A stretch of DNA of 64,000 bases from Porphyridium purpureum (Eukaryota), in the NCBI GenBank assembly GCA_008690995.1, contig VRMN01000002.1:1116001-1180000 (forward strand), written 5' to 3'. Shown piece after piece: positions 1-64,000 of the stretch (positions within the stretch are counted from its first letter, which is position 1; every line of letters starts with the position of its first letter). The notes beneath the pieces are model-generated. The model did not search any database and was not told the DNA's origin. It worked only from the letters and a program-made list of their open reading frames with translations. The translations under genes and the position numbers were made by a program.

Positions 1-2
1 CA

Positions 3-1583
3 GTGATCACGTGCCGAGTCTCGCCCAAGCAAAAGGCCGACCTGGTGCGGTTAGTGCGCAAATATGACCCTTTGAAGGTATCACTAGCGATCGGCGACGG
101 CGCGAACGACGTGGGAATGATCCAGGCGGCACACGTCGGTATCGGATTGTACGGCAAGGAAGGCGTGGAGGCTGTGCTGGCGTCAGACTTTGCTATTGGT
201 CGCTTCCACTATCTGACGCGGCTCATTCTGGTGCATGGTCGCTGGTCCTTCAAACGCATGTCCAAAATGTCCATGGCCGTCATCTACAAGTCGATCTTCT
301 GGGTGATGCAGGACTTTTGGATGGGTTGGTTTTTGCAGTTTTCGTCGCAGCCTTTAGTGGACCCACTGCTCGCGGGCCTGTATAATGTGTTTCTTAGCTT
401 TCTGCCGGCATTCATGCTCGGTGTGTGGGACTACGATGTGCCACAAGACTATGCTCTCATGTTCCCGGAGATCTATCGAAAGGGCCATGCACGAACAGCG
501 TCCCGCTACGGCGTTTTTGTTTCGTGGTTTATTGCGGCGATTTGGCACTCTGCGCTTGTGTTCTTCTCGGTTCGCGCGACATTTGCCCTGCCGGCAAGTG
601 CTTCCATGAACCAGGGGCTCGATACCGGGCTGTTCGGTATGGGCTTTGTCATCGTGGGAGCAGTCATCTTTGTTCAACATTGCTACTTTGCGCTATTCGT
701 GGGCGCGTGGACGTGGTTCTTTTTGGCGTTGTATCTGGTTTCGTTCACAGCTTACTTTTACGCGGGTATTATCTTCTGTCTTCCGAGCGTGTCGGCGGCT
801 ATTTCGCCTGATGCCGACGGCATTGCGCAGTTTTTGTGGCAGCAGCCAAAACTTTATCTAGTCTGGTTTATTTTGCCCGTCATTGCATGTTTGCCATACT
901 TCACGTACCGGTTTCTCAAGAAGAACTTTAATCCGAGTCTCAAGCACTACGTGAACGAGTTGGCGCGTCGCGGCATCCGACTGCAGGATATCTTGCCAGA
1001 TGAAGAGACCGAACGCCAGCTCTCCAGGAAGCCGGAGAAGTCCAAGAAGCCCAACATTACGCGTCGCGGCTTGGATTTTGCATACTCCGGGTACAACTTC
1101 GAGGCGGACGATACGGGTGCAATGCTTCGCACGGCGTTCAGACCAGACTATCGCAGGATCCAGATGCGTCATCTCAAGCGCTCAGGCTCGGATACTGAGT
1201 TGGACGTGATGGGTGTGAAGAGCAAGGGCATGGTAAGCATGGAAACTAAGCACCGCCGTGCGAGATCGGACGCGGCGACGCTTCGCAATGCGCGCTACGG
1301 TGGTGCGCAGGAGCCCGCGGAGGTGGTAACAGATGCGCAGATCAAAGCCGCAATAATGGCAGTGGAAGCTGGATACAGACCGGATTTTGGCGGCGGAACA
1401 GGGGGTAATGCAGTAGGCGTGGATCAGGCTGGCGGCCGGGGAGAACTGCGTTTCAACGTGGGAGGCGAAAATGCGGACAATAACTTAGTCGCTGGCTTGA
1501 AGGATACTAACAACCGCCGGCGGCGCGCTCCGCCACCTGGTGAGCGCAAGGTGCAGTTCGGCGGCAGTGCCGAAGCGCCTTGA
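3..1583 (+). CDS. P4-type ATPase (phospholipid flippase), C-terminal part; 5' end lies outside the window
   Basis: CRVSPKQKA, LAIGDGANDVGMIQAAHVGIG, ASDFAIGRF and LVHGRW are P4-ATPase motifs; C-terminal TM helices follow. Confidence 0.93.
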   Translation: MITCRVSPKQKADLVRLVRKYDPLKVSLAIGDGANDVGMIQAAHVGIGLYGKEGVEAVLASDFAIGRFHYLTRLILVHGRWSFKRMSKMSMAVIYKSIFWVMQDFWMGWFLQFSSQPLVDPLLAGLYNVFLSFLPAFMLGVWDYDVPQDYALMFPEIYRKGHARTASRYGVFVSWFIAAIWHSALVFFSVRATFALPASASMNQGLDTGLFGMGFVIVGAVIFVQHCYFALFVGAWTWFFLALYLVSFTAYFYAGIIFCLPSVSAAISPDADGIAQFLWQQPKLYLVWFILPVIACLPYFTYRFLKKNFNPSLKHYVNELARRGIRLQDILPDEETERQLSRKPEKSKKPNITRRGLDFAYSGYNFEADDTGAMLRTAFRPDYRRIQMRHLKRSGSDTELDVMGVKSKGMVSMETKHRRARSDAATLRNARYGGAQEPAEVVTDAQIKAAIMAVEAGYRPDFGGGTGGNAVGVDQAGGRGELRFNVGGENADNNLVAGLKDTNNRRRRAPPPGERKVQFGGSAEAP

Positions 1584-2525
1584 GAACATTTGGGAGCAGG
1601 AACGGAGCATGGCTGGCCAAGCAATGTCATTCAGGGTTCGTTGACACCTGTGTAGATCAGATAATAAGTGATGCATTTTATACTTATAATGTAAATCTTC
1701 TTCTTGCGGTCCGCTTCTGGAGCCGCGCCCGCCTTCGCCGCGCTGCGACTTGGACAATGCAATCCCGTCAGCTAGGTCACATCCTCGTTCGACCTGTGTA
1801 CCGCGGACTCTGTCATTTGCAACTGTGATGGACCGGCTCAACGCAAGAAAGGAAGGGCGTTTTCAGATGCCGATATCTTTGAGGCCCTTTTGAAGCAGTG
1901 ATGGACTTCAGCAACGTGATTAACTTTCCCCAGAAGAACCAAAACGTCTGCTGCTACGGAGCCGAGCAGTATGAGAAAGACTGTGAAGAAAAATAGAAAT
2001 GAAAAACTACTCAATGTGCTCAAAGCTCGGATGACAACGGGCTGCATGCACAACTATCGCGCGCTATTGTTTCGTCGGCGTGACCCGGCGCAGCATTGTG
2101 GAACGGAGCTGTCGTGGCTAAAAAAGATACCAAGAGCCGGAACGCGCGAGTGAGCTGCTGAGTCGCCGAAATTTACAAAGATGAGCGTCTTGAGAAGCGC
2201 ATTTTCCCCCAATAAAGCGTCATCTGGAAATCGAGATGCTTCCTCGTCGACTCGGCGTGACTCGACTATTTGTGTGTCGCCAGCATCGGGCAACGGATGT
2301 CAGATGAGCCTCCCGCGGTTGATGGTAAACTAAGCGTCTGCAGGCTTCTCTGGCAAGTGACCAGCAAAAGGGAGACAGGGTCATGAAATAAGGAAAGGCG
2401 AGGCAAATTCGCCCACGAGCGCGCTGCTTCGTTGCATGAACTCGCAGACGGAACAAGGCAGTCGCGGTCGTACAAGCGCGGGCTACATGCATCTGTATTC
2501 CCGCACCAGTTCCGATGAAGTTCCG

Positions 2526-2558
2526 TTTAGGGTTTCAAATTAGGGTAACATAGGGTTT
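2526..2558. promoter_or_regulatory. Cluster of telo-box-like motifs (TAGGGTTT) upstream of SmB
   Basis: tttagggttt at 2526, ttagggt at 2540, tagggttt at 2551, about 115-145 nt before the SmB ATG. Confidence 0.4.
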
Positions 2559-2671
2559 CTCAATTTTGTCGCGGGCGAAACGCTTGCGTGCGGAAGAAGG
2601 CGGCGGCGGTGCGCGAACGGGAGCAGGGCTGGCTTTACGGTGCGGTCGTTTCGGAAGTGGCGCGCCGAGAC

Positions 2672-3577
2672 ATGGCGTCCGGCGCGACGCGGTCAAACCG
2701 CATGTTGCAGTATGTGAACTACCGCATGAAAGTGGGTGTGGATGACGGGCGTGTGCTCGTGGGACGGTTTGTGGCGTTCGACAAGCATATGAACCTCGTG
2801 CTGGCAGACGTGGAGGAGATCCGCGTGGTCAAGCGGAAGCGGCGCGCTGGAAAGAGTGTACATGATCGTCCGAATGATGATACAGACGATCAAGAGACAG
2901 ATCAGAATGGCCAGAAGATCGAGCGACGTGCGCTTGGCCTGGTGCTGCTTCGCGGCGAGTGCGTGGTGTCACTGACGGTTGAATCGCCGCCACCAAAGAT
3001 CGACGCGCGGAAGTCGGCATCGGCAAAATCTGCGGCGAGTGCTGCGACAGCAGCGGGCTCCCGAGCATCTGATCTCCCGGGCACCGCAGCCACGATAGGA
3101 AGGGGTAAAGCGCCGCTTGTCGGCAGTGCTGGCAATTTGTCGGGTGCTCCCGTGCGCGGCGTGGTGCCAGCGGTACCACAAGTCAGTGTCCCACCGCAGA
3201 TGTATCCGGGCATGCCCCGGCCGCCACCCGGGAGCGCAACGTTTGCACCTGGAATGCCGATGCCGATGTCGATGCCATTTCCTGGCCCCATGTCATTACC
3301 AATGGGGATGCCCATGCTTCCGCCAGGAGTCCCGCCGCCGCAAATGGGTTTACCTGGGCACATGCCACAGTCATTCATGTTCCCAAGCGGCATGCCGTTG
3401 CCGCTTCATCCACCAGGTGTCCAACCTGGTGTTCCCGGAATGCAAATACCTGGCGTTTCGCCGCCTGGCCGACCGCTTGCTCCCTCTGCTTCCGGGCCAC
3501 AAGACGGTAGCGCTTCAGTTCAGGGTAGCGGCAAGCCGCAGTCGCGGCCGCCGCCGCCACCGCCGCCGTCCTCGTAG
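2672..3577 (+). CDS. SNRPB: Small nuclear ribonucleoprotein SmB/B'
   Basis: Sm fold (MLQYVNYRM..DGRVLVGRFVAFDKHMNLVLAD.EE, RALGLVLLRGE..VSLTVE) plus a long Pro/Gly/Met-rich tail; start set at first ATG. Confidence 0.93.
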   Translation: MASGATRSNRMLQYVNYRMKVGVDDGRVLVGRFVAFDKHMNLVLADVEEIRVVKRKRRAGKSVHDRPNDDTDDQETDQNGQKIERRALGLVLLRGECVVSLTVESPPPKIDARKSASAKSAASAATAAGSRASDLPGTAATIGRGKAPLVGSAGNLSGAPVRGVVPAVPQVSVPPQMYPGMPRPPPGSATFAPGMPMPMSMPFPGPMSLPMGMPMLPPGVPPPQMGLPGHMPQSFMFPSGMPLPLHPPGVQPGVPGMQIPGVSPPGRPLAPSASGPQDGSASVQGSGKPQSRPPPPPPPSS

Positions 3578-3692
3578 GGCTAGGTAGAAGGGTCAGTGTA
3601 TGTACTAATCGCCTTCTAGCGCGAAGGTCTCGACCGACTAACATGAAAGAACATCACATGTAAGACTTTATTGGCTCACACGCGTTTCTTTC

Positions 3693-5099
3693 TCAAGTGG
3701 CGACATCCTTTAACCGGTTTAGAGCCCATTGGGCGTGCTCTTGAACAAGCGGACGCGCGTCATCTGCCGCAAGCTCGGACAGCGCTGACACAACTTCCTC
3801 GACGGATTCTTTCATTTCCTGTGTCCTGGACATCTTTGTTATATTACCAGCCGCTACGCACGCGTTGCGTTGCAGCCGCTCGCGCCCAATCCTCTTAATT
3901 GCTGTGCCTGCAAATCGTTCCTCAAATTCCGCATCCGTCCTACACTTCAAAATGGATACCAAACTCGGCGCCGTTACCTCATCTCTGACCTGTCCGAATA
4001 GCGGGCTCGCACTTGCTTCCTTCTGCTCCTTTGGCTGCCAATCAAATGCATTGTAGGGACATACTTGTTGACAAATGTCGCAACCGTAGATGCGATTTCC
4101 CATCAACCCTCTCAACGGTTCGGGAATACTTCCTTTCAACTCAATGGTCAAGTAACTGATGCAGCGCCGTGCGTCGAGCACGTACGGCTCGCTAAAAGCG
4201 TTTGTGGGACACTTTGTCTGGCACAACGTACATCTCCCGCACGGCGACTTCTTCTTCACTGTCTCCGTAGAAGTGTGTTCGGTCTCTGCGCTACCATTCT
4301 TTCTGGAAGGAAACAGATACTGTGTGCTTTCGTCCGGCGGAATGGGCAGCGTGGACAAAATCTCGCCGAGAAAGAAACCCGAGCCATGCTTTCGATCAAT
4401 CAGCATGGTGTTCTTTCCCGTAAATCCGAGTCCAGCGCGCTCGGCTAGATCTCGCTCTAACACTGCGCCAGTGTCCACGTAGTACTTGCCTGTGCCCCCG
4501 CCGGCCTTGGTGTGCGCATACAGAGCCAACGCCTCTAGTTTACCGTTGAGAATGTCATGGTAATCAGGGCCCCACGCATAGCACGACACCGCGCCGTGCA
4601 ATTCACTCTGCTGCGGCTTGAAAGCACTTCGGCCAGGCCAGTACCACAGCCCGACCGAAATGATGCTCTGCACATGCGGCAGAACGCGTTCCAAGTGCTC
4701 GCGTCGCTCGACTCGGTCTGCCCGTGCAAGGTACGCCATTTCGCCGTGCATCCCGGCTTCAATCCAGCGTTTGTAGCGGTCAATTCGCGAACCGTGCGCG
4801 TGCGCGTGCGCACTGCTGACGCCCACGCGAGTCACTCCCAACTCAGTGCTCGCGTACGACCTGACATCATCTTTGAACGCATTCCATGCCTCCAGACCCC
4901 ATGTCTCGCTCGCAGAGCCAGGAGCATCATTCTCTCGAGATCTCGCAGACGCCTCTACGCGCACGACGTTCGCATCGCGCTTGAATTTCTTCTTCGCACC
5001 GTCGTGCTTGCGGGAAACTTTTTCAGTATTCGGGCGCTCAGCGACTGCGCAGTGGCCGCGCGCACAGACACGCGTCATCCATGCGCGAGTGCTCATCAT
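3693..5099 (-). CDS. queG: Epoxyqueuosine reductase QueG-like protein (cobalamin and 2x[4Fe-4S]) with an N-terminal extension
   Basis: YAWGPDYH, YVDTGAVLERDLAERAGLGFTGKN, CGRCTLCQTKCPT, LDARRCISYLTIE, YGCDICQQVCPYN and a HEAT-like C-terminal end (VQEHAQWAL). Confidence 0.88.
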   Translation of the reverse strand: MMSTRAWMTRVCARGHCAVAERPNTEKVSRKHDGAKKKFKRDANVVRVEASARSRENDAPGSASETWGLEAWNAFKDDVRSYASTELGVTRVGVSSAHAHAHGSRIDRYKRWIEAGMHGEMAYLARADRVERREHLERVLPHVQSIISVGLWYWPGRSAFKPQQSELHGAVSCYAWGPDYHDILNGKLEALALYAHTKAGGGTGKYYVDTGAVLERDLAERAGLGFTGKNTMLIDRKHGSGFFLGEILSTLPIPPDESTQYLFPSRKNGSAETEHTSTETVKKKSPCGRCTLCQTKCPTNAFSEPYVLDARRCISYLTIELKGSIPEPLRGLMGNRIYGCDICQQVCPYNAFDWQPKEQKEASASPLFGQVRDEVTAPSLVSILKCRTDAEFEERFAGTAIKRIGRERLQRNACVAAGNITKMSRTQEMKESVEEVVSALSELAADDARPLVQEHAQWALNRLKDVAT

Positions 5100-5111
5100 T
5101 TACGAATTTTC

Positions 5112-7532
5112 ATGCAAGACTCTTCCATTGACGCGCCGCCGGGCAAGCGAGCGCGCACTGGACACGCAGAGACAGCCCGGACGCCGACGGACAAGGAGCC
5201 GCCAGTGGCCACGACCTCAGCAAGTGCATCCAGCCTGCGTGACGTCCAGTATGGAACGAAGAAAGATTACGGATTCGTGCACGAAGTTGTTCGTCAGGGC
5301 GTGAGCGGTATGAATGTGCCGTCGGTGCTGCCTTCGGCGAAACCGCAGGAGACATTGCAGGAACGAAAAGGTCTCTCTCAGAATGACGCGGCGCTCGCGT
5401 TCGACGTGAAGAGTGAGTTGGACCAAATACCAGGGTGCCAGGATGGGACGCTGTTTTCTGAGCAGTCGGCGCAGCGGACGGCACTACTTTCGGACGCAGC
5501 TTCGCTGCCAATCGCTGCGTACCGCTCGGAGCTCATGTCACTGATTGAAGCGAACCCCGTAGTGATTGTCGTCGGCGAGACCGGGTCGGGAAAATCAACC
5601 CAAATTCCGCAGTTTTTGCTGGACTCCGGACGATACAAGAGAGTTGCTGTGACACAGCCGCGACGCGTCGCTGCCATGTCCCTGGCGGCACGAGTAGCGC
5701 TTGAGCGTGGCGTCCGTCTCGGGGCCGAGGTTGGGTTCGCAGTTCGCTTTGAGAGCAAGTGTCGAGCCGATACGTGCTTGAAGTTCATGACCGACGGTGT
5801 CCTCTTCCGCGAAATCGTTGGAGATGCAGAGCTGGGAGCGTATGATGTGGTCATTGTGGATGAAGCGCACGAACGGTCGCTGGCGACCGACCTGTTGCTC
5901 GCATTAATCAAGGACTTGGTCAAGTTCCGCTGGGACGCGCGGCGAAATGGCGAATCCCGCGCGACCAAGTTACGACTCGTCGTGAGCTCGGCTACGCTGA
6001 ATGCCGAGCTGTTTCAGCGATACTTTGACAATGCACCATTGGTGCAAATTCCAGGGCGGCGTTTCCCCGTGGATGTTTTGTACGCTAAGGAACCGCAGCC
6101 GGATTATGTTGCTGCGGCCGTGCGCACTGCCTTGCACATACATGCCTCCATGCCGTTGCCCGGCGATGTCCTGATATTTTTGAGTGGTCAGAACGAGATC
6201 GAAGCCGCGGCGGCTGAGCTCAAGGAGGTGCAGCGCGCAGCTGGAACGGCACTGCGTGAGATGATTATCACGCCAGTGTACTCTGCGCTTCCCTCGGAGC
6301 AGCAGGCGCTAATTTTTGCGCGCACACCGCCGAATGCGCGCAAGATCGTGATCGCCACGAACATAGCAGAGACAAGTGTAACCATTGACGGGATTGTGTA
6401 CGTCATTGACTGCGGGTTGACCAAAGTCAAGACCTTTCAGCCAAAAACACGAGTCGAAAGCCTGCAAGTGGCGGTCGCGAGCCAGGCGGCTGCAACGCAG
6501 CGTGCCGGACGTGCCGGAAGGACGCAGGCAGGTGTGTGTTTCCGACTGTACACAAAGTGGAGCTTTGAGAACGAAATGCCTCCACAGTCATTGTCAGAGA
6601 TGTCGCGCAGTGAACTCAGCGCCATGGTGCTGATGCTCAAAACGCTCGGCATAGACGATCTCGTGCATTTTGATTTTCTCGAGCCGCCTCCTACCGATGC
6701 TCTTGTCGCTGCCCTCGAACTCTTGTTCTCGCTTCGGGCGCTCAACGCCACTGGCGAGCTCACGGAGAAGGGCACAAAACTGGCAGAGCTTCCGATCGAC
6801 GTGCGCTTAGGTAGCGCTGTACTTGCGTCAGACCGGTTGGGCTGCTCTTTGGACATGTGCAAGTTGGCGGCTGTGTTGACTGTGAGCAGCTCGGGCTCGT
6901 CCGGGAGCGGCACTTTCTTCGTCGTGCCTCACCGAGACAGCGATGCAGAGCAGGGAAGAAAAAAAATGGCCGTGGCAAGCTCGATGAAACGCGCATTTGA
7001 AGCGGGTGGCCGCATAGGGTTTGGTGGTGATCCGATCGCGCTGCTTAACGTTTACAGCCAGTGGGAAGCCTCTGGATACTCGTCGCAGTGGTGTTTTGAT
7101 CATTTCGTGCACGCGCGCTCACTTCGCCGTGCTCGGGACGTTTTCAAGCAGCTGCACGAGATTGTTTCTAAGAAATTGCAGATTCAAAGCGAAACGGGGA
7201 TCGAATCTAATAGTCCACCGTCTTCAGTGGTGCTGCGAAAGGCGCTGTGCTGCGGTTACTTCCCGCATGCGTGTAGATTGCAGCGTAATGGCGAGTATCA
7301 AACGCTAGGTGGAGCAAAGCGAACGGTGCATATCCATCCGTCCAGTGCATTGTACAAAGCAGAGCAGCCGCCAACCTGGATTTGTTACTACGAACTTCTC
7401 CATACGACCAAACTTTTCGTGCGAGGCGTCTTTCAGGTCGAGGTAAAATGGCTGCAGACAGTGGCCCCGCATGTCTTTGCGGAAGCTCTTATGCAGGACA
7501 CGCCAAAGCGGCACTTGTCAAGCCGGCCGTGA
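5112..7532 (+). CDS. Pre-mRNA splicing DEAH-box RNA helicase, DHX16/Prp2-like
   Basis: GETGSGKSTQ, TQPRRVAA, DEAHER, SAT, TNIAETS, QRAGRAGR, then HA2 and OB-like regions; the ORF-track extension to 4557 overlaps queG and was not used. Confidence 0.92.
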   Translation: MQDSSIDAPPGKRARTGHAETARTPTDKEPPVATTSASASSLRDVQYGTKKDYGFVHEVVRQGVSGMNVPSVLPSAKPQETLQERKGLSQNDAALAFDVKSELDQIPGCQDGTLFSEQSAQRTALLSDAASLPIAAYRSELMSLIEANPVVIVVGETGSGKSTQIPQFLLDSGRYKRVAVTQPRRVAAMSLAARVALERGVRLGAEVGFAVRFESKCRADTCLKFMTDGVLFREIVGDAELGAYDVVIVDEAHERSLATDLLLALIKDLVKFRWDARRNGESRATKLRLVVSSATLNAELFQRYFDNAPLVQIPGRRFPVDVLYAKEPQPDYVAAAVRTALHIHASMPLPGDVLIFLSGQNEIEAAAAELKEVQRAAGTALREMIITPVYSALPSEQQALIFARTPPNARKIVIATNIAETSVTIDGIVYVIDCGLTKVKTFQPKTRVESLQVAVASQAAATQRAGRAGRTQAGVCFRLYTKWSFENEMPPQSLSEMSRSELSAMVLMLKTLGIDDLVHFDFLEPPPTDALVAALELLFSLRALNATGELTEKGTKLAELPIDVRLGSAVLASDRLGCSLDMCKLAAVLTVSSSGSSGSGTFFVVPHRDSDAEQGRKKMAVASSMKRAFEAGGRIGFGGDPIALLNVYSQWEASGYSSQWCFDHFVHARSLRRARDVFKQLHEIVSKKLQIQSETGIESNSPPSSVVLRKALCCGYFPHACRLQRNGEYQTLGGAKRTVHIHPSSALYKAEQPPTWICYYELLHTTKLFVRGVFQVEVKWLQTVAPHVFAEALMQDTPKRHLSSRP

Positions 7533-7678
7533 GTGTGGCTTATCGGCATGCAGAAACCTGCGGAGTTCGGACGGAACATGTGACGAGCTGATTTGGTGAC
7601 AAGAATGACATCGGTTTTCAGAACACATGTTCGTGCTAGAGATCTCTGTCCAGAAGGGCGATCTAGAGCTACATTTCT

Positions 7679-9061
7679 TTAGTGCGATCTCTGCAAGACG
7701 TGGTTGGCCAGGTTGACAAGTCCGGATCGATATTCGGAAGGCGGAAACGCTTCGCACAGAGCGACAACAGCGTCCGTCGCATAAGCATGCGCAAGTTGCA
7801 TTGTCTTTGGCACGCCGTCAAACTGCAGCACAGCGTCAAATGCTGCATTCACATCGCCTTCACCGCGGTACTTTCTTTGCATCGCCTGCCGGATGAACGG
7901 CGCGCGCTCCATGGCAAACAGCACGGGCGCTGTGGTCAGTCCCGCTCGCAAGTCCGCACCTGCGGATGGTTTGCCGAAAACTGTGCTCGAAGAGGCAAAG
8001 TCTAGTGCGTCATCAACGAGTTGGAACGCCATTCCGAGCTTCTCTCCGTACAAATAAGCCGCCTCGCGCAGTTTTGGGAAACGGTTGCTTCCTTGTTCAT
8101 CAAGCAGCATGATGCTCGCTTTGCACGAGTGAGCCATGAGCGAGGCTGTCTTGAAGTAGGTCTTGGATAAGTATGCCTGCATGAGTGCGTCAGCCGAAGC
8201 CTGCTCAGACTGCTGTGCGGCATGGTGCATTTGAAGCACTTCGCCGCATACGAGGTGCTCGATCACACTGGACAAGGTTTCAACAACATCGCAGTCTCTT
8301 AATCTGGCGAGCGCCATGGATGCGCGAGCAAGTAAAAAGTCCCCCGCAAGCACGGCGAGCTGGTTACCGAACGCAACATTAGCACTCGCTGCGCCGCGCC
8401 GTGTGTCTGCCACGTCGATGACGTCGTCGTGAAGCACCGAGGCAACATGAATCATCTCTGTGATCTCGGCCAGCTTCAGCTGCCTTGCGAATAAAGCGCT
8501 ATCGCGATGCTCTGCTCCAGTCGCTTCACTACATTGACGCATCTGTGATGCGTCCGAGTGCGGGGCGGCGCCAGAGTCCATGATACCCGTTGCAGGAGAC
8601 CCTGGCGCGGCTGCAGCGTGGGCCAGGAGTAACACCATAGTGGGTCGCATGCGCTTCCCTTGTTTCGCAAAGAAGTACGAGGCCGCGGCATTCAGAACCG
8701 GGTGGTCCGCGCCAAGACTCACAGAGTGCCTGACGGAGTCAGCCATGCGCTGCAGATCCGGCTGGACCAACTCGAACGGTTGCGCCGAGGTATCAAACTC
8801 AAACTCTCGTGGCAGGGTTGATCCGACTCGGAACTGGCTAGCTTCTCTTAACCTTTCATCCGGAACCGCTCGCAGCGCGGACGGCGAGCTGACGGACTCG
8901 GCGCCGGCCGCGGCGGCAGCTGCGGCATCCCATGTCATCGCAGCCAGCGCGCGCTGCATCGGCCACGACGAGCTCCATGACGACACGCTCCTGCGCAGCT
9001 GCTTGTGCCGCTGCTGCCGCAGCACGCGCATCAGCAGCGTGCCACTGCCACCGCTTGACAT
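7679..9061 (-). CDS. Long-chain trans-polyprenyl diphosphate synthase (solanesyl/decaprenyl, COQ1/PDSS1-like), probably with a mitochondrial presequence
   Basis: GKRMRP, EMIHVASVLHDDVID (FARM), RRG, LAGDFLLARAS, KTASL, FQLVDDALD (SARM). Confidence 0.92.
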   Translation of the reverse strand: MSSGGSGTLLMRVLRQQRHKQLRRSVSSWSSSWPMQRALAAMTWDAAAAAAAGAESVSSPSALRAVPDERLREASQFRVGSTLPREFEFDTSAQPFELVQPDLQRMADSVRHSVSLGADHPVLNAAASYFFAKQGKRMRPTMVLLLAHAAAAPGSPATGIMDSGAAPHSDASQMRQCSEATGAEHRDSALFARQLKLAEITEMIHVASVLHDDVIDVADTRRGAASANVAFGNQLAVLAGDFLLARASMALARLRDCDVVETLSSVIEHLVCGEVLQMHHAAQQSEQASADALMQAYLSKTYFKTASLMAHSCKASIMLLDEQGSNRFPKLREAAYLYGEKLGMAFQLVDDALDFASSSTVFGKPSAGADLRAGLTTAPVLFAMERAPFIRQAMQRKYRGEGDVNAAFDAVLQFDGVPKTMQLAHAYATDAVVALCEAFPPSEYRSGLVNLANHVLQRSH

Positions 9062-9248
9062 ACCTAAACGACCCGCTCGCTTCCGCAACTCTGGTAGGCG
9101 CTGGAGGCGACGGAGACTTGCGCTTGTGCCTCCGCATACGATGGGCTCGCAACCATGGAAAGGAGTGGTGGAGTTCGAGTCGTTAAACCGGATCCACGGC
9201 GTTCCTAATAAAAACCACATCGTTTTATATGAACCATACTAGGGTTTC

Positions 9249-10361
9249 TCAGACCCGTACGACAAGCTTGTTGGCCAACGCCAGCGCGTGGTGGAGCCAC
9301 AGCGGCGTGTGTTTGTGAAGCAGCGGGCCTAGTAGAGAAAGCTTGACCCAAGGAACAGAGAACAGCCAGCGCTCGACGGCTAGCAGCGCATGCGCCGCGC
9401 GCGGAAGCACCACGGCATTGTACGTGGAAACGTGCACGCCATTCACCACAATATCTCCCGACGCCGTGTGCGGGTTGAACAACCCCTTTGCAGTCACACT
9501 GTGCGTAACCTTGACCACGTGAGCGCGAAGCGCCGAGCGGTCAGAGCCGCTGTCTGACATGACGGTCATCTCGTCTCCCACGCGAATGTGATGCGCTGCC
9601 ACGAGGCTGCCGCCATTCACGTACGCCAGATGATTCCGACTCAATGTGATTTCAGCCCCAGACGATAAGTCAATGCGCACGTACCGGTCCGACACAGCCA
9701 GCGGATCCTTATGACCCCAAAACACAACCGGGGAGAATACCTGCTCAATCGCTTCCTCATCGGTGCTTTGCTGGGCGCCGTTGGCGACAGCGCGCACGAG
9801 GACGCGGTCTCCCACCGCAAGTTCGGCCATGCTCTTGATCTGACCGCTCTCCAACTGCACTCGTGCTGAACCCGGAAAGCAATCCTCGGCCGCCGCTGGC
9901 GGGTCTGTCTCGAGAACGCAATTCACTTCGGTGAACTTGACGGACTCTGCCTGGTTCACTGGGGACCTGCTATCCTCCAGATTATAGCACGTATCGGAGC
10001 TAACCTCAGTCTCACCTGTAAGGATGAAGCCCGTGAGTTCGGGATCACCGTCACAATCCGTGTTTCTCCACACTGTGAAGTACAAACGGAGGCGATTCAT
10101 ACTTGCAGAGGTTCCCGAGCACGATACATCCCACTCATACGACTTGCTGATATTCTCGTCGAACAAACACGTCATCGATTTCGGCGTCTCACAAAGCTCG
10201 GCGCCCGTGCAGTTCTCGCCACTGTACAAACACCACGAAAACGTGGTTCCCTGCGCATGCACCGGACTTCCCACCAACGCCACCATCGACAGCAGCAGCA
10301 GCGTCAGCAACAGCGGTGGCAGCGGCGAGACCGCCGGACCGTAACCTGTACGCGCTCCCAT
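9249..10361 (-). CDS. Secreted protein with a Cys-rich N-terminal domain and a C-terminal Hedgehog-type Hint (Hog) domain
   Basis: Signal peptide LLLTLLLLSMVALVGSPVHA; Hint starts D|CFPGSARVQLESG (Cys codon 9881-9879), then MAELAVGDRV, TLSRNH, GLFNPHTASGDIVVNGVHVSTY and an SRR-like tail AAHALLAVER. Confidence 0.88.
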   Translation of the reverse strand: MGARTGYGPAVSPLPPLLLTLLLLSMVALVGSPVHAQGTTFSWCLYSGENCTGAELCETPKSMTCLFDENISKSYEWDVSCSGTSASMNRLRLYFTVWRNTDCDGDPELTGFILTGETEVSSDTCYNLEDSRSPVNQAESVKFTEVNCVLETDPPAAAEDCFPGSARVQLESGQIKSMAELAVGDRVLVRAVANGAQQSTDEEAIEQVFSPVVFWGHKDPLAVSDRYVRIDLSSGAEITLSRNHLAYVNGGSLVAAHHIRVGDEMTVMSDSGSDRSALRAHVVKVTHSVTAKGLFNPHTASGDIVVNGVHVSTYNAVVLPRAAHALLAVERWLFSVPWVKLSLLGPLLHKHTPLWLHHALALANKLVVRV

Positions 10362-10385
10362 CCTTCACCGCCAATAAATAATCTG

Positions 10386-10414
10386 CTCTCTCTCTCTCTC
10401 TCTCTCTTTCTCTC
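10386..10414. repeat. (CT)n microsatellite just upstream of the Hint gene
   Basis: Direct observation of a ctctct... run. Confidence 0.8.
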
Positions 10415-12722
10415 GCTCGTCCTCCGCCTTTCCAGCTCCTCAATCGATTCACAAAGAAAGAAGAGACGAGCACTGTACCTCTTCTTCACAGATTTCCATG
10501 CACGGTGTACCTCCATGATTGTGAGGGCAAGCTCAGCGCGCACGCCAAATTTGTTGAGCTGAGACGAACGCTGGACGACCAGCTGCGGCGCGCGTGTCGG
10601 TCGCGACACGCAGCCTCCACTTTTACCTCCCTCGGCGATGACGGGCGTTAGTTGCCGCTATCGGCGACGTTACAGCGTGGGTATCTAAGCACGAACTCGG
10701 GGTCCATAATGCATCTGATACTTCAGCGTTTTCGGAAATGAGATTGTGTGTGTCTGACGCAACTGGGGAGTTCAAAGCAAATCTCCGTCATTGGTCTTTG
10801 TCTCTTCAGTACTTGACTCTAGCATACTCGTTATCACTTAGCTAGCGCTGATACATGTGCATACAATTGTCGTCTCGTTCTGCTTCACGGTGTCCGCTGC
10901 AGTGAAGGCGCTGCGAAGCAACTTTGGCGCCAAGTGGAGACGAATTTAGAGGTGATGCCAAGGCTGTGGGCTCGTGGAAGAAAAGTGACCGGTCAAGGAG
11001 AGACGACTGGGGACGGGGATGTGACTGGTGGCTGGGCGGCCACGTACGCGGGCGCAGGGATGTGAAATTGCGGCGGCTGCCGAACGGCAGTGAATTTAAA
11101 GATGGGACCTGTTGACGGAATACTGGCGGCCGTGCCGTTGTGCAAGGGGAGAGCGGTGTGCTTGATGCTGGACAACTTGTTTCGTGCGTTAGATTTGAGC
11201 GCCAGGGCACGTCACAATGGACATTTATCTTTTGGTCGACCAGAAAACTGCGTCTGGGTGCCCGCAAGCAGGCGGACGCCAAATGGAGGTGCAAGTTGGA
11301 CAGCTCGTAGCCATCCTTTGCACCGGTAGAGTTTCCGAGGAAAATGTCTTTCCCTTGAACCGTGGGTCTGTGAAATCTTCAATGACGAATTCGAGGGGAT
11401 AGAGGAGCTCTGGGAGAAACGCTCCACCGCCTAGTCGTTTCGGCTGAGCTCTGAGCAGGTATCTTCAATCTGCTGTGTGTTTTCATACCTGATGTGGAGT
11501 GTGCACCCTCTCTGATTCTTTGGGGCGAAGACGGACGAATGCCTGAAGAGATGTCGAGAATTAAGTGCTTTGGGCGTACGCCACACGCAAGCATAAGATG
11601 AGCTGATGCGAAGCAGTATCGGAGTTGGTGGGTCGGCGCGAGAGAATGAGTTTAATGACTTTGCGGAAAAACGTGTGAGGCATTGAAATGTCAGGTCTAC
11701 GTCGTCACGTGGCGAGGTATCACAGCGCGGAATAAGTAGAAGGTGCACGCCACAGACTCACAGGCAACTCGCGGGAAGGAAAGGCTGCATGCAGTCGCGT
11801 CAGGATAAGGTCCAAAGCGATGGGTGTCTTCACTGAAGAATGTCGAATAGAGGCCTTGCGGTGTTCAATCTTCTCGGATCAGTGGCAAACTCCCCGCACC
11901 AGCACTGCACACAAAAAGAAGAGGTACATAAAGTTGGCCGATCAACCGACCCGGATAAGAGTTTGGTGCTCGGCGAGACGGTCTGTTGGATGCGTGTTCG
12001 CGTTCCGAAGGAAGTGGGCAGGTCAGCGGCCTGAATAAAGTCGGTATCGCATGGCTCGACGAGGGCTGTGGCTTGCTCCCCGAACACCTGACGAAGTCTA
12101 TATGGCGCATGACTGAATGCGGACGTTCCTTTACGTGGCCGTCACTGCTTAATTCGCAGTCGAGGTCGTGCGCGGCTACTCGCCAGCTCGTATCGGTTTC
12201 GCACCTTCAACCCGGTTTCATCTAGCGGCTACACTAAAACAAGGTTAACTTGGCATGACGCCTCTGTCCCATAGCGCCACAGCCTGTGATTCGCGGATGC
12301 ACCAAGCTGCCTATCAAAACCACCGCGTTTGTGCGAGGTACAGTTACTAGTACAGCGAAACTTGGGCACGCTTCTGGTCCTGGTTGCGCGTGCCAGTCCG
12401 AACGCAACCGCTCACAGCCACAAACGACGCGGCGCGCCGTACCTGGTTTCTACTAAAACGCGGCTGTTTTACTAATGACTGAGACTCTGTTCGCTCGTGT
12501 GTGTGTGTGTGTCCAGTTTCGGTCCATCAATAAACAACCGATAATCGGTTGGTTGGTTGGGTGTAGGTGGGTGGGTGGGTTCGGTAGGTTTATGAAGAGG
12601 TTTGTGCGGGTGAAAGTGGGTGAGGTTTGGTTGGGGTGGGGAGGAGGAGGGCTTGGGGAGTCGGTGGGAGAGAAGAGAGATCGCGCGATGGTGGGGGTGA
12701 ATCTGGTGCGCGCGGCGTGGGG

Positions 12723-13850
12723 ATGGACGGGCGTGCCTGGCGCGCACGGCGCGGAATCGGGATCGGGGGCGGAGCACCGCGCGCCAGACGCGGCGAGCGG
12801 CGTGCGGCAGCCGCTGCCGTGGACCGCGGCGAGCTTGTGGGCGGAAAGAGGCAGCTGGTGGATGCGGCGCGCGCCGACCTTGACGCGCCGGCTCAGATGC
12901 GGGCCGGATCGGCCGTCGAGGCGCCGGCCAAGTGGGACTCGAGGTACTCGCACGCCATCCCGCACACCAATGAGTACTATTTGAAGTGCATGGTCGGCGG
13001 CATTCTGTCGTGCGGGCTCACCCACGCGGGTGTTACACCCTTGGATGTGACCAAGTGCAACATGCAGGTGTTCCCAGGTAAATACAAGGGACTCCTCAGC
13101 GGACTGCGCACCATCATGGCAGAGGAAGGCACCGGCGCTCTGTTCAAGGGGATCACGCCAACGCTCATCGGGTACTCTTTGCAAGGTCTGTTCAAATTCG
13201 GGCTGTACGAGTTCTTCAAGGATTACTACTCCACGCTTGCCGGTGAGGAGAACGCCAAGAAGTATCGCGGCGTGATCTGGCTCGCCGGGTCGGCCAGCGC
13301 AGAGTTTTTCGCAGATATTGCGCTGTGTCCTATGGAGATGGTCAAAGTTAAGATTCAGACTTCACCACCAGGCACTTTCCCGACGGCGACGGGAGCGGCG
13401 ATCGCCAAAATGAGCGAAATGAAGGCCGAAACCCGTTTTCCCTTTGGGTCTCTTGTTCCGCTGTGGAGCCGCCAGATTCCGTACACCATGGCCAAATTCT
13501 TCTTCTTCGAGAAGATTGTGTCGGCATTCTACACACACGTTTTTACGGAGCCAAAGGAGACCTACTCCAAGAACACGCAGCTTGGCGTGACGTTTGCTAG
13601 TGGGTACTTGGCCGGAATCGTCTGCGCGATTGTGTCCCACCCGGCGGATACGCTCGTGTCTCTGTTGGGCAAGGCTGAGAACAAGGGCAAGAGCGTCGGT
13701 ACCATCGCCAGCGAGTTCGGGACAATGAATCTCTTCACAAAGGGCATCGGGGTCCGTATCATCATGATTGGTACGCTCACTGGACTGCAGTGGTGGATTT
13801 ATGATACTTACAAGTCTACTTTCGGCCTCGGCACGACTGGTGGTAAATAA
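12723..13850 (+). CDS. Mitochondrial phosphate carrier (SLC25A3/MIR1 family); start uncertain (12723 or 12897)
   Basis: GGILSCGLTHAGVTPLDVTKC, GYSLQGLFKFGLYEFFK, SAEFFADIALCPME, PLWSRQIPYTMAKF, IGTLTGLQWWIYD. Confidence 0.95.
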   Translation: MDGRAWRARRGIGIGGGAPRARRGERRAAAAAVDRGELVGGKRQLVDAARADLDAPAQMRAGSAVEAPAKWDSRYSHAIPHTNEYYLKCMVGGILSCGLTHAGVTPLDVTKCNMQVFPGKYKGLLSGLRTIMAEEGTGALFKGITPTLIGYSLQGLFKFGLYEFFKDYYSTLAGEENAKKYRGVIWLAGSASAEFFADIALCPMEMVKVKIQTSPPGTFPTATGAAIAKMSEMKAETRFPFGSLVPLWSRQIPYTMAKFFFFEKIVSAFYTHVFTEPKETYSKNTQLGVTFASGYLAGIVCAIVSHPADTLVSLLGKAENKGKSVGTIASEFGTMNLFTKGIGVRIIMIGTLTGLQWWIYDTYKSTFGLGTTGGK

Positions 13851-15293
13851 AGTAGCTCAAGTGGGACGGCGAAGAAGTGCGTTGACAATTGCAGCGTAAT
13901 TTTTTTTATTTTTAAAATTCGAGTGCGCGAGGTGCGGCTTCGCTGCGCATTTTCCTCTGCTCTTTCCAACGTGAACCCCTTTCAACTCCTCACACCGCCG
14001 AGTAAGGCTGCCACCTGCCGAGGGATACAGGCTCGCGAGTCTGTGCGAGCATCAGGGTCGGTGACTCTGATTTAAGCCTCTTGTTTCGAGACTGCGCCTT
14101 TGGCGTCCCGCCCGAGTGGGACGTATGCACCTGCTCGCATAATGACTTCCCTTGCGGCGAGGGAAAACCGCCCAACATCAATTTGTGTGAGAGCGGTCCG
14201 CGTGCCGTCCGAGCGACCATGTGGTTGGACATGACGCGTTCTCACGCGCTCGAGAGGGCAGACGTCAAGCATGAGGAGGACGAGACTCATTCATGACTCT
14301 AGCGCTACGTTGCCGCGTACCCTACCCTCCCTCCGTTCTTGCTCGCCCGGCGAGGGCGCTTTGCGGAGAGTGCAGCGCAGGGTTGGAAGAGAGGAACGAG
14401 AAAAATGAAACGGGAGGTGCAGGTGGGTATCTTTAGTGCTTATGCTGCAGCGAAACGCGGCGGACTCGAATGCTGCTTGTACAGGCACACCGGTACGTGG
14501 CGACCTCGAATGGTGGCATCGTGGCGGCCACGTGGGGAGCCTTTCTGCGCGTACTAACTTGAATGCAGCATCAAGCTATGCTCGCGTCCGGACGCGAGTC
14601 TGGAGTGATTTGGAAACACAATGAGATGCTGGGCAGGACAACGTTATGCATTTAGGCCATTTTGGGCATGGATAGCCAAGCCGGCGCCGTGCCGCCACGG
14701 CGTGGAAGAGCTTGACACTGAAGACGGAGCGAAAAGATGAAGCTAGCCCTCGCTTCGAATCGCGTCTCGTTCTGAATTCGAAGTTGGTGACTGTTTTCAT
14801 GATGGCTTCTTGCGCACATAGTACATCACACGGTCTCTAGATGGACCACTCGCGCATGTCCTCTTTCTGTTTTGGCAGGATGAATCTGCAGACTTCATCA
14901 CTTTCGACCGTACGGCTCCCCCGTTGAAGTTGACGGCCTACGTCCGTGCCGGTGACTACTGGAAGGTGTTTGGTTTGTTCCTGTTCCGTACGCCGTCTTT
15001 TTGGTTTCCAAAACTGTTTTGGATGAATCTGTTCGTACCGTCCAGGTGTGACTGCGAACGAGGTGAATCCATGCCCGGATTCGAAACCATGCGAACCTAT
15101 CTGTCTTCGTGGCTCCCTTCTTTGCCGCTCTGCGCGCGGAAGACGCAAAGTCGGCTGTTCGAGCTGTATATAGGGGGGATGTTGCAGCTGCCCTGCAGTC
15201 AGTCGGAGCCGGCAGACCTGGGGCATGTGTGGAAAAGCTTCGGTACGTATGGGGAAGCAGTGGCATCTAGGACTCACTTCTTCTGAGAAGAAC

Positions 15294-16553
15294 ATGGCGA
15301 AGATGACCAAAACGACTAAGATGTCTACCGTGTGCTTCGTCGCTGTAGTGATCGCACTGTACGCACGAGCATCGAGTGCGGTGCCGGACGCAGGCTTCCA
15401 TATCTCGGATGCCGACTTTCGATTTCGCGAAGACGGCTTACCTGAACTACATGAAGGCATGAAGCTCTTTTCCATGCGTGTTGAGGAGCTGCCAGTTCTC
15501 AGTTCTGTGCGGGCCGAACATGAGTGTGACGCTGTGATGGAGCATGGGCAGTATGCTGACATTCTTGCCATTAAGGTGAGAACGGTCGCTCCTCAGGCCG
15601 GAAAAGAAGTATTGCTCGATATGTTTTCGCAGGCTTCACGCGTTCTGGGACGCGAGGACCTTGTGTGTGTGGAAGCGAGCCTGATGCACAAGCACGTTGA
15701 CGAGCTTGCGTTTCCAGGACTGAAGATGATGAGTGAGGAGGAGCAGTACGCCGAGTTGGTGCGCGTACTGGATGAGATGCGCCCCGACGTAAAGCAATTT
15801 CAGACCGAGCGCATGGAGCTGCCTGAGAGTGATGTATCCGAGCGTCTTGCGTGGTGGTCTTACGTTCCGACGGGAGAGACGTGGAACCCGAGTCCGTCGG
15901 TGAAGGCGCAGAAACCGATTGGATGGCCGGCATCGTTCAAGAAGTACTACGACGAGGGAGACGTCCTGAAGAAATGTCCGTGGGTTTGGGACAGGATCCT
16001 GCGCGACAACTGGTACCGCACGTCAAGCCCGGTCAAGTGCCCCGGAGAGTATGCAAGCCTTTCCGGATACGAGAATTTGAAGGGCTGTCGCATTCCACTC
16101 TCAAGGCCGTTTGGCTCTACAGATGAGAAGCATCGCTTCTCGAAGACTGGTATTCGGTGTGACGTATGGCAGTATGCACACGTGAAGTGCAGCATTACTT
16201 CTTTGCAGAGCTTCAACAAGGGGTGTCAAACTGTCGAGCAATACCACGAGTATGCCCTCTTCTATATCAAGAACCATATGATTGGTTCGTGGCAGAACTA
16301 CGGGTACGACCCCGAGGGCATTTGGTGGGGCGTGGTGTCCCAGCACTGCAACACCAGGAGCAAGTATTACGGGGGCCTGGATATGTGCGACTACTGGGTC
16401 AGCAACCGCGGCGCATGGCACGTTTACTGCGACTGGGCGCACGATCTGGTGGGCGGAGAGGTATCGCTCGGCGATGACTGCCTGATGACGAATGGCATTT
16501 CGTGCTGGAGGCAGCAGCAGTGCTCGCTCAACTACCTCAAGGGCGCCTACTAA
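15294..16553 (+). CDS. Unknown secreted Trp/Cys-rich protein, paralog A
   Basis: Hydrophobic signal (VCFVAVVIALYARASSA); ORF conserved with paralog B, with many third-position differences. Confidence 0.8.
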   Translation: MAKMTKTTKMSTVCFVAVVIALYARASSAVPDAGFHISDADFRFREDGLPELHEGMKLFSMRVEELPVLSSVRAEHECDAVMEHGQYADILAIKVRTVAPQAGKEVLLDMFSQASRVLGREDLVCVEASLMHKHVDELAFPGLKMMSEEEQYAELVRVLDEMRPDVKQFQTERMELPESDVSERLAWWSYVPTGETWNPSPSVKAQKPIGWPASFKKYYDEGDVLKKCPWVWDRILRDNWYRTSSPVKCPGEYASLSGYENLKGCRIPLSRPFGSTDEKHRFSKTGIRCDVWQYAHVKCSITSLQSFNKGCQTVEQYHEYALFYIKNHMIGSWQNYGYDPEGIWWGVVSQHCNTRSKYYGGLDMCDYWVSNRGAWHVYCDWAHDLVGGEVSLGDDCLMTNGISCWRQQQCSLNYLKGAY

Positions 16554-18509
16554 GGCGAGTGACTTGTCATCGAGGCATCCTATTTTCCGGGATGCTATCG
16601 GGTGAAATTGTCTGTCAGGTGATGTGTTTTTGTCTGTTGTTCTCTCCGTCGCATTCTCTTCATCTCTTCATCTCTTCTTCTCTTCTTCTATCATTCACCT
16701 GAAAAATAAATGAAATTGTTGGCCACAGGTCCTAGACGTTGAACATGGGCAAAGTCTGCCGACCATCTGTGGAGCTCTCAGTTGTGATGAGTGCTGTATT
16801 CATGACGCGGTTCTCCGGGCGTCTTGGGCGTTATCGCTCTGATGAGCTCGGCGATGATGAATGGCCCAGGACGAAGACATGTCCGAGCGTGAGTTTGTGC
16901 GTATCGAGCTGGGTTGAGCTCTGTCTGTGACAAACACGAAGTAATTTCCTGTTCTTTGTTTAGTGCCTGGCCGTCGTACCAGTCCACGATATGTGATATG
17001 TGCGAAACGCGCCTTGGTGAGCATACAAAGAAGAATGCGCTCCGCCTCAATCGCCTCTGGCTTGTTCCTGAGGCGATGAAAAACAGCGCCAGATCACATG
17101 TCGCGAAGCAGAGATCTGGGTGTCCAACGTGATAGCATGAAACGAGTACGGGACTGCGCGTCTTTTCTTGTGCTCGTCCCATATCGTTCAGCGACGAAAG
17201 ATGATTTAACACAAGGCTGGGCGTCTGGCGAAGGGCGCCAACTTTACTTTTTCGGGGACGCTCTCTGATGTGGTCGGGTCTCCTCGTGGCCGGGCAACGT
17301 CTAGAGCACTTTGCTTTGGTGAACCATTGGCCGCGTGCGTGCGGCGCTTTCACCCGGAGTGGCGGGATAAGTCTTGTCTGGGGTGATTGGCTTTCTGCAG
17401 TTGTTTTGCAAAGTTGAGACGCTGTCGTTGGCCCTGTTGCCGAACAGCTGCGGCGGGTGGTGATGTCGGCATCAGAACCTTACTGTGCCATTCGAGATGC
17501 GGGAAAAAAGCCCTGGCTCGCAGTTGGCACTCGAAGAGAACGGCCCACAGAGGAAGAAGTCGTATAAGCAACAGGGCGCGCTTGGAATCTGGACGTCGGT
17601 TGGGACGCGACTCGACAACCTCTGCACAAGGCAAGATTGCCTTCTAACGAACGGGTCGTATAGAATAACGTAGATGATGCCCTCTTGGTGCGCATTGAGC
17701 GTTAGATTTCCCCATTGCGCCTGGTCGTGTTGTGTCATGAAGGTGTGAATTCGAGACGCGCTTGCGTCCGTTCCGAAGGTTTGGATCATCTCTGAGTAGG
17801 ACTGCGTGCTGAATGGGGTGTTGCCCGTGATGAGGTCGCCGTGGTGACTCGTCTGATTCCACATATCGTAGGTCTGTTGGGCTCGCCGCATCTGTCAACC
17901 TTCTGGCGGAGGTGCTCGATCTCACGTTTGAGTCCCCGACCGGTCGCAATCAAGTTGGCGACCGACACATGGCTTCAGGCTGATAGGGAGGAAGGACGCG
18001 TGGAAAAGCAAGGAGATGACCGTGCATCCAATTCCGGTCGCGACCACAGCTACAAAGCCACGCGCTCCGTGTGCATGAATTTTGTGAGAGCCCGCCTCTA
18101 AGCTCACACCGGACGTGTTGATGTGGTCGCGACCGGTTGGCGTTGCAGCCTGTAGACTGCAAAAACTATTTTTGGGGGCGTAAGAATTCGCAAGGCCGCC
18201 AAGGCACGCGCGAAGACGGTCGCAAACGGCATCAACGCGACAAAATTCCGCTTTTTGTGAAGAGTACAAGCTTGCTGCCAATGCGGGTTGCGAGCGGAAG
18301 CCTCGCGCATGCGATCTTCCATGAAGACTTACGTGGCGCTACTCGCCGAGAAAGGGGCGCGGTGAAGGGCCCGGCATGCTCTACATAAGCGCCGCCGCGA
18401 TGAGCGTGACCGAGGCGAACACAACGTCGGTGTATGACCAACTGCAGAAGGCGCCAGGCAGGGGGAAAGAAAGAAACTAGACGTTTGCACGAGGTGGACA
18501 CAAGACAGA

Positions 18510-19751
18510 ATGTTAGTGAAGGTGTTGGCGGTGTGCATCGCCGTCGTAGCGATCGCGCTGCGCGCCCACGTGGCAAGTGCGGTGCCGGACGCAGGCTTCC
18601 GTGTCTCGGATGCCGACTTTCGATTTCGCGAGAACGGCTTTCCTGAACTGCATGAAGGTATGAAGCTCTTCTCCATGCGCGTGGAGGAGCTGCCAACTCT
18701 TGGCTCCGAGCTCCATGAAGATGAGTGTGATGCTCAAATGGACCATGGGCAGTATGCCGATGCCCTTGCCATCAAGGTCAAGACTCTTGCTCCTGAAGCC
18801 GGGAAAGACGTTTTGCTGGACATGTTTTCACAGGCTTCGCGAGTACTGGGACGCGAAGACCTAATTTGCGTGAAGTCGAGCCTGCTGCACAAGCACATTG
18901 ACGAGCTGGCCTTTCCAGGACTGAAGATGATGAGCGAGGAAGAGCGACGCGCTGAGATGCTGCGCGTGCTGGATGAGATCCGTCCCGACGTGAAGCATTT
19001 TAAGACCGAGCGCATGGAGCTGCCTGAGAGTGCTACATCCGAGCGTCTTGCATGGTGGTCTTACGTTCCGACGGGAGAGACGTGGAACCCGAGTCCGTCG
19101 GTGAAGGCGCAGAAACCGATTGGATGGCCGGCATCGTTCAAGAAGTACTACGACGAGGGAGACGTCCTGAAGAAATGTCCGTGGGTTTGGGACAGGATCT
19201 TACACGACAACTGGTACCGCACGTCAAGCCCGGTCAAGTGCCCGGGAGAGTATGGAAGTCTCTCTGGCTATGGGAATCTGAAGGGTTGCCGCATTCCATT
19301 TACGATGCCGTTTGGCTCTACAAATGATCACCACCGCTTCTCGAAGACTGGCATCCGTTGCGACCTTTGGCAGTTTGCGCATATGAAGTGCCAGGCGGAT
19401 GCTCCTTACAGCAACAATGGCTGCCAGACGGTCCAAGACTACCACGAACACAGCCTGTACTACATTATGAACCACATGATTGGATCGTGGCAGAACTACG
19501 GGTACGACCCCGAGGGCATCTGGTGGGGCGTGGTTTCGCAACACTGCAACGCTGCGAGCCAGTATTACAGGGGCCTGGATATGTGCGATTACTGGGTCAG
19601 CAACCGCGGCGCATGGCACGTGTACTGCGACTGGGCGCACGATCTGGTGGGCGGAGAGGTGTCGCTCGGCGATGACTGCCTTATGACGACTGGCATTTCG
19701 TGCTGGAGGCAGCAGCAGTGCTCGTTCAACTACCTCGTAGCTGCCTATTAA
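18510..19751 (+). CDS. Unknown secreted Trp/Cys-rich protein, paralog B
   Basis: Signal peptide MLVKVLAVCIAVVAIALRAHVASA; colinear with paralog A along its whole length. Confidence 0.8.
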   Translation: MLVKVLAVCIAVVAIALRAHVASAVPDAGFRVSDADFRFRENGFPELHEGMKLFSMRVEELPTLGSELHEDECDAQMDHGQYADALAIKVKTLAPEAGKDVLLDMFSQASRVLGREDLICVKSSLLHKHIDELAFPGLKMMSEEERRAEMLRVLDEIRPDVKHFKTERMELPESATSERLAWWSYVPTGETWNPSPSVKAQKPIGWPASFKKYYDEGDVLKKCPWVWDRILHDNWYRTSSPVKCPGEYGSLSGYGNLKGCRIPFTMPFGSTNDHHRFSKTGIRCDLWQFAHMKCQADAPYSNNGCQTVQDYHEHSLYYIMNHMIGSWQNYGYDPEGIWWGVVSQHCNAASQYYRGLDMCDYWVSNRGAWHVYCDWAHDLVGGEVSLGDDCLMTTGISCWRQQQCSFNYLVAAY

Positions 19752-20725
19752 GTGAGAGTGTTTTTGGTGTCGAAGTGATTCAATTTGTGAGCGATGGCTG
19801 TCGATCTCGGGAGCATGGTTTCTTCTCCTTCAGAAACATCTGCCCATGCTTCTGCTTTTCCTCATTTTCTCCTTTCTCTCTCTTCTCTGAATGAACTTGA
19901 ATTCGAATGAGCTATTTTCTGCATGAACGTGTTTCAACCTTGCGACGCAGCGTGGAACGAACGCTGTGTTCTTCGTCTTGAAAAGCAAGCCACTCCAGTT
20001 GACGCGATTTCGTTCAGACATCGCACAACACGTCGCGAGCATTTTTCAGAGCGCAGGTGATTCCTGCGGCGCTCTGTTCACGGTCCAGACGCAAGCGTTG
20101 TTGCAGCGCGTGACCACATGCCTCAGGGCCTGCTCCTCCGCCACGCACCCCACCACTGCCCCCCTCCTGTCCCCGAAACAAACGCGCACGCATGGAGCGA
20201 GCACCATGCACAGACTGCAGGTGTACCCAGACGTACAGAAAGTGAAGAGGTACAGTGGGTCTCAATCAAGGTACACTCTAATGAACACCTTTGCCTTTTC
20301 TCTTTCTGTGCCTTCCGCCTTGGCTTCCTATGAAACGGGTGCCATTCTGTGATGAGTTTGTAGAAGCGCGCTTGCGCGAACGCGCACGCACCCAGATTGA
20401 AGCCGACAGCGCTGTCCCGACCGCGAAACAGGTGGATGCGGCCGCACAGTGGGAGAGGGTGAAGAAGGGCGAAGCGAGGCATAGTGACGGACCGGTGAAC
20501 TCGACAGCGGACGCTCGCGCCTGCGCGCGACCCGAGTGAGTGCCCGGCGGCGCGGTGTGACACGCCTGCGCCAAGGCCGATTGAAGGTGTGGGAAAGGAG
20601 CAACGGGTCTGTGTGGGTTGAGGCTCCGCGTGGAAGATCGTGACACGCGTCCAGTGCGGCCCGTTGCTGGCGTGCCAGTGCATGGCCATCGCGCCGCTCG
20701 GAGCTAGGGCTCTCTCAAGTGGAAC

Positions 20726-22420
20726 ATGAGCGCCGCGGAGCCTGCGGAACCGGCGTCGACCGCGGGCTCGAGCTCCGCGGCCGCGAAAATCGCAAAGGCG
20801 GCGGCCTTCGTCCCGTCGCCGCTCTCGCACGTAATGCCACATGTCGGTGCTCCGTCGACGATCGACTCTGAAACGGAGAAGGACGGAATGGAGGCCTCCG
20901 AGAATGCGTACAAGACTCCGTCTCCTCGGCTCGCTCTGCAAAAGCCGCTGCAGGGTAGTATGTCCTCAAAGGCCGGCGCGGAGCATTACGATCCCATGCT
21001 GAATGAGAAGGTGGTCCATTCAACGGTGCCCGAAGAGCTGACAGAAGAATTCCCGATTCTGCCCGGGGAACTTCACCCGAAGAAGTTTGAAAAACTCAAG
21101 CTGCTGGGCCAGGGCGCGGTGGGCAAAGTCTATCTGGTTTATCTCAAGGAGCATAACAAGCTCTACGCCATGAAAGTTCTTACCAAGGAGGAAATGATCA
21201 AAAAGCGTCGCGTAAAGCACGTCATGACAGAGCGAGAGATTCTCGCCACCGTCAATCATCCGTTTATTATCAGCATGTACGCGAGCTTCCAGACCAGTAC
21301 CCGCCTGTGTATCATCATGGAATACGCGCAAGGCGGTGAGTTTTTCCGCATTTTGCAGACTCTTCCGAAAAAGCGGCTTCCGGAGGCAGCCACCATGTTC
21401 TACGCGGCCGAAGTTATCCTTGCGTTGGAGTACTTGCACCATTTGGGTTTCATTTACCGCGACTTGAAACCTGAAAACATTCTGATGCGGAAATCGGGTC
21501 ACATTGCCCTCACGGACTTTGATCTCTCGTTGCAGGGTGAAGCGATGGCACCTCTTTGCGTGGTGCGTCCAAATAGGCTAATTGACCGCGTCAAAGCCGG
21601 ATCCTTCTCGTTGAAGCGCGCGGGCAGCGGGAGCAAACTTTCTACTATGGATATTGTGGACCAGGAGCCTCGCATGCTCGTGCAGAGCCGGAGCTTTGTT
21701 GGCACGGAGGAATACCTTGCGCCTGAGGTGGTCAAGCATCAGGTGCAGTCGAGCGCCGTCGACTGGTGGACGCTCGGCATTCTGATATACGAAATGATGA
21801 CGGGAAGTACGCCGTTTAAAGGGCGCAGCTCGAATCAGACGCTGAAAAATATCACAGGAACAGACATACACTGGCCCTCGGATGTTCGCGCGAGTAACCA
21901 CGTCAAGGACCTCGTACGAAAGCTGCTTCAGCGCGACCCGGAGCGGCGGCTGGGACGGAGAGAGGGCGCGTCGGAGATTAAGCGAGAAAAATGGTTTGTG
22001 CATCACAAGATGAACTTTGACCTCATTCGCAACCAGCTCCCGCCCATCCTACCCAAAATGCGCGACCCTTACGACATGACGCAGTATAATCTGGATTCGA
22101 TGAAGTTTGACGATGACGACGACGACAGTGACGAGGACAGCTTTCGCGGCCCACATAATCTTCAAAGGTCGAACAGCGATCCTTCGCGGCCGTCGCAGCT
22201 CCTGGATGACCACGGGCAGTACACGTCTGCTCTGGTTGAGGACATTGAGGCAATGATGAACAGTGAGCACCCAGTGGAGAAGATCGAGACGCCTACGCAT
22301 GCCAGCGCAACACGTTCCAAGTCCAAGAGCCATGAGCCAGGCGGGAAAAGCCATGCGTATGATCCATTCGAGGCGTTCTCACTCACCAAGCTGCAAAGTG
22401 ACCTCGGCCGGAAATACTAG
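20726..22420 (+). CDS. AGC-family Ser/Thr kinase of the FPK1/KIN82/nrc-2 and phototropin-kinase type; no LOV domains
   Basis: LLGQGAVGKVYLV, YAMKVL, YRDLKPEN, DFD in place of DFG followed by an insert, SFVGTEEYLAPE, DWWTLG. Confidence 0.9.
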   Translation: MSAAEPAEPASTAGSSSAAAKIAKAAAFVPSPLSHVMPHVGAPSTIDSETEKDGMEASENAYKTPSPRLALQKPLQGSMSSKAGAEHYDPMLNEKVVHSTVPEELTEEFPILPGELHPKKFEKLKLLGQGAVGKVYLVYLKEHNKLYAMKVLTKEEMIKKRRVKHVMTEREILATVNHPFIISMYASFQTSTRLCIIMEYAQGGEFFRILQTLPKKRLPEAATMFYAAEVILALEYLHHLGFIYRDLKPENILMRKSGHIALTDFDLSLQGEAMAPLCVVRPNRLIDRVKAGSFSLKRAGSGSKLSTMDIVDQEPRMLVQSRSFVGTEEYLAPEVVKHQVQSSAVDWWTLGILIYEMMTGSTPFKGRSSNQTLKNITGTDIHWPSDVRASNHVKDLVRKLLQRDPERRLGRREGASEIKREKWFVHHKMNFDLIRNQLPPILPKMRDPYDMTQYNLDSMKFDDDDDDSDEDSFRGPHNLQRSNSDPSRPSQLLDDHGQYTSALVEDIEAMMNSEHPVEKIETPTHASATRSKSKSHEPGGKSHAYDPFEAFSLTKLQSDLGRKY

Positions 22421-22869
22421 ACTAACCTTATCATTTGTCCTGCCTCGTTGCTTTTCTTGTTCACCTCCTGAACAGATGATCACAGGAATCAAAAGAGAAG
22501 GCAGAAAAAGATACGAGAATCCTTTATGGCCATCCTCTTTACGTTCCCGAACAATCCTATACATCACCGAGTTCAATGCCATGCCTGAGACTTTCTAAAG
22601 CGCAGCTCTACGCTCTGTGAGCAGCCCACTTTCGTTCGGCGCTGGCTCGGTTTCTTATATTTTAGCCCCACTGACGCATTGTTCCTCAAGCTGGTTAAAC
22701 GGTTCATTCACACTGAACCGAATGGCCGCACAGTTTTTCATTTTCGACCGCGTTTGACCTGGACAAGCCCGGAAGCAGGAAGAGACGACTTCTCGGAACG
22801 GGTGCGCCGCGCGTGTGGCGGCACTGAGACGATACACAGAAAGCGTCGGTGAAACACGCGGTCGGCGCG

Positions 22870-24435
22870 ATGGCGCAGCACAAGAAGCGTGCTCGCGACG
22901 TGGGCGCTGGCAATGGGTTGGAGACTGGGTGCGTGCGGGCGGCAAAAGGCGCGGCCGTTGCTGGGGCGCCGCATGACGGTTGCCTCATAGAAGCCGACGC
23001 GGAGACGCAGCCGATGACAATTTTGAGAGTGAAGCGACGGCGAACAGAATGCGCCGTACGAGCGTTGCACGTGCAGTATTTGACAACCTCAACGGACTCT
23101 TCGCCAACGACGGAGAGTCTTGCGAGCTCGAGCACGGACGTGGGCGAGCCCAAGACAAACGCCGATGCCGCGCGGTTGGACCCCTGGGCTTTCCGCAACG
23201 GGATGGCCGTGCCGTCAAAGCAGGCACGCGTGAAGCTGCAGCCACGACGGGGCACGCACGCGCACTCCGACACGCACACCCGGACAAACATATCCAAATC
23301 TAGACGCAAGCCATTTCACCACATGGCCACGCTGCCGCCGGAATTGTTACGCGCTCTTTTACAAAGCAGTAGCACTAGCGGAGCGGCCAGTGCTGGAAGC
23401 TCAGAGACACAGCAAGCAGCCGGCGCGCAAACGACTGAGAGCCTGGAAATCACGCAAAGTTCCCCTGACTCATCATTCTCATGCGTCCTCTCCTCCAGCC
23501 CGACCAATCCGCAACAGTCGTCTTCACCACGTATGAATGGAATGATCAGTGATCGCATCCGTATCATTGATGTGGTGCCAGTGAATCAGAGCGATGTTGC
23601 ATCGACTAAGCAGTTCGTCCCGAATATAGGGAACCAGGACAGCTGCACCTTTTTGCTGCCAGATGGCGACGCGGACATGGACTCAAGCCCGTTTGTTTAC
23701 GACTTGTACGTATCAAGGGAAAGTCGACAGCATGCGTCGCGAATTCTTCCGCTAGACTCGTATCCGACAGTGGAGATTCCACCGGAGCGCGAGCGCGCTG
23801 ATTCGCTGTCCGCAAAACACACGCACGGCGTAGTGCTGGCGGACTCGCGCCACGCACACGTGTTCGGCATGCCTGTACCGCAAGGCAACGAAAATACTAG
23901 TGAATCCAGTTTTGACACCACAGATGAAGATAGCAACATCAGTGACAAGACTGTGGATGGGAGTGTAGATTATCCGTCCACGCCATCGCCCAGTGATGCC
24001 GAAGCAGAGCACGAGATTGGGGTAGAGACCGGCGGATACACCGAAGACTGGGACGAGCACGAACAAGAGCTTGAGTTTGGACCGGACTTCAGCCAGCACG
24101 TGGACGAGTTGTATGATTTACAGAAAATGCGACTCGACATGAACGGTCCACAAGAGGACTCAATTCCAGTCGCTTTTCGCGCAAATGTTGCGTCGAAGCG
24201 GGATGCCGTTCACCGGAAAGTCGACTCGAGTACCGCATACGAGCCAACAGGTGCATGCGCTACGCAATCAAGCAGTAGCAACGGTTCTGCCACTGACACG
24301 GAGGATGAGGACGACGAGGAAGAGTGCCGAGAATTGGAGCGCTTGAAGGAACGATTTGCGTTAACTTTGTCGCGTGCAGCCGCTACGCCAACCGCCACGG
24401 CCACACGGGATCGCGAGCTCACCAGTTCGGAATAA
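22870..24435 (+). CDS. Probable Iwr1/SLC7A6OS-like RNA polymerase II nuclear import factor
   Basis: Three short family-like motifs in the expected order (ILRVKRRR, FVYDLY, DEDSN...DYP) in an otherwise disordered acidic protein. Confidence 0.6.
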   Translation: MAQHKKRARDVGAGNGLETGCVRAAKGAAVAGAPHDGCLIEADAETQPMTILRVKRRRTECAVRALHVQYLTTSTDSSPTTESLASSSTDVGEPKTNADAARLDPWAFRNGMAVPSKQARVKLQPRRGTHAHSDTHTRTNISKSRRKPFHHMATLPPELLRALLQSSSTSGAASAGSSETQQAAGAQTTESLEITQSSPDSSFSCVLSSSPTNPQQSSSPRMNGMISDRIRIIDVVPVNQSDVASTKQFVPNIGNQDSCTFLLPDGDADMDSSPFVYDLYVSRESRQHASRILPLDSYPTVEIPPERERADSLSAKHTHGVVLADSRHAHVFGMPVPQGNENTSESSFDTTDEDSNISDKTVDGSVDYPSTPSPSDAEAEHEIGVETGGYTEDWDEHEQELEFGPDFSQHVDELYDLQKMRLDMNGPQEDSIPVAFRANVASKRDAVHRKVDSSTAYEPTGACATQSSSSNGSATDTEDEDDEEECRELERLKERFALTLSRAAATPTATATRDRELTSSE

Positions 24436-24568
24436 ATCATCACAATGGAACACACATTGTATTTGTGTAGGCATTGCGTTCGCGTTGGACTCTGCGATTT
24501 GGCGGCGAACCAGAAAGGAGGAGAAAGTGAGAGAAAGGGAACAGGCTGGGCAAGACGAGGCGGTTGAG

Positions 24569-25675
24569 ATGAAGATGGCGGTCTCAGATAATCCGTCGCG
24601 GTGGCGATCTGCGCATCTGCCGTTTGGAATGCTCATGCTTCTTTCCGCCATGTTGATGGGAAGTGCGTTTGCCGCCAGTAAATCGGCACCACTGGACAAA
24701 TGGGAGAAACAGGCCAAACGCAGCGCCGGGATTTTGTCGCTGAAGTATTCGGAATACATTGAGTATTTTCACAACACGCATCCGCGCTCATTCGATGCCG
24801 TGGTCCTGCTGAGTCCCGCCGAATGCCGTACGTGCGATCAGGTACGTACGATCCTGCGTGAGGGCGCATGCAAGACGATCGCGAAGCGTCAGGCGGCGAA
24901 CGATCCCATGTGGAAAGACAAGTTCGTCGTTGATGTTACGGCGCCGAATCAAGAATTCTATGGACTACAGATGCAGTACAACATGCAGTTTTCACCGCAC
25001 GTCTTCTTTGCGAAGCGCGATGCCAGACTACCAGCCGAAGCAAAGAGTGACTCGGTGCTGCCTTTGGCCGACATTCGCGAGCTCTCAGAAATTGAGGAAT
25101 GGGTGATTTCTATGTTTCAAAGCTCGGCTGGACGAAAAGTCTCGGCCTTGTTCACACCCGCATTCTGGGGCGTGTCGCGAGCGCCAGGCTTGCAGGAGGT
25201 GCTTTTCCGCTTCCAGGGTGTCATCTTAATCTCGGCGCTTGTCCTCCTGGTTCTCACACTTGTCTTTCGATTGTACACGTACAAAACATTTTACTTTGCG
25301 ATCATGCTGGCGCTGTATATGGTTTCTGAGTCTGGCATTTTTCAAGTTATCTTGCGCGGTATTCCCGTCGCCGTGTATCGTGGTGATCACTGGGAGTGGA
25401 TGATGGGTGGCATGCGAAACCAGTATGCCCTAGAGGGGTGGTTGGCCGGGTTTTGCTACGTCGCAGTCGGCTCGCTGCTCATTTTGGCCATGGAAGGTCC
25501 TCCCATGGCGTTCATTTCCCATATTTTGTCTCTGTTCAAGATGAAGAGCGATGTGGAACTGTCCAGATTCATGCGAAGCAGTTTTTCCTTTGCTTGCCTA
25601 GGCATGGCCGCGCTGCTCTTTTTCAATTTGTTTGCAGTGTTTCGCGAAAAAATGGGGGGCGGCTATCCTCTTTAG
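24569..25675 (+). CDS. Oligosaccharyltransferase subunit, OST3/OST6 (TUSC3/MAGT1) family
   Basis: Signal peptide, thioredoxin-like lumenal domain with CxxC (CRTC), four C-terminal TM helices, SG..F..IRG.P, QYALEG and terminal GYP. Confidence 0.82.
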   Translation: MKMAVSDNPSRWRSAHLPFGMLMLLSAMLMGSAFAASKSAPLDKWEKQAKRSAGILSLKYSEYIEYFHNTHPRSFDAVVLLSPAECRTCDQVRTILREGACKTIAKRQAANDPMWKDKFVVDVTAPNQEFYGLQMQYNMQFSPHVFFAKRDARLPAEAKSDSVLPLADIRELSEIEEWVISMFQSSAGRKVSALFTPAFWGVSRAPGLQEVLFRFQGVILISALVLLVLTLVFRLYTYKTFYFAIMLALYMVSESGIFQVILRGIPVAVYRGDHWEWMMGGMRNQYALEGWLAGFCYVAVGSLLILAMEGPPMAFISHILSLFKMKSDVELSRFMRSSFSFACLGMAALLFFNLFAVFREKMGGGYPL

Positions 25676-25898
25676 TGTCGTCCATCAGACACAGCAGATT
25701 TCTCTCTACCATCGTCGAACTCTCGGTTAAGTCTAAACCCTGCAAAGCCAAGCCAGGACGCACAATATTGCACGCATTTGGAGATGGTTATGGCCAAAAA
25801 AGTTGCAATTCAACGGGCTTCCTTTTGCAGAGCGGCACCCTGGAAAATATCGATCTTTGCTCTTTCGCAATCGCAAGAGAATTGACTACCTTGGCATC

Positions 25899-26705
25899 CT
25901 AGCCCTTGATCATGGCGCGTGACTGCCAGTACCTGACCGATTCCATGTATTTTTCGCGATCAATGGGCACGCCCGAACCACCACACGAAATCAGCTCGTT
26001 CCGCATGATGGTGATGGGCGTCATGGGCAGTTCATGATCGACATCCTGCGCCTTGATACTGATTAGACCCCACGGTTCGAGCTGTTCAAAGCCTTCTTCT
26101 CCCATCGCTGAAGCTTCTTGGTACAGCTGATCGCGCGAGTAAAGAATGAGGTCGAGAAACTTGGCGACGGGTGCGCTGTCACCGATTTCATCTGCACGAA
26201 AGTAGCGCGTCAGCACAGGCAACTCCTTCTCAGTGCGCGCCTCGTAACCCGAGTGCAGCATCGCACGATTTTGCTCCGTGATCACCATGTCACCCACAGT
26301 CGCATCCGTGAAATTCGGCATGAAAATGTGCTTGCAGAACGGAGCGTAGCCGTCCACAAGTGCCGCCTGCTCTTCCACCAGATACCGATTCACCCGATCC
26401 TCAAACGCCTGTTTGTCCACGCCGCGAATCCGCGTACCGCTGTAAGACGCATCATCAAACTGCCGAAATGCAAACGAATGCAGCTTGATCTGCTTGCTAC
26501 CAGAACTAGCCATGATCCAGGTCGTACAACCTCCGCGAGGCAATTCCTGACGCAGCTGCTTTGCGCGATGCCAAGGGTTCCAGGTCCCCGCTGATCGCAC
26601 CGAAGCCCCACCGAGACACGTGCGCGGCGCAGCGCGCGAAGCCAGATTAGACCAGGACACTGGTAGTACCTGCTGGAAACCTAGTGCGGACCTCTCAGTG
26701 CCCAT
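25899..26705 (-). CDS. DUF3228-family protein with a probable plastid transit peptide
   Basis: FAFRQF, LVDGYAPFCKHIF..NFT, SGYEARTEKELPVLTRYF, LDLILYSRDQ, ELPMTPITIMRN, GGSGVPIDREKY. Confidence 0.75.
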   Translation of the reverse strand: MGTERSALGFQQVLPVSWSNLASRAAPRTCLGGASVRSAGTWNPWHRAKQLRQELPRGGCTTWIMASSGSKQIKLHSFAFRQFDDASYSGTRIRGVDKQAFEDRVNRYLVEEQAALVDGYAPFCKHIFMPNFTDATVGDMVITEQNRAMLHSGYEARTEKELPVLTRYFRADEIGDSAPVAKFLDLILYSRDQLYQEASAMGEEGFEQLEPWGLISIKAQDVDHELPMTPITIMRNELISCGGSGVPIDREKYMESVRYWQSRAMIKG

Positions 26706-26841
26706 GCCACGCCACACTCTCGACCTGTTCGCACGACAGATCCCGTCCTCACTGAGTGCGTCAGTTGATTTTCTTTGCAAGTGTGCATGGAAGTTGTGGA
26801 GGAATGCTGTCGCGATGAACGAGGCGGACCGGCCAGACACG

Positions 26842-28368
26842 ATGAGGTGGCTCTTCGTGAGTCCGCTCACCCGCGCGTCTCATGCAGGGGGAATGTGCGG
26901 TTACAGAAACGGCAGGAACGTTTGTGCGCCTAGCTCGAGTGGACCTTTGAAGCCGCGTGCCCGTTCAGACGTGTCGGCTGGTTGGAGGATGATGCAGGAT
27001 GACGTCAAGCGGCCTTCAGCGAAAGGTGTCATGAAGCTACGGAGGCAGCGCAGAGGACAAGGCCATGTGGTGAATAAACGTGGCACTGGTGATGAGGATG
27101 GTCATGCGCAGAAGGCGAAACAGCAGCCCAATTCGAGTCGCCGTAGCGATCAAGTGGTGGAAAAGCCGCGGAAAAGGCCGAAATCACAGGAAGAGAGAGG
27201 TGATAAACAGAACCAGCTGTCTCCGTCTCGCGCAGGGTCGCAGATATACACGAATGATGATGACTTTGTGAAAGAAATGTCCTTGCTCTACGGTATTGCA
27301 GAACGGCATATCGATGACTTGGACAAAGGCGAGAGCGATGATGAGTTTTTCAAATCGCTTGGAATTGGGGTTCACGCAGACGACGTGGACGACTACCTGG
27401 ATGAATCTGCATTTGATGCTGACTTGGGTGGAACCAAGAACAGCAGCAGTGCCGTCAAAAATGTACGAACGTCCGTCAAGGTGGAACCGTGCGAAGAGAC
27501 CCGACCGATTCCCGCAGTGACACCGGACGGAAATCTGGAGAAAAAGGCGGCCAGAAAGTCTTCGCGAAAAGAACTTGTGGGCGTGAATACGTTTCTGCAA
27601 AATGACAAGGCCCATTTGAATGGGTTTGACACCCTGTCAACGCGCAAGTCATCTGGACTGTCTAGCACAAACCGGCGAGTCGCGCTTTTTCCCCTCCAAG
27701 TGATCATCCCGACGTTCCGCTCTCTTGAGCATCAGTGCTGGCTACGTGCATGGAATCAATGCAATGTGCAAGCACAGGAAAAGGGACACGAGAGATTGCG
27801 CCTTAAGGCAGCAAGGAGTATCATGTTTGAGGATGTCGCGCGCGTTGAAGCCATGGACGAAGGCGCAGCCGTTCAGCATGTTTTTGGTCAGGTGCTTGAT
27901 CCTGCTCGCGCTCGCGAGTTTCGAGCGCTTCGTAGAGAGTATCTAAAAGAGGCGTTGATGGAAATGGCCGAGCTGAGGACTCTGACTATGGGAGTTGGAA
28001 TCCCCGACCTTCTTGAGAAATTGCGGCGCGCAGGATACGTGTGTTGGATATTGGCACCATCATACCATATTGTAGAGCTCCTACTCGTGCTGAAGTGTTT
28101 GAAGCTGGAAGAGTCCTTTGAAGGTAATGTAACGCTGGATGACTTGTGTCCAAATATGGACCAAGTGCTGGAAACCGCCGTCAGAAAGGCCGGAACGTCG
28201 ACGACTAATGTCGTTGTGATGTCAGACCACCCGGCTGTTCTGGACTGTGCACGTGTCGTTGGATGTCGTTCCGTGGGTTTGGTGACCTTGTATCCTGCGT
28301 ATGAGCTCGTAAGCGCCGACGTCACTTGCGCAGACGTTGCACAGCTTGATCTGACCAAGCTTTTGTAG
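26842..28368 (+). CDS. HAD-superfamily-like protein with a long N-terminal extension; probably organellar and possibly catalytically inactive
   Basis: C-terminal ~230 aa resemble a CbbY/beta-PGM-like HAD fold (AW.., GIPDLLEKLRRAG, VVMSD, A..VGCRSVG, EL.SAD) but the DxD motif is absent. Confidence 0.55.
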   Translation: MRWLFVSPLTRASHAGGMCGYRNGRNVCAPSSSGPLKPRARSDVSAGWRMMQDDVKRPSAKGVMKLRRQRRGQGHVVNKRGTGDEDGHAQKAKQQPNSSRRSDQVVEKPRKRPKSQEERGDKQNQLSPSRAGSQIYTNDDDFVKEMSLLYGIAERHIDDLDKGESDDEFFKSLGIGVHADDVDDYLDESAFDADLGGTKNSSSAVKNVRTSVKVEPCEETRPIPAVTPDGNLEKKAARKSSRKELVGVNTFLQNDKAHLNGFDTLSTRKSSGLSSTNRRVALFPLQVIIPTFRSLEHQCWLRAWNQCNVQAQEKGHERLRLKAARSIMFEDVARVEAMDEGAAVQHVFGQVLDPARAREFRALRREYLKEALMEMAELRTLTMGVGIPDLLEKLRRAGYVCWILAPSYHIVELLLVLKCLKLEESFEGNVTLDDLCPNMDQVLETAVRKAGTSTTNVVVMSDHPAVLDCARVVGCRSVGLVTLYPAYELVSADVTCADVAQLDLTKLL

Positions 28369-28392
28369 ACCCCACCATGGCTCTTCCTTAAT

Positions 28393-29130
28393 TTATTGGA
28401 ATTCGGCGATCAACAGCTCCACCGCGCGCTCTACAGTCTTCTGGTTTGCAGCAACATTTGCCTGGAACTTTTCGCGAGTCAAAGGCTCACGCGCAATCCC
28501 GTTTGCGTAATTGTCCACCATGCAGATCATCGCATACGGTATATCTAGCTCCTTGCTGAGTGTCGCCTCGGATGCTGCTGTCATTCCTACCACATGCGCA
28601 CCGACCAAAGCGAGGAAGCGCGACTCGACAGGCGTCTCGAAGCGCGGGCCGGACGTTTGCATGTACACCCCGCCGTCGCGCACCGGATTGAATTCGTTCT
28701 TTCTGAGCACCTGTAACATGATCTGGCGCAACGAATCGTCCATTCCAGGCACAATATGAGCGCGCCCGTCGTCAAACATTGATACGGGCCCACCGAACAG
28801 GTTGAAAAAATCGTCCGGAATCACAATCATGCCGATGGTCACTTCTGGTGTCACGCTGCCCACGCAGCACACTGCGATTACGGCATCCACTTGCAAATCC
28901 TTGAGGGCCTGCATGTTCGCTTGGTGATTGATCAAATGCGGTGGGCGATACACCGCGCCCGCGGCGGCGTCGGCGTGGTGCCGCTGAAGAAACACCAGAT
29001 CTCCGCTTTCAGACACGTGTACGACCACTTTTCCATACTCCGTATCCTGCTCTTGCTTCCGCATGCCCGCGAAAAACTTGGACTGCAAGAGCGACGTACC
29101 GCCGATAATGCCGAGCTTTTTATTGCCCAT
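28393..29130 (-). CDS. MTAP/PNP-family nucleoside phosphorylase, methylthioinosine phosphorylase-like
   Basis: GIIGGT, LQRH, PHLINHQAN..AL, GPRFETPVE, VVGMT..SEATL..EL, VDNYANG. Confidence 0.88.
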   Translation of the reverse strand: MGNKKLGIIGGTSLLQSKFFAGMRKQEQDTEYGKVVVHVSESGDLVFLQRHHADAAAGAVYRPPHLINHQANMQALKDLQVDAVIAVCCVGSVTPEVTIGMIVIPDDFFNLFGGPVSMFDDGRAHIVPGMDDSLRQIMLQVLRKNEFNPVRDGGVYMQTSGPRFETPVESRFLALVGAHVVGMTAASEATLSKELDIPYAMICMVDNYANGIAREPLTREKFQANVAANQKTVERAVELLIAEFQ

Positions 29131-29309
29131 GACGTATACACGTGCTCCTTCCTCTGTCCCTTATCCTCCTCCTCCTCCACCTTCTTCCTCTTGACCTCAC
29201 TGCCGTACCAGATTACCTCCACCGGCTCGATCTCCGACACAGGAAGTCGAGTTATTCACCGGACTCAAACCTGCATCAGCTCAACGGAGCTGAGGAACAC
29301 CGACACAGG

Positions 29310-31643
29310 ATGTATGCGGCATGGTGTCTTTTGCTGGCTGCTCCATCAGAAAGAGCTACCACGTTTCAACGACATCATGGTGTGCATGCGTCGCCGCGCT
29401 CGCGCTCGCGCCCTGGCTCGCGCGCGGTGATTGTCATGGCTGCGAGGGACAGAAAAGTGGTGCTGGGCTTGTGCAAATACAGTCATGATTCATCCGTGGC
29501 GGTCGTGGATGCTGAGACAGGGCAGCTGTTGTTTGCTGCAGCAAAGGAGAGGCTGACGCGCCGTAAGCACGATGGCGGGCCCGTTGGACAGTTGGTCGAG
29601 CATGCGTTGGATAGTCTTGGTCTGAGTCTCGATGCTGTAGAGCTTGTCGTGTCTAACAATCACCACTTTCGGATCTCAGACTATGAGAAGCGGCTGCCGT
29701 TCGCCGCGGCGATCGGTTATGTTGAGGAGGACGCGCTAGACAGCTGGAACACGCTTGCTTCATGCAAGGCCAGAAAAATGGAGATCTCTCATCACATCGC
29801 GCACCTTTTTTCGACCGCGCCGTATTCCGGGTTCAAAGACGAACATCTCGTGATCGTCATGGATGGCATGGGTGAGGCCTTTCGTGAATTTGCGAGATCG
29901 AGAGGAGATGGTGACACGGGAAGTTGTGATTACGCAACGGAACTTAATTCGATGCCGGACAGTGTGCAAGCACAGTGGATGCCACCCCTGGCCGTATTAA
30001 ACACGGCTGAGTACGGGCACCGTGAAGCAGAGTCAGTATATCGCGTAAAAAATGGGATGCGCGATGTTTCGCTGGAGTTCAAGCGCTTTGCGCGTGAGAA
30101 CTCACCGCCCGAATTGTACAATCACGGATTTGAGAACATGGATAGCCTCGGTGCGGTATACTCGCGAATTTCGTCGCACATTTTTGGCGACTGGAACGCA
30201 TGCGGCAAAGTACAAGGGCTTGCGTCGTACGCAGTGGAGAAAAGTGAGCGTCTTCGCCGCACAAACAAACCTTTCATGCGAGGTTCGCTTCTCGATGGCT
30301 CTTTCAGAGTCGAGTGGGAGCATCTGGCCAGCTTGGCAAACACTAATCGATGGAGCGAAAGCAAGAAGAACCCAGATTTATTCTCACAGTACGTGTGCGA
30401 CGCAGCTCAAGTGCAATTGGACCTCGAGACAGTAGTGCTGGATCTTCTCCACGGCATGCAGAAAAGGACGGGAATTAGGCATGTCGCTCTTGCAGGTGGT
30501 GTTGCGCTCAACTCGACAATGAATGGAAGGATCATTCGCGAGTGCGGCTTTGAGGAAGTTTACATTTCGCCCTTTCCAGGAGACGAAGGGATCGCCATTG
30601 GATGCGCCATGTACGGTTACTCATCAATACACACAAACTCAGCAGAATGTTTGACACAGGCAAGTATGAGTCCGTATCTGGGCCGCGAGTACGGCAAAGA
30701 AGAGATTGATGAAGCTGTCTCTCTTCACGCGGCATGGCTGGATCGAGTCAAAGTCAAAAAGGCCGAGCTTTTTTCTTGTGTTGCAGAAATGTTGGCCGAG
30801 GGGAAAGTTGTGGCGTGGTTTCAGGGACGTGCTGAGGTAGGTGCGCGCGCGCTCGGAAATCGATCTATCCTTGCTGATCCGCGCAATGCGTCCATGGTAG
30901 ATCGCATCAACGTGAACATCAAGCAGCGCGAAACATTCCGCCCGTTTGCACCGTCAGTTTTGTCCGAGCATGTCGCAGATTATTTTGAGGCAGATCAGCC
31001 TAACATATCCCCGTACATGAGTGTGACAGTTCCCGTGCTCAAGGAGAAGCGTGCCGTGGTGCCTGCCATCACTCACATTGACGGAACCGCGCGCTTGCAG
31101 ACAGTATCGCGTGTGCAAAATGAGCGTTTCTATAGACTAATTGAAGCTTTCATGGATTTGACCGGGGTGCCAATGCTGCTCAACACCAGTCTCAATATTG
31201 CTGGAGAGCCGATTGTTGAGACTCCGATCGATTGCATTCGCGCATTCCTGGCGTCCGCAATCGACGTGCTGGTTTTGGGCGACGACGTTTACACTAAACG
31301 AGCACCGACCCGTGCTCTTCGGGACAGCCTCGTTCGTGTTGTCGATCAGACATATTTCCGTGTGGAGCAGACTAGAAACATGGAAGGTGATGTCTCTTAT
31401 ACACACATGGTAGTGGATCGTGGGGACGGGTTAGAGACAAGAATCAAGTTTGACTGCGCAGAAGAGTACGAACTCTTCAACTTGTTGTTCACGGGTGAAT
31501 TTATGCATGGAAGCGCCACAGATGAGCCCACACCCGTTGATGTCATTATTGACAATTGTCTTGAGGACGAGGATGTGCTTGAAGAGCAGGTAATTCAACT
31601 TTTGGAGTCACTGTCGGAAAAGCGACTCATCGTGATAGAGTAG
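29310..31643 (+). CDS. Carbamoyltransferase of the NodU/CmcH/TobZ family, with a probable plastid transit peptide
   Basis: HDSS, KERLTRRKHDG, HHIAH, DGMGE, GKVQGLASY, LAGGVALNS, GDEGIAIG, GARALGNRSILADPR, KQRETFRPFAPSV, HIDGTARLQTV, LLNTSLN.AGEPIVE. Confidence 0.9.
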   Translation: MYAAWCLLLAAPSERATTFQRHHGVHASPRSRSRPGSRAVIVMAARDRKVVLGLCKYSHDSSVAVVDAETGQLLFAAAKERLTRRKHDGGPVGQLVEHALDSLGLSLDAVELVVSNNHHFRISDYEKRLPFAAAIGYVEEDALDSWNTLASCKARKMEISHHIAHLFSTAPYSGFKDEHLVIVMDGMGEAFREFARSRGDGDTGSCDYATELNSMPDSVQAQWMPPLAVLNTAEYGHREAESVYRVKNGMRDVSLEFKRFARENSPPELYNHGFENMDSLGAVYSRISSHIFGDWNACGKVQGLASYAVEKSERLRRTNKPFMRGSLLDGSFRVEWEHLASLANTNRWSESKKNPDLFSQYVCDAAQVQLDLETVVLDLLHGMQKRTGIRHVALAGGVALNSTMNGRIIRECGFEEVYISPFPGDEGIAIGCAMYGYSSIHTNSAECLTQASMSPYLGREYGKEEIDEAVSLHAAWLDRVKVKKAELFSCVAEMLAEGKVVAWFQGRAEVGARALGNRSILADPRNASMVDRINVNIKQRETFRPFAPSVLSEHVADYFEADQPNISPYMSVTVPVLKEKRAVVPAITHIDGTARLQTVSRVQNERFYRLIEAFMDLTGVPMLLNTSLNIAGEPIVETPIDCIRAFLASAIDVLVLGDDVYTKRAPTRALRDSLVRVVDQTYFRVEQTRNMEGDVSYTHMVVDRGDGLETRIKFDCAEEYELFNLLFTGEFMHGSATDEPTPVDVIIDNCLEDEDVLEEQVIQLLESLSEKRLIVIE

Positions 31644-31710
31644 AATAGGAGCCACATTTGCGTGATGTTGTGATTAATTCATCATCAGCTGAAGCCGATG
31701 CCGCTCTTGA

Positions 31711-32463
31711 CTATGCTTTATTTTTCTGATCCAGCGACCCTGTTCGTTTTGTTAGCACGCTGAGTTCGTGCAACAGCTTTATTCGTTCGCCCTGTAGTTC
31801 GGCAAGTCGCACCTTTGTAGCAACCAGCTCCTCGAGCTCGCGCACGCCGATGCTCCTGCTGGCGCGCCTGCGTAGCTCCTCAGTCTCGCGATCTTTCTCC
31901 TCCATGGCTGCGCGGAGCGCGCTCATCTCACCCTGCAGATGCTTCATCTTCTCCTGCTCCGCTTCGAGCTCCTTTTCCACCTCGTCCAACAAGGCGTGCA
32001 GATCCGTTTTGTCGCCTTCAAGCTTGACGATGTGTTGCTCCAGCTCCTGCAATCTCTTGCTCTGGTATTGCTTGTCTTCCTCATCTCCGTCCTCCACCGG
32101 CATCATCATATCTTCGTTGAGATCGTCGACGTCCACGTGCACCGCCTCAGTCTCCTGCTCTGCCTGCTTGGCGGCCTTTTCTTCGTCCCGCAGCTTCTGC
32201 TCGTTCTGCGCGCGCAGAGCGTCCAGCTCATTCTGAAGACCTGCGGTAGTTGCTTTTTCCGCAGCTAGCGCATTGCTCAGCTCCCCTTTCCTCTTGAGAG
32301 CGCTCGCATACTCGACTCGCAGCTTCTCGTACATGTCTGCAAGCTGCGTGTAGATGGTCTTGGTCTTCTCGTGGTGCGCCACCATCGCCTCGATTTTCAC
32401 ATTCGCCGCCGCTAATTGCGCCACAAGGTCTTCTGACCCACCGCTGGCGCCCGCATCGGCCAT
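31711..32463 (-). CDS. Coiled-coil protein of unknown function
   Basis: ~250-aa E/K/L/Q-rich ORF with a heptad pattern, occupying the space between neighbouring genes. Confidence 0.7.
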   Translation of the reverse strand: MADAGASGGSEDLVAQLAAANVKIEAMVAHHEKTKTIYTQLADMYEKLRVEYASALKRKGELSNALAAEKATTAGLQNELDALRAQNEQKLRDEEKAAKQAEQETEAVHVDVDDLNEDMMMPVEDGDEEDKQYQSKRLQELEQHIVKLEGDKTDLHALLDEVEKELEAEQEKMKHLQGEMSALRAAMEEKDRETEELRRRASRSIGVRELEELVATKVRLAELQGERIKLLHELSVLTKRTGSLDQKNKA

Positions 32464-32628
32464 CGCAACGGAATCCGTTGGTTCGAACTCAATCTTCAAC
32501 GCCCACCGAGCCGCCTTGTTCCCATCCGACTTCGCCGCTCGAAGACAGCGCGACGAAAAACCGCGACCTGGCGACTAGTAGGAGAAATTGGTCGTGGCCA
32601 GTCCAAAGAGGTGTGGAGCAGAAGGACA

Positions 32629-34161
32629 ATGGAAGTGGCCAAGGCATCATCGATGCACGCAGGCGTGCACGCGATGCGAGATCCGAGCAACGGGGAGCTG
32701 CAGGCAGTGATTCTGGCGGGCGGCGGAGGATCGCGGATGCAACCGCTGGTGGCCGAGCAGGCCAAGGCAATGCTTGACGTCGGCAATCGTCCGCTGCTGT
32801 TCTTCCAACTGCTCATGGTGGAACGCAGTGGGCTCGGCTCGGCGCTTGTGGTCACCAGCAAGCAGGCGTTGAATGTGGTGTCCCAGTATGTGAACGAACT
32901 CTACCCGCTTGACTGGTGCGTGCAACAACTGCGCCGCGATGCGCGCTCAAAATCTGGCATGCACGCGCACAGAGAGTTTGTGGTCGAGATCGTGGCCGTT
33001 CCTGACGGCAGTGGTACCGCGGACGCGCTAAGGGACATTGCAGACAGGATCACAATGGACTTTGTCGTGATCAGTTCGGATCTGGTTTGTGACGTCGAAC
33101 TGTCGCCCTTAATCAGCCGGCACAGGGTATCGAATGCGTGTTTGACCATGCTTCTGAAACAGGCCTCCGGCTCTGGTGCAGAAGAGAAGGAAAAAGAAAT
33201 CAGTAGTGTAGATTACTTTGGACTTGACGAAGGAATACCCAACACACGAGCTCTGTTCATGCAGGCCGCGGCAGACATCGAGAACGATTCAATCCAAGTG
33301 AGCCGCTCCGTCATACGCTCAGCATCCAACTTTGTATTGCACCGGGATCTGATTGACGCGCATGTGTACGTCTTCTCATTGTGGGCGCTTTCGCTCTTGT
33401 GCCGCAAGAAATCGCATTCAAGCATCAAGAATGAGTTTGTCCCCTTTCTGATCGAGAAGCAGCACGTGCTTGGCAAGCTTCTGGAGCGCAGTGATGAGGA
33501 GCAGGAAGCTAACTCCTTGTCAGCGACAGATCTTTTTCTTTTTGCGAAGCGAATTTCGAATGCAGACAGAATGATGTGGGGCCAACACAGGAACAAGCAA
33601 GGCGGCGCATCTGCCTCAGACCGGGCATTTTGTGGGGCATTTTTGCTTCCTCCGACGGCGTACCTGTCTCGGGTGAATACCATCGAGATGTATCTCAAAG
33701 CCAACATCGACGTGGCTCAGGGTCGACTGGTGTCTGTGTTAGGGCAAGAAAGCACAGCTCAGTTCGACTTGGAGCCAGCAAGCGCCACGTCCGGCAACTC
33801 TAGCGTGGCAGGATCGTGTCCAACGCCTATGGATCTGAAGAAGAGGCCGAGATTAGGTCAAGATTGCATTGTGGGAGTGGACTTGAGTCTCGGTGAAAAG
33901 TCTTCTATCAAGAAGAGCGTGCTTGGGGACCACTGCAGCATAGGAAGCGGTGTCAAGATGGAGAATTGCGTAGTGATGGACCATGTGCAGATCGGCGACA
34001 GGTCCCGCCTTCAAAACAGCGTCATTTGCGGCAACTCAATCATCGAGGCTGGATGTGCCCTCAAGGACTGTCAAGTCGGGTACCGAACAGTCGTCCAAGA
34101 GGGCCGTGAAGCCAAGGGAGAGCGCATCACGGACGACGACGGCGACGACATCTTTTTCTAA
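32629..34161 (+). CDS. EIF2B3: Translation initiation factor eIF2B gamma subunit
   Basis: QAVILAGGGGSRM.PL, KAMLDVGNRPLL, GTADALR, DFVVISSDLV, L.DAHVYVF, SIKNEFVPFL and a C-terminal hexapeptide beta-helix. Confidence 0.88.
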   Translation: MEVAKASSMHAGVHAMRDPSNGELQAVILAGGGGSRMQPLVAEQAKAMLDVGNRPLLFFQLLMVERSGLGSALVVTSKQALNVVSQYVNELYPLDWCVQQLRRDARSKSGMHAHREFVVEIVAVPDGSGTADALRDIADRITMDFVVISSDLVCDVELSPLISRHRVSNACLTMLLKQASGSGAEEKEKEISSVDYFGLDEGIPNTRALFMQAAADIENDSIQVSRSVIRSASNFVLHRDLIDAHVYVFSLWALSLLCRKKSHSSIKNEFVPFLIEKQHVLGKLLERSDEEQEANSLSATDLFLFAKRISNADRMMWGQHRNKQGGASASDRAFCGAFLLPPTAYLSRVNTIEMYLKANIDVAQGRLVSVLGQESTAQFDLEPASATSGNSSVAGSCPTPMDLKKRPRLGQDCIVGVDLSLGEKSSIKKSVLGDHCSIGSGVKMENCVVMDHVQIGDRSRLQNSVICGNSIIEAGCALKDCQVGYRTVVQEGREAKGERITDDDGDDIFF

Positions 34162-34295
34162 ACGAGACGTGTCGGTCTTTTACTTTAACTGTAAGATTTT
34201 CTTTCCTGTTGATATGCCAATTCTTACCTTCGCGCCTGTGCCTCGGTTGCGCTTTTCAAGCCATGCCTCCTCGCTAAACAACGCGACTCCTCACT

Positions 34296-36380
34296 CTACA
34301 GCTGCGCCATAACCACTGCTTCGCGGCGTGCATTATCAATCTGTTCCACGCTCCATCCCGTTGCGCCTAATCGCAGAATAGTATCGTGGTACCGAACCAA
34401 GCTCGGCCGGTGTCCCACGCTCACATATGTCACACCAGAACTGAACAAAAAGTCATATAACCGCTCCTCGGCCTTCAAGTCGAGCGCGGATGAAGCCTCG
34501 TCCAAAATTGCCATCTTTGGTTTGTTCAGAATAAGCCTTGCAAACGCTAGTCTCTGCTGCTCACCTAGCGACAAGATGTCAGACCAGTCACGCACCGAAT
34601 CCAGGCCGCCCATGCGCTCCGGTAATGACGCGAGGTCGACCAGTTTCAACGTCTCTAGCAAAATCGCGTCACTCTGTGAAGCTTTCTTTAAATCCACGGC
34701 CATCGGATAGAGAAGCTGCTCGCGCAGTGTGCCGAGCGTACAGTAAGGTTTCTGCGGAAGGAAAAAGGTTTGCTCGGTAGATGGCCGTATAATTTCGCCC
34801 TGCCCGGAGGTCCACAACCCAGCCACAGCGCGCAGCAGAGATGACTTCCCAGTCCCCGATGGACCGACAATCAGTAACCGCTTGCCCTGCTCAAGTGACA
34901 GCGATACATTATGTGAAAGCTTCCTGCGCGTTTCATCGGGAGTAACAAGTGTCACGTTGCGCAGCACCAATCCGCTAAAGTCGTCCAGAAAGGAAACCGA
35001 CAGACTGTCCTGACGGTCCTCTCCAACTTCTGTCGCTGCACGTTGCGAGTCTTCGTCTTCCCTCCCCGTGGAGGCAACGACGGTCTTGGTAGACTCTGTA
35101 ATTTCCAGTTCGAGTTCTTCCACAAACTCGCCAAGACGATCGATGCCAGCACCGAACCGACTGATTTGTTCGAACTTGTTCACAATAATGCTCAAATCAT
35201 TGAGAATATGGTTGAACGCGGAGAAGCTCTGATTGACCACCCCCAGCCCAACTTTACCCTCAAAAAACAGGGGTGCTGTCACTAGCGCCGGCAAAACCTG
35301 GATCAAGTATTTGTACCCGACTGTGAAGAACTCGAGGTTTCGTTGCTTTTTGATCACCAAACCAAAATTCTCCACCGCTGCTTGTAGGCGCGTGCGGATC
35401 AACCCCAGCTCGCGATCCTCACCGCCGTAAAAGGCAACGGACTCGGCGTTTTCACGCACTCGCACGAGCGCGTAGCGCAAATCGGCCTCCTTCTGCAACT
35501 GGCGGAAATTAATATTGACAAGATCCTTTCCGATCGATGCGGTTGTGATTGTTCCAAAGCCAGCATAGCCGATAATCACGGCAAAAAGCGGCGGGTAGAT
35601 CGACAGCAGGATGCCAGAAAAGCAAATCAGGTCCACGATCGATGTCAGCACGGTAAGGAAGAGCAGCAGCGAGGTTCGCGTGAAGGCATCCAGGTCCTCG
35701 GTAATGCGCTGATCTGGATTATCTACCGTGCTGTACGCCTCAATTTTGTAATAGTTGCGATCCTTGAAATAGTCCATAAGCGTCGATTCGGTCAGCCACT
35801 GTCGCCAGCTCAACGACAACATGTCGCGAGAGTACGCGTAGAGCACAGCGACAGGAGTTCCAATAACTAGAAGCCCGAAGAAAAGAGCCGCTTCCTGCTG
35901 AAACTGCTCCACATTTTTTGTCGATAGCGCGTTCCAAAAGTCCCTACCCACGTAACTGAACCCGACGGACACGCCAGCCTGCAAGGCAGCGAGCGCAACG
36001 ACTCGAGCCATCTGCCACTTCGCGGACGGATCTTGCTTCCAGTATGGCTTTGCCAGGGTTAGAAACAATCCACCCACGCGCCGAATATCGGTCCGCAGCT
36101 CGCTCAATTTTGTCGTTTCATCCTGGTCGCCTTCAACCACAACGTTTTCCACACGTCCATTCCCACTCCCGCCGGCGCTCATTAGCACCGCCTGGCGGCA
36201 GCGCCGACTGTGTGCATCCCACATACCGTGGCTGTGGCCCCACGAAGTGCATTTCCGGCCGCGTCCAACCGCGCCAAAGCGTTCAACCGTTCGACGGCGT
36301 TCCGTGCCCGCGTGGCCTCGCCATGCATGCAGCAACGTCCCGGAGCCACTAATGCCCGGCACGACAAATGCAACAGCCAT
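34296..36380 (-). CDS. ABC transporter, subfamily D half-transporter of the plastid/bacterial YddA-like type
   Basis: Transit-like MAVAFVV; DNPDQRI, EADLRYALVRVRENAESVAFYGG (EAA motif), GPSGTGKSS, LSLGEQQRLAFAR, ILDEASSALD, SVGHR. Confidence 0.92.
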   Translation of the reverse strand: MAVAFVVPGISGSGTLLHAWRGHAGTERRRTVERFGAVGRGRKCTSWGHSHGMWDAHSRRCRQAVLMSAGGSGNGRVENVVVEGDQDETTKLSELRTDIRRVGGLFLTLAKPYWKQDPSAKWQMARVVALAALQAGVSVGFSYVGRDFWNALSTKNVEQFQQEAALFFGLLVIGTPVAVLYAYSRDMLSLSWRQWLTESTLMDYFKDRNYYKIEAYSTVDNPDQRITEDLDAFTRTSLLLFLTVLTSIVDLICFSGILLSIYPPLFAVIIGYAGFGTITTASIGKDLVNINFRQLQKEADLRYALVRVRENAESVAFYGGEDRELGLIRTRLQAAVENFGLVIKKQRNLEFFTVGYKYLIQVLPALVTAPLFFEGKVGLGVVNQSFSAFNHILNDLSIIVNKFEQISRFGAGIDRLGEFVEELELEITESTKTVVASTGREDEDSQRAATEVGEDRQDSLSVSFLDDFSGLVLRNVTLVTPDETRRKLSHNVSLSLEQGKRLLIVGPSGTGKSSLLRAVAGLWTSGQGEIIRPSTEQTFFLPQKPYCTLGTLREQLLYPMAVDLKKASQSDAILLETLKLVDLASLPERMGGLDSVRDWSDILSLGEQQRLAFARLILNKPKMAILDEASSALDLKAEERLYDFLFSSGVTYVSVGHRPSLVRYHDTILRLGATGWSVEQIDNARREAVVMAQL

Positions 36381-36991
36381 GGCCGGTACCATGATCCCGC
36401 GAATGAATGCGTTCCCACTACCCCTCAATCCATGCGCCGCCCTCTCTTCTATCAATCCTTCTGCCTCTCCTTCCGCACTTTCCTCCTTCCCCCACCCCTC
36501 ATACTCCAGCTGCATATCGCCAGCTCGCGGAATTAAAACTATAAAAAGCGTCACTGTAATGACACATTGCATTGCATTGTGAAATTGCCGCAGAATGTAC
36601 GTGAGTACATGGAGGTTCTGTGAGGACGGTACAGTGACGCTTCGTGTTCTGTAAGGGTCGATGTCGACGCTTCGATCCTGCAAGCGGCGCCAGTGCAACG
36701 AGGCCGCATGGACGGGATACGATCACAGTCAGACGACAGTGCTACGTGCGTGCGTTCTTGCTTACTTGTCCGCCGGTAGGCAGACGAGGTGATGGTTTGT
36801 GGTACCCGTGATATTGCTCGGCGATATGAGTGCGTGTGTGTGAGCACAAACAACCGCAAATGTGCGCGGCACTCCGGGCGTCCAAAAAAAATAAAAATAA
36901 AAAAATTAAAATTAAATCGGCAGTTCAAAATACATCCGCTCCTGTTTAGTCTTTCTTTCTTTCTTTCTTTTTCTGATGGTCAGTCGAAGCG

Positions 36992-38692
36992 CTATGAGTC
37001 GTTTGCGGCGCGCGCGTCCTTCGAACCAGACCCGTGCATGCTCCGGAGGCTACTAGAGAAAAATAGATGAATTGATTCGCGGATCGACGATTTTCTGTGC
37101 GCCGGCCCTGTACTTGCGGCACCTGGCTCGGTTGTAGTTGCGTTGCCATTTCCAGGTCCTATTCCAGTTCCGTTTCCGTTTCTGTTTCCGTTTCCATTTC
37201 CATTTCCATTTCCAGTCCCAGTTCCGTTTCCAGGTCCAGTTCCATTTCCGCTGCCCACGCCAGACGAAGCCGATGCAATGGTTCTCAAAGCAGATGCACC
37301 GCCGCTACTTGAACCACCTCCAGTGGTGCCACTGCCCGATTTACCGAATGCACGCTGCGTACTAGGATTCACTGTGCGCCGGTCTTCTCCCCCGAGGCGT
37401 GGCTTTTCAGGAAGGCGGTTTGCGCTGCTGACCCTCGGCAGTGCTCGGCTGCTAAAGCTGAGACTCTTTTGAGACTTCCGCACTCGCGGCTCATTCACCC
37501 ACTCCACGCCGAGTACATGAAACTCATCAGGGCCGTTCAGGTCGCTGTAGTCGTCCATCACGAACGATTTTGGCGGCGAGCTGACGTGGCCGTCAACGTC
37601 GATGCCAAGAGAACCCAGCGAGGAGATACTCTTGAAGCTCAGTCGTCCTCTTGACTTTGTGTGCGGAAGAGAGTTTGCGGAGCGAGAGTAATGCTTTGGA
37701 CTCGACATTGAGACCCCGCTGCGCTCCCCACCCGACATTTGCTGCGCCGCCAACGCCGACAGGGAAGTCGTCGGCTGCTGTTGATGCGACGCGGCCGAGC
37801 CACCCATGCCCTGGTATCGCATCAATGAACTCGTGCGCTGCTTTGGTCGCAGACTTTGCGCACTGCTCGCCTGAGATCTCGCAGTGGCCGACAGCGTAAC
37901 AGCCTGTCTTTGCTTGGCAGATGTCAGCGATGTATGTAAATCCAGGTCGTCAATAGTACAACAAAGATCGTCGTCGTCTGCGTCGTCAATGACGCCTGAA
38001 GACGAAGCGTTCTGGTATGTATTCACGAGTGTGGGGTCAAACGCCTCGCGCGCGTCTCTGCCGCGCATCCAAGCCTTTGACGTCATGACGTCGTTTCCGC
38101 TCTTGCTCTTGATAAACGCACCGACTTTGTGACCGAAAAAGGGCGATTGCTTTTTGTCTCTGGGAGTGTGCAAGTCCAAAGCGCTGGACGCGATGGCTGC
38201 CCGATGCCCGCCGATTCCCACGGGGCCAGACTTTGGACGCGGCTCGAAGCGCGGACTCTGTGAAGCGAATGCATCTACAATCGGTCCAGTCAGCGCGCGT
38301 CCTGAAATTGACCGTCCAGAGACATTGAGTGAGGACAGCGACGCGCCGGACCCTTCGGAGCGCTCGAACTCCTCCGCGGCGCTCTCGACGTCTCCCGAGG
38401 TCGTGCCGTCACGCCCCGAACTCGTCCCTCCGGCCTGCTCATTCCTACCCCTACTCTTGGTCTTCTTATGACTCTTCTTCCCACTCCTGCTCGTTGTGAG
38501 CGGGACATACACAGCCGGGTACGAGGACAGCGGCGTCTCACCACTTCTCTGCATTTCCGCAGCGTGGCCCGACGGCTTTTCGTGCCTGGCGCTCCCGCTC
38601 CCGGTGCGCGGACCCAGCCCCGCGTTCATGTGAGCATGCCCAACCTGCAAGCTGCTTCCATGCTTCTGCCGCTCGCCACGGCGCGCGTCCAT
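36992..38692 (-). CDS. Ser/Gly-rich low-complexity protein of unknown function
   Basis: Long uninterrupted ORF between the ABCD and aconitase genes; no recognisable domain. Confidence 0.55.
   Translation of the reverse strand: MDARRGERQKHGSSLQVGHAHMNAGLGPRTGSGSARHEKPSGHAAEMQRSGETPLSSYPAVYVPLTTSRSGKKSHKKTKSRGRNEQAGGTSSGRDGTTSGDVESAAEEFERSEGSGASLSSLNVSGRSISGRALTGPIVDAFASQSPRFEPRPKSGPVGIGGHRAAIASSALDLHTPRDKKQSPFFGHKVGAFIKSKSGNDVMTSKAWMRGRDAREAFDPTLVNTYQNASSSGVIDDADDDDLCCTIDDLDLHTSLTSAKQRQAVTLSATARSQASSAQSLRPKQRTSSLMRYQGMGGSAASHQQQPTTSLSALAAQQMSGGERSGVSMSSPKHYSRSANSLPHTKSRGRLSFKSISSLGSLGIDVDGHVSSPPKSFVMDDYSDLNGPDEFHVLGVEWVNEPRVRKSQKSLSFSSRALPRVSSANRLPEKPRLGGEDRRTVNPSTQRAFGKSGSGTTGGGSSSGGASALRTIASASSGVGSGNGTGPGNGTGTGNGNGNGNGNRNGNGTGIGPGNGNATTTEPGAASTGPAHRKSSIRESIHLFFSSSLRSMHGSGSKDARAANDS
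37140..37252. repeat. Coding hexanucleotide-type repeat (ccattt/ccgttt/ccagtt) encoding GN/GT/GP dipeptides on the minus strand
   Basis: Translates to GSGNGTGPGNGTGTGNGNGNGNGNRNGNGTGIGPGNGN. Confidence 0.8.
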
Positions 38693-39552
38693 GGCGTTCC
38701 GCACGAACGGAACGGAATACCACTCTCTAGCCCACACCGCCCCAGTCAATCTGCGCGCCCACCCCCATCGCTCCCACACTTCAAAACCAAGCTCTCCCGC
38801 CCTCGCCACATCCCATCACTGTACACCCCATTTCTACCACCACGGTACCTCCTTCGATCCGAAACGTTAAAAAACACCTTTCTGCGCGCGTTAAAATAAA
38901 CACCACCGCCCCGCGCTTGCCGCCTACCACCGTGGGCGCGTTTTGGTATGCAAGTCAGCAAACCGTCGCCACCAAGCTTGGGAACGGAGGAGCCACGGCG
39001 GTGTGTCCCACCTTTCTCACAAACCACACCGTCGAAGTTCTTTCCAAATCCTCCCATTTCAGTATAGAACCGATAGACCGATAGACTGATGGACACGCGC
39101 AGACGCAGAAGAGCTTGCATGCGCATGGAAGTACAGTGTGTGATATGGCGTTTGAGTGTACCTCCACGTTTCGAGTCTGTTTTGTGGTTTCGGTTCGTTT
39201 CAGTCTGGAACGGAACGTGCGATTCGGCGCGGCTGCTGCTGCTGCTGTTTTATATGGAAAAGAGCGTCGGGATGTCTAGTATGCATGCGGCGCAAAACAA
39301 AGGAGGAGCGGAAAGGCGGCATGGAAAAGTCCGTTTTTTAGGGAGCGAGCCGGTGCTGAGCGGTTTGGTGTTTGTGTTGATTTTGAGTAGGCAGTTCGAA
39401 CGCGGAGAAGGGTGGGTGGGGAAAAGGGGGGAGACGGATTGTGTCGCACGGGGGGGTCGGATGTGTAGATGCACGGTTGGATGGACGCCGCTTGGTAGAG
39501 AAAGGAACCGAGTAGTGCTGCTGATTCTGGGGAGGGAGAGGGAGGTGGAGTG

Positions 39553-41952
39553 ATGACGCTCGGGTTTGTGGCGTGTGGGCGGATGCCCGTGGCGATGTTG
39601 CGCGGAGCGGCGGGCGTGCGGGCGCACTCCATGCGGCTGAAGCATAACGCGGGACTGTCGTTGACCATGGGCCGCGCGGCGTTTGCCAGCACGCCCATGA
39701 GCCCGTGGGAGCCGCACACCGCGCTGGACAAGGTGTATGAGAAGATGGACGCCAACCTGAGCATCGTGCGCGCAAAGTTGAATCGCCCGCTCACGCTCGC
39801 GGAGAAAGTCGTGTACGGACATTTGGACGACGCACACGGCTCGCCGGCGCCAGTGCGCGGAAAGTCGTACCTCAAGCTGCGTCCGGATCGCGTCGCCATG
39901 CAGGACGCCACCGCGCAGATGGCAACCTTGCAGTTTATTTCTGCGGGGCTTCCAACAACAGCGGTCCCCACCACGATCCACTGTGACCACTTGATTGCGG
40001 CGCAGAATGGCGCCGTTGCCGATCTCGCCAAGGCCAACGTGGACAATAAGGAGGTGTTCGACTTTCTGGCTTCCGCGGGAGCGAAATACGGCATGGGATT
40101 CTGGAAACCGGGCTCAGGTATCATTCACCAAATCGTGCTCGAAAATTACGCGATTCCGGGTGGACTGATGATCGGTACCGACTCACACACGCCCAATGCT
40201 GGTGGGCTCGGGATGGTCGCGATCGGCGTTGGCGGTGCAGACGCGGTGGACGTCATGGCCGGACTGGCGTGGGAGCTCAAGGCGCCCAAGGTGATTGGTG
40301 TCAAGCTCACGGGCAAGCTGAACGAGTGGACATCGCCCAAGGACGTGATTTTGAAGGTGGCTGGAATTCTGACGGTGAAGGGAGGAACGGGCGCGATTGT
40401 TGAGTATCATGGTCCTGGTGTCGAGTCGCTTTCGTGCACTGGAATGGCCACGATTTGCAACATGGGTGCGGAAATCGGCGCCACCACCAGCATGTTCCCG
40501 TACAACCACCGCATGGCCGACTACTTAAACGCAACAAGTCGTTCGGCCATCGCGTCGCTGGCTAACGCGACAATGGGTAATCTGACACCCGACGAGGGGT
40601 GCGAATACGATCAGCTCATTGAGATTGACCTGAACACGCTGGAGCCTCACATCAACGGCCCCTTCACGCCAGATCTGGCGCATCCCTTGTCGAAGTTTGC
40701 AGAGGCAGTGGAAAAGAATGGCTGGCCTGCGGAGCTCAAAGTCGGTCTCATTGGTAGCTGCACCAACTCGTCATACGAGGACATGACGCGCTCAGCGTCA
40801 CTGGTACGCCAGGCGCTCGACAAGGGCGTGAAATTCCAGAGCGTGTTTGACTGCACCCCAGGCTCGGAGCAGGTGCGCGCGACGATTGAGCGTGATGGCA
40901 TCATCTCGACGTTTGCCGATGCTGGTGGTATTGTGCTTGCCAACGCGTGCGGCCCTTGCATCGGACAGTGGAATCGTGAGGACGTGCCCAAGGGTACTCC
41001 CAACTCTATCGTGACAAGCTTTAATCGCAACTTTACGTCGCGCAATGACGGAAACCCAAAGACACACGCATTTGTCGCGTCGCCGGAGCTTGTGACGGCG
41101 TTTGCGCTGGCCGGCTCGCTGAAATTCAACCCGGCCACTGACACACTGAAGGACAAGGACGGTAATGAGTTCAAGCTGAAAGCGCCGTATGGCGACGAGC
41201 TTCCGCAGAAGGGTTTCGACCCAGGCATGGACACATATCAGCCGCCAGCGGCCGAAGGCAGTGCTCTCAAGGTGCACGTCGCCGACGACTCGACGCGCTT
41301 GCAGTTGCTCACGCCATTCAAGCCATGGGATGGCAAGGACTATGAAGACTGCGCACTCCTCATCAAGGTGCTTGGCAAATGCACGACAGATCATATCAGT
41401 ATGGCAGGCCCCTGGCTCAAGTATCGTGGCCACCTGGACAACATCTCGAACAATATGTACATTGGCGCAATCAACGCAGAGAACAAAGAGGCAAACAAGG
41501 TGAAGAATCAGCTGACTGGCGAGTACGGCGGCGTACCGGATACCGCGCGCTACTACAAGGCGCACGGCGTCAAGTGGGTTGTTGTGGGCGACGATAACTA
41601 TGGCGAAGGCTCCAGTCGCGAACACGCTGCGCTGGAGCCACGACACCTTGGTGGTGTGGCCGTAATTGTCAAGTCGTTTGCGCGTATTGCGGAGACAAAT
41701 CTGAAGAAGCAGGGCATGCTGGCGCTCACCTTTGCGGACCCAATGGACTATGACAAGATCTCGCCATCGGACAAGATCAGCATTGTTGGGTTGAGTGAGT
41801 TTGCAGAAGGTAAACCACTCACAGCGCACGTGAAGAAGACAGATGGAACTGTGATTAGCATTCAGCTCACCCACTCGTACAACACAGAGCAGATCGGGTG
41901 GTTCAAGGCTGGCTCGGCATTGAATAAGATTCGATCGGATTTGGCAGCGTAA
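39553..41952 (+). CDS. ACO2: Mitochondrial aconitate hydratase
   Basis: [79 protein letters not shown]. Confidence 0.97.
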
Positions 41953-42029
41953 TGATACAAAGCAGTGAGTCTAATGGATATTAGAGAAAGTCACATGATA
42001 AACAGTTACAAGTTGAACTCCTTCGCTAC

Positions 42030-43787
42030 TTACGGGTTTATGACTTTCCTTTTCGGCGCCCGAATGTTTACGATGCGACCTTCCAACTGTGGCGCAATTG
42101 TATACTTGTTCTGAGTCATTCTGCATGAGGAATACCGTTTCAGTTTGATCGATGTGCCATCGGTATCACTTTCGTCGTCACTGTCGTCGTCGTTGTCGAT
42201 ACCATTGCCTCCGCCGCCCTGCGCGCTTAGAGCAGCCTTGTCTCTCCATGCAAGGAGCGCATTCCTCACGTTGTCCCGCTTGTTCGCTCGCATCGACGCA
42301 ATGGCGTTCGCCACCTCAACCAGCTTGAAATAGTTGCGCATCAGGGTTGGCAGCATGGGTGCACATTCGCTGTCGACGAGGACTTTTGAGTGCTTGGAAA
42401 AAGAGTAACCGTCCTTGTTTTCCATCATGTACTGCTTGGTGATCACCCTGTACATGGCATCCTCGCGCAGCGGTTCGTCGCCGACAAAGACGCTTCCCGG
42501 AACCACGCGCGCGCCAGGCGGCTTTTCCGGGTCAAACTCAAATCGCATGCCGCTTACTTGCGCAAAGCGGCCTTCTAGGCTAGGATACTTGCTCACCGAG
42601 TTCTCCATCGCCTCGACTACGGCAAACCCAGGCATTTCCACGACAACCGTTTCGTCCAGCATGGGCAGCAGGCGCAGGAGATCTGTGATGCGGAACGGAC
42701 CGCGCGGGAACACAACGTCTGCACGCAGAGTGCCGGCATTTACAAAGGCAATGTCAGCGACCGGATACACACCAAAGCGCAGGATGTCCATTACAAAGTT
42801 ACCAGCGTTTGTCTCTGCCGTGCGGATTTCCGAGAAACGCGCGTCCATGTCAACATCGATAAAGCCGATTTCTTTCTGAACCTCGGCGCGAATCTTTGCC
42901 GAGTAGCTGTCCACAATCTGCTGCATGCTTCCGTCGACGGGAACATCCGACGTGATTTGCTCGTGTGCTGTTTCTACAACACAGACGCGGGCGTCCTCGC
43001 GCACCACTTTAATCGCGGTCAGGTCTCGAAAATCCGTCCCGCTTTTGCAGACATACACATCGTCCACCTTTCGTACAACGTAATGATGGTCATGTCCCCC
43101 GAGCACTAGATCCACAAGCCCTTCTGCGCTGGCCTGTTTCGCAAAGGCCACGTCATTGTTTTCGCGCATGTGCGTGAGTGCAATAACAAGATCGAGGCGA
43201 TGTGTCGCGCGCATTTCCGGCGCTAACCTACGCACACAAGCAATTGGATCTTCAAATGCTAAGTCCTCGACGTCGACCTGACCCAGCGTGCAGAGCCAAT
43301 CATTCTCGACAATGCCGAGCACACCGATTTCCCACGTGCCCCAATGCACAACGAGCGACTCGAGCCCGTTTGCGAGCGCACGCGCCTTCTTCTTTTCACG
43401 CACATTCGAAATCAGCCACGGAAATGAGCACTCGCGCATGAGGTCCTCAAGATGCGCCACGCCACGGTCGAGGTCGTGGTTCCCGATCACGGCCGCACGC
43501 ACGTTGAGCGCGTTCAAAACTGGCACCATTTGCTCTCCCCCCATCACAGTTGACATCATGGACGGATGGAAGCAATCGCCGCTGAACAACACAAGAGGCT
43601 GGGGCGCGCCGTCCTGCGCATGTACTTGGCAGCCTCTTTCGTACCGCCGAACGACACTCGCAAACCGCGCGGCGCCACCCACTGGCTCCTGCGCGCGCTC
43701 CTCAATCTCATACACATCGTTGAAGTGCAAAATCGTCAGCTCATCTTGAGTGCGAGCCGCCAAGCGTTCTGCCACGGCGGGATCCAT
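42030..43787 (-). CDS. 5'-nucleotidase (calcineurin-like metallophosphoesterase plus C-terminal domain), no signal peptide
   Basis: ILHFNDVY, GGAARF, FSGD, GNHDLD, ALTHMR, LGGHDH, ETNAGN, NAGTLR, GRFAQVSG. Confidence 0.92.
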   Translation of the reverse strand: MDPAVAERLAARTQDELTILHFNDVYEIEERAQEPVGGAARFASVVRRYERGCQVHAQDGAPQPLVLFSGDCFHPSMMSTVMGGEQMVPVLNALNVRAAVIGNHDLDRGVAHLEDLMRECSFPWLISNVREKKKARALANGLESLVVHWGTWEIGVLGIVENDWLCTLGQVDVEDLAFEDPIACVRRLAPEMRATHRLDLVIALTHMRENNDVAFAKQASAEGLVDLVLGGHDHHYVVRKVDDVYVCKSGTDFRDLTAIKVVREDARVCVVETAHEQITSDVPVDGSMQQIVDSYSAKIRAEVQKEIGFIDVDMDARFSEIRTAETNAGNFVMDILRFGVYPVADIAFVNAGTLRADVVFPRGPFRITDLLRLLPMLDETVVVEMPGFAVVEAMENSVSKYPSLEGRFAQVSGMRFEFDPEKPPGARVVPGSVFVGDEPLREDAMYRVITKQYMMENKDGYSFSKHSKVLVDSECAPMLPTLMRNYFKLVEVANAIASMRANKRDNVRNALLAWRDKAALSAQGGGGNGIDNDDDSDDESDTDGTSIKLKRYSSCRMTQNKYTIAPQLEGRIVNIRAPKRKVINP

Positions 43788-44264
43788 CTAGCTCGGTCCC
43801 GCACCTGACCGCTCCTTTCCCTCCACGCACCACTCACATCCCGTCGCTGTTCCACTCCTCACGTTCCTCCATCACCACCACCAACACCACCACCACCACC
43901 ACTCGGGCCCTCAACCGATTTGCGGTACAGCTCCACACCGGAACTCGTTTGGACCGGACTGTACACCCAGCATGATGAACCGGCGACGTGTTTCGCATTG
44001 AATGGGCCAAACGGTTTGTCGGTTCAAGCCGATAAGTGTGGGGTTTTCTGGAAGACTGCGGGCGCGTGCGGTGCGCGTGTTTGCGTGCTAGGCGCTGCGT
44101 GAACGGTGATGGCGGTGACGAAGGGCGAAGGACGAAGGACGAGGGTACGCGTGGGAAAGGTCAAGGCTGTTTGCATAGGATCTCGGTTGTTGCGGTGGGC
44201 GTGAGTGTGTGTGTGTGGGTGCTTGCGTGGTAAGAGGCCGTGCGGAGCGGAACAGCTTGGAAGG

Positions 44265-44768
44265 ATGGCGTCGCATCCAGATTATCTGTGGGCGCAGACA
44301 AAGGACGAGCTGTGGGTGACGATCGCGGTGCCCAACGTGTCGAAAGAGGGAGCCGTCGTGCAACTGTTTGATGAGGGGAGGATCGAGTTCCAAGGCACGG
44401 GCGGCGTGCAGGGCGAGGAGAAGGAGTATTGCTTGAAAATCGAGCTGCTGCATCCAATAGACGCCGCGGCGTCACGGTACAATGTCGGCGCAAGGAATAT
44501 CGAGCTCAAGGTGAAGAAGGCAAGCAGCGGCCCGTACTGGGATAAGCTCACGAAAGAAAAAGACATTCACTGCAAGGTCGATTGGGATCACTGGGTCGAC
44601 GAGGACGAAGAGAAGGCGCCCGATTTCGGCGCATCGTGGTCAGGCGCGGATGATCTTGCCGACCTTGACTTTGGCGCGGAACAGAAGGGCGACGCCGACG
44701 ACATCGCCGATGGTGACATGGACGAAGATGCGGACATGCCGGAAGTGGATAAGCCGGCAGATCAGTAA
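44265..44768 (+). CDS. Hsp90 co-chaperone p23 (SBA1/PTGES3 family)
   Basis: HP..LWAQ, YWDKLTKEK, KVDWDHWVDEDEE and an acidic tail. Confidence 0.92.
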   Translation: MASHPDYLWAQTKDELWVTIAVPNVSKEGAVVQLFDEGRIEFQGTGGVQGEEKEYCLKIELLHPIDAAASRYNVGARNIELKVKKASSGPYWDKLTKEKDIHCKVDWDHWVDEDEEKAPDFGASWSGADDLADLDFGAEQKGDADDIADGDMDEDADMPEVDKPADQ

Positions 44769-45105
44769 AGAATCGCTGTGTGTAGTTCCTGCGAGCGCCG
44801 AACGCGATGCCCTTCCGCCCTCGTTCCGGAAGGGGGGTTAGGAAAGGGGTTTCGCCGACGACGGACTCTTGTAGACCAATCAAGTAAACTAGACAATGAC
44901 GATTCACGTCAGACCAAACAGTCGTGAGTAAAAGGAAGTCCAGCCAAGCTGCGCAGCGTTCAAGACGCAGGACCGGCAAAAGAAAAGCGACTTCCTGTGC
45001 TCCATGAGATTCTTACGCCTTTACAAGTGAAAATAAGGAAAAAAGCAAGAGCAGAGAGACCCAGTGGAGGGAATAACGATTCACAGTGCCACAGCCGTCT
45101 TCTAC

Positions 45106-47862
45106 CTACTGCTCCTTGGTCCAGTTCAAGAGCGAGTGCACATTCCCTTCCATTTGCGCCGCTGGAGTCCTCACCTGGAAACGCAGTCGCCCGTCGTACA
45201 AATATTCGTGCAGCTGAGAGATAGAGCGCACGCCCAGATCCTGGAAGCCGTGCCTCACGCCCGCCACCAGATACGGCATAAAGCGCTTGATGCTTCCACG
45301 GTCAGCCACAGCGCCACTGACGCCCTGCGCGACACGGACGCGCTCATCCTCACTGAAATACCGCGACGCGCTTCCCTTTTTCATCGCCTCAAGGCTCCCC
45401 ATGCCGCGGTACTTCTTCAGCCGTACGCCGTCTTTGTAGAAATACTCACCGGGCGATTCTTCCGTACCCGCGAGCATGCTGCCCATCATGACGGCCGATG
45501 CGCCTACACACAGCGCCTTGATGATATGCCCTGTGGACGAAATACCACCGTCTGCAATCACGGGCACGCCAAGCTCCCGCGCGTAGCTTGCAACCTGGTA
45601 CACGGCCGTGGCTTGTGGGCGCCCGCAGGCCATCACTTCCTGTGTGGTACAAATACTGTTGTGAACTATGTTGTTTGCGGCGATAAAGGAGTGTGTTGCA
45701 CAGCCAACCTCGATGTCCCACACTTCCATTGGCTCGGCTACAGGCTCGATGGAAAGAATCGTTCCGTACATAAAATCTTCCGTGCAACGGGTGTCAGACG
45801 CCGTTCTGACAGCGTATCCTTGAGCCAGCTTATCGAGCGATGCCCGTTTCAAATTCTCAACGCTTACCGGCACTTGTCGCACCCCGTACGACTTTTGCAG
45901 TGTCATGCAGCACCAGCTAAACAATTCAATGACTCCAGGAGCAGTGGACACTAACCAATCCCTGCCAGGGCGCTCCTTGATGCCGTCGGAATCGACCAAG
46001 CCATCGTAAATACCCTGAGCGTATTCTTTGTTTCTGCACCACATGTTTGCGGGTAAATGCTTTTCAGTCTTTTTCCCGAATGAGCCGAAGAGTTCGGCCG
46101 TACGCGAGCAGTAGAAGTGAACGCTCTTCACATTCTTGCCTTGCTCATCATCTTGAATGACCACAGGCTTCTCAAACACACTCTCAATGCAGTCTTTCAG
46201 CTTTTCAGCCACCACGTCTTCGTGTTTGGCAAAGTACCAGGACACGCGACCCTGGAAACTATTCTTATATTTCACAAGAGCGGCGCATCCACTTCCAAGG
46301 AACGTCCCAAAAATGTATCCCAAATCGTACCCACTGTGCAGGATTCGAGTCATGGCAAAGGTGTTATTCGCGGTCATGAGGAGGTCATCATCCTCGCATT
46401 GAGATACGTCAAGCGCCAGCTCAACTGAAAAGTCTTCAGGGAGATCAAACTCGATGTCACTTGGCATCAACGTAAACGTGCTCTTCGTGTCGCAAGTTCC
46501 GACGGCGGTCCAACCAATTTCCTCTTGCTTGTTCTGCATGATCGGGGCAACGCTAGTCTTCGAAGCGTTTGGCGCGTCAGCGCGGTTTGCCATCCAGAAC
46601 TTGTGATCACTCGTAACATAGATAGGATGAGGCCACTTGGAAAACGTGGCTTTGACCACTGCTTTCGTGCCACGGTTGACAACCGCTGTGACGCGCACGG
46701 CTTTGCCCTTCATGTTGATGACGCGCTCTCCAACTTCAATGCTGGAAATGGCGCGGTAACTTCCGTCGGCCATCAACACGGGAGTCTCCGGACCAAAACA
46801 CCCGCAGCCCATGCCAATGCGCAGCGCGTCGACGCCCATCTTAATCAAGTGGTGCGCCTGGTTGCGCGTGACAACATTCCCCCCAATAACTTCAAGCTCC
46901 GGATGCTTTTCCTTGATGTAGTGGATCATGTCAATCTGGTAAATTGAGTCGCCCTGCGACGAGTCGAGCACCACCACATCCAGCCCGGTCTCCACCAGCG
47001 CGTCCAATCGTTCGCGGTCCTCTGGGCGGGTACCAATTGCGGCACCGCACAGTAAGCGTTTCCCTGATGCATCCTTCGATGTGTTTGGATAAATCTTCTG
47101 CTTCTTTAGATCGGTGCGCGCGACCAGGCCGACAAGCTCGCCCTGCTTGTTGACAATGGGCAATTTGCCCTTCTTGGACTCCTTCAGAATCGCGTGTGCC
47201 TCCTCGAGTGTGAGGCCTTGCTGACCGGTCACAAGTTCAGAGGTCATGCACTCCGACACAAGCACATTGTCGATATTGCGCACAAACTCCACGTCGCGGT
47301 TGGTCACAATGCCGAGCAATTTGCTACCCATCTGCCCACTTGCGGTAATTGGGATACCGCTAAAGCCGTACTTTTTCTTGATCGCCAGGGCATCCGCCAC
47401 GGTCGAGTCGGGGCTGAGCGTCTTTGGGTCTGTGATGAAGCCGTTCTCGTACCGCTTCACCCGGTCGACCTCCTTTTGTTGTTCGCGAACGGAGCAGTTG
47501 TAATGAATAATGCCCAAGCCGCCCTGCAGTGCCATGTTAATAGCCATTTCACTTTCCGTGACCGTATCCATCGGTGAGGAAATCATTGGCGCGTTCAGCC
47601 AGAGCTTGCGCGTGACGCGGCATCGTGTGTCGACGTCGTCTGCGGCAAAGTAGATATGACCTGGCAGCAACACAAAGTCATTATACGCGTACCCAGACAC
47701 GCCTTGCGAGAAGAGGTCCTGCCCCGCCACGCCATCCTGCAGCTTGAACAGCTCGTCGTCAGCAAAGTAGGGCGCGAGATTCTTAAAGCCCGCGCGTATC
47801 GATCCGCCAGAGTACAACCCAGGCGCAGCCGACGCGCCGGTCTCCTTTCCGTTCATACTCAT
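45106..47862 (-). CDS. IMPDH: Inosine-5'-monophosphate dehydrogenase (eukaryote type, with CBS pair), precursor containing an intein
   Basis: [48 protein letters not shown]|intein|[43 protein letters not shown]; start uncertain. Confidence 0.96.
45658..46800 (-). mobile_element. Intein (381 aa) with a LAGLIDADG/DOD-type homing endonuclease domain
   Basis: Block [14 protein letters not shown], block B VTSDH, endonuclease motifs [10 protein letters not shown] and [11 protein letters not shown], blocks [21 protein letters not shown], +1 Ser; removal restores GMGCGSICTT. Confidence 0.95.
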
Positions 47863-48718
47863 CTTCACGCCGCACTCCGTTCGACCCCTCCCCTCGCTTC
47901 CAGCACCGCCACCACCACACCCGACCCAAACGCTGCGCGTTCCCCTTGTGCCTTGCGTCCAGACTTGCCCATGCTCCCGCACGCACGACTTGCCCCCCAC
48001 CCGCATTGAGCGCACGGCGGCGGTCCACGAAGCTAAAAACCAAACGAGAAAAGAGAAAAAGAAAACCCCTCCAAAATCATAAAACGCACACCTTTTAGTA
48101 CGAACCCCTTGTCGCACCGCAACGTGCCCGTCCGCACAAACCATTAACCCGATAAACCGCGACCGCGCGTCGTTAGGCTCAAAGGCGTAGCTGTACCTCC
48201 TCCCTTTCTGTTGCGCGCCCTGATTTTTTGGTGTGCTTTTAGTATGTTTTGCTCGTCGAGGTACTGTTTGTCCATAACTTTACGTTGCCAACAAAACGAC
48301 GACACAAACACACACACACACACGTGCTCACACGCACGTGCTCAACCACTTCACACGCACCAAACTCAAAAAAGAACACCAACAGTGAAAACGCCGCGTG
48401 CATCAAAGGGCGGTGCTTTTTTGTCGTTTTGGGCTCTATCTAACAAAACACACCCGATTTGGGATTCGTCACCGTACGTGTCCGATTTGGGTTACGGTCC
48501 TTGGTTGTGTTCCTTTCGGTCGCCTCATTTTTTGGGTTGAATGGAGAAAGGTTTTGATTTTCAAAGTTTTGGTAGTAGGCGCGTGCAGTGTGAAGATGAG
48601 CGTGTGCGTGTGCGGGGATGGTGCGAGGAGAGGAGAGACGAGAAGAGAGGGAGTGGGAGAGCAAGTGGGAGAGGGGCAGGGAGGGGAACGGCTTGGGTGG
48701 GTTAGAGCGCAGGGGAGG

Positions 48719-51700
48719 ATGGTGGTGCGCGATGGCGCGCGGACGCGGGTGCTGCCCGCGATGGTGGTGGGCATCGTGGGGGTTGTGCTGCTGAGCATGC
48801 ACGGCGTGCGCGCGCAGTGCACGCCGGAGGATGAGTCGAACCCGTCGTTTGAATGCGAGGGGGTCATGTTTGCGCCGGGATTGCTGGTGGAGGACGCAGA
48901 CGCGACCGACGCGGATTTCCGAAACGCGTCGTTCTTGATTGCGCAGTTCATTCGCACCACGCTGGATGATGCGACGTTTGAGGACGCCACCATGATTGAC
49001 TTTGTGTTCAATGGTGAGACACCCGAGGGCGGCACCACGTCCGCGCAGCGCATTGATTTCTCCAAAGTTACCGCCCAGAGTGTGAATATCCTATCGTACG
49101 ATCTGCGAGGCATGTCGTTGGTGAACGCGTCCTCCACCACTTGGCGTATGAGCAACGTCGACGTGCGCAATGGCATGTTCCGCAACTACTCGGCGGTTGG
49201 AACAGGCATCGTCACAAATGCGGACTTCTCGGACAGTGATTGGGTTCTTGCAGAGATTGAGACGGTGCAGTACACGAATACAACGTGGACGGACGCCAAC
49301 TGTTTGGCGTCGACGTGGAGCATCGTAGAGTTTGTTGACACAGACCTTTCTGGCGTGCGCTACGGCAGCTCGCAGCACAAGCTCGGAAACTGGCGCAACG
49401 TCGTGTCCTCGGGCATGACGGGTCCCAGTATGCTCATTCAGAATATGCAGTTTGAGAATGTCGAACTGACGGACTTTCAGATCAACGGGGCGACTATCCA
49501 AAGTGGGAACGGCGGCTTTATTATGGACTCGCGCTTTTCAATGGGTACTTTCACGGGCACACTTTTCCAGAACATCGTTATTTCAAACTCGGACTTTATG
49601 AGCGTCGGCTTTTCGAACGCACGCTTCTTCGGAACTGATTGGATTAATTGCACATTCACGGATGGAAGCTGGGACGATCTGCTCATGAATAGTGGATCTT
49701 TTGATCCTGACTCCAGGATTGTGGACGTCACGGGCACGAACGTGCGGATACGGTTGCCTGCGAACCTGACCGGTGTGGAGTTTACTGGCGTGACATTTGA
49801 GCTCGAAACAGACGCGCTCTTTACCAGGGCCATATTTTCGGGCAGCGATTCAACGCTGTCTGGCTCGGATATGACCGGCGCGAATTTTGACCGCATCGAA
49901 ACCATGGGTGCCACCCGGCTTATCGTGAGGGACGCGGATCTGACCAACGCGACATTCCGTGGAGCGACATTGCGCGAGTCCGACTTTCGAGGTTCCACGG
50001 TTGACGGCGCCAGCTTTCGCGGGGTTGCAGCCAACGCTTCATCTTTCCGAGAAATCATGTCCTCGTCGAGGCGTGCCGACTTTTCGGCCTTGCCAACGGG
50101 CCCGAACATGGTTCGCGTGACTGATTTGCGGAACGCAGATTTCACAGATTCGTCGTTGAACGCCGCGCGATTTGTATCTGCTGACTTGCGATCTGCAAGC
50201 TTTGGAAATGCTGACTTAACATCTGCAGACTTCCGCTTTGCGCGACTTGATGGCACCAATTTTGGCGGTGCCATTTTGGAAGACGCCGACTTTTCGATGG
50301 CCACTGGCCTCGGCGAGCCATGTGAAGACTTCTGTAGCGGGCGGGGCTGCAAGTGCTCAACCATTCCGCAGTGTGCGAACGGTGAAGAACCTTCTCGCGG
50401 CTCAGATTGCTCCAATTCCAACCTGTCAAATTATACATATGTCGGTGATGACTTCACAGGCACTGACTTTTCGTCTACGGAGTTCGTCTTGATTGGAATG
50501 GATGCGGTACTGCTTGATAATGCCACCTTTGAGGGCGCCGTGTTGACGGATTCTTTCTGGCTCGGCGCGTCTGCGACAGATGTCGACATGCGATCGATCT
50601 CGGCGACAAACTTTGTTCTAGCGGAAACGGACGCGTCTCGGGCGCAAATGCAGAGAGCAACGTTCCAAGGTATGTCCGAGTTGGTCGACAGCAACTTGAC
50701 GAATGCGCAAATGAACGGAATGGTGCTTGCGGGGAATTTCACTGTACGCAACGCGGACATGACCAATGCGGATCTATCGCTGAGTGTACGATTCGGCTCG
50801 GCGAATATTTCTTTCGTGGACGTCATCGCATCAGGCGCCATCTTTGATCGTGTGTCCTTTTTTGACTCCTACTTTCTGCGCTGCGACTTTACGAACGGCG
50901 TGCTCACGTCGGCGTCGCTTGCTGGCTCGCTCTTTGAGGACGCCACGTTCGAAGAATGCTCGTTCGCTGGTGCTATCATGAACGACATTACAACGCTGCG
51001 GGTTAGCTTTAATGGCTCGCGAATGGACGGTATTGACTTTTCGGACTCGAATATTGTGGGAGCAGTCTTTCCGCGCAGCCAGGATTTCGTTTTCACATCG
51101 CTGCGGGGCGCGTCTTTCAATCGGGCTCAGCTTGACGCCGTCAACTTCAACGACGCCGATTTGTCTCTTGCAAGTTTTTCGGGTGCGAATATCACCGACA
51201 CGTGCACGTTCAATCGCGCCAACTGCACCGGAATCTCGGGTGTCGACGGCGGGTGTGAGGGTTTTTGTTTGCAGCGCGGTTGCTTCTGCGCACCACCGAC
51301 GCCTACGCCAACGCCATCACCGACGCCGGTTCCGACGAGGAACCCGTCGGACACGCCAACACCCTCGCCGACACCAACGCCAACGCCCACACCGACTCCG
51401 ACGCCTTCGGGACCTACGGCTTCGCCGTCGGTCATGCCATCAAGGACGCCGAGTCCCGCGCCTTCGCCAACCTCGGAACCCTGTTTCCCGGCGAGCGCGA
51501 TGGTGGAGCTGGAAGATGGCCGCACTCTACGCATGGACCAGTTAGAATATGGCGACCGCGTGCGAGTGAGCCCGGCGGGGACGAAGGATGCGTTCAGCTC
51601 GGTGTACTTTTTCGGGCATCGGGACGCCACACGAACGGCAGAGTATGTCCAGCTTGACTTGGAGGATGGCAGCACACTTCGCGTGTCGGCTCTGCACTTC

Positions 51701-52057
51701 GTTTATGTAGATGGCGGCGTGCGAAGAGTCCGTGCAGACGCCGTGCAGGTAGGCGCGAAAATGCTAGCGGCAGATGGCGCTCTGAAGCGCGTGGTGGCTC
51801 TTCCTGGGCGCGTACAGGAGCGCGGTGTGTTCAATCCGCACACAGAGCACGGCGATATATTCGTAGATGGTGTCAAAGCGTCTTCATACACGGCGCTAGT
51901 GCACCCGATGTTGGCGCACATGCTGTTGGCGCCAGTTCGATTGGCTTACCGCGTGTGTGAGCTGCGGCTCCTTGGAAACTTGTTCCACATGGATTTGCCG
52001 GAAGGGGTGCGCACGATTGCGGCGCCTTTGCTCAGCGCTTTGAAGGAAAGTTCGTAG
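48719..52057 (+). CDS. Secreted pentapeptide-repeat protein with a Pro/Thr linker and a C-terminal Hedgehog-type Hint (Hog) domain
   Basis: Signal [18 protein letters not shown]; many A(D/N)(L/F)xx repeats ([25 protein letters not shown]); (PT/PS)n linker; [14 protein letters not shown] at 51482, [43 protein letters not shown]. Confidence 0.9.
51290..51480 (+). repeat. Coding Pro/Thr/Ser-rich repeat linker
   Basis: [15 protein letters not shown]...[14 protein letters not shown]. Confidence 0.85.
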
Positions 52058-52168
52058 ATTGTGTATGAGCGGCAAGTCGTTCATTTAAATCGTTTGTCTT
52101 GGATTGTGCGTGTTCTTTGTGCAGTAGTACACCATAGCTCCAGATCGCTTCGCCGCACAACTGCCGAA

Positions 52169-53044
52169 TCATCTGTCGCTCGTATCCATGGCGTTCTCAT
52201 TCTTCGCGGGCCCTGTTACGGCTGCTTCTGCTTTTGATCTGGCTGTGGTCTCTGCAGTTGGATTTGAAGCGGACGCGGTTGCTTGATCCGGTGCACGGGC
52301 GGGTACCCGAGCGGATGAGCCGCCTACAGGTGCGGACGTGCCACTTAGGACACCTTCCATAGGTGCGGCGCCATCCGCAAAGGCAGGTTGGCTGGCCACT
52401 GATGCAGAGGTGCTCATCTTGACTCCATCGGTTGTTGGAGCGACGGAAGGCGACGAGGTTCCAGGCATAGCTTGAGCTTCCGGGCCCACAGAGCTGTTCC
52501 CGGGCAATGGCGGGCGCGTGCTCGGCGTCTTCACCCCCGCCTTGCTTTTGGCGGGCGGCTTCCCGCTCCTGGTTCGTATTTGATAGTTGTGAGCGGTGAG
52601 CTGAAATTCTTGTTCCGGCAGTTGCACGCCCGCTCGCACAGTGTCCAGTACGGGCAGCGGGATCGCGTTCTGCTCTCGCGCCATCTGAGCCATCACTTCT
52701 CGTGATGGTACCTGCGTAAACGAGTAACTTGTGCGAGTCTGAATAGCGAGTTTCACATCATCCGCCGTGATGACATCTGGAGCCATGTTCGCTTGCACAT
52801 TTGCGTTCGCACTTGCCGCCGCGGTCGCGCCTCCCTTTCCTTGCACGGCGGCGCCTCGATTAGCAAACTCAGCGTACGACTTGGCGTCCTCCAATGTTTC
52901 GGACACATATCGATACATCAGCTCCAGCAGCATAGGCACCACACGGTCGTCGTACTCCCGCAAACCCATCGACTTGAGGATCTGCGTCAACACATATGCA
53001 TCACGAGGCGCCGGCTCTTCCCCTCCTTCTTCATTCGGCTCCAT
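52169..53044 (-). CDS. TAF9: TFIID/SAGA subunit TAF9
   Basis: PRDA..L..ILKSMG..EY..RV..LLE..YRY, DDVKLAI, SFT..PSRE, N.IPLP, LP....LT..NY. Confidence 0.9.
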   Translation of the reverse strand: MEPNEEGGEEPAPRDAYVLTQILKSMGLREYDDRVVPMLLELMYRYVSETLEDAKSYAEFANRGAAVQGKGGATAAASANANVQANMAPDVITADDVKLAIQTRTSYSFTQVPSREVMAQMAREQNAIPLPVLDTVRAGVQLPEQEFQLTAHNYQIRTRSGKPPAKSKAGVKTPSTRPPLPGNSSVGPEAQAMPGTSSPSVAPTTDGVKMSTSASVASQPAFADGAAPMEGVLSGTSAPVGGSSARVPARAPDQATASASNPTAETTARSKAEAAVTGPAKNENAMDTSDR

Positions 53045-53447
53045 TACTTGGACCAGGCCCTGCTTGCCGATCCGTCGCGCGCACACAGATCCTCCTCCCC
53101 AACGTTAACCCCCCTTTTCCTTCCCTTCACCTTGCTCCATCCAGCCTCTCCTCGTTCCTTGGCCTACACCAACACCTCAAACCACTTTCTTATCGGTTTA
53201 TCCACGGTCAAGTGGTTTCCGTCATGTCGCACCAAGCCGATTATCCGATTATCCGATAAACCGGCAAAACGTGGCACCTCAGTGCGCGCCGGTACGGCGA
53301 GCGTTATTTTGCGTACTGCGGAAACTGGGCTGGTTGATTAGAAACGGCTGCGGGAATACTGAGGACATTGAACGGCTAAGAGGAATGTGAGCGAACAGTG
53401 ATGAGCAGAGGCGCGGAGGAGGTTGGGGCGCTGCACATGGCGAGAAG

Positions 53448-54800
53448 ATGGGGTCTGTGTCGATGGAAGGAATGGATGTCGAGAGCGCGGCGGCAACGCC
53501 CGGCGGCGCTGGTAAGGCGTCTGCGGGAGGAGGAGCGCATGGCGTGAAGCTCGGCTTCAATTGGGCCGGCGAGGCGTTTGGTCCAGCTGACAGGGAGCCC
53601 ACGGGCGGGCTCGTGTCGTCGATCATGAATTTGTGCGCATGCGCTTTCGGAGCGTCCATGCTTTCGATTCCTTTCGCCATGGAACACGCCGGCGTGCTGC
53701 CCATTTTGGGGCTGCTTGTGCTGCTAGGAGCCATCGCCACCAAGGCCGCCGCAAGTATCATCCAGGCTGGGCGGCGGTGTGAGTGCTCGTCGTATAATGG
53801 CATCATGAGCGCGTATTTTGGCGCGTTTGCTGGCCACGTGTGCGAGTCCCTGCTCGCACTGTGCCTGGCACTGGCGGCCATGTCGTATATTGTAGGACTT
53901 GCAGATATGCTGCCAGATATGATTGCTGCCACGGGAAGCATCAGCAGATTGCCCCGCATCATCGTGATCATGTTGGCCGTGTTCCCGCTCACGCTGGTCC
54001 CGGATATGGCCGTGTTTGGACCGGCGTCCCTCGTAGCATGCCTCGGATGTTACGGACTCGCCATGGGTCTTTCGTTTGTGCTGGCCACAACGCCTCCTGT
54101 GCATGGTGCCAAGGCGTGGTCAACAGTGTTTCTCAAGTTTGATGTCATGGCAGCGTTCCAACAGTTGCCATTGGTGACGTTTTTGTACGCATTCCATTAT
54201 ATTCTCACGGACACACTAGGAGAGCTGGCCAATCCGTCCGCTTCACGCATGTCCAAAATGATAGGTGGAACCATTCTGGTCCAATTTCTTTGTTACGTGG
54301 TGGTGGGTGTGAGCGGGCTGCTCTTGGTGTTGACACTCGGAAAGTCCACACCAGATAACGTGTTACTTGCGCTCGGTAATGATTCGATTGTGGTGGTGTT
54401 TGCACGCTGGGTGCTCGGGTTCTTGCTCTTCGCAACCTACTCTCTGTTCATCCTACCATTGCGCAATCGCATTGAGCTGATATATTGGAAGCAAGTGCAA
54501 CCAGGTCTCACGGTCGCGCGGTTGCAGATTTGCGCGCTCCTGGCGGGCTTGATCGGCGTGTCTGCCATCACATTGCAGAACCTGTCGCTCGCAAACGATG
54601 TGGCTGGAGGATGCATCGCGGTCATCATGTTGCTCTTTCCGGGAATGCTGACCGTAAAGGACACTTTCGAAACACCTAGCATGCCCCTTGCACGTCGCGT
54701 ATCCCAACTGGTCGTGGGATTCTGCATGGCGGCTCTCGGTGTCCTAGTTTTTGCCATTGGCATTGGTGCCGCAGTGAGTGAACTCCTCAGCGACTTTTAA
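53448..54800 (+). CDS. Amino acid transporter, AAAP/SLC38 family
   Basis: SIMNL...AFGASMLSIPFAM..AG, FLYAFH and about 11 hydrophobic segments. Confidence 0.85.
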   Translation: MGSVSMEGMDVESAAATPGGAGKASAGGGAHGVKLGFNWAGEAFGPADREPTGGLVSSIMNLCACAFGASMLSIPFAMEHAGVLPILGLLVLLGAIATKAAASIIQAGRRCECSSYNGIMSAYFGAFAGHVCESLLALCLALAAMSYIVGLADMLPDMIAATGSISRLPRIIVIMLAVFPLTLVPDMAVFGPASLVACLGCYGLAMGLSFVLATTPPVHGAKAWSTVFLKFDVMAAFQQLPLVTFLYAFHYILTDTLGELANPSASRMSKMIGGTILVQFLCYVVVGVSGLLLVLTLGKSTPDNVLLALGNDSIVVVFARWVLGFLLFATYSLFILPLRNRIELIYWKQVQPGLTVARLQICALLAGLIGVSAITLQNLSLANDVAGGCIAVIMLLFPGMLTVKDTFETPSMPLARRVSQLVVGFCMAALGVLVFAIGIGAAVSELLSDF

Positions 54801-55153
54801 GGGCAGTGCGTTAGAGCGCCGGCAGATGTAAATCATGTGTTATTCTTGTTGGTCTTTGCTGGGGTTCCAGCTTCACAGCCGTGTTCGCACAGGCTTGAGT
54901 GCCCATCTATGGAATCCGGTGGGTAATTCGGCTTTCTAGTACACACTGCTCCCCAGATGACAGGAGAGGGTCACACGCAATGAGGGACTTGTTTCGGTGC
55001 GTAGCTGCGCGCCCGCTTTTGTCTAATTTTACTTTACAACCTCATACCATCGAAACCGGAACGAGGAATAAGTGAGTCGCGATTGCCAGACAAGGCAACC
55101 ACAAATACCAAAATATGCGAACAACAGAGCAGGAAGGTGAAGACACAAGCCCG

Positions 55154-55996
55154 TCATGTCGACCGCTTCGCTGCTGAGTCAGTGGGTGCGCAGTCTGCGC
55201 TGGCCAACTTCTTCTCGTCCGCTGCCATCTTGGACTTCCACTGCCTGTAGCTGGTATCGGTGCCATAAATGTAGTCGGTCCAGATGAAGACTGACGCATA
55301 GTTACCGGAGTACGACTTGTGATGGTGGTCATGAAAGTCGGCACCGCCATAAAAGGGTAGCCATCGATTTAGGCTCCACGGAAAGTCGTACCCAGAGTGA
55401 CATTCGACGGTCTGCAAGCATCGGAAGAAAAGATATACCCACAGCGTCAGCAGATGCGGCCTGCAAATGATAGGACCAAAGATCGTGGATAACCCAAGAA
55501 AGATCACTTCCAGCGGGTGCGCGTATTCTGCGGCGATCCCAAATGGAGCCGAGTACGTGTGGTGCACCGAGTGAATATGCCGGTACAAAAAGTCGGTATG
55601 CAGAGCGCGATGACCCCAGTAAAAGCAAAAGTCCTCAATCAAGAAGCACACAAAGACCTGGAAAGCAATGGTAATCAGCGAAGGAACTTCGTACCCCGCG
55701 TCCACGCCCAGAAATTCAAACAAGTGGGAAACCATGACAATCGGGAATACCACAAGCATGTGGTTGAGCATGACGGCCTTAAAGCACTGCCACTGACCGG
55801 GCAGATCGTTTTCCTTCTCGTCCTGGATCTTCCATTTGTGGAAGTAAGGCGTACGATCCATAACGAAAAACGGCAAGTACGAGCCCCAGTAGAACATCTC
55901 GTGCAGAACGAATGTCCCGAACGAACGAAGTTGCCACGCTGGCACGTTCTCAACAAGCGTGCCCCATGCTTCCTGCAAGCCGGGCACTTCCGCCAT
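55154..55996 (-). CDS. Sterol C4-methyl oxidase (methylsterol monooxygenase, SMO/ERG25 family)
   Basis: His boxes YWGHRALH, IHSVHH, FHDHHH; AAEYAHPLE; HSGYDFPW. Confidence 0.92.
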   Translation of the reverse strand: MAEVPGLQEAWGTLVENVPAWQLRSFGTFVLHEMFYWGSYLPFFVMDRTPYFHKWKIQDEKENDLPGQWQCFKAVMLNHMLVVFPIVMVSHLFEFLGVDAGYEVPSLITIAFQVFVCFLIEDFCFYWGHRALHTDFLYRHIHSVHHTYSAPFGIAAEYAHPLEVIFLGLSTIFGPIICRPHLLTLWVYLFFRCLQTVECHSGYDFPWSLNRWLPFYGGADFHDHHHKSYSGNYASVFIWTDYIYGTDTSYRQWKSKMAADEKKLASADCAPTDSAAKRST

Positions 55997-57168
55997 CGCA
56001 CTCAAAATAAAAGGGAAGACGCTCGTGTTTGCGCACCCAATCTGCCGCCCGCAGAGCACCAAGTCCGGCACGCGTTTCGCTTCCTCTGCAAGATCCGCGT
56101 TTCGAGCGCGACAGCGACCGCCACGCGATCGTCCACGGCCTCTCTCCAATCGGGCGCCGCGAGTCGCAACAACCCGTCGAGCGTCGCCACCGCCACGTCT
56201 CTTCCTCCCCGCTTCAGAACAAGGCCTCCCGGCTACCACGGCTCACACACACGCAGCGATTTGGCGCGCTCTGCTAGAAGTCAACGCACACACAGCGTCA
56301 GTGTTGAGACCCACACCTCTACCTCGCACCTTTTCTTCCACTCGCGACTTTCTCCCCTACGTCGCACCGAATCCCAACTCCTCCTCCCTCCCAGCTCCTC
56401 ACTCTCCAGCACGCGTTGCTAGTAAGCGCGCCATCACGAGCCGGACTTTTCGTGCGGCCTGGTTTTCCGTTTCGGCGTCATTTCTTGGAGCTTGGCAGTT
56501 CGTGGCCGCAGGAATAAAACGACGCGCATTCCTTTGCAGTGCAACTCGAAAGTCCTATTAATTTGCACCGTTTCACCATATACTTCCGGGTGCATGGAAT
56601 GCGGGAATGCGGGAATGCGAGCAATATACCTGGCGCAGACACTCCCACCGCGTTTTGAAAAAGAGAGAAACGACGCGCGCCACCCGATCTTTTTATCTTC
56701 GCTCTTGGCGGCTCGCGCCGCGTAGATGTACAGCGCATTTCTCTCGTGTGTTTTGGAAAGCGGTTTCGGTTTGGAACCGTTTGGAACCGTTTGGGGTTTC
56801 GAGGTTCAAACTGGTGGGGTTGCGTGAACCGTTACAAAGTACAGCGACAAGGATTAAAAAACAGTTGATTTAAACAGTGAAAATTAAGTGGTGTGTGATT
56901 AAAATATCATTCGTGCGTGACGGTGTGTGTCTAGTGCGCCGCGCGAGAGCGGGGAGTAGACAGCGTGGGCGAGAACGTCGGAACAATATCGACGCGTGTG
57001 CGTTTGCTTCAGTGAGGAGCGACGCGTCCAGCATTGGGCGCAGAGTGCCGTGACTGTTGGGTCCCTGCACAGAGCTCGAGCGAGACGCGCGTCGTCTTGG
57101 TGAACGGCGGTCGGCTGATTCGTTGTTTCGTGAAGAGGACCTGCTGCGAAGAGTAGTGGATCTTTGCG

Positions 57169-58440
57169 ATGGAGGAGGATAGGTCCAAGGTGCCGGCCAC
57201 GACCAAGCTGGGTGGTGCGTATAGTAAGACAAAGCAGCGTGTTCTGAATAAGATGGGACGGCGAACGACTTTGACTAGGAACCATAGGGTGGATTACATT
57301 TCGAGGAAAGTGGACGAGCTGCGGGGAAATAAGAAAAAGGTGACCGCTCTGGCCAGCTCTCTGCGTTCACACATCGACAAGACTGTGGATCGCGCCATGG
57401 AGCTGAATGCATTGATGCTCGATGTGTGGAAGGAGGAACTTGGCGCGCGAGAGTGGGATGAAGGCGCGAGGGCGTACGTTCGGACTATGGGCAGCGACGA
57501 CCAGCAGACGCTGAGCAAACTGGAGGAGGCGTACGACTCTTTCCAGCAAGGCATAAAGACGGCATGCGACAGTTTTTATCGTTCGCTGCTGGATACGGAA
57601 AGTCAGCCGCTCACATTTTGCTCGGCAGAGGAAGAGATATGCGTGAGCAACATCAAGAAAATCAAGGAAAAGTACAAGGTCGCGCGCACTGAGTACTCGG
57701 ACGCGATGATTAATTTGGAAATGGAGCAGAGCACCGGAAATGAGCCACGCCAGAAGACCGTTCAGCGCGCCGAGGACAAGCAACGTATCTATGAGGAGCA
57801 GGGCGAAAAGTTCGCCGAGGAGGCCCTCAAGTTTGAGACCATGTACCGTGATGAGCTAGCACAGCGCGTGTCGGCACATTTCACGGCACAAATGCACTTT
57901 GCGCGAGCCGTCAGTAGCGTCGTGAAGGAAGTGCACCCATTTACGCGCTCGCTGACCCTCGACCTGGAGGTGCTCAAGGCGCAGCTTCGGAAGGATGCAG
58001 AGCAGGATCTCTCTGACGACGACATGGACGTGGATCTGCAGCAAGCGAAGAAGACTTTGCCTCCGGTGGACAGCATGGGAAAGAGGAGCACAAGCTCCAA
58101 GAAAGAGAAAAAGGAGAAAAGCAGTAGCTCGAAAAAGAGCAAGGAGAAAAAAGCAGACCTCACCGAGCCTGACGGTGATCACCGCAACGCAAGCACTTCG
58201 AGCGCTAAAGCGAGCAAAGCGAACCCGTTTTCGGACCGCGGGGATGCCGAATCGATGTCGACATCCAGCACGGCAGGAGTCCCAGCAGCCTCGAATCCCT
58301 TCCAGAATCCGTTCGAGCAGACGACGGTGAATCCGAGTTCCGACCATGCCGAGCCAGTCCATGTCTGGGGGTCTCAAGTTCCAGCCCCAACTCAGCCGCC
58401 GCCTGGCCACACGGACCCATTTGCGGGCTTTGACTTTTGA
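57169..58440 (+). CDS. Probable BAR-like coiled-coil protein with NPF/DPF endocytic motifs
   Basis: Helical N-terminal ~270 aa; disordered tail with ANPF, SNPFQNPF and terminal DPFAGFDF. Confidence 0.6.
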   Translation: MEEDRSKVPATTKLGGAYSKTKQRVLNKMGRRTTLTRNHRVDYISRKVDELRGNKKKVTALASSLRSHIDKTVDRAMELNALMLDVWKEELGAREWDEGARAYVRTMGSDDQQTLSKLEEAYDSFQQGIKTACDSFYRSLLDTESQPLTFCSAEEEICVSNIKKIKEKYKVARTEYSDAMINLEMEQSTGNEPRQKTVQRAEDKQRIYEEQGEKFAEEALKFETMYRDELAQRVSAHFTAQMHFARAVSSVVKEVHPFTRSLTLDLEVLKAQLRKDAEQDLSDDDMDVDLQQAKKTLPPVDSMGKRSTSSKKEKKEKSSSSKKSKEKKADLTEPDGDHRNASTSSAKASKANPFSDRGDAESMSTSSTAGVPAASNPFQNPFEQTTVNPSSDHAEPVHVWGSQVPAPTQPPPGHTDPFAGFDF

Positions 58441-58521
58441 CGAACAAATACATCAGGACCAAAAGACAGCTTCGTGTACATACTTTGAGGCCTTTTTTCA
58501 TTTTGTTTTCTTTCTCTTTTC

Positions 58522-59778
58522 TTAATTTGGCAGGATAAACTGGAGGGCAGCAGTTATGGCATCAGCGAGGCGTCGCCAGTCCTGCTCCAAATCCTCGACG
58601 GACTCTCCATTTTGGGTGGTAAGCATAGGACGCACGGCCTTGCGCGCTGCCCCGCCAAACGCCACCCCGCCGAATTGGGCAGCGGTCAGAAGCTTGCTAC
58701 GCTGTTGTAAGAGCACGTGCGTATGTTCATTGGTTCCGCCGGCGAGCTGCACGAAGCCTGGAAGACCCAACGAGTGAACGCCGTCCAAAGCTTTCTCTGC
58801 CAGTCGGACGGATGCATGACTAGTCCCCTTACCCAAATCGCCGCTCATCGGTCGGCCATCTGTTTGCCATATCAGCTCCACATGAGACGCCGCGTCGTGT
58901 CCGAGAACCAAATGCATTTTCCGCATCTCGCCGGTCAGATCGGGCATGTCCGGAAACGAAATTGCAACCAATTTCAGCTCGCGAAGGAGCGTGTGAGTGG
59001 TATCGTTTTCTGTCATTGCCACGGCGCCTGCACGGTCCCAAAAGCGTGCGAATGCTGCCACGCCTTGAGGCCGCGTGTGAATTTCAATCGCGTCCACTTT
59101 CATTCGAGAAATCAGCTCGACCAGCTGCTCGATCGGCCGCGTGTAATGCACAGCATCAATGATTCCGAGAGGACAAACAGGAATGCAACGGCCACAACCA
59201 TAGCACTTCGCACGATCAACCCCCTGGAGCCCAATGGCATCGGCAGGACAACTGATTTCGCACGGCCGCGGGCAATCGGATGGACAGCGGTCCGGGTCGA
59301 ACACAGCCTTCCTAAAATGCGGGTCCTCGTCATCATTTACGGAAACCATGAGGATCGGCTGTCTTTGCGAGAGCTCGAACCGGTCCAGCACGCTATTTGC
59401 TGTATCTATTCCCTGTCGTACAGCCCGTACGACCGCCTCATCTGCGGCACAGTCAATGCAGTCCACCCCTGCAAGCGTGTACACGAGAGCGAGGTTGCGC
59501 ACCAGCGGAACATCCTCAGTTGATGCGCCGCATATGAGCTTGACCCAGTTCTGCCGCTTCAGTGACACCAAGCCAACTGATCCACGTGACGAAGCGCGTT
59601 GCAACACACATCGCAACGCGTCCTTATCTGCAGAAACGCGTGTGTCGAGTATCACTATGCTGTCCTCTCGCATATGGGGAAAGGAACGGGCTTTGCGAAC
59701 CGTACATCCCACTCTACTATCTACCACACGAGGCCGCTTCCACACCGCGAGATAGCCCGCATTCACAAACGCCAGCAT
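58522..59778 (-). CDS. ldpA: LdpA (light-dependent period)-like Fe-S protein, plastid-targeted
   Basis: MLAFV transit start; WVKLICGAS, LAGVDCID.AAD, MVSVNDDEDPHFRKA.FD, CPSDCPRPCE.SCP, CYGCGRCIPVCP, WQTDGRPMSGD.G.G, QLAGGTN. Confidence 0.9.
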   Translation of the reverse strand: MLAFVNAGYLAVWKRPRVVDSRVGCTVRKARSFPHMREDSIVILDTRVSADKDALRCVLQRASSRGSVGLVSLKRQNWVKLICGASTEDVPLVRNLALVYTLAGVDCIDCAADEAVVRAVRQGIDTANSVLDRFELSQRQPILMVSVNDDEDPHFRKAVFDPDRCPSDCPRPCEISCPADAIGLQGVDRAKCYGCGRCIPVCPLGIIDAVHYTRPIEQLVELISRMKVDAIEIHTRPQGVAAFARFWDRAGAVAMTENDTTHTLLRELKLVAISFPDMPDLTGEMRKMHLVLGHDAASHVELIWQTDGRPMSGDLGKGTSHASVRLAEKALDGVHSLGLPGFVQLAGGTNEHTHVLLQQRSKLLTAAQFGGVAFGGAARKAVRPMLTTQNGESVEDLEQDWRRLADAITAALQFILPN

Positions 59779-60110
59779 CGCACGCTGTGTGCTTGCCCTT
59801 GACAGCCTCTACCCGAAACAATGTGGTCTTTCCCAGCGAAAAAGGAAAACATTCCCCCGAGAAACGACATTCTGTTGCAGAAAGGTGGGATACATTCTAA
59901 GACGTGAGCAACTCTGATTTCGGTGGATTGCGCGTGGTCGCGGGTATATAATGGGCAACACTCATGTCGTCTGCTCTCGGATTGCGATGAGGGCAGAAAG
60001 AGAGGCAGAAGAGGTCGCGCTAGTCGTGAAAGCTGGCGAGAAAATTGACGACGGAAGTGAAAAACGCAGACAAGTAGAGTTGCCGTACCAGGTAAGAAGC
60101 CGGCAACGTG

Positions 60111-60437
60111 ATGGACGCTTTTCTGCAAAAAGTGATTGATTATCCGAAGGATGTTCAGAAGGCCATACAGACGGCACACACAGTGAACATCCGCTTCCAA
60201 AACGCGTCGCCAGACACTGTTTTTGTCAAGTGCCAGAGTAAGTCGATGGGGGAAGACAAATTCTTTAAGGTACCTCCGGGGCAAGACGAGTATTGGGTGC
60301 GCGAGTGGCACCAGGAGTTTGACTTTTGCGTTTTTTCCGAGGAGTCGGAAGATGCGTCAAAGCGTGTGGCACGCAAGCAGGTCAAGGTTTCCGATAAGGG
60401 CACCTGGCTCACTTTCGATGGTAAGAACTTGAAGTGA
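60111..60437 (+). CDS. Small protein of unknown function; an upstream exon at 59951-60091 is possible
   Basis: 108-aa ORF with globular, beta-rich composition in an otherwise empty interval. Confidence 0.5.
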   Translation: MDAFLQKVIDYPKDVQKAIQTAHTVNIRFQNASPDTVFVKCQSKSMGEDKFFKVPPGQDEYWVREWHQEFDFCVFSEESEDASKRVARKQVKVSDKGTWLTFDGKNLK

Positions 60438-61174
60438 GCCTTTGGTCACCGCATTCTGGTCCTCAGTCTTTGATCGGTCAGTAGGGCAGTAAAACCGATG
60501 ACCGATGCGTGACCTGCTGGCTTTCTCGGTGATTTACTGGTTGCCCGATGATGGGCTCGTATATCGGCAGTAGATACACACTAAACTAGCGTATCTCCGC
60601 CTTTGATAGCCTATCATTTTTCTTACTCGTGGCTGGGCTCAGCAAGTTCGATGCAGCAGCCCAAGCGTCAGGTGAGAAAAGCATGCAATCATTTGGCGTA
60701 CTTGAGGCTCATACGCGTATTACATAGCAATGGGTGAATTCTTCACCCAAAGAAAACAGACTCAAAATGTGCCATCCATGGCGTGCATGTCGGAAACGAG
60801 AAATGCGCCAACCTCGCTGGCATGTTTTAGGGACTTGAAGGTTCCTCGTTGGCCCTGAATGCAATATAAAGGGTTTGTCTGCGAGCACGACAGCGAAGGC
60901 TCAGCGAGCCTTCCCGTACGTGCAGATTCTTTCAAACAATCTGCAGAGGCGCCTCAGAGAAGTGCTTTCATGGCATATATCCCCAAAGTATTGCCAGAAA
61001 TAAAGTCGGGCCAAAGAACGGCACACACACGCTTTGGCTTGATGGGTGCGTCAACACCCAGATGAGCCGTTTCGATCCTCGACGCGCAGACGTGAGGTCG
61101 TGAATCTGCATGCTGAATTTACTCAGTCAACTTCGCCCCGCGACTTGAGCGCTAGAAGAAAGCTCAAACGGCTG

Positions 61175-61693
61175 TTATTGCGCGTTGCGGCGCTTGATGC
61201 GGTCACGCTTTAAACGTTTGCGATGCTTGTGATGATTCATCTTGCGTTTGCGCTTCTTCTTGACGCTCACCAACTCCATGTCCACTGCCGATTCTGGCGC
61301 ACACGGTAGCTGTATCGACACATTCGGCATCTGCAACGGTAAATCTTGAAAGCTTGTACTGACTTGCCCCCTTTCTGAAACGGACAAGCTCCGCGTCTCA
61401 TCTCCTACAATCCACCCCAGCTCATGACGGCTTCCAGGCAAGCCCTCTCTAGCGCTTCTCTCCGCAGCAGGAGGCCATGCCCACCAGCCTCCCGCGTGGC
61501 CGGCATGACCATTTCCTGGTCCTGCCCTATTCAGAACCGACATCATCCTCCAACCACAGCTGCCGCCGCCTTGCGCAAGCCTCATCTCCCATGTCACCCC
61601 CAAATGACATGAAACGCCAATCTGCGCGCCCCAGGCCGAGCCGATCTTTCGCAGCGCTCCTATGCCCGAGCGAGCGGACACCGGCCCAGCCAT
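61175..61693 (-). CDS. Mitochondrial ribosomal protein mS38 (COX24/AURKAIP1, DUF1713)
   Basis: Presequence-like N-terminus and C-terminal SVKKKRKRKMNHHKHRKRLKR. Confidence 0.85.
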   Translation of the reverse strand: MAGPVSARSGIGALRKIGSAWGAQIGVSCHLGVTWEMRLAQGGGSCGWRMMSVLNRAGPGNGHAGHAGGWWAWPPAAERSAREGLPGSRHELGWIVGDETRSLSVSERGQVSTSFQDLPLQMPNVSIQLPCAPESAVDMELVSVKKKRKRKMNHHKHRKRLKRDRIKRRNAQ

Positions 61694-61887
61694 CGCGCCG
61701 GGATCTTGCCTACCGGGGTCGTCTTTCCGTTTCGGACTCCAATCGCTTCTCTTCCCTGCCCCCCTGTTCCATCATCTTTGTCAAAGGGGATGAAGGACGC
61801 GCACGCGTGTCGGAGGTGTGCTGAGTCAGGAGTGTGAGTGATGTGGTTAGCCGGATGGCTGGATTAAATTAGGAAGAGGAGGGAAGC

Positions 61888-64000
61888 ATGCTTTCGTCTG
61901 TGGACACGCGCGCGCCTGAGCTTGGCACTGGCGCGGGAATGGCCGGAGGAGGTGGAGTGGGAGACGGACAGGCAGCTCAGTCCGCTCGTGACGAGGGGCG
62001 TCCGCGCGACGTGGTCACGCTCGCAGATTGGTTTCCGCTCAAGTTTAACCCGACGACGCGCTCATTTGTACTGCACGGGTGCCGCGTCACGAGCGTAGAA
62101 ACAGACCCCGTGCAGACAGAAAACGTGCTGTGGCGGTCGAGCCGCGTCGCAGAGTCGTTTGTCGGCTACATGCCTAGTGGCGTGCTCGCCGACCCGACGC
62201 GTACGTTTATTACGGCGTCCGGCAAGCTGTACGTACTCTTTGGCAAAATGAATGTTGAACTAGCGCAGCAGCATAATCCGGGGATGCCTCTTCATATTTT
62301 AGCGCGCCTCGTTGACGGATTTCCTGTGCAGTGGTCACAACTCCTTTTCCCGCTCGAGAGCGCATCGGAAGCAGCTGATGCACAGGGTCTGCAGCCCTTA
62401 CCGACGTCGACGATGATTCCGGCCCAGCCGTATTCTTTGCAGCACTCGCCGCACCCTACTGCGGCAGGAGCCGTAGCTGACACGTCGAAGCCTCCGGAAA
62501 CGGTTGAGACAATTGAACAGCGCAAGGATGTTGCGGTGGAGAGGAAGTCTCTGATCGATGACAGAGCACATGATCACACTGAGCGTGCCAACTTGTCGAC
62601 CAACCGAAAGACGAAAGCGAGGGGAGTTCATGCTGTTGCACACTCCAGCACACCAGGTCATGCTGTGCTTTCAACAAGATTTCGGCGAACGTCTGAATCG
62701 TCGCCTGGGGATCCGGTTGAACCATCCGTTTTGCATGCGTCACCGGCACCAAAGCCGCAAGTTTCTTTACCGCGAAAACGGCACGATGCGTCGTCGGGAA
62801 TCAAAGCCCCCGACATGGTGAATCGCGGGACATTCACTCGTCCTCCCGGCGCTTCTAGTTCAACGCCTATGCCGCGGTCGTTGACCAAGAAGGAAGGTCC
62901 AGATCCTCGAAAGCCCGTATACGACCGAGAAGTGCCGCTCCGTACAGAAGCAGGTGGTGACAATACTTTGGACGTCGCTGCACGAGCTAATCTGGCGTCG
63001 TCCAAAATGCGTACGTCAACATCGCGCCAGAATCGAGAAGTGGCGTCTCTTAAAGAAGCGGAGGGTGTGGATGACTCCAGTGCTCTTCTGCCTTCGCCCC
63101 TGCAGCTGCAGTCCGTACCCGGCATGCGCGTTTCGCGCTCAGGTCGTGTTGTGATGCCCGTGCTCGAGTTCTGGCGAAACCAGACCGTGATTCGCGATCG
63201 GAGAGGCGTGGTTGGTATATTTGATCCGTCGGATGAGATTGAGAGGCAAGCCAAGCATGCGACCGAAGCGCAGCTGAAAAGGAAGAACATGAAAGAGAAT
63301 GATGCGGTCAGCCGAAGGGCGAAGCACGGACGACGTCTCGTGTTGTCCGAGCTGAAAGCTCCCAAAAAATCTTCCTCGCCGCGTCGAGAGAAGAAACACT
63401 ATTTAAGCCATCAGGGGCGAAAAGCTGACCAAATGCAAGCGGACAGCGGGAGCCAGGATGAGAGCGAAGGAGGCGGTACGGATCCGGAGCCAACATTTGT
63501 CCGGCGTCGGCTTCTGCAAGAGCTTGCAGAGGTGTCAGACAATGAAGAAGTTCAGCAAGAGCCGATGAGGCCGGAGTCAGCTGCAGGCGATGCTTTGCCG
63601 CCTAATCCTGAGGGGCGAAACGCGAAAGAGGATGATCTTGTGAAGGCGGGAATTGAGCTGTTCATGGACGTGATCGATGGGGTACCAGTGAGTGATTTGG
63701 AAGACTCCAAGCAACAGAATACGCGCTTGCACTCAAAATCTGCACAAGGGTCTCATCGTATCGGCCCGGATTCGGAGTCAGAGTCGAAAAGCTCCGCTGA
63801 GCGTGCGGAGATTCACTCGGCCTCGGAGATACTTTTTCGGGGTCGTCATCACACCAAACAGGGAGAAATGGAATTGAAGATGCAAGAGAGTCGTGAACAA
63901 GTCGAGGAGGGAGATGTGGAGAACACGGAGCGGACCGAGAACGGAGACAGCACAGGTGACGTCGGTGATGGCGCAGATGACGACGAAGAATCGGGCGACA
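61888..64000 (+). CDS. KNL2: KNL2/MIS18BP1-like centromere licensing protein, 3' truncated by the window and absent from the ORF track
   Basis: Manual translation from ATG 61888 gives a SANTA-like domain (VTLADWF..FVLHG..WRSSRV..TASGKLYVLFGKM..GFPVQW) and an in-frame CENPC-k-like motif SRSGRVVMPVLEFWRNQ at ~63133-63183. Confidence 0.82.
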   Translation, partial: MLSSVDTRAPELGTGAGMAGGGGVGDGQAAQSARDEGRPRDVVTLADWFPLKFNPTTRSFVLHGCRVTSVETDPVQTENVLWRSSRVAESFVGYMPSGVLADPTRTFITASGKLYVLFGKMNVELAQQHNPGMPLHILARLVDGFPVQWSQLLFPLESASEAADAQGLQPLPTSTMIPAQPYSLQHSPHPTAAGAVADTSKPPETVETIEQRKDVAVERKSLIDDRAHDHTERANLSTNRKTKARGVHAVAHSSTPGHAVLSTRFRRTSESSPGDPVEPSVLHASPAPKPQVSLPRKRHDASSGIKAPDMVNRGTFTRPPGASSSTPMPRSLTKKEGPDPRKPVYDREVPLRTEAGGDNTLDVAARANLASSKMRTSTSRQNREVASLKEAEGVDDSSALLPSPLQLQSVPGMRVSRSGRVVMPVLEFWRNQTVIRDRRGVVGIFDPSDEIERQAKHATEAQLKRKNMKENDAVSRRAKHGRRLVLSELKAPKKSSSPRREKKHYLSHQGRKADQMQADSGSQDESEGGGTDPEPTFVRRRLLQELAEVSDNEEVQQEPMRPESAAGDALPPNPEGRNAKEDDLVKAGIELFMDVIDGVPVSDLEDSKQQNTRLHSKSAQGSHRIGPDSESESKSSAERAEIHSASEILFRGRHHTKQGEMELKMQESREQVEEGDVENTERTENGDSTGDVGDGADDDEESGD

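Follow-up and report, generated by a model that had tools for sequence, protein, structure and literature searches.

The DNA analysed here, hereafter the window, is a stretch of 64,000 nucleotides from Porphyridium purpureum (contig VRMN01000002.1, positions 1,116,001 to 1,180,000). A single minus-strand open reading frame, called in the window at 45106-47862, encodes a protein of 918 aa. Its full product matches the IMP dehydrogenase (IMPDH) model TIGR01302 (611 bits, cut-off 481) in two pieces that lie 381 residues apart. The pieces are separated by an in-frame insert of 381 aa, located exactly at 45658-46800 on the minus strand, which starts with Cys1 and ends with IVHN. LRIGMGCG precedes the insert and SICTTQEV follows it, and excision restores the conserved GMGCG-SICTT loop of the host protein, which confirms the split of the active site claimed in a preliminary description of this DNA. 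The first residue of the C-extein aligns with residue 329 of human IMPDH1 (E 3e-78); Ser+1 corresponds to Ser329 and Cys+3 to Cys331, which we take to be the catalytic nucleophile. The insertion point lies two residues before this cysteine, in the IMPDH catalytic loop. The gene contains the following features.

46801..47862, minus strand: IMPDH N-extein, 354 aa, with a CBS pair, ending LRIGMGCG (71-74% identity to Porphyridiales IMPDHs)
45658..46800, minus strand: intein, 381 aa, with a Hint splicing domain, a nested accessory region and a LAGLIDADG endonuclease, as indicated by family models, alignment and predicted structure
46798..46800, minus strand: Cys1 nucleophile, block A (invariant in a 103-row alignment)
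46603..46614, minus strand: block B, T63-S-D-H66 (T and H in 118/118 full-length rows)
46288..46323, minus strand: first LAGLIDADG motif, block C, with Ser170 (46291-46293, codon AGT) replacing the catalytic Asp (Asp in 110/117 full-length relatives; model helix 158-170)
45982..46023, minus strand: second LAGLIDADG motif, block E, Asp272 intact (Asp in 116/118 rows; model helix 258-272)
45658..45726, minus strand: blocks F and G with D362, H370, H380 and N381 (each in 118/118 full-length rows)
45106..45657, minus strand: IMPDH C-extein, 183 aa plus stop, with Ser+1 (45655-45657) and Cys+3 (45649-45651), from the human IMPDH1 alignment

The residue set of class 1 inteins is complete (C1, T63, H66, D362, H370, H380, N381 and S+1) and identical to that of the relatives; Cys1, the TSDH motif, the terminal His-Asn and Ser+1 had already been noted in the preliminary description and are intact in the alignments. 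A Hint HMM match, named there as a check, was obtained with Pfam Hom_end_hint (PF05203; residues 1-51, E 7e-8, 33.1 bits, cut-off 32.1). Intein_splicing (PF14890; 24.1 bits, cut-off 35.8) and TIGR01445 (17.6, cut-off 24.5) stayed below their thresholds, and no LAGLIDADG Pfam model matched the intein at E up to 0.1. This near-invisibility to family models may be why the intein escaped notice. The protein is present in NCBI, UniRef and EukProt, and its automatic annotation may flag a Hint domain. An AlphaFold model of the intein, built from the 103-row alignment, reached a pLDDT of 93.4 and a pTM of 0.92, and its best Foldseek matches are endonuclease-bearing inteins, namely TliVMA (E 1e-17), PI-SceI (E 1e-15), PhoVMA, PI-TkoII and PI-PfuI. 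The PF05203 match and the likeness of the model to solved inteins both point to a Hint fold. The two LAGLIDADG helices of the model (158-170 and 258-272) lie in a two-fold pseudo-symmetric domain with matches to PI-SceI, PI-PfuI and I-DmoI. With the VMA inteins of known structure (Sce VMA1 or PI-SceI and Tli/Pho VMA; PDB 1vde, 7qsu, 7qst), the algal intein shares the arrangement of Hint, accessory and LAGLIDADG parts (Foldseek E 1e-17 to 1e-13) and, in the case of PI-SceI, N-terminal sequence likeness; however, identity is only 12-16%, the host protein is another one, and the algal intein resides in a red-algal nucleus. Judged by its residues and predicted fold, the insert is a class-1-type (canonical) intein in a red-algal nuclear IMPDH.

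A search of longer proteins with the intein gave 238 matches. The best 120 of these include 119 non-query proteins, whose inserts all end in His-Asn before a Ser, and 118 of the 119 are IMPDH or GMP-reductase proteins cut at the same loop, so that the site is not an exotic one. More than 100 IMPDH/GMP-reductase genes of bacteria and viruses carry the family there. Where a host is named, it is a bacterium (Actinomarinicola, Ktedonobacterales and others) or Marseillevirus LCMAC103; two loci of the family (L002 and L006) have a phage-like context and a third (L004) an AT-rich, Rab-bearing, giant-virus-like one. The contiguous inteins of this loop (P0003-P0121) share family and insertion point with the algal intein and are 32-46% identical to it over the full length, but most keep the block C Asp that the algal intein has lost, and among the matches listed none is named as a nuclear eukaryotic gene. 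A full HMMER search returned 512 cluster representatives at E up to 0.001; the best 150 of these contain 138 new ones, four of which have eukaryote-type exteins, none closest to red algae. No relative was detected in INPHARED phage records at E 1e-5, nor a family member in 160 IMPDH-family loci (L010-L169) by tblastn at E 1e-4. We found no paper describing a contiguous LAGLIDADG intein family in the IMPDH/GMP-reductase loop (P0003-P0121, P0367-P0504). The remaining one of the 119 relatives, P0076, is an adenylosuccinate-synthetase-family protein (PF00709) that carries the same intein family at TIKTG/C...HN/STCSGVG, which may reflect a non-allelic jump between two IMP-using enzymes. Mini-inteins of 135-157 aa were observed in the eukaryote-type IMPDHs P0488/P0505, P0465 and P0481, which belong to the wider intein clade introduced below (P0505 is the protein of Marseillevirus LCMAC103); natural mini-inteins of this size are of possible interest for protein engineers.

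In the extein tree, the algal IMPDH forms a 4-row clade with Erythrolobus, Timspurckia and P0125 (support 99), nested in a 25-row red-algal clade with Galdieria, Rhodosorus, Rhodochaete and Gracilaria. The other rows of this clade have an uninterrupted, intein-free loop throughout (24/24). Among the best 120 of 4335 matches of the extein search, 118 of the 119 non-self matches are empty and none carries an intein. The TIGR01302 score, the CBS pair and the placement among red algae identify a eukaryotic nuclear IMPDH, in line with the eukaryotic exteins of the preliminary description, and the host gene is, by this phylogenetic evidence, native to the red alga. Empty red-algal alleles have the Cys at -2 as well, so this residue was not acquired for the sake of the intein. 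At the protein level the flanks match red algae and not the donor clade, and no sign of a co-converted viral flank was seen.

The closest relative of the intein is the 188-aa mini-intein of P0046/P0241 (76/111 and 47/76 identical residues in the two splicing halves), followed by the full-length intein of P0003 (46% identity). The exteins of these proteins group apart, in a deep clade of eukaryote-type IMPDHs with 20 rows (support 99), 14 of them empty and six intein-bearing (one full intein, five mini-inteins). In a 40-row intein tree (a subset picked to span larger trees, calculated like the extein tree under LG+G4 with no mixture model, and with mini-inteins filling less than half of the columns), the algal intein and the six inteins of the 20-row IMPDH clade together make up a 7-row clade (99/98), within which the algal intein groups with P0046 and P0266 in a subclade of three rows (100/99). 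When four more, short mini-inteins were added, the inner supports dropped to 90 (algal intein, P0046 and P0266) and 84, and a 10-row clade held at 95. Monophyly of the six inteins to the exclusion of the algal one was rejected (AU p=0.0017), as was a grouping of the algal extein with that of P0046 (p=4e-42, 24 extein rows). This discordance between the separate trees, which the preliminary description had suggested building, indicates that the algal intein is foreign to its host gene and was gained laterally, as proposed there. Synonymous third-position GC is 0.58 in the intein and 0.70 in the exteins (p=2e-4); since the former lies inside the range of the other ORFs of the window (0.54-0.72), base composition is weak as evidence.

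As to the donor, a phage, giant-virus or bacterial origin had been suggested, which can now be narrowed to a probable giant-virus IMPDH lineage. A metagenome scan gave seven loci, of which the contig L008 is the sole one in the donor clade, that is, one member of the 20-row IMPDH clade. A neighbour gene on L008 matches 99-100% viral clusters, mostly Nucleocytoviricota (score 0.91), and the other genes of the contig are long open frames. In the wider 10-row intein clade (support 95), the mini-intein of P0488 clusters with the Marseillevirus LCMAC103 protein; the extein of P0488 falls outside the 20-row IMPDH clade. Therefore, the donor was quite probably a giant virus, the viral label being drawn from one contig neighbour (L008) and one named protein (LCMAC103). 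Seven scans of viral contigs for the donor clade yielded no clade locus or unrelated weak matches in six cases and more distant IMPDHs in one, and an Atlas search with P0241 returned generic IMPDH clusters only, with uninformative taxonomy.

The same intein might have been gained laterally from an unsampled cellular group, a protist or a bacterium. None of the proteins of the clade that were looked up bears an organism name and the sister P0046 comes without contig context, but the other 19 clade proteins are uninterrupted ORFs on environmental contigs. GT-AG introns in the L008 IMPDH are a eukaryote-like trait, but the neighbour on the same contig matches Nucleocytoviricota clusters, its other genes are long open frames, and a related intein resides in a named Marseillevirus protein. 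Eukaryote-type IMPDHs occur in bacteria, for example Vampirovibrio, but a scan of prokaryote genomes gave no locus above 48% identity among the matches listed. We consider a cellular donor unlikely, while granting it a small but real chance, and prefer a giant-virus donor. The L008 IMPDH gene (L008:890-3303) contains about eight short GT-AG introns of 46-58 nt. Four similar ones lie back to back at about 1706-1904 (introner-like stacking), and two lie inside the mini-intein, at about 2088-2133 and 2293-2342; these are introns in an intein, in a probable nucleocytovirus. Such introns suggest that the lineage uses the host nucleus, which would be a plausible setting for homing.

The preliminary description had assigned a full-length homing endonuclease with two LAGLIDADG-like motifs to the insert. 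Full length and both helices stand, but the block C Asp is replaced by Ser170, and the enzyme is likely dead. Asp is found at this position in 110 of 117 full-length relatives (5 Asn, 1 Tyr and 1 Gly in the rest; P0018 is left out of this count) and in 95 of 100 further motif-bearing relatives. Active LAGLIDADG endonucleases carry an acidic residue at both helix ends; here, Asp272 is kept and Ser170 occupies the other end. The algal intein deviates in 12 of 81 conserved columns, against a median of 1, and is tied for the most deviations, as 2 of 117 others reach 12. Ten of the 12 lie at residues 71-315, a stretch partly or wholly absent from the mini-inteins of the family; the 12 are mostly outside the core splicing motifs. 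According to the accessible text of a study on PhoVMA (PMC8966425), the catalytic acids reside in blocks C and E, and inactivity accompanies their loss, a decay of the same kind as in the algal intein. The homing endonuclease is therefore full-length but likely inactive, a state in keeping with the stage of the homing cycle at which decay follows fixation. Retained cleavage or nicking by the endonuclease, with an intein still spreading among strains, seems improbable: the domain is full-length, folds well in the model and has Asp272, Lys243 and Lys247 intact, but it has a Ser in place of the block C Asp, a loss that accompanies inactivity in PhoVMA, and no empty allele occurs in the contigs of eight runs (contigs drop rare variants), as expected after fixation.

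That the intein is old in Porphyridiales, or passed from alga to virus, and was lost from the sister algae is very unlikely. Sampling of Porphyridiales is thin (three other rows) and codon use is largely ameliorated, which would suit such a history, but the algal intein is nested in the inteins of another lineage, themselves nested among many environmental inteins, and a precise loss would be needed in every sister, all 24 other red-algal rows being empty.

At least 95% of the words sampled from the window were found in 20 of 24 listed public runs, from nine studies, 11 of the runs being a possible source of the window DNA itself. Contigs of all eight runs examined carry the intein, with no skipped form, RNA included. 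In each of the four RNA or probable-RNA runs (two, from a single study, are recorded as RNA), one contig extends across both junctions, and no joint skipping the segment was seen in these contigs, which drop rare variants; the segment is thus retained in mRNA. Both junctions are also covered in four further runs, of which three are presumed to be DNA and one is of unspecified kind; a single contig suffices in three of the four, while X6 needs two that overlap. The strains differ at five coding positions, always synonymously, and two of the five lie inside the intein. No GT-AG pair lies in register with the intein junctions, and an RNA-level intron was rejected on this ground and because RNA-library contigs keep the segment. 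Both outcomes that the preliminary description had set against an intein, removal of the segment from RNA and a failure to span the junctions, are thereby answered. Cover is absent upstream of 47990 in the RNA runs and two other runs end there too, so that this hints only weakly, if at all, at transcript ends. No second IMPDH copy at 80% identity or more was detected in four runs, and among the best 120 of 4335 extein-search matches there is no other long-contig protein of like placement. An artefact, be it mis-assembly, a contaminant or an RNA-level intron, is hardly conceivable. The 918-aa protein is a singleton cluster from one contig, but this contig measures 2.4 Mb, the neighbours in the window are eukaryotic housekeeping genes (TAF9, OST3/6, Sm protein, mitochondrial carrier and eIF2B-type gene), as the preliminary description had argued against contamination, the sampled words recur across 20 runs and nine studies, the intein occurs in strains with differing SNPs, and the in-register GT-AG pair is missing.

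Taken together, we regard it as probable that a class-1-type intein homed from a giant-virus IMPDH into the red-algal nuclear IMPDH, is predicted to self-splice and carries an endonuclease that is likely inactive. Following established class 1 chemistry, Cys1 would form a thioester by an N-S shift, Ser+1 would take over the N-extein, Asn381 would cyclise with the help of His380 and His370, and an O-to-N shift would restore GMGCG-SICTT, in which Cys+3 could attack IMP. The 918-aa precursor is predicted to yield an IMPDH of 537 aa and to be inactive itself, because the insert lies two residues before the catalytic Cys. With this Cys cut off from the remainder of the barrel by the insert, the enzyme would be able to serve guanine-nucleotide synthesis only after splicing; ideas on conditional splicing can therefore be put to the test in an alga that grows in culture. 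Historically, a virus with an intein-bearing, eukaryote-type IMPDH may have infected an algal ancestor, whereupon the viral intein endonuclease would have cut the conserved empty site of the host nuclear gene and repair off the viral template would have copied the intein alone. The allele would then have been fixed and the nuclease have decayed (Asp170 to Ser), with splicing still under selection. It is tempting to go further and to see the first red-algal nuclear intein, the fossil trace of a giant virus, itself unknown, that had entered the Porphyridiales nucleus, kept as a conditional guanine-nucleotide switch, for example a Cys1/Cys-2 redox trap beside Cys+3, with a dead nuclease and in what is apparently the only IMPDH gene of the cell. 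We consider this extended reading doubtful, and a regulatory role of the intein is speculation.

Split inteins IMPDH-1, -2 and -3 were described from fractured metagenomic genes (Dassa et al., 2009; PMC2677866). As far as the accessible text of that paper goes, the IMPDH-1 family agrees with the algal intein in its host family and in a terminal His-Asn followed by Ser (IMPDH-1 ends VVHN-S, with the same +1 Ser), whereas its sequence is by eye not close to the algal family, and IMPDH-1, -2 and -3 come in two halves that flank a free-standing endonuclease gene, unlike the one contiguous ORF with nested LAGLIDADG of the alga. The preliminary description proposed a match of the insertion points, which may hold. 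In the accessible text of two surveys, nuclear eukaryotic inteins are rare, patchy and located in conserved sites of essential proteins, and viruses are proposed as vectors (Green et al., 2018, PMC5784728; Gallot-Lavallee et al., 2023, PMC10710043). The algal intein is of the same kind, but IMPDH is not among the hosts named in those texts. The accessible part of Green et al. (2018) has no IMPDH host, and all red-algal inteins in it (45/45) are plastid DnaB; that of Gallot-Lavallee et al. (2023) gives 15 host groups outside Anaeramoeba, has no mention of inosine or GMP and argues for viral spread, and its appendix and Datasets S1/S2 may bear on novelty. The preliminary description, which knew of no such intein in red algae, gains some ground here: no paper on a nuclear-IMPDH intein or a red-algal nuclear-gene intein was found in the open-access literature covered, and both surveys, as far as accessible, list only plastid inteins for red algae. 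The accessible text of four further papers (PMC11168065, PMC7090010, PMC12702839, PMC12768974) contains nothing on the red-algal IMPDH gene.

The host protein in a nucleus, the lineage and the traceable donor look new; the chemistry looks ordinary. Nuclear inteins are rare outside fungi and Anaeramoeba, and the algal case extends their range by a host protein, a lineage and, with nucleotide metabolism, a functional class. The clean conflict between gene and intein trees points to virus-to-nucleus homing, the route that both surveys propose in their accessible text (PMC5784728, PMC10710043), and the probable donor lineage holds empty, full-length and mini alleles.

Some other genes of the window deserve mention. 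Two plus-strand genes encode proteins with a C-terminal Hedgehog-type Hint module (PF01079), a Hint family other than that of the intein: a long pentapeptide-repeat protein encoded immediately upstream of IMPDH (48398-52057, E 6e-30) and a second protein at 9252-10361 (E 5e-29). A carbamoyltransferase (29310-31640, plus strand; PF02543 and PF16861) belongs to a family more typical of bacteria, and its lateral acquisition is possible. Finally, the nuclear genome has, at 58525-59778 on the minus strand, a gene for a homologue of LdpA (light-dependent period A), an Fe-S protein associated with the cyanobacterial clock.
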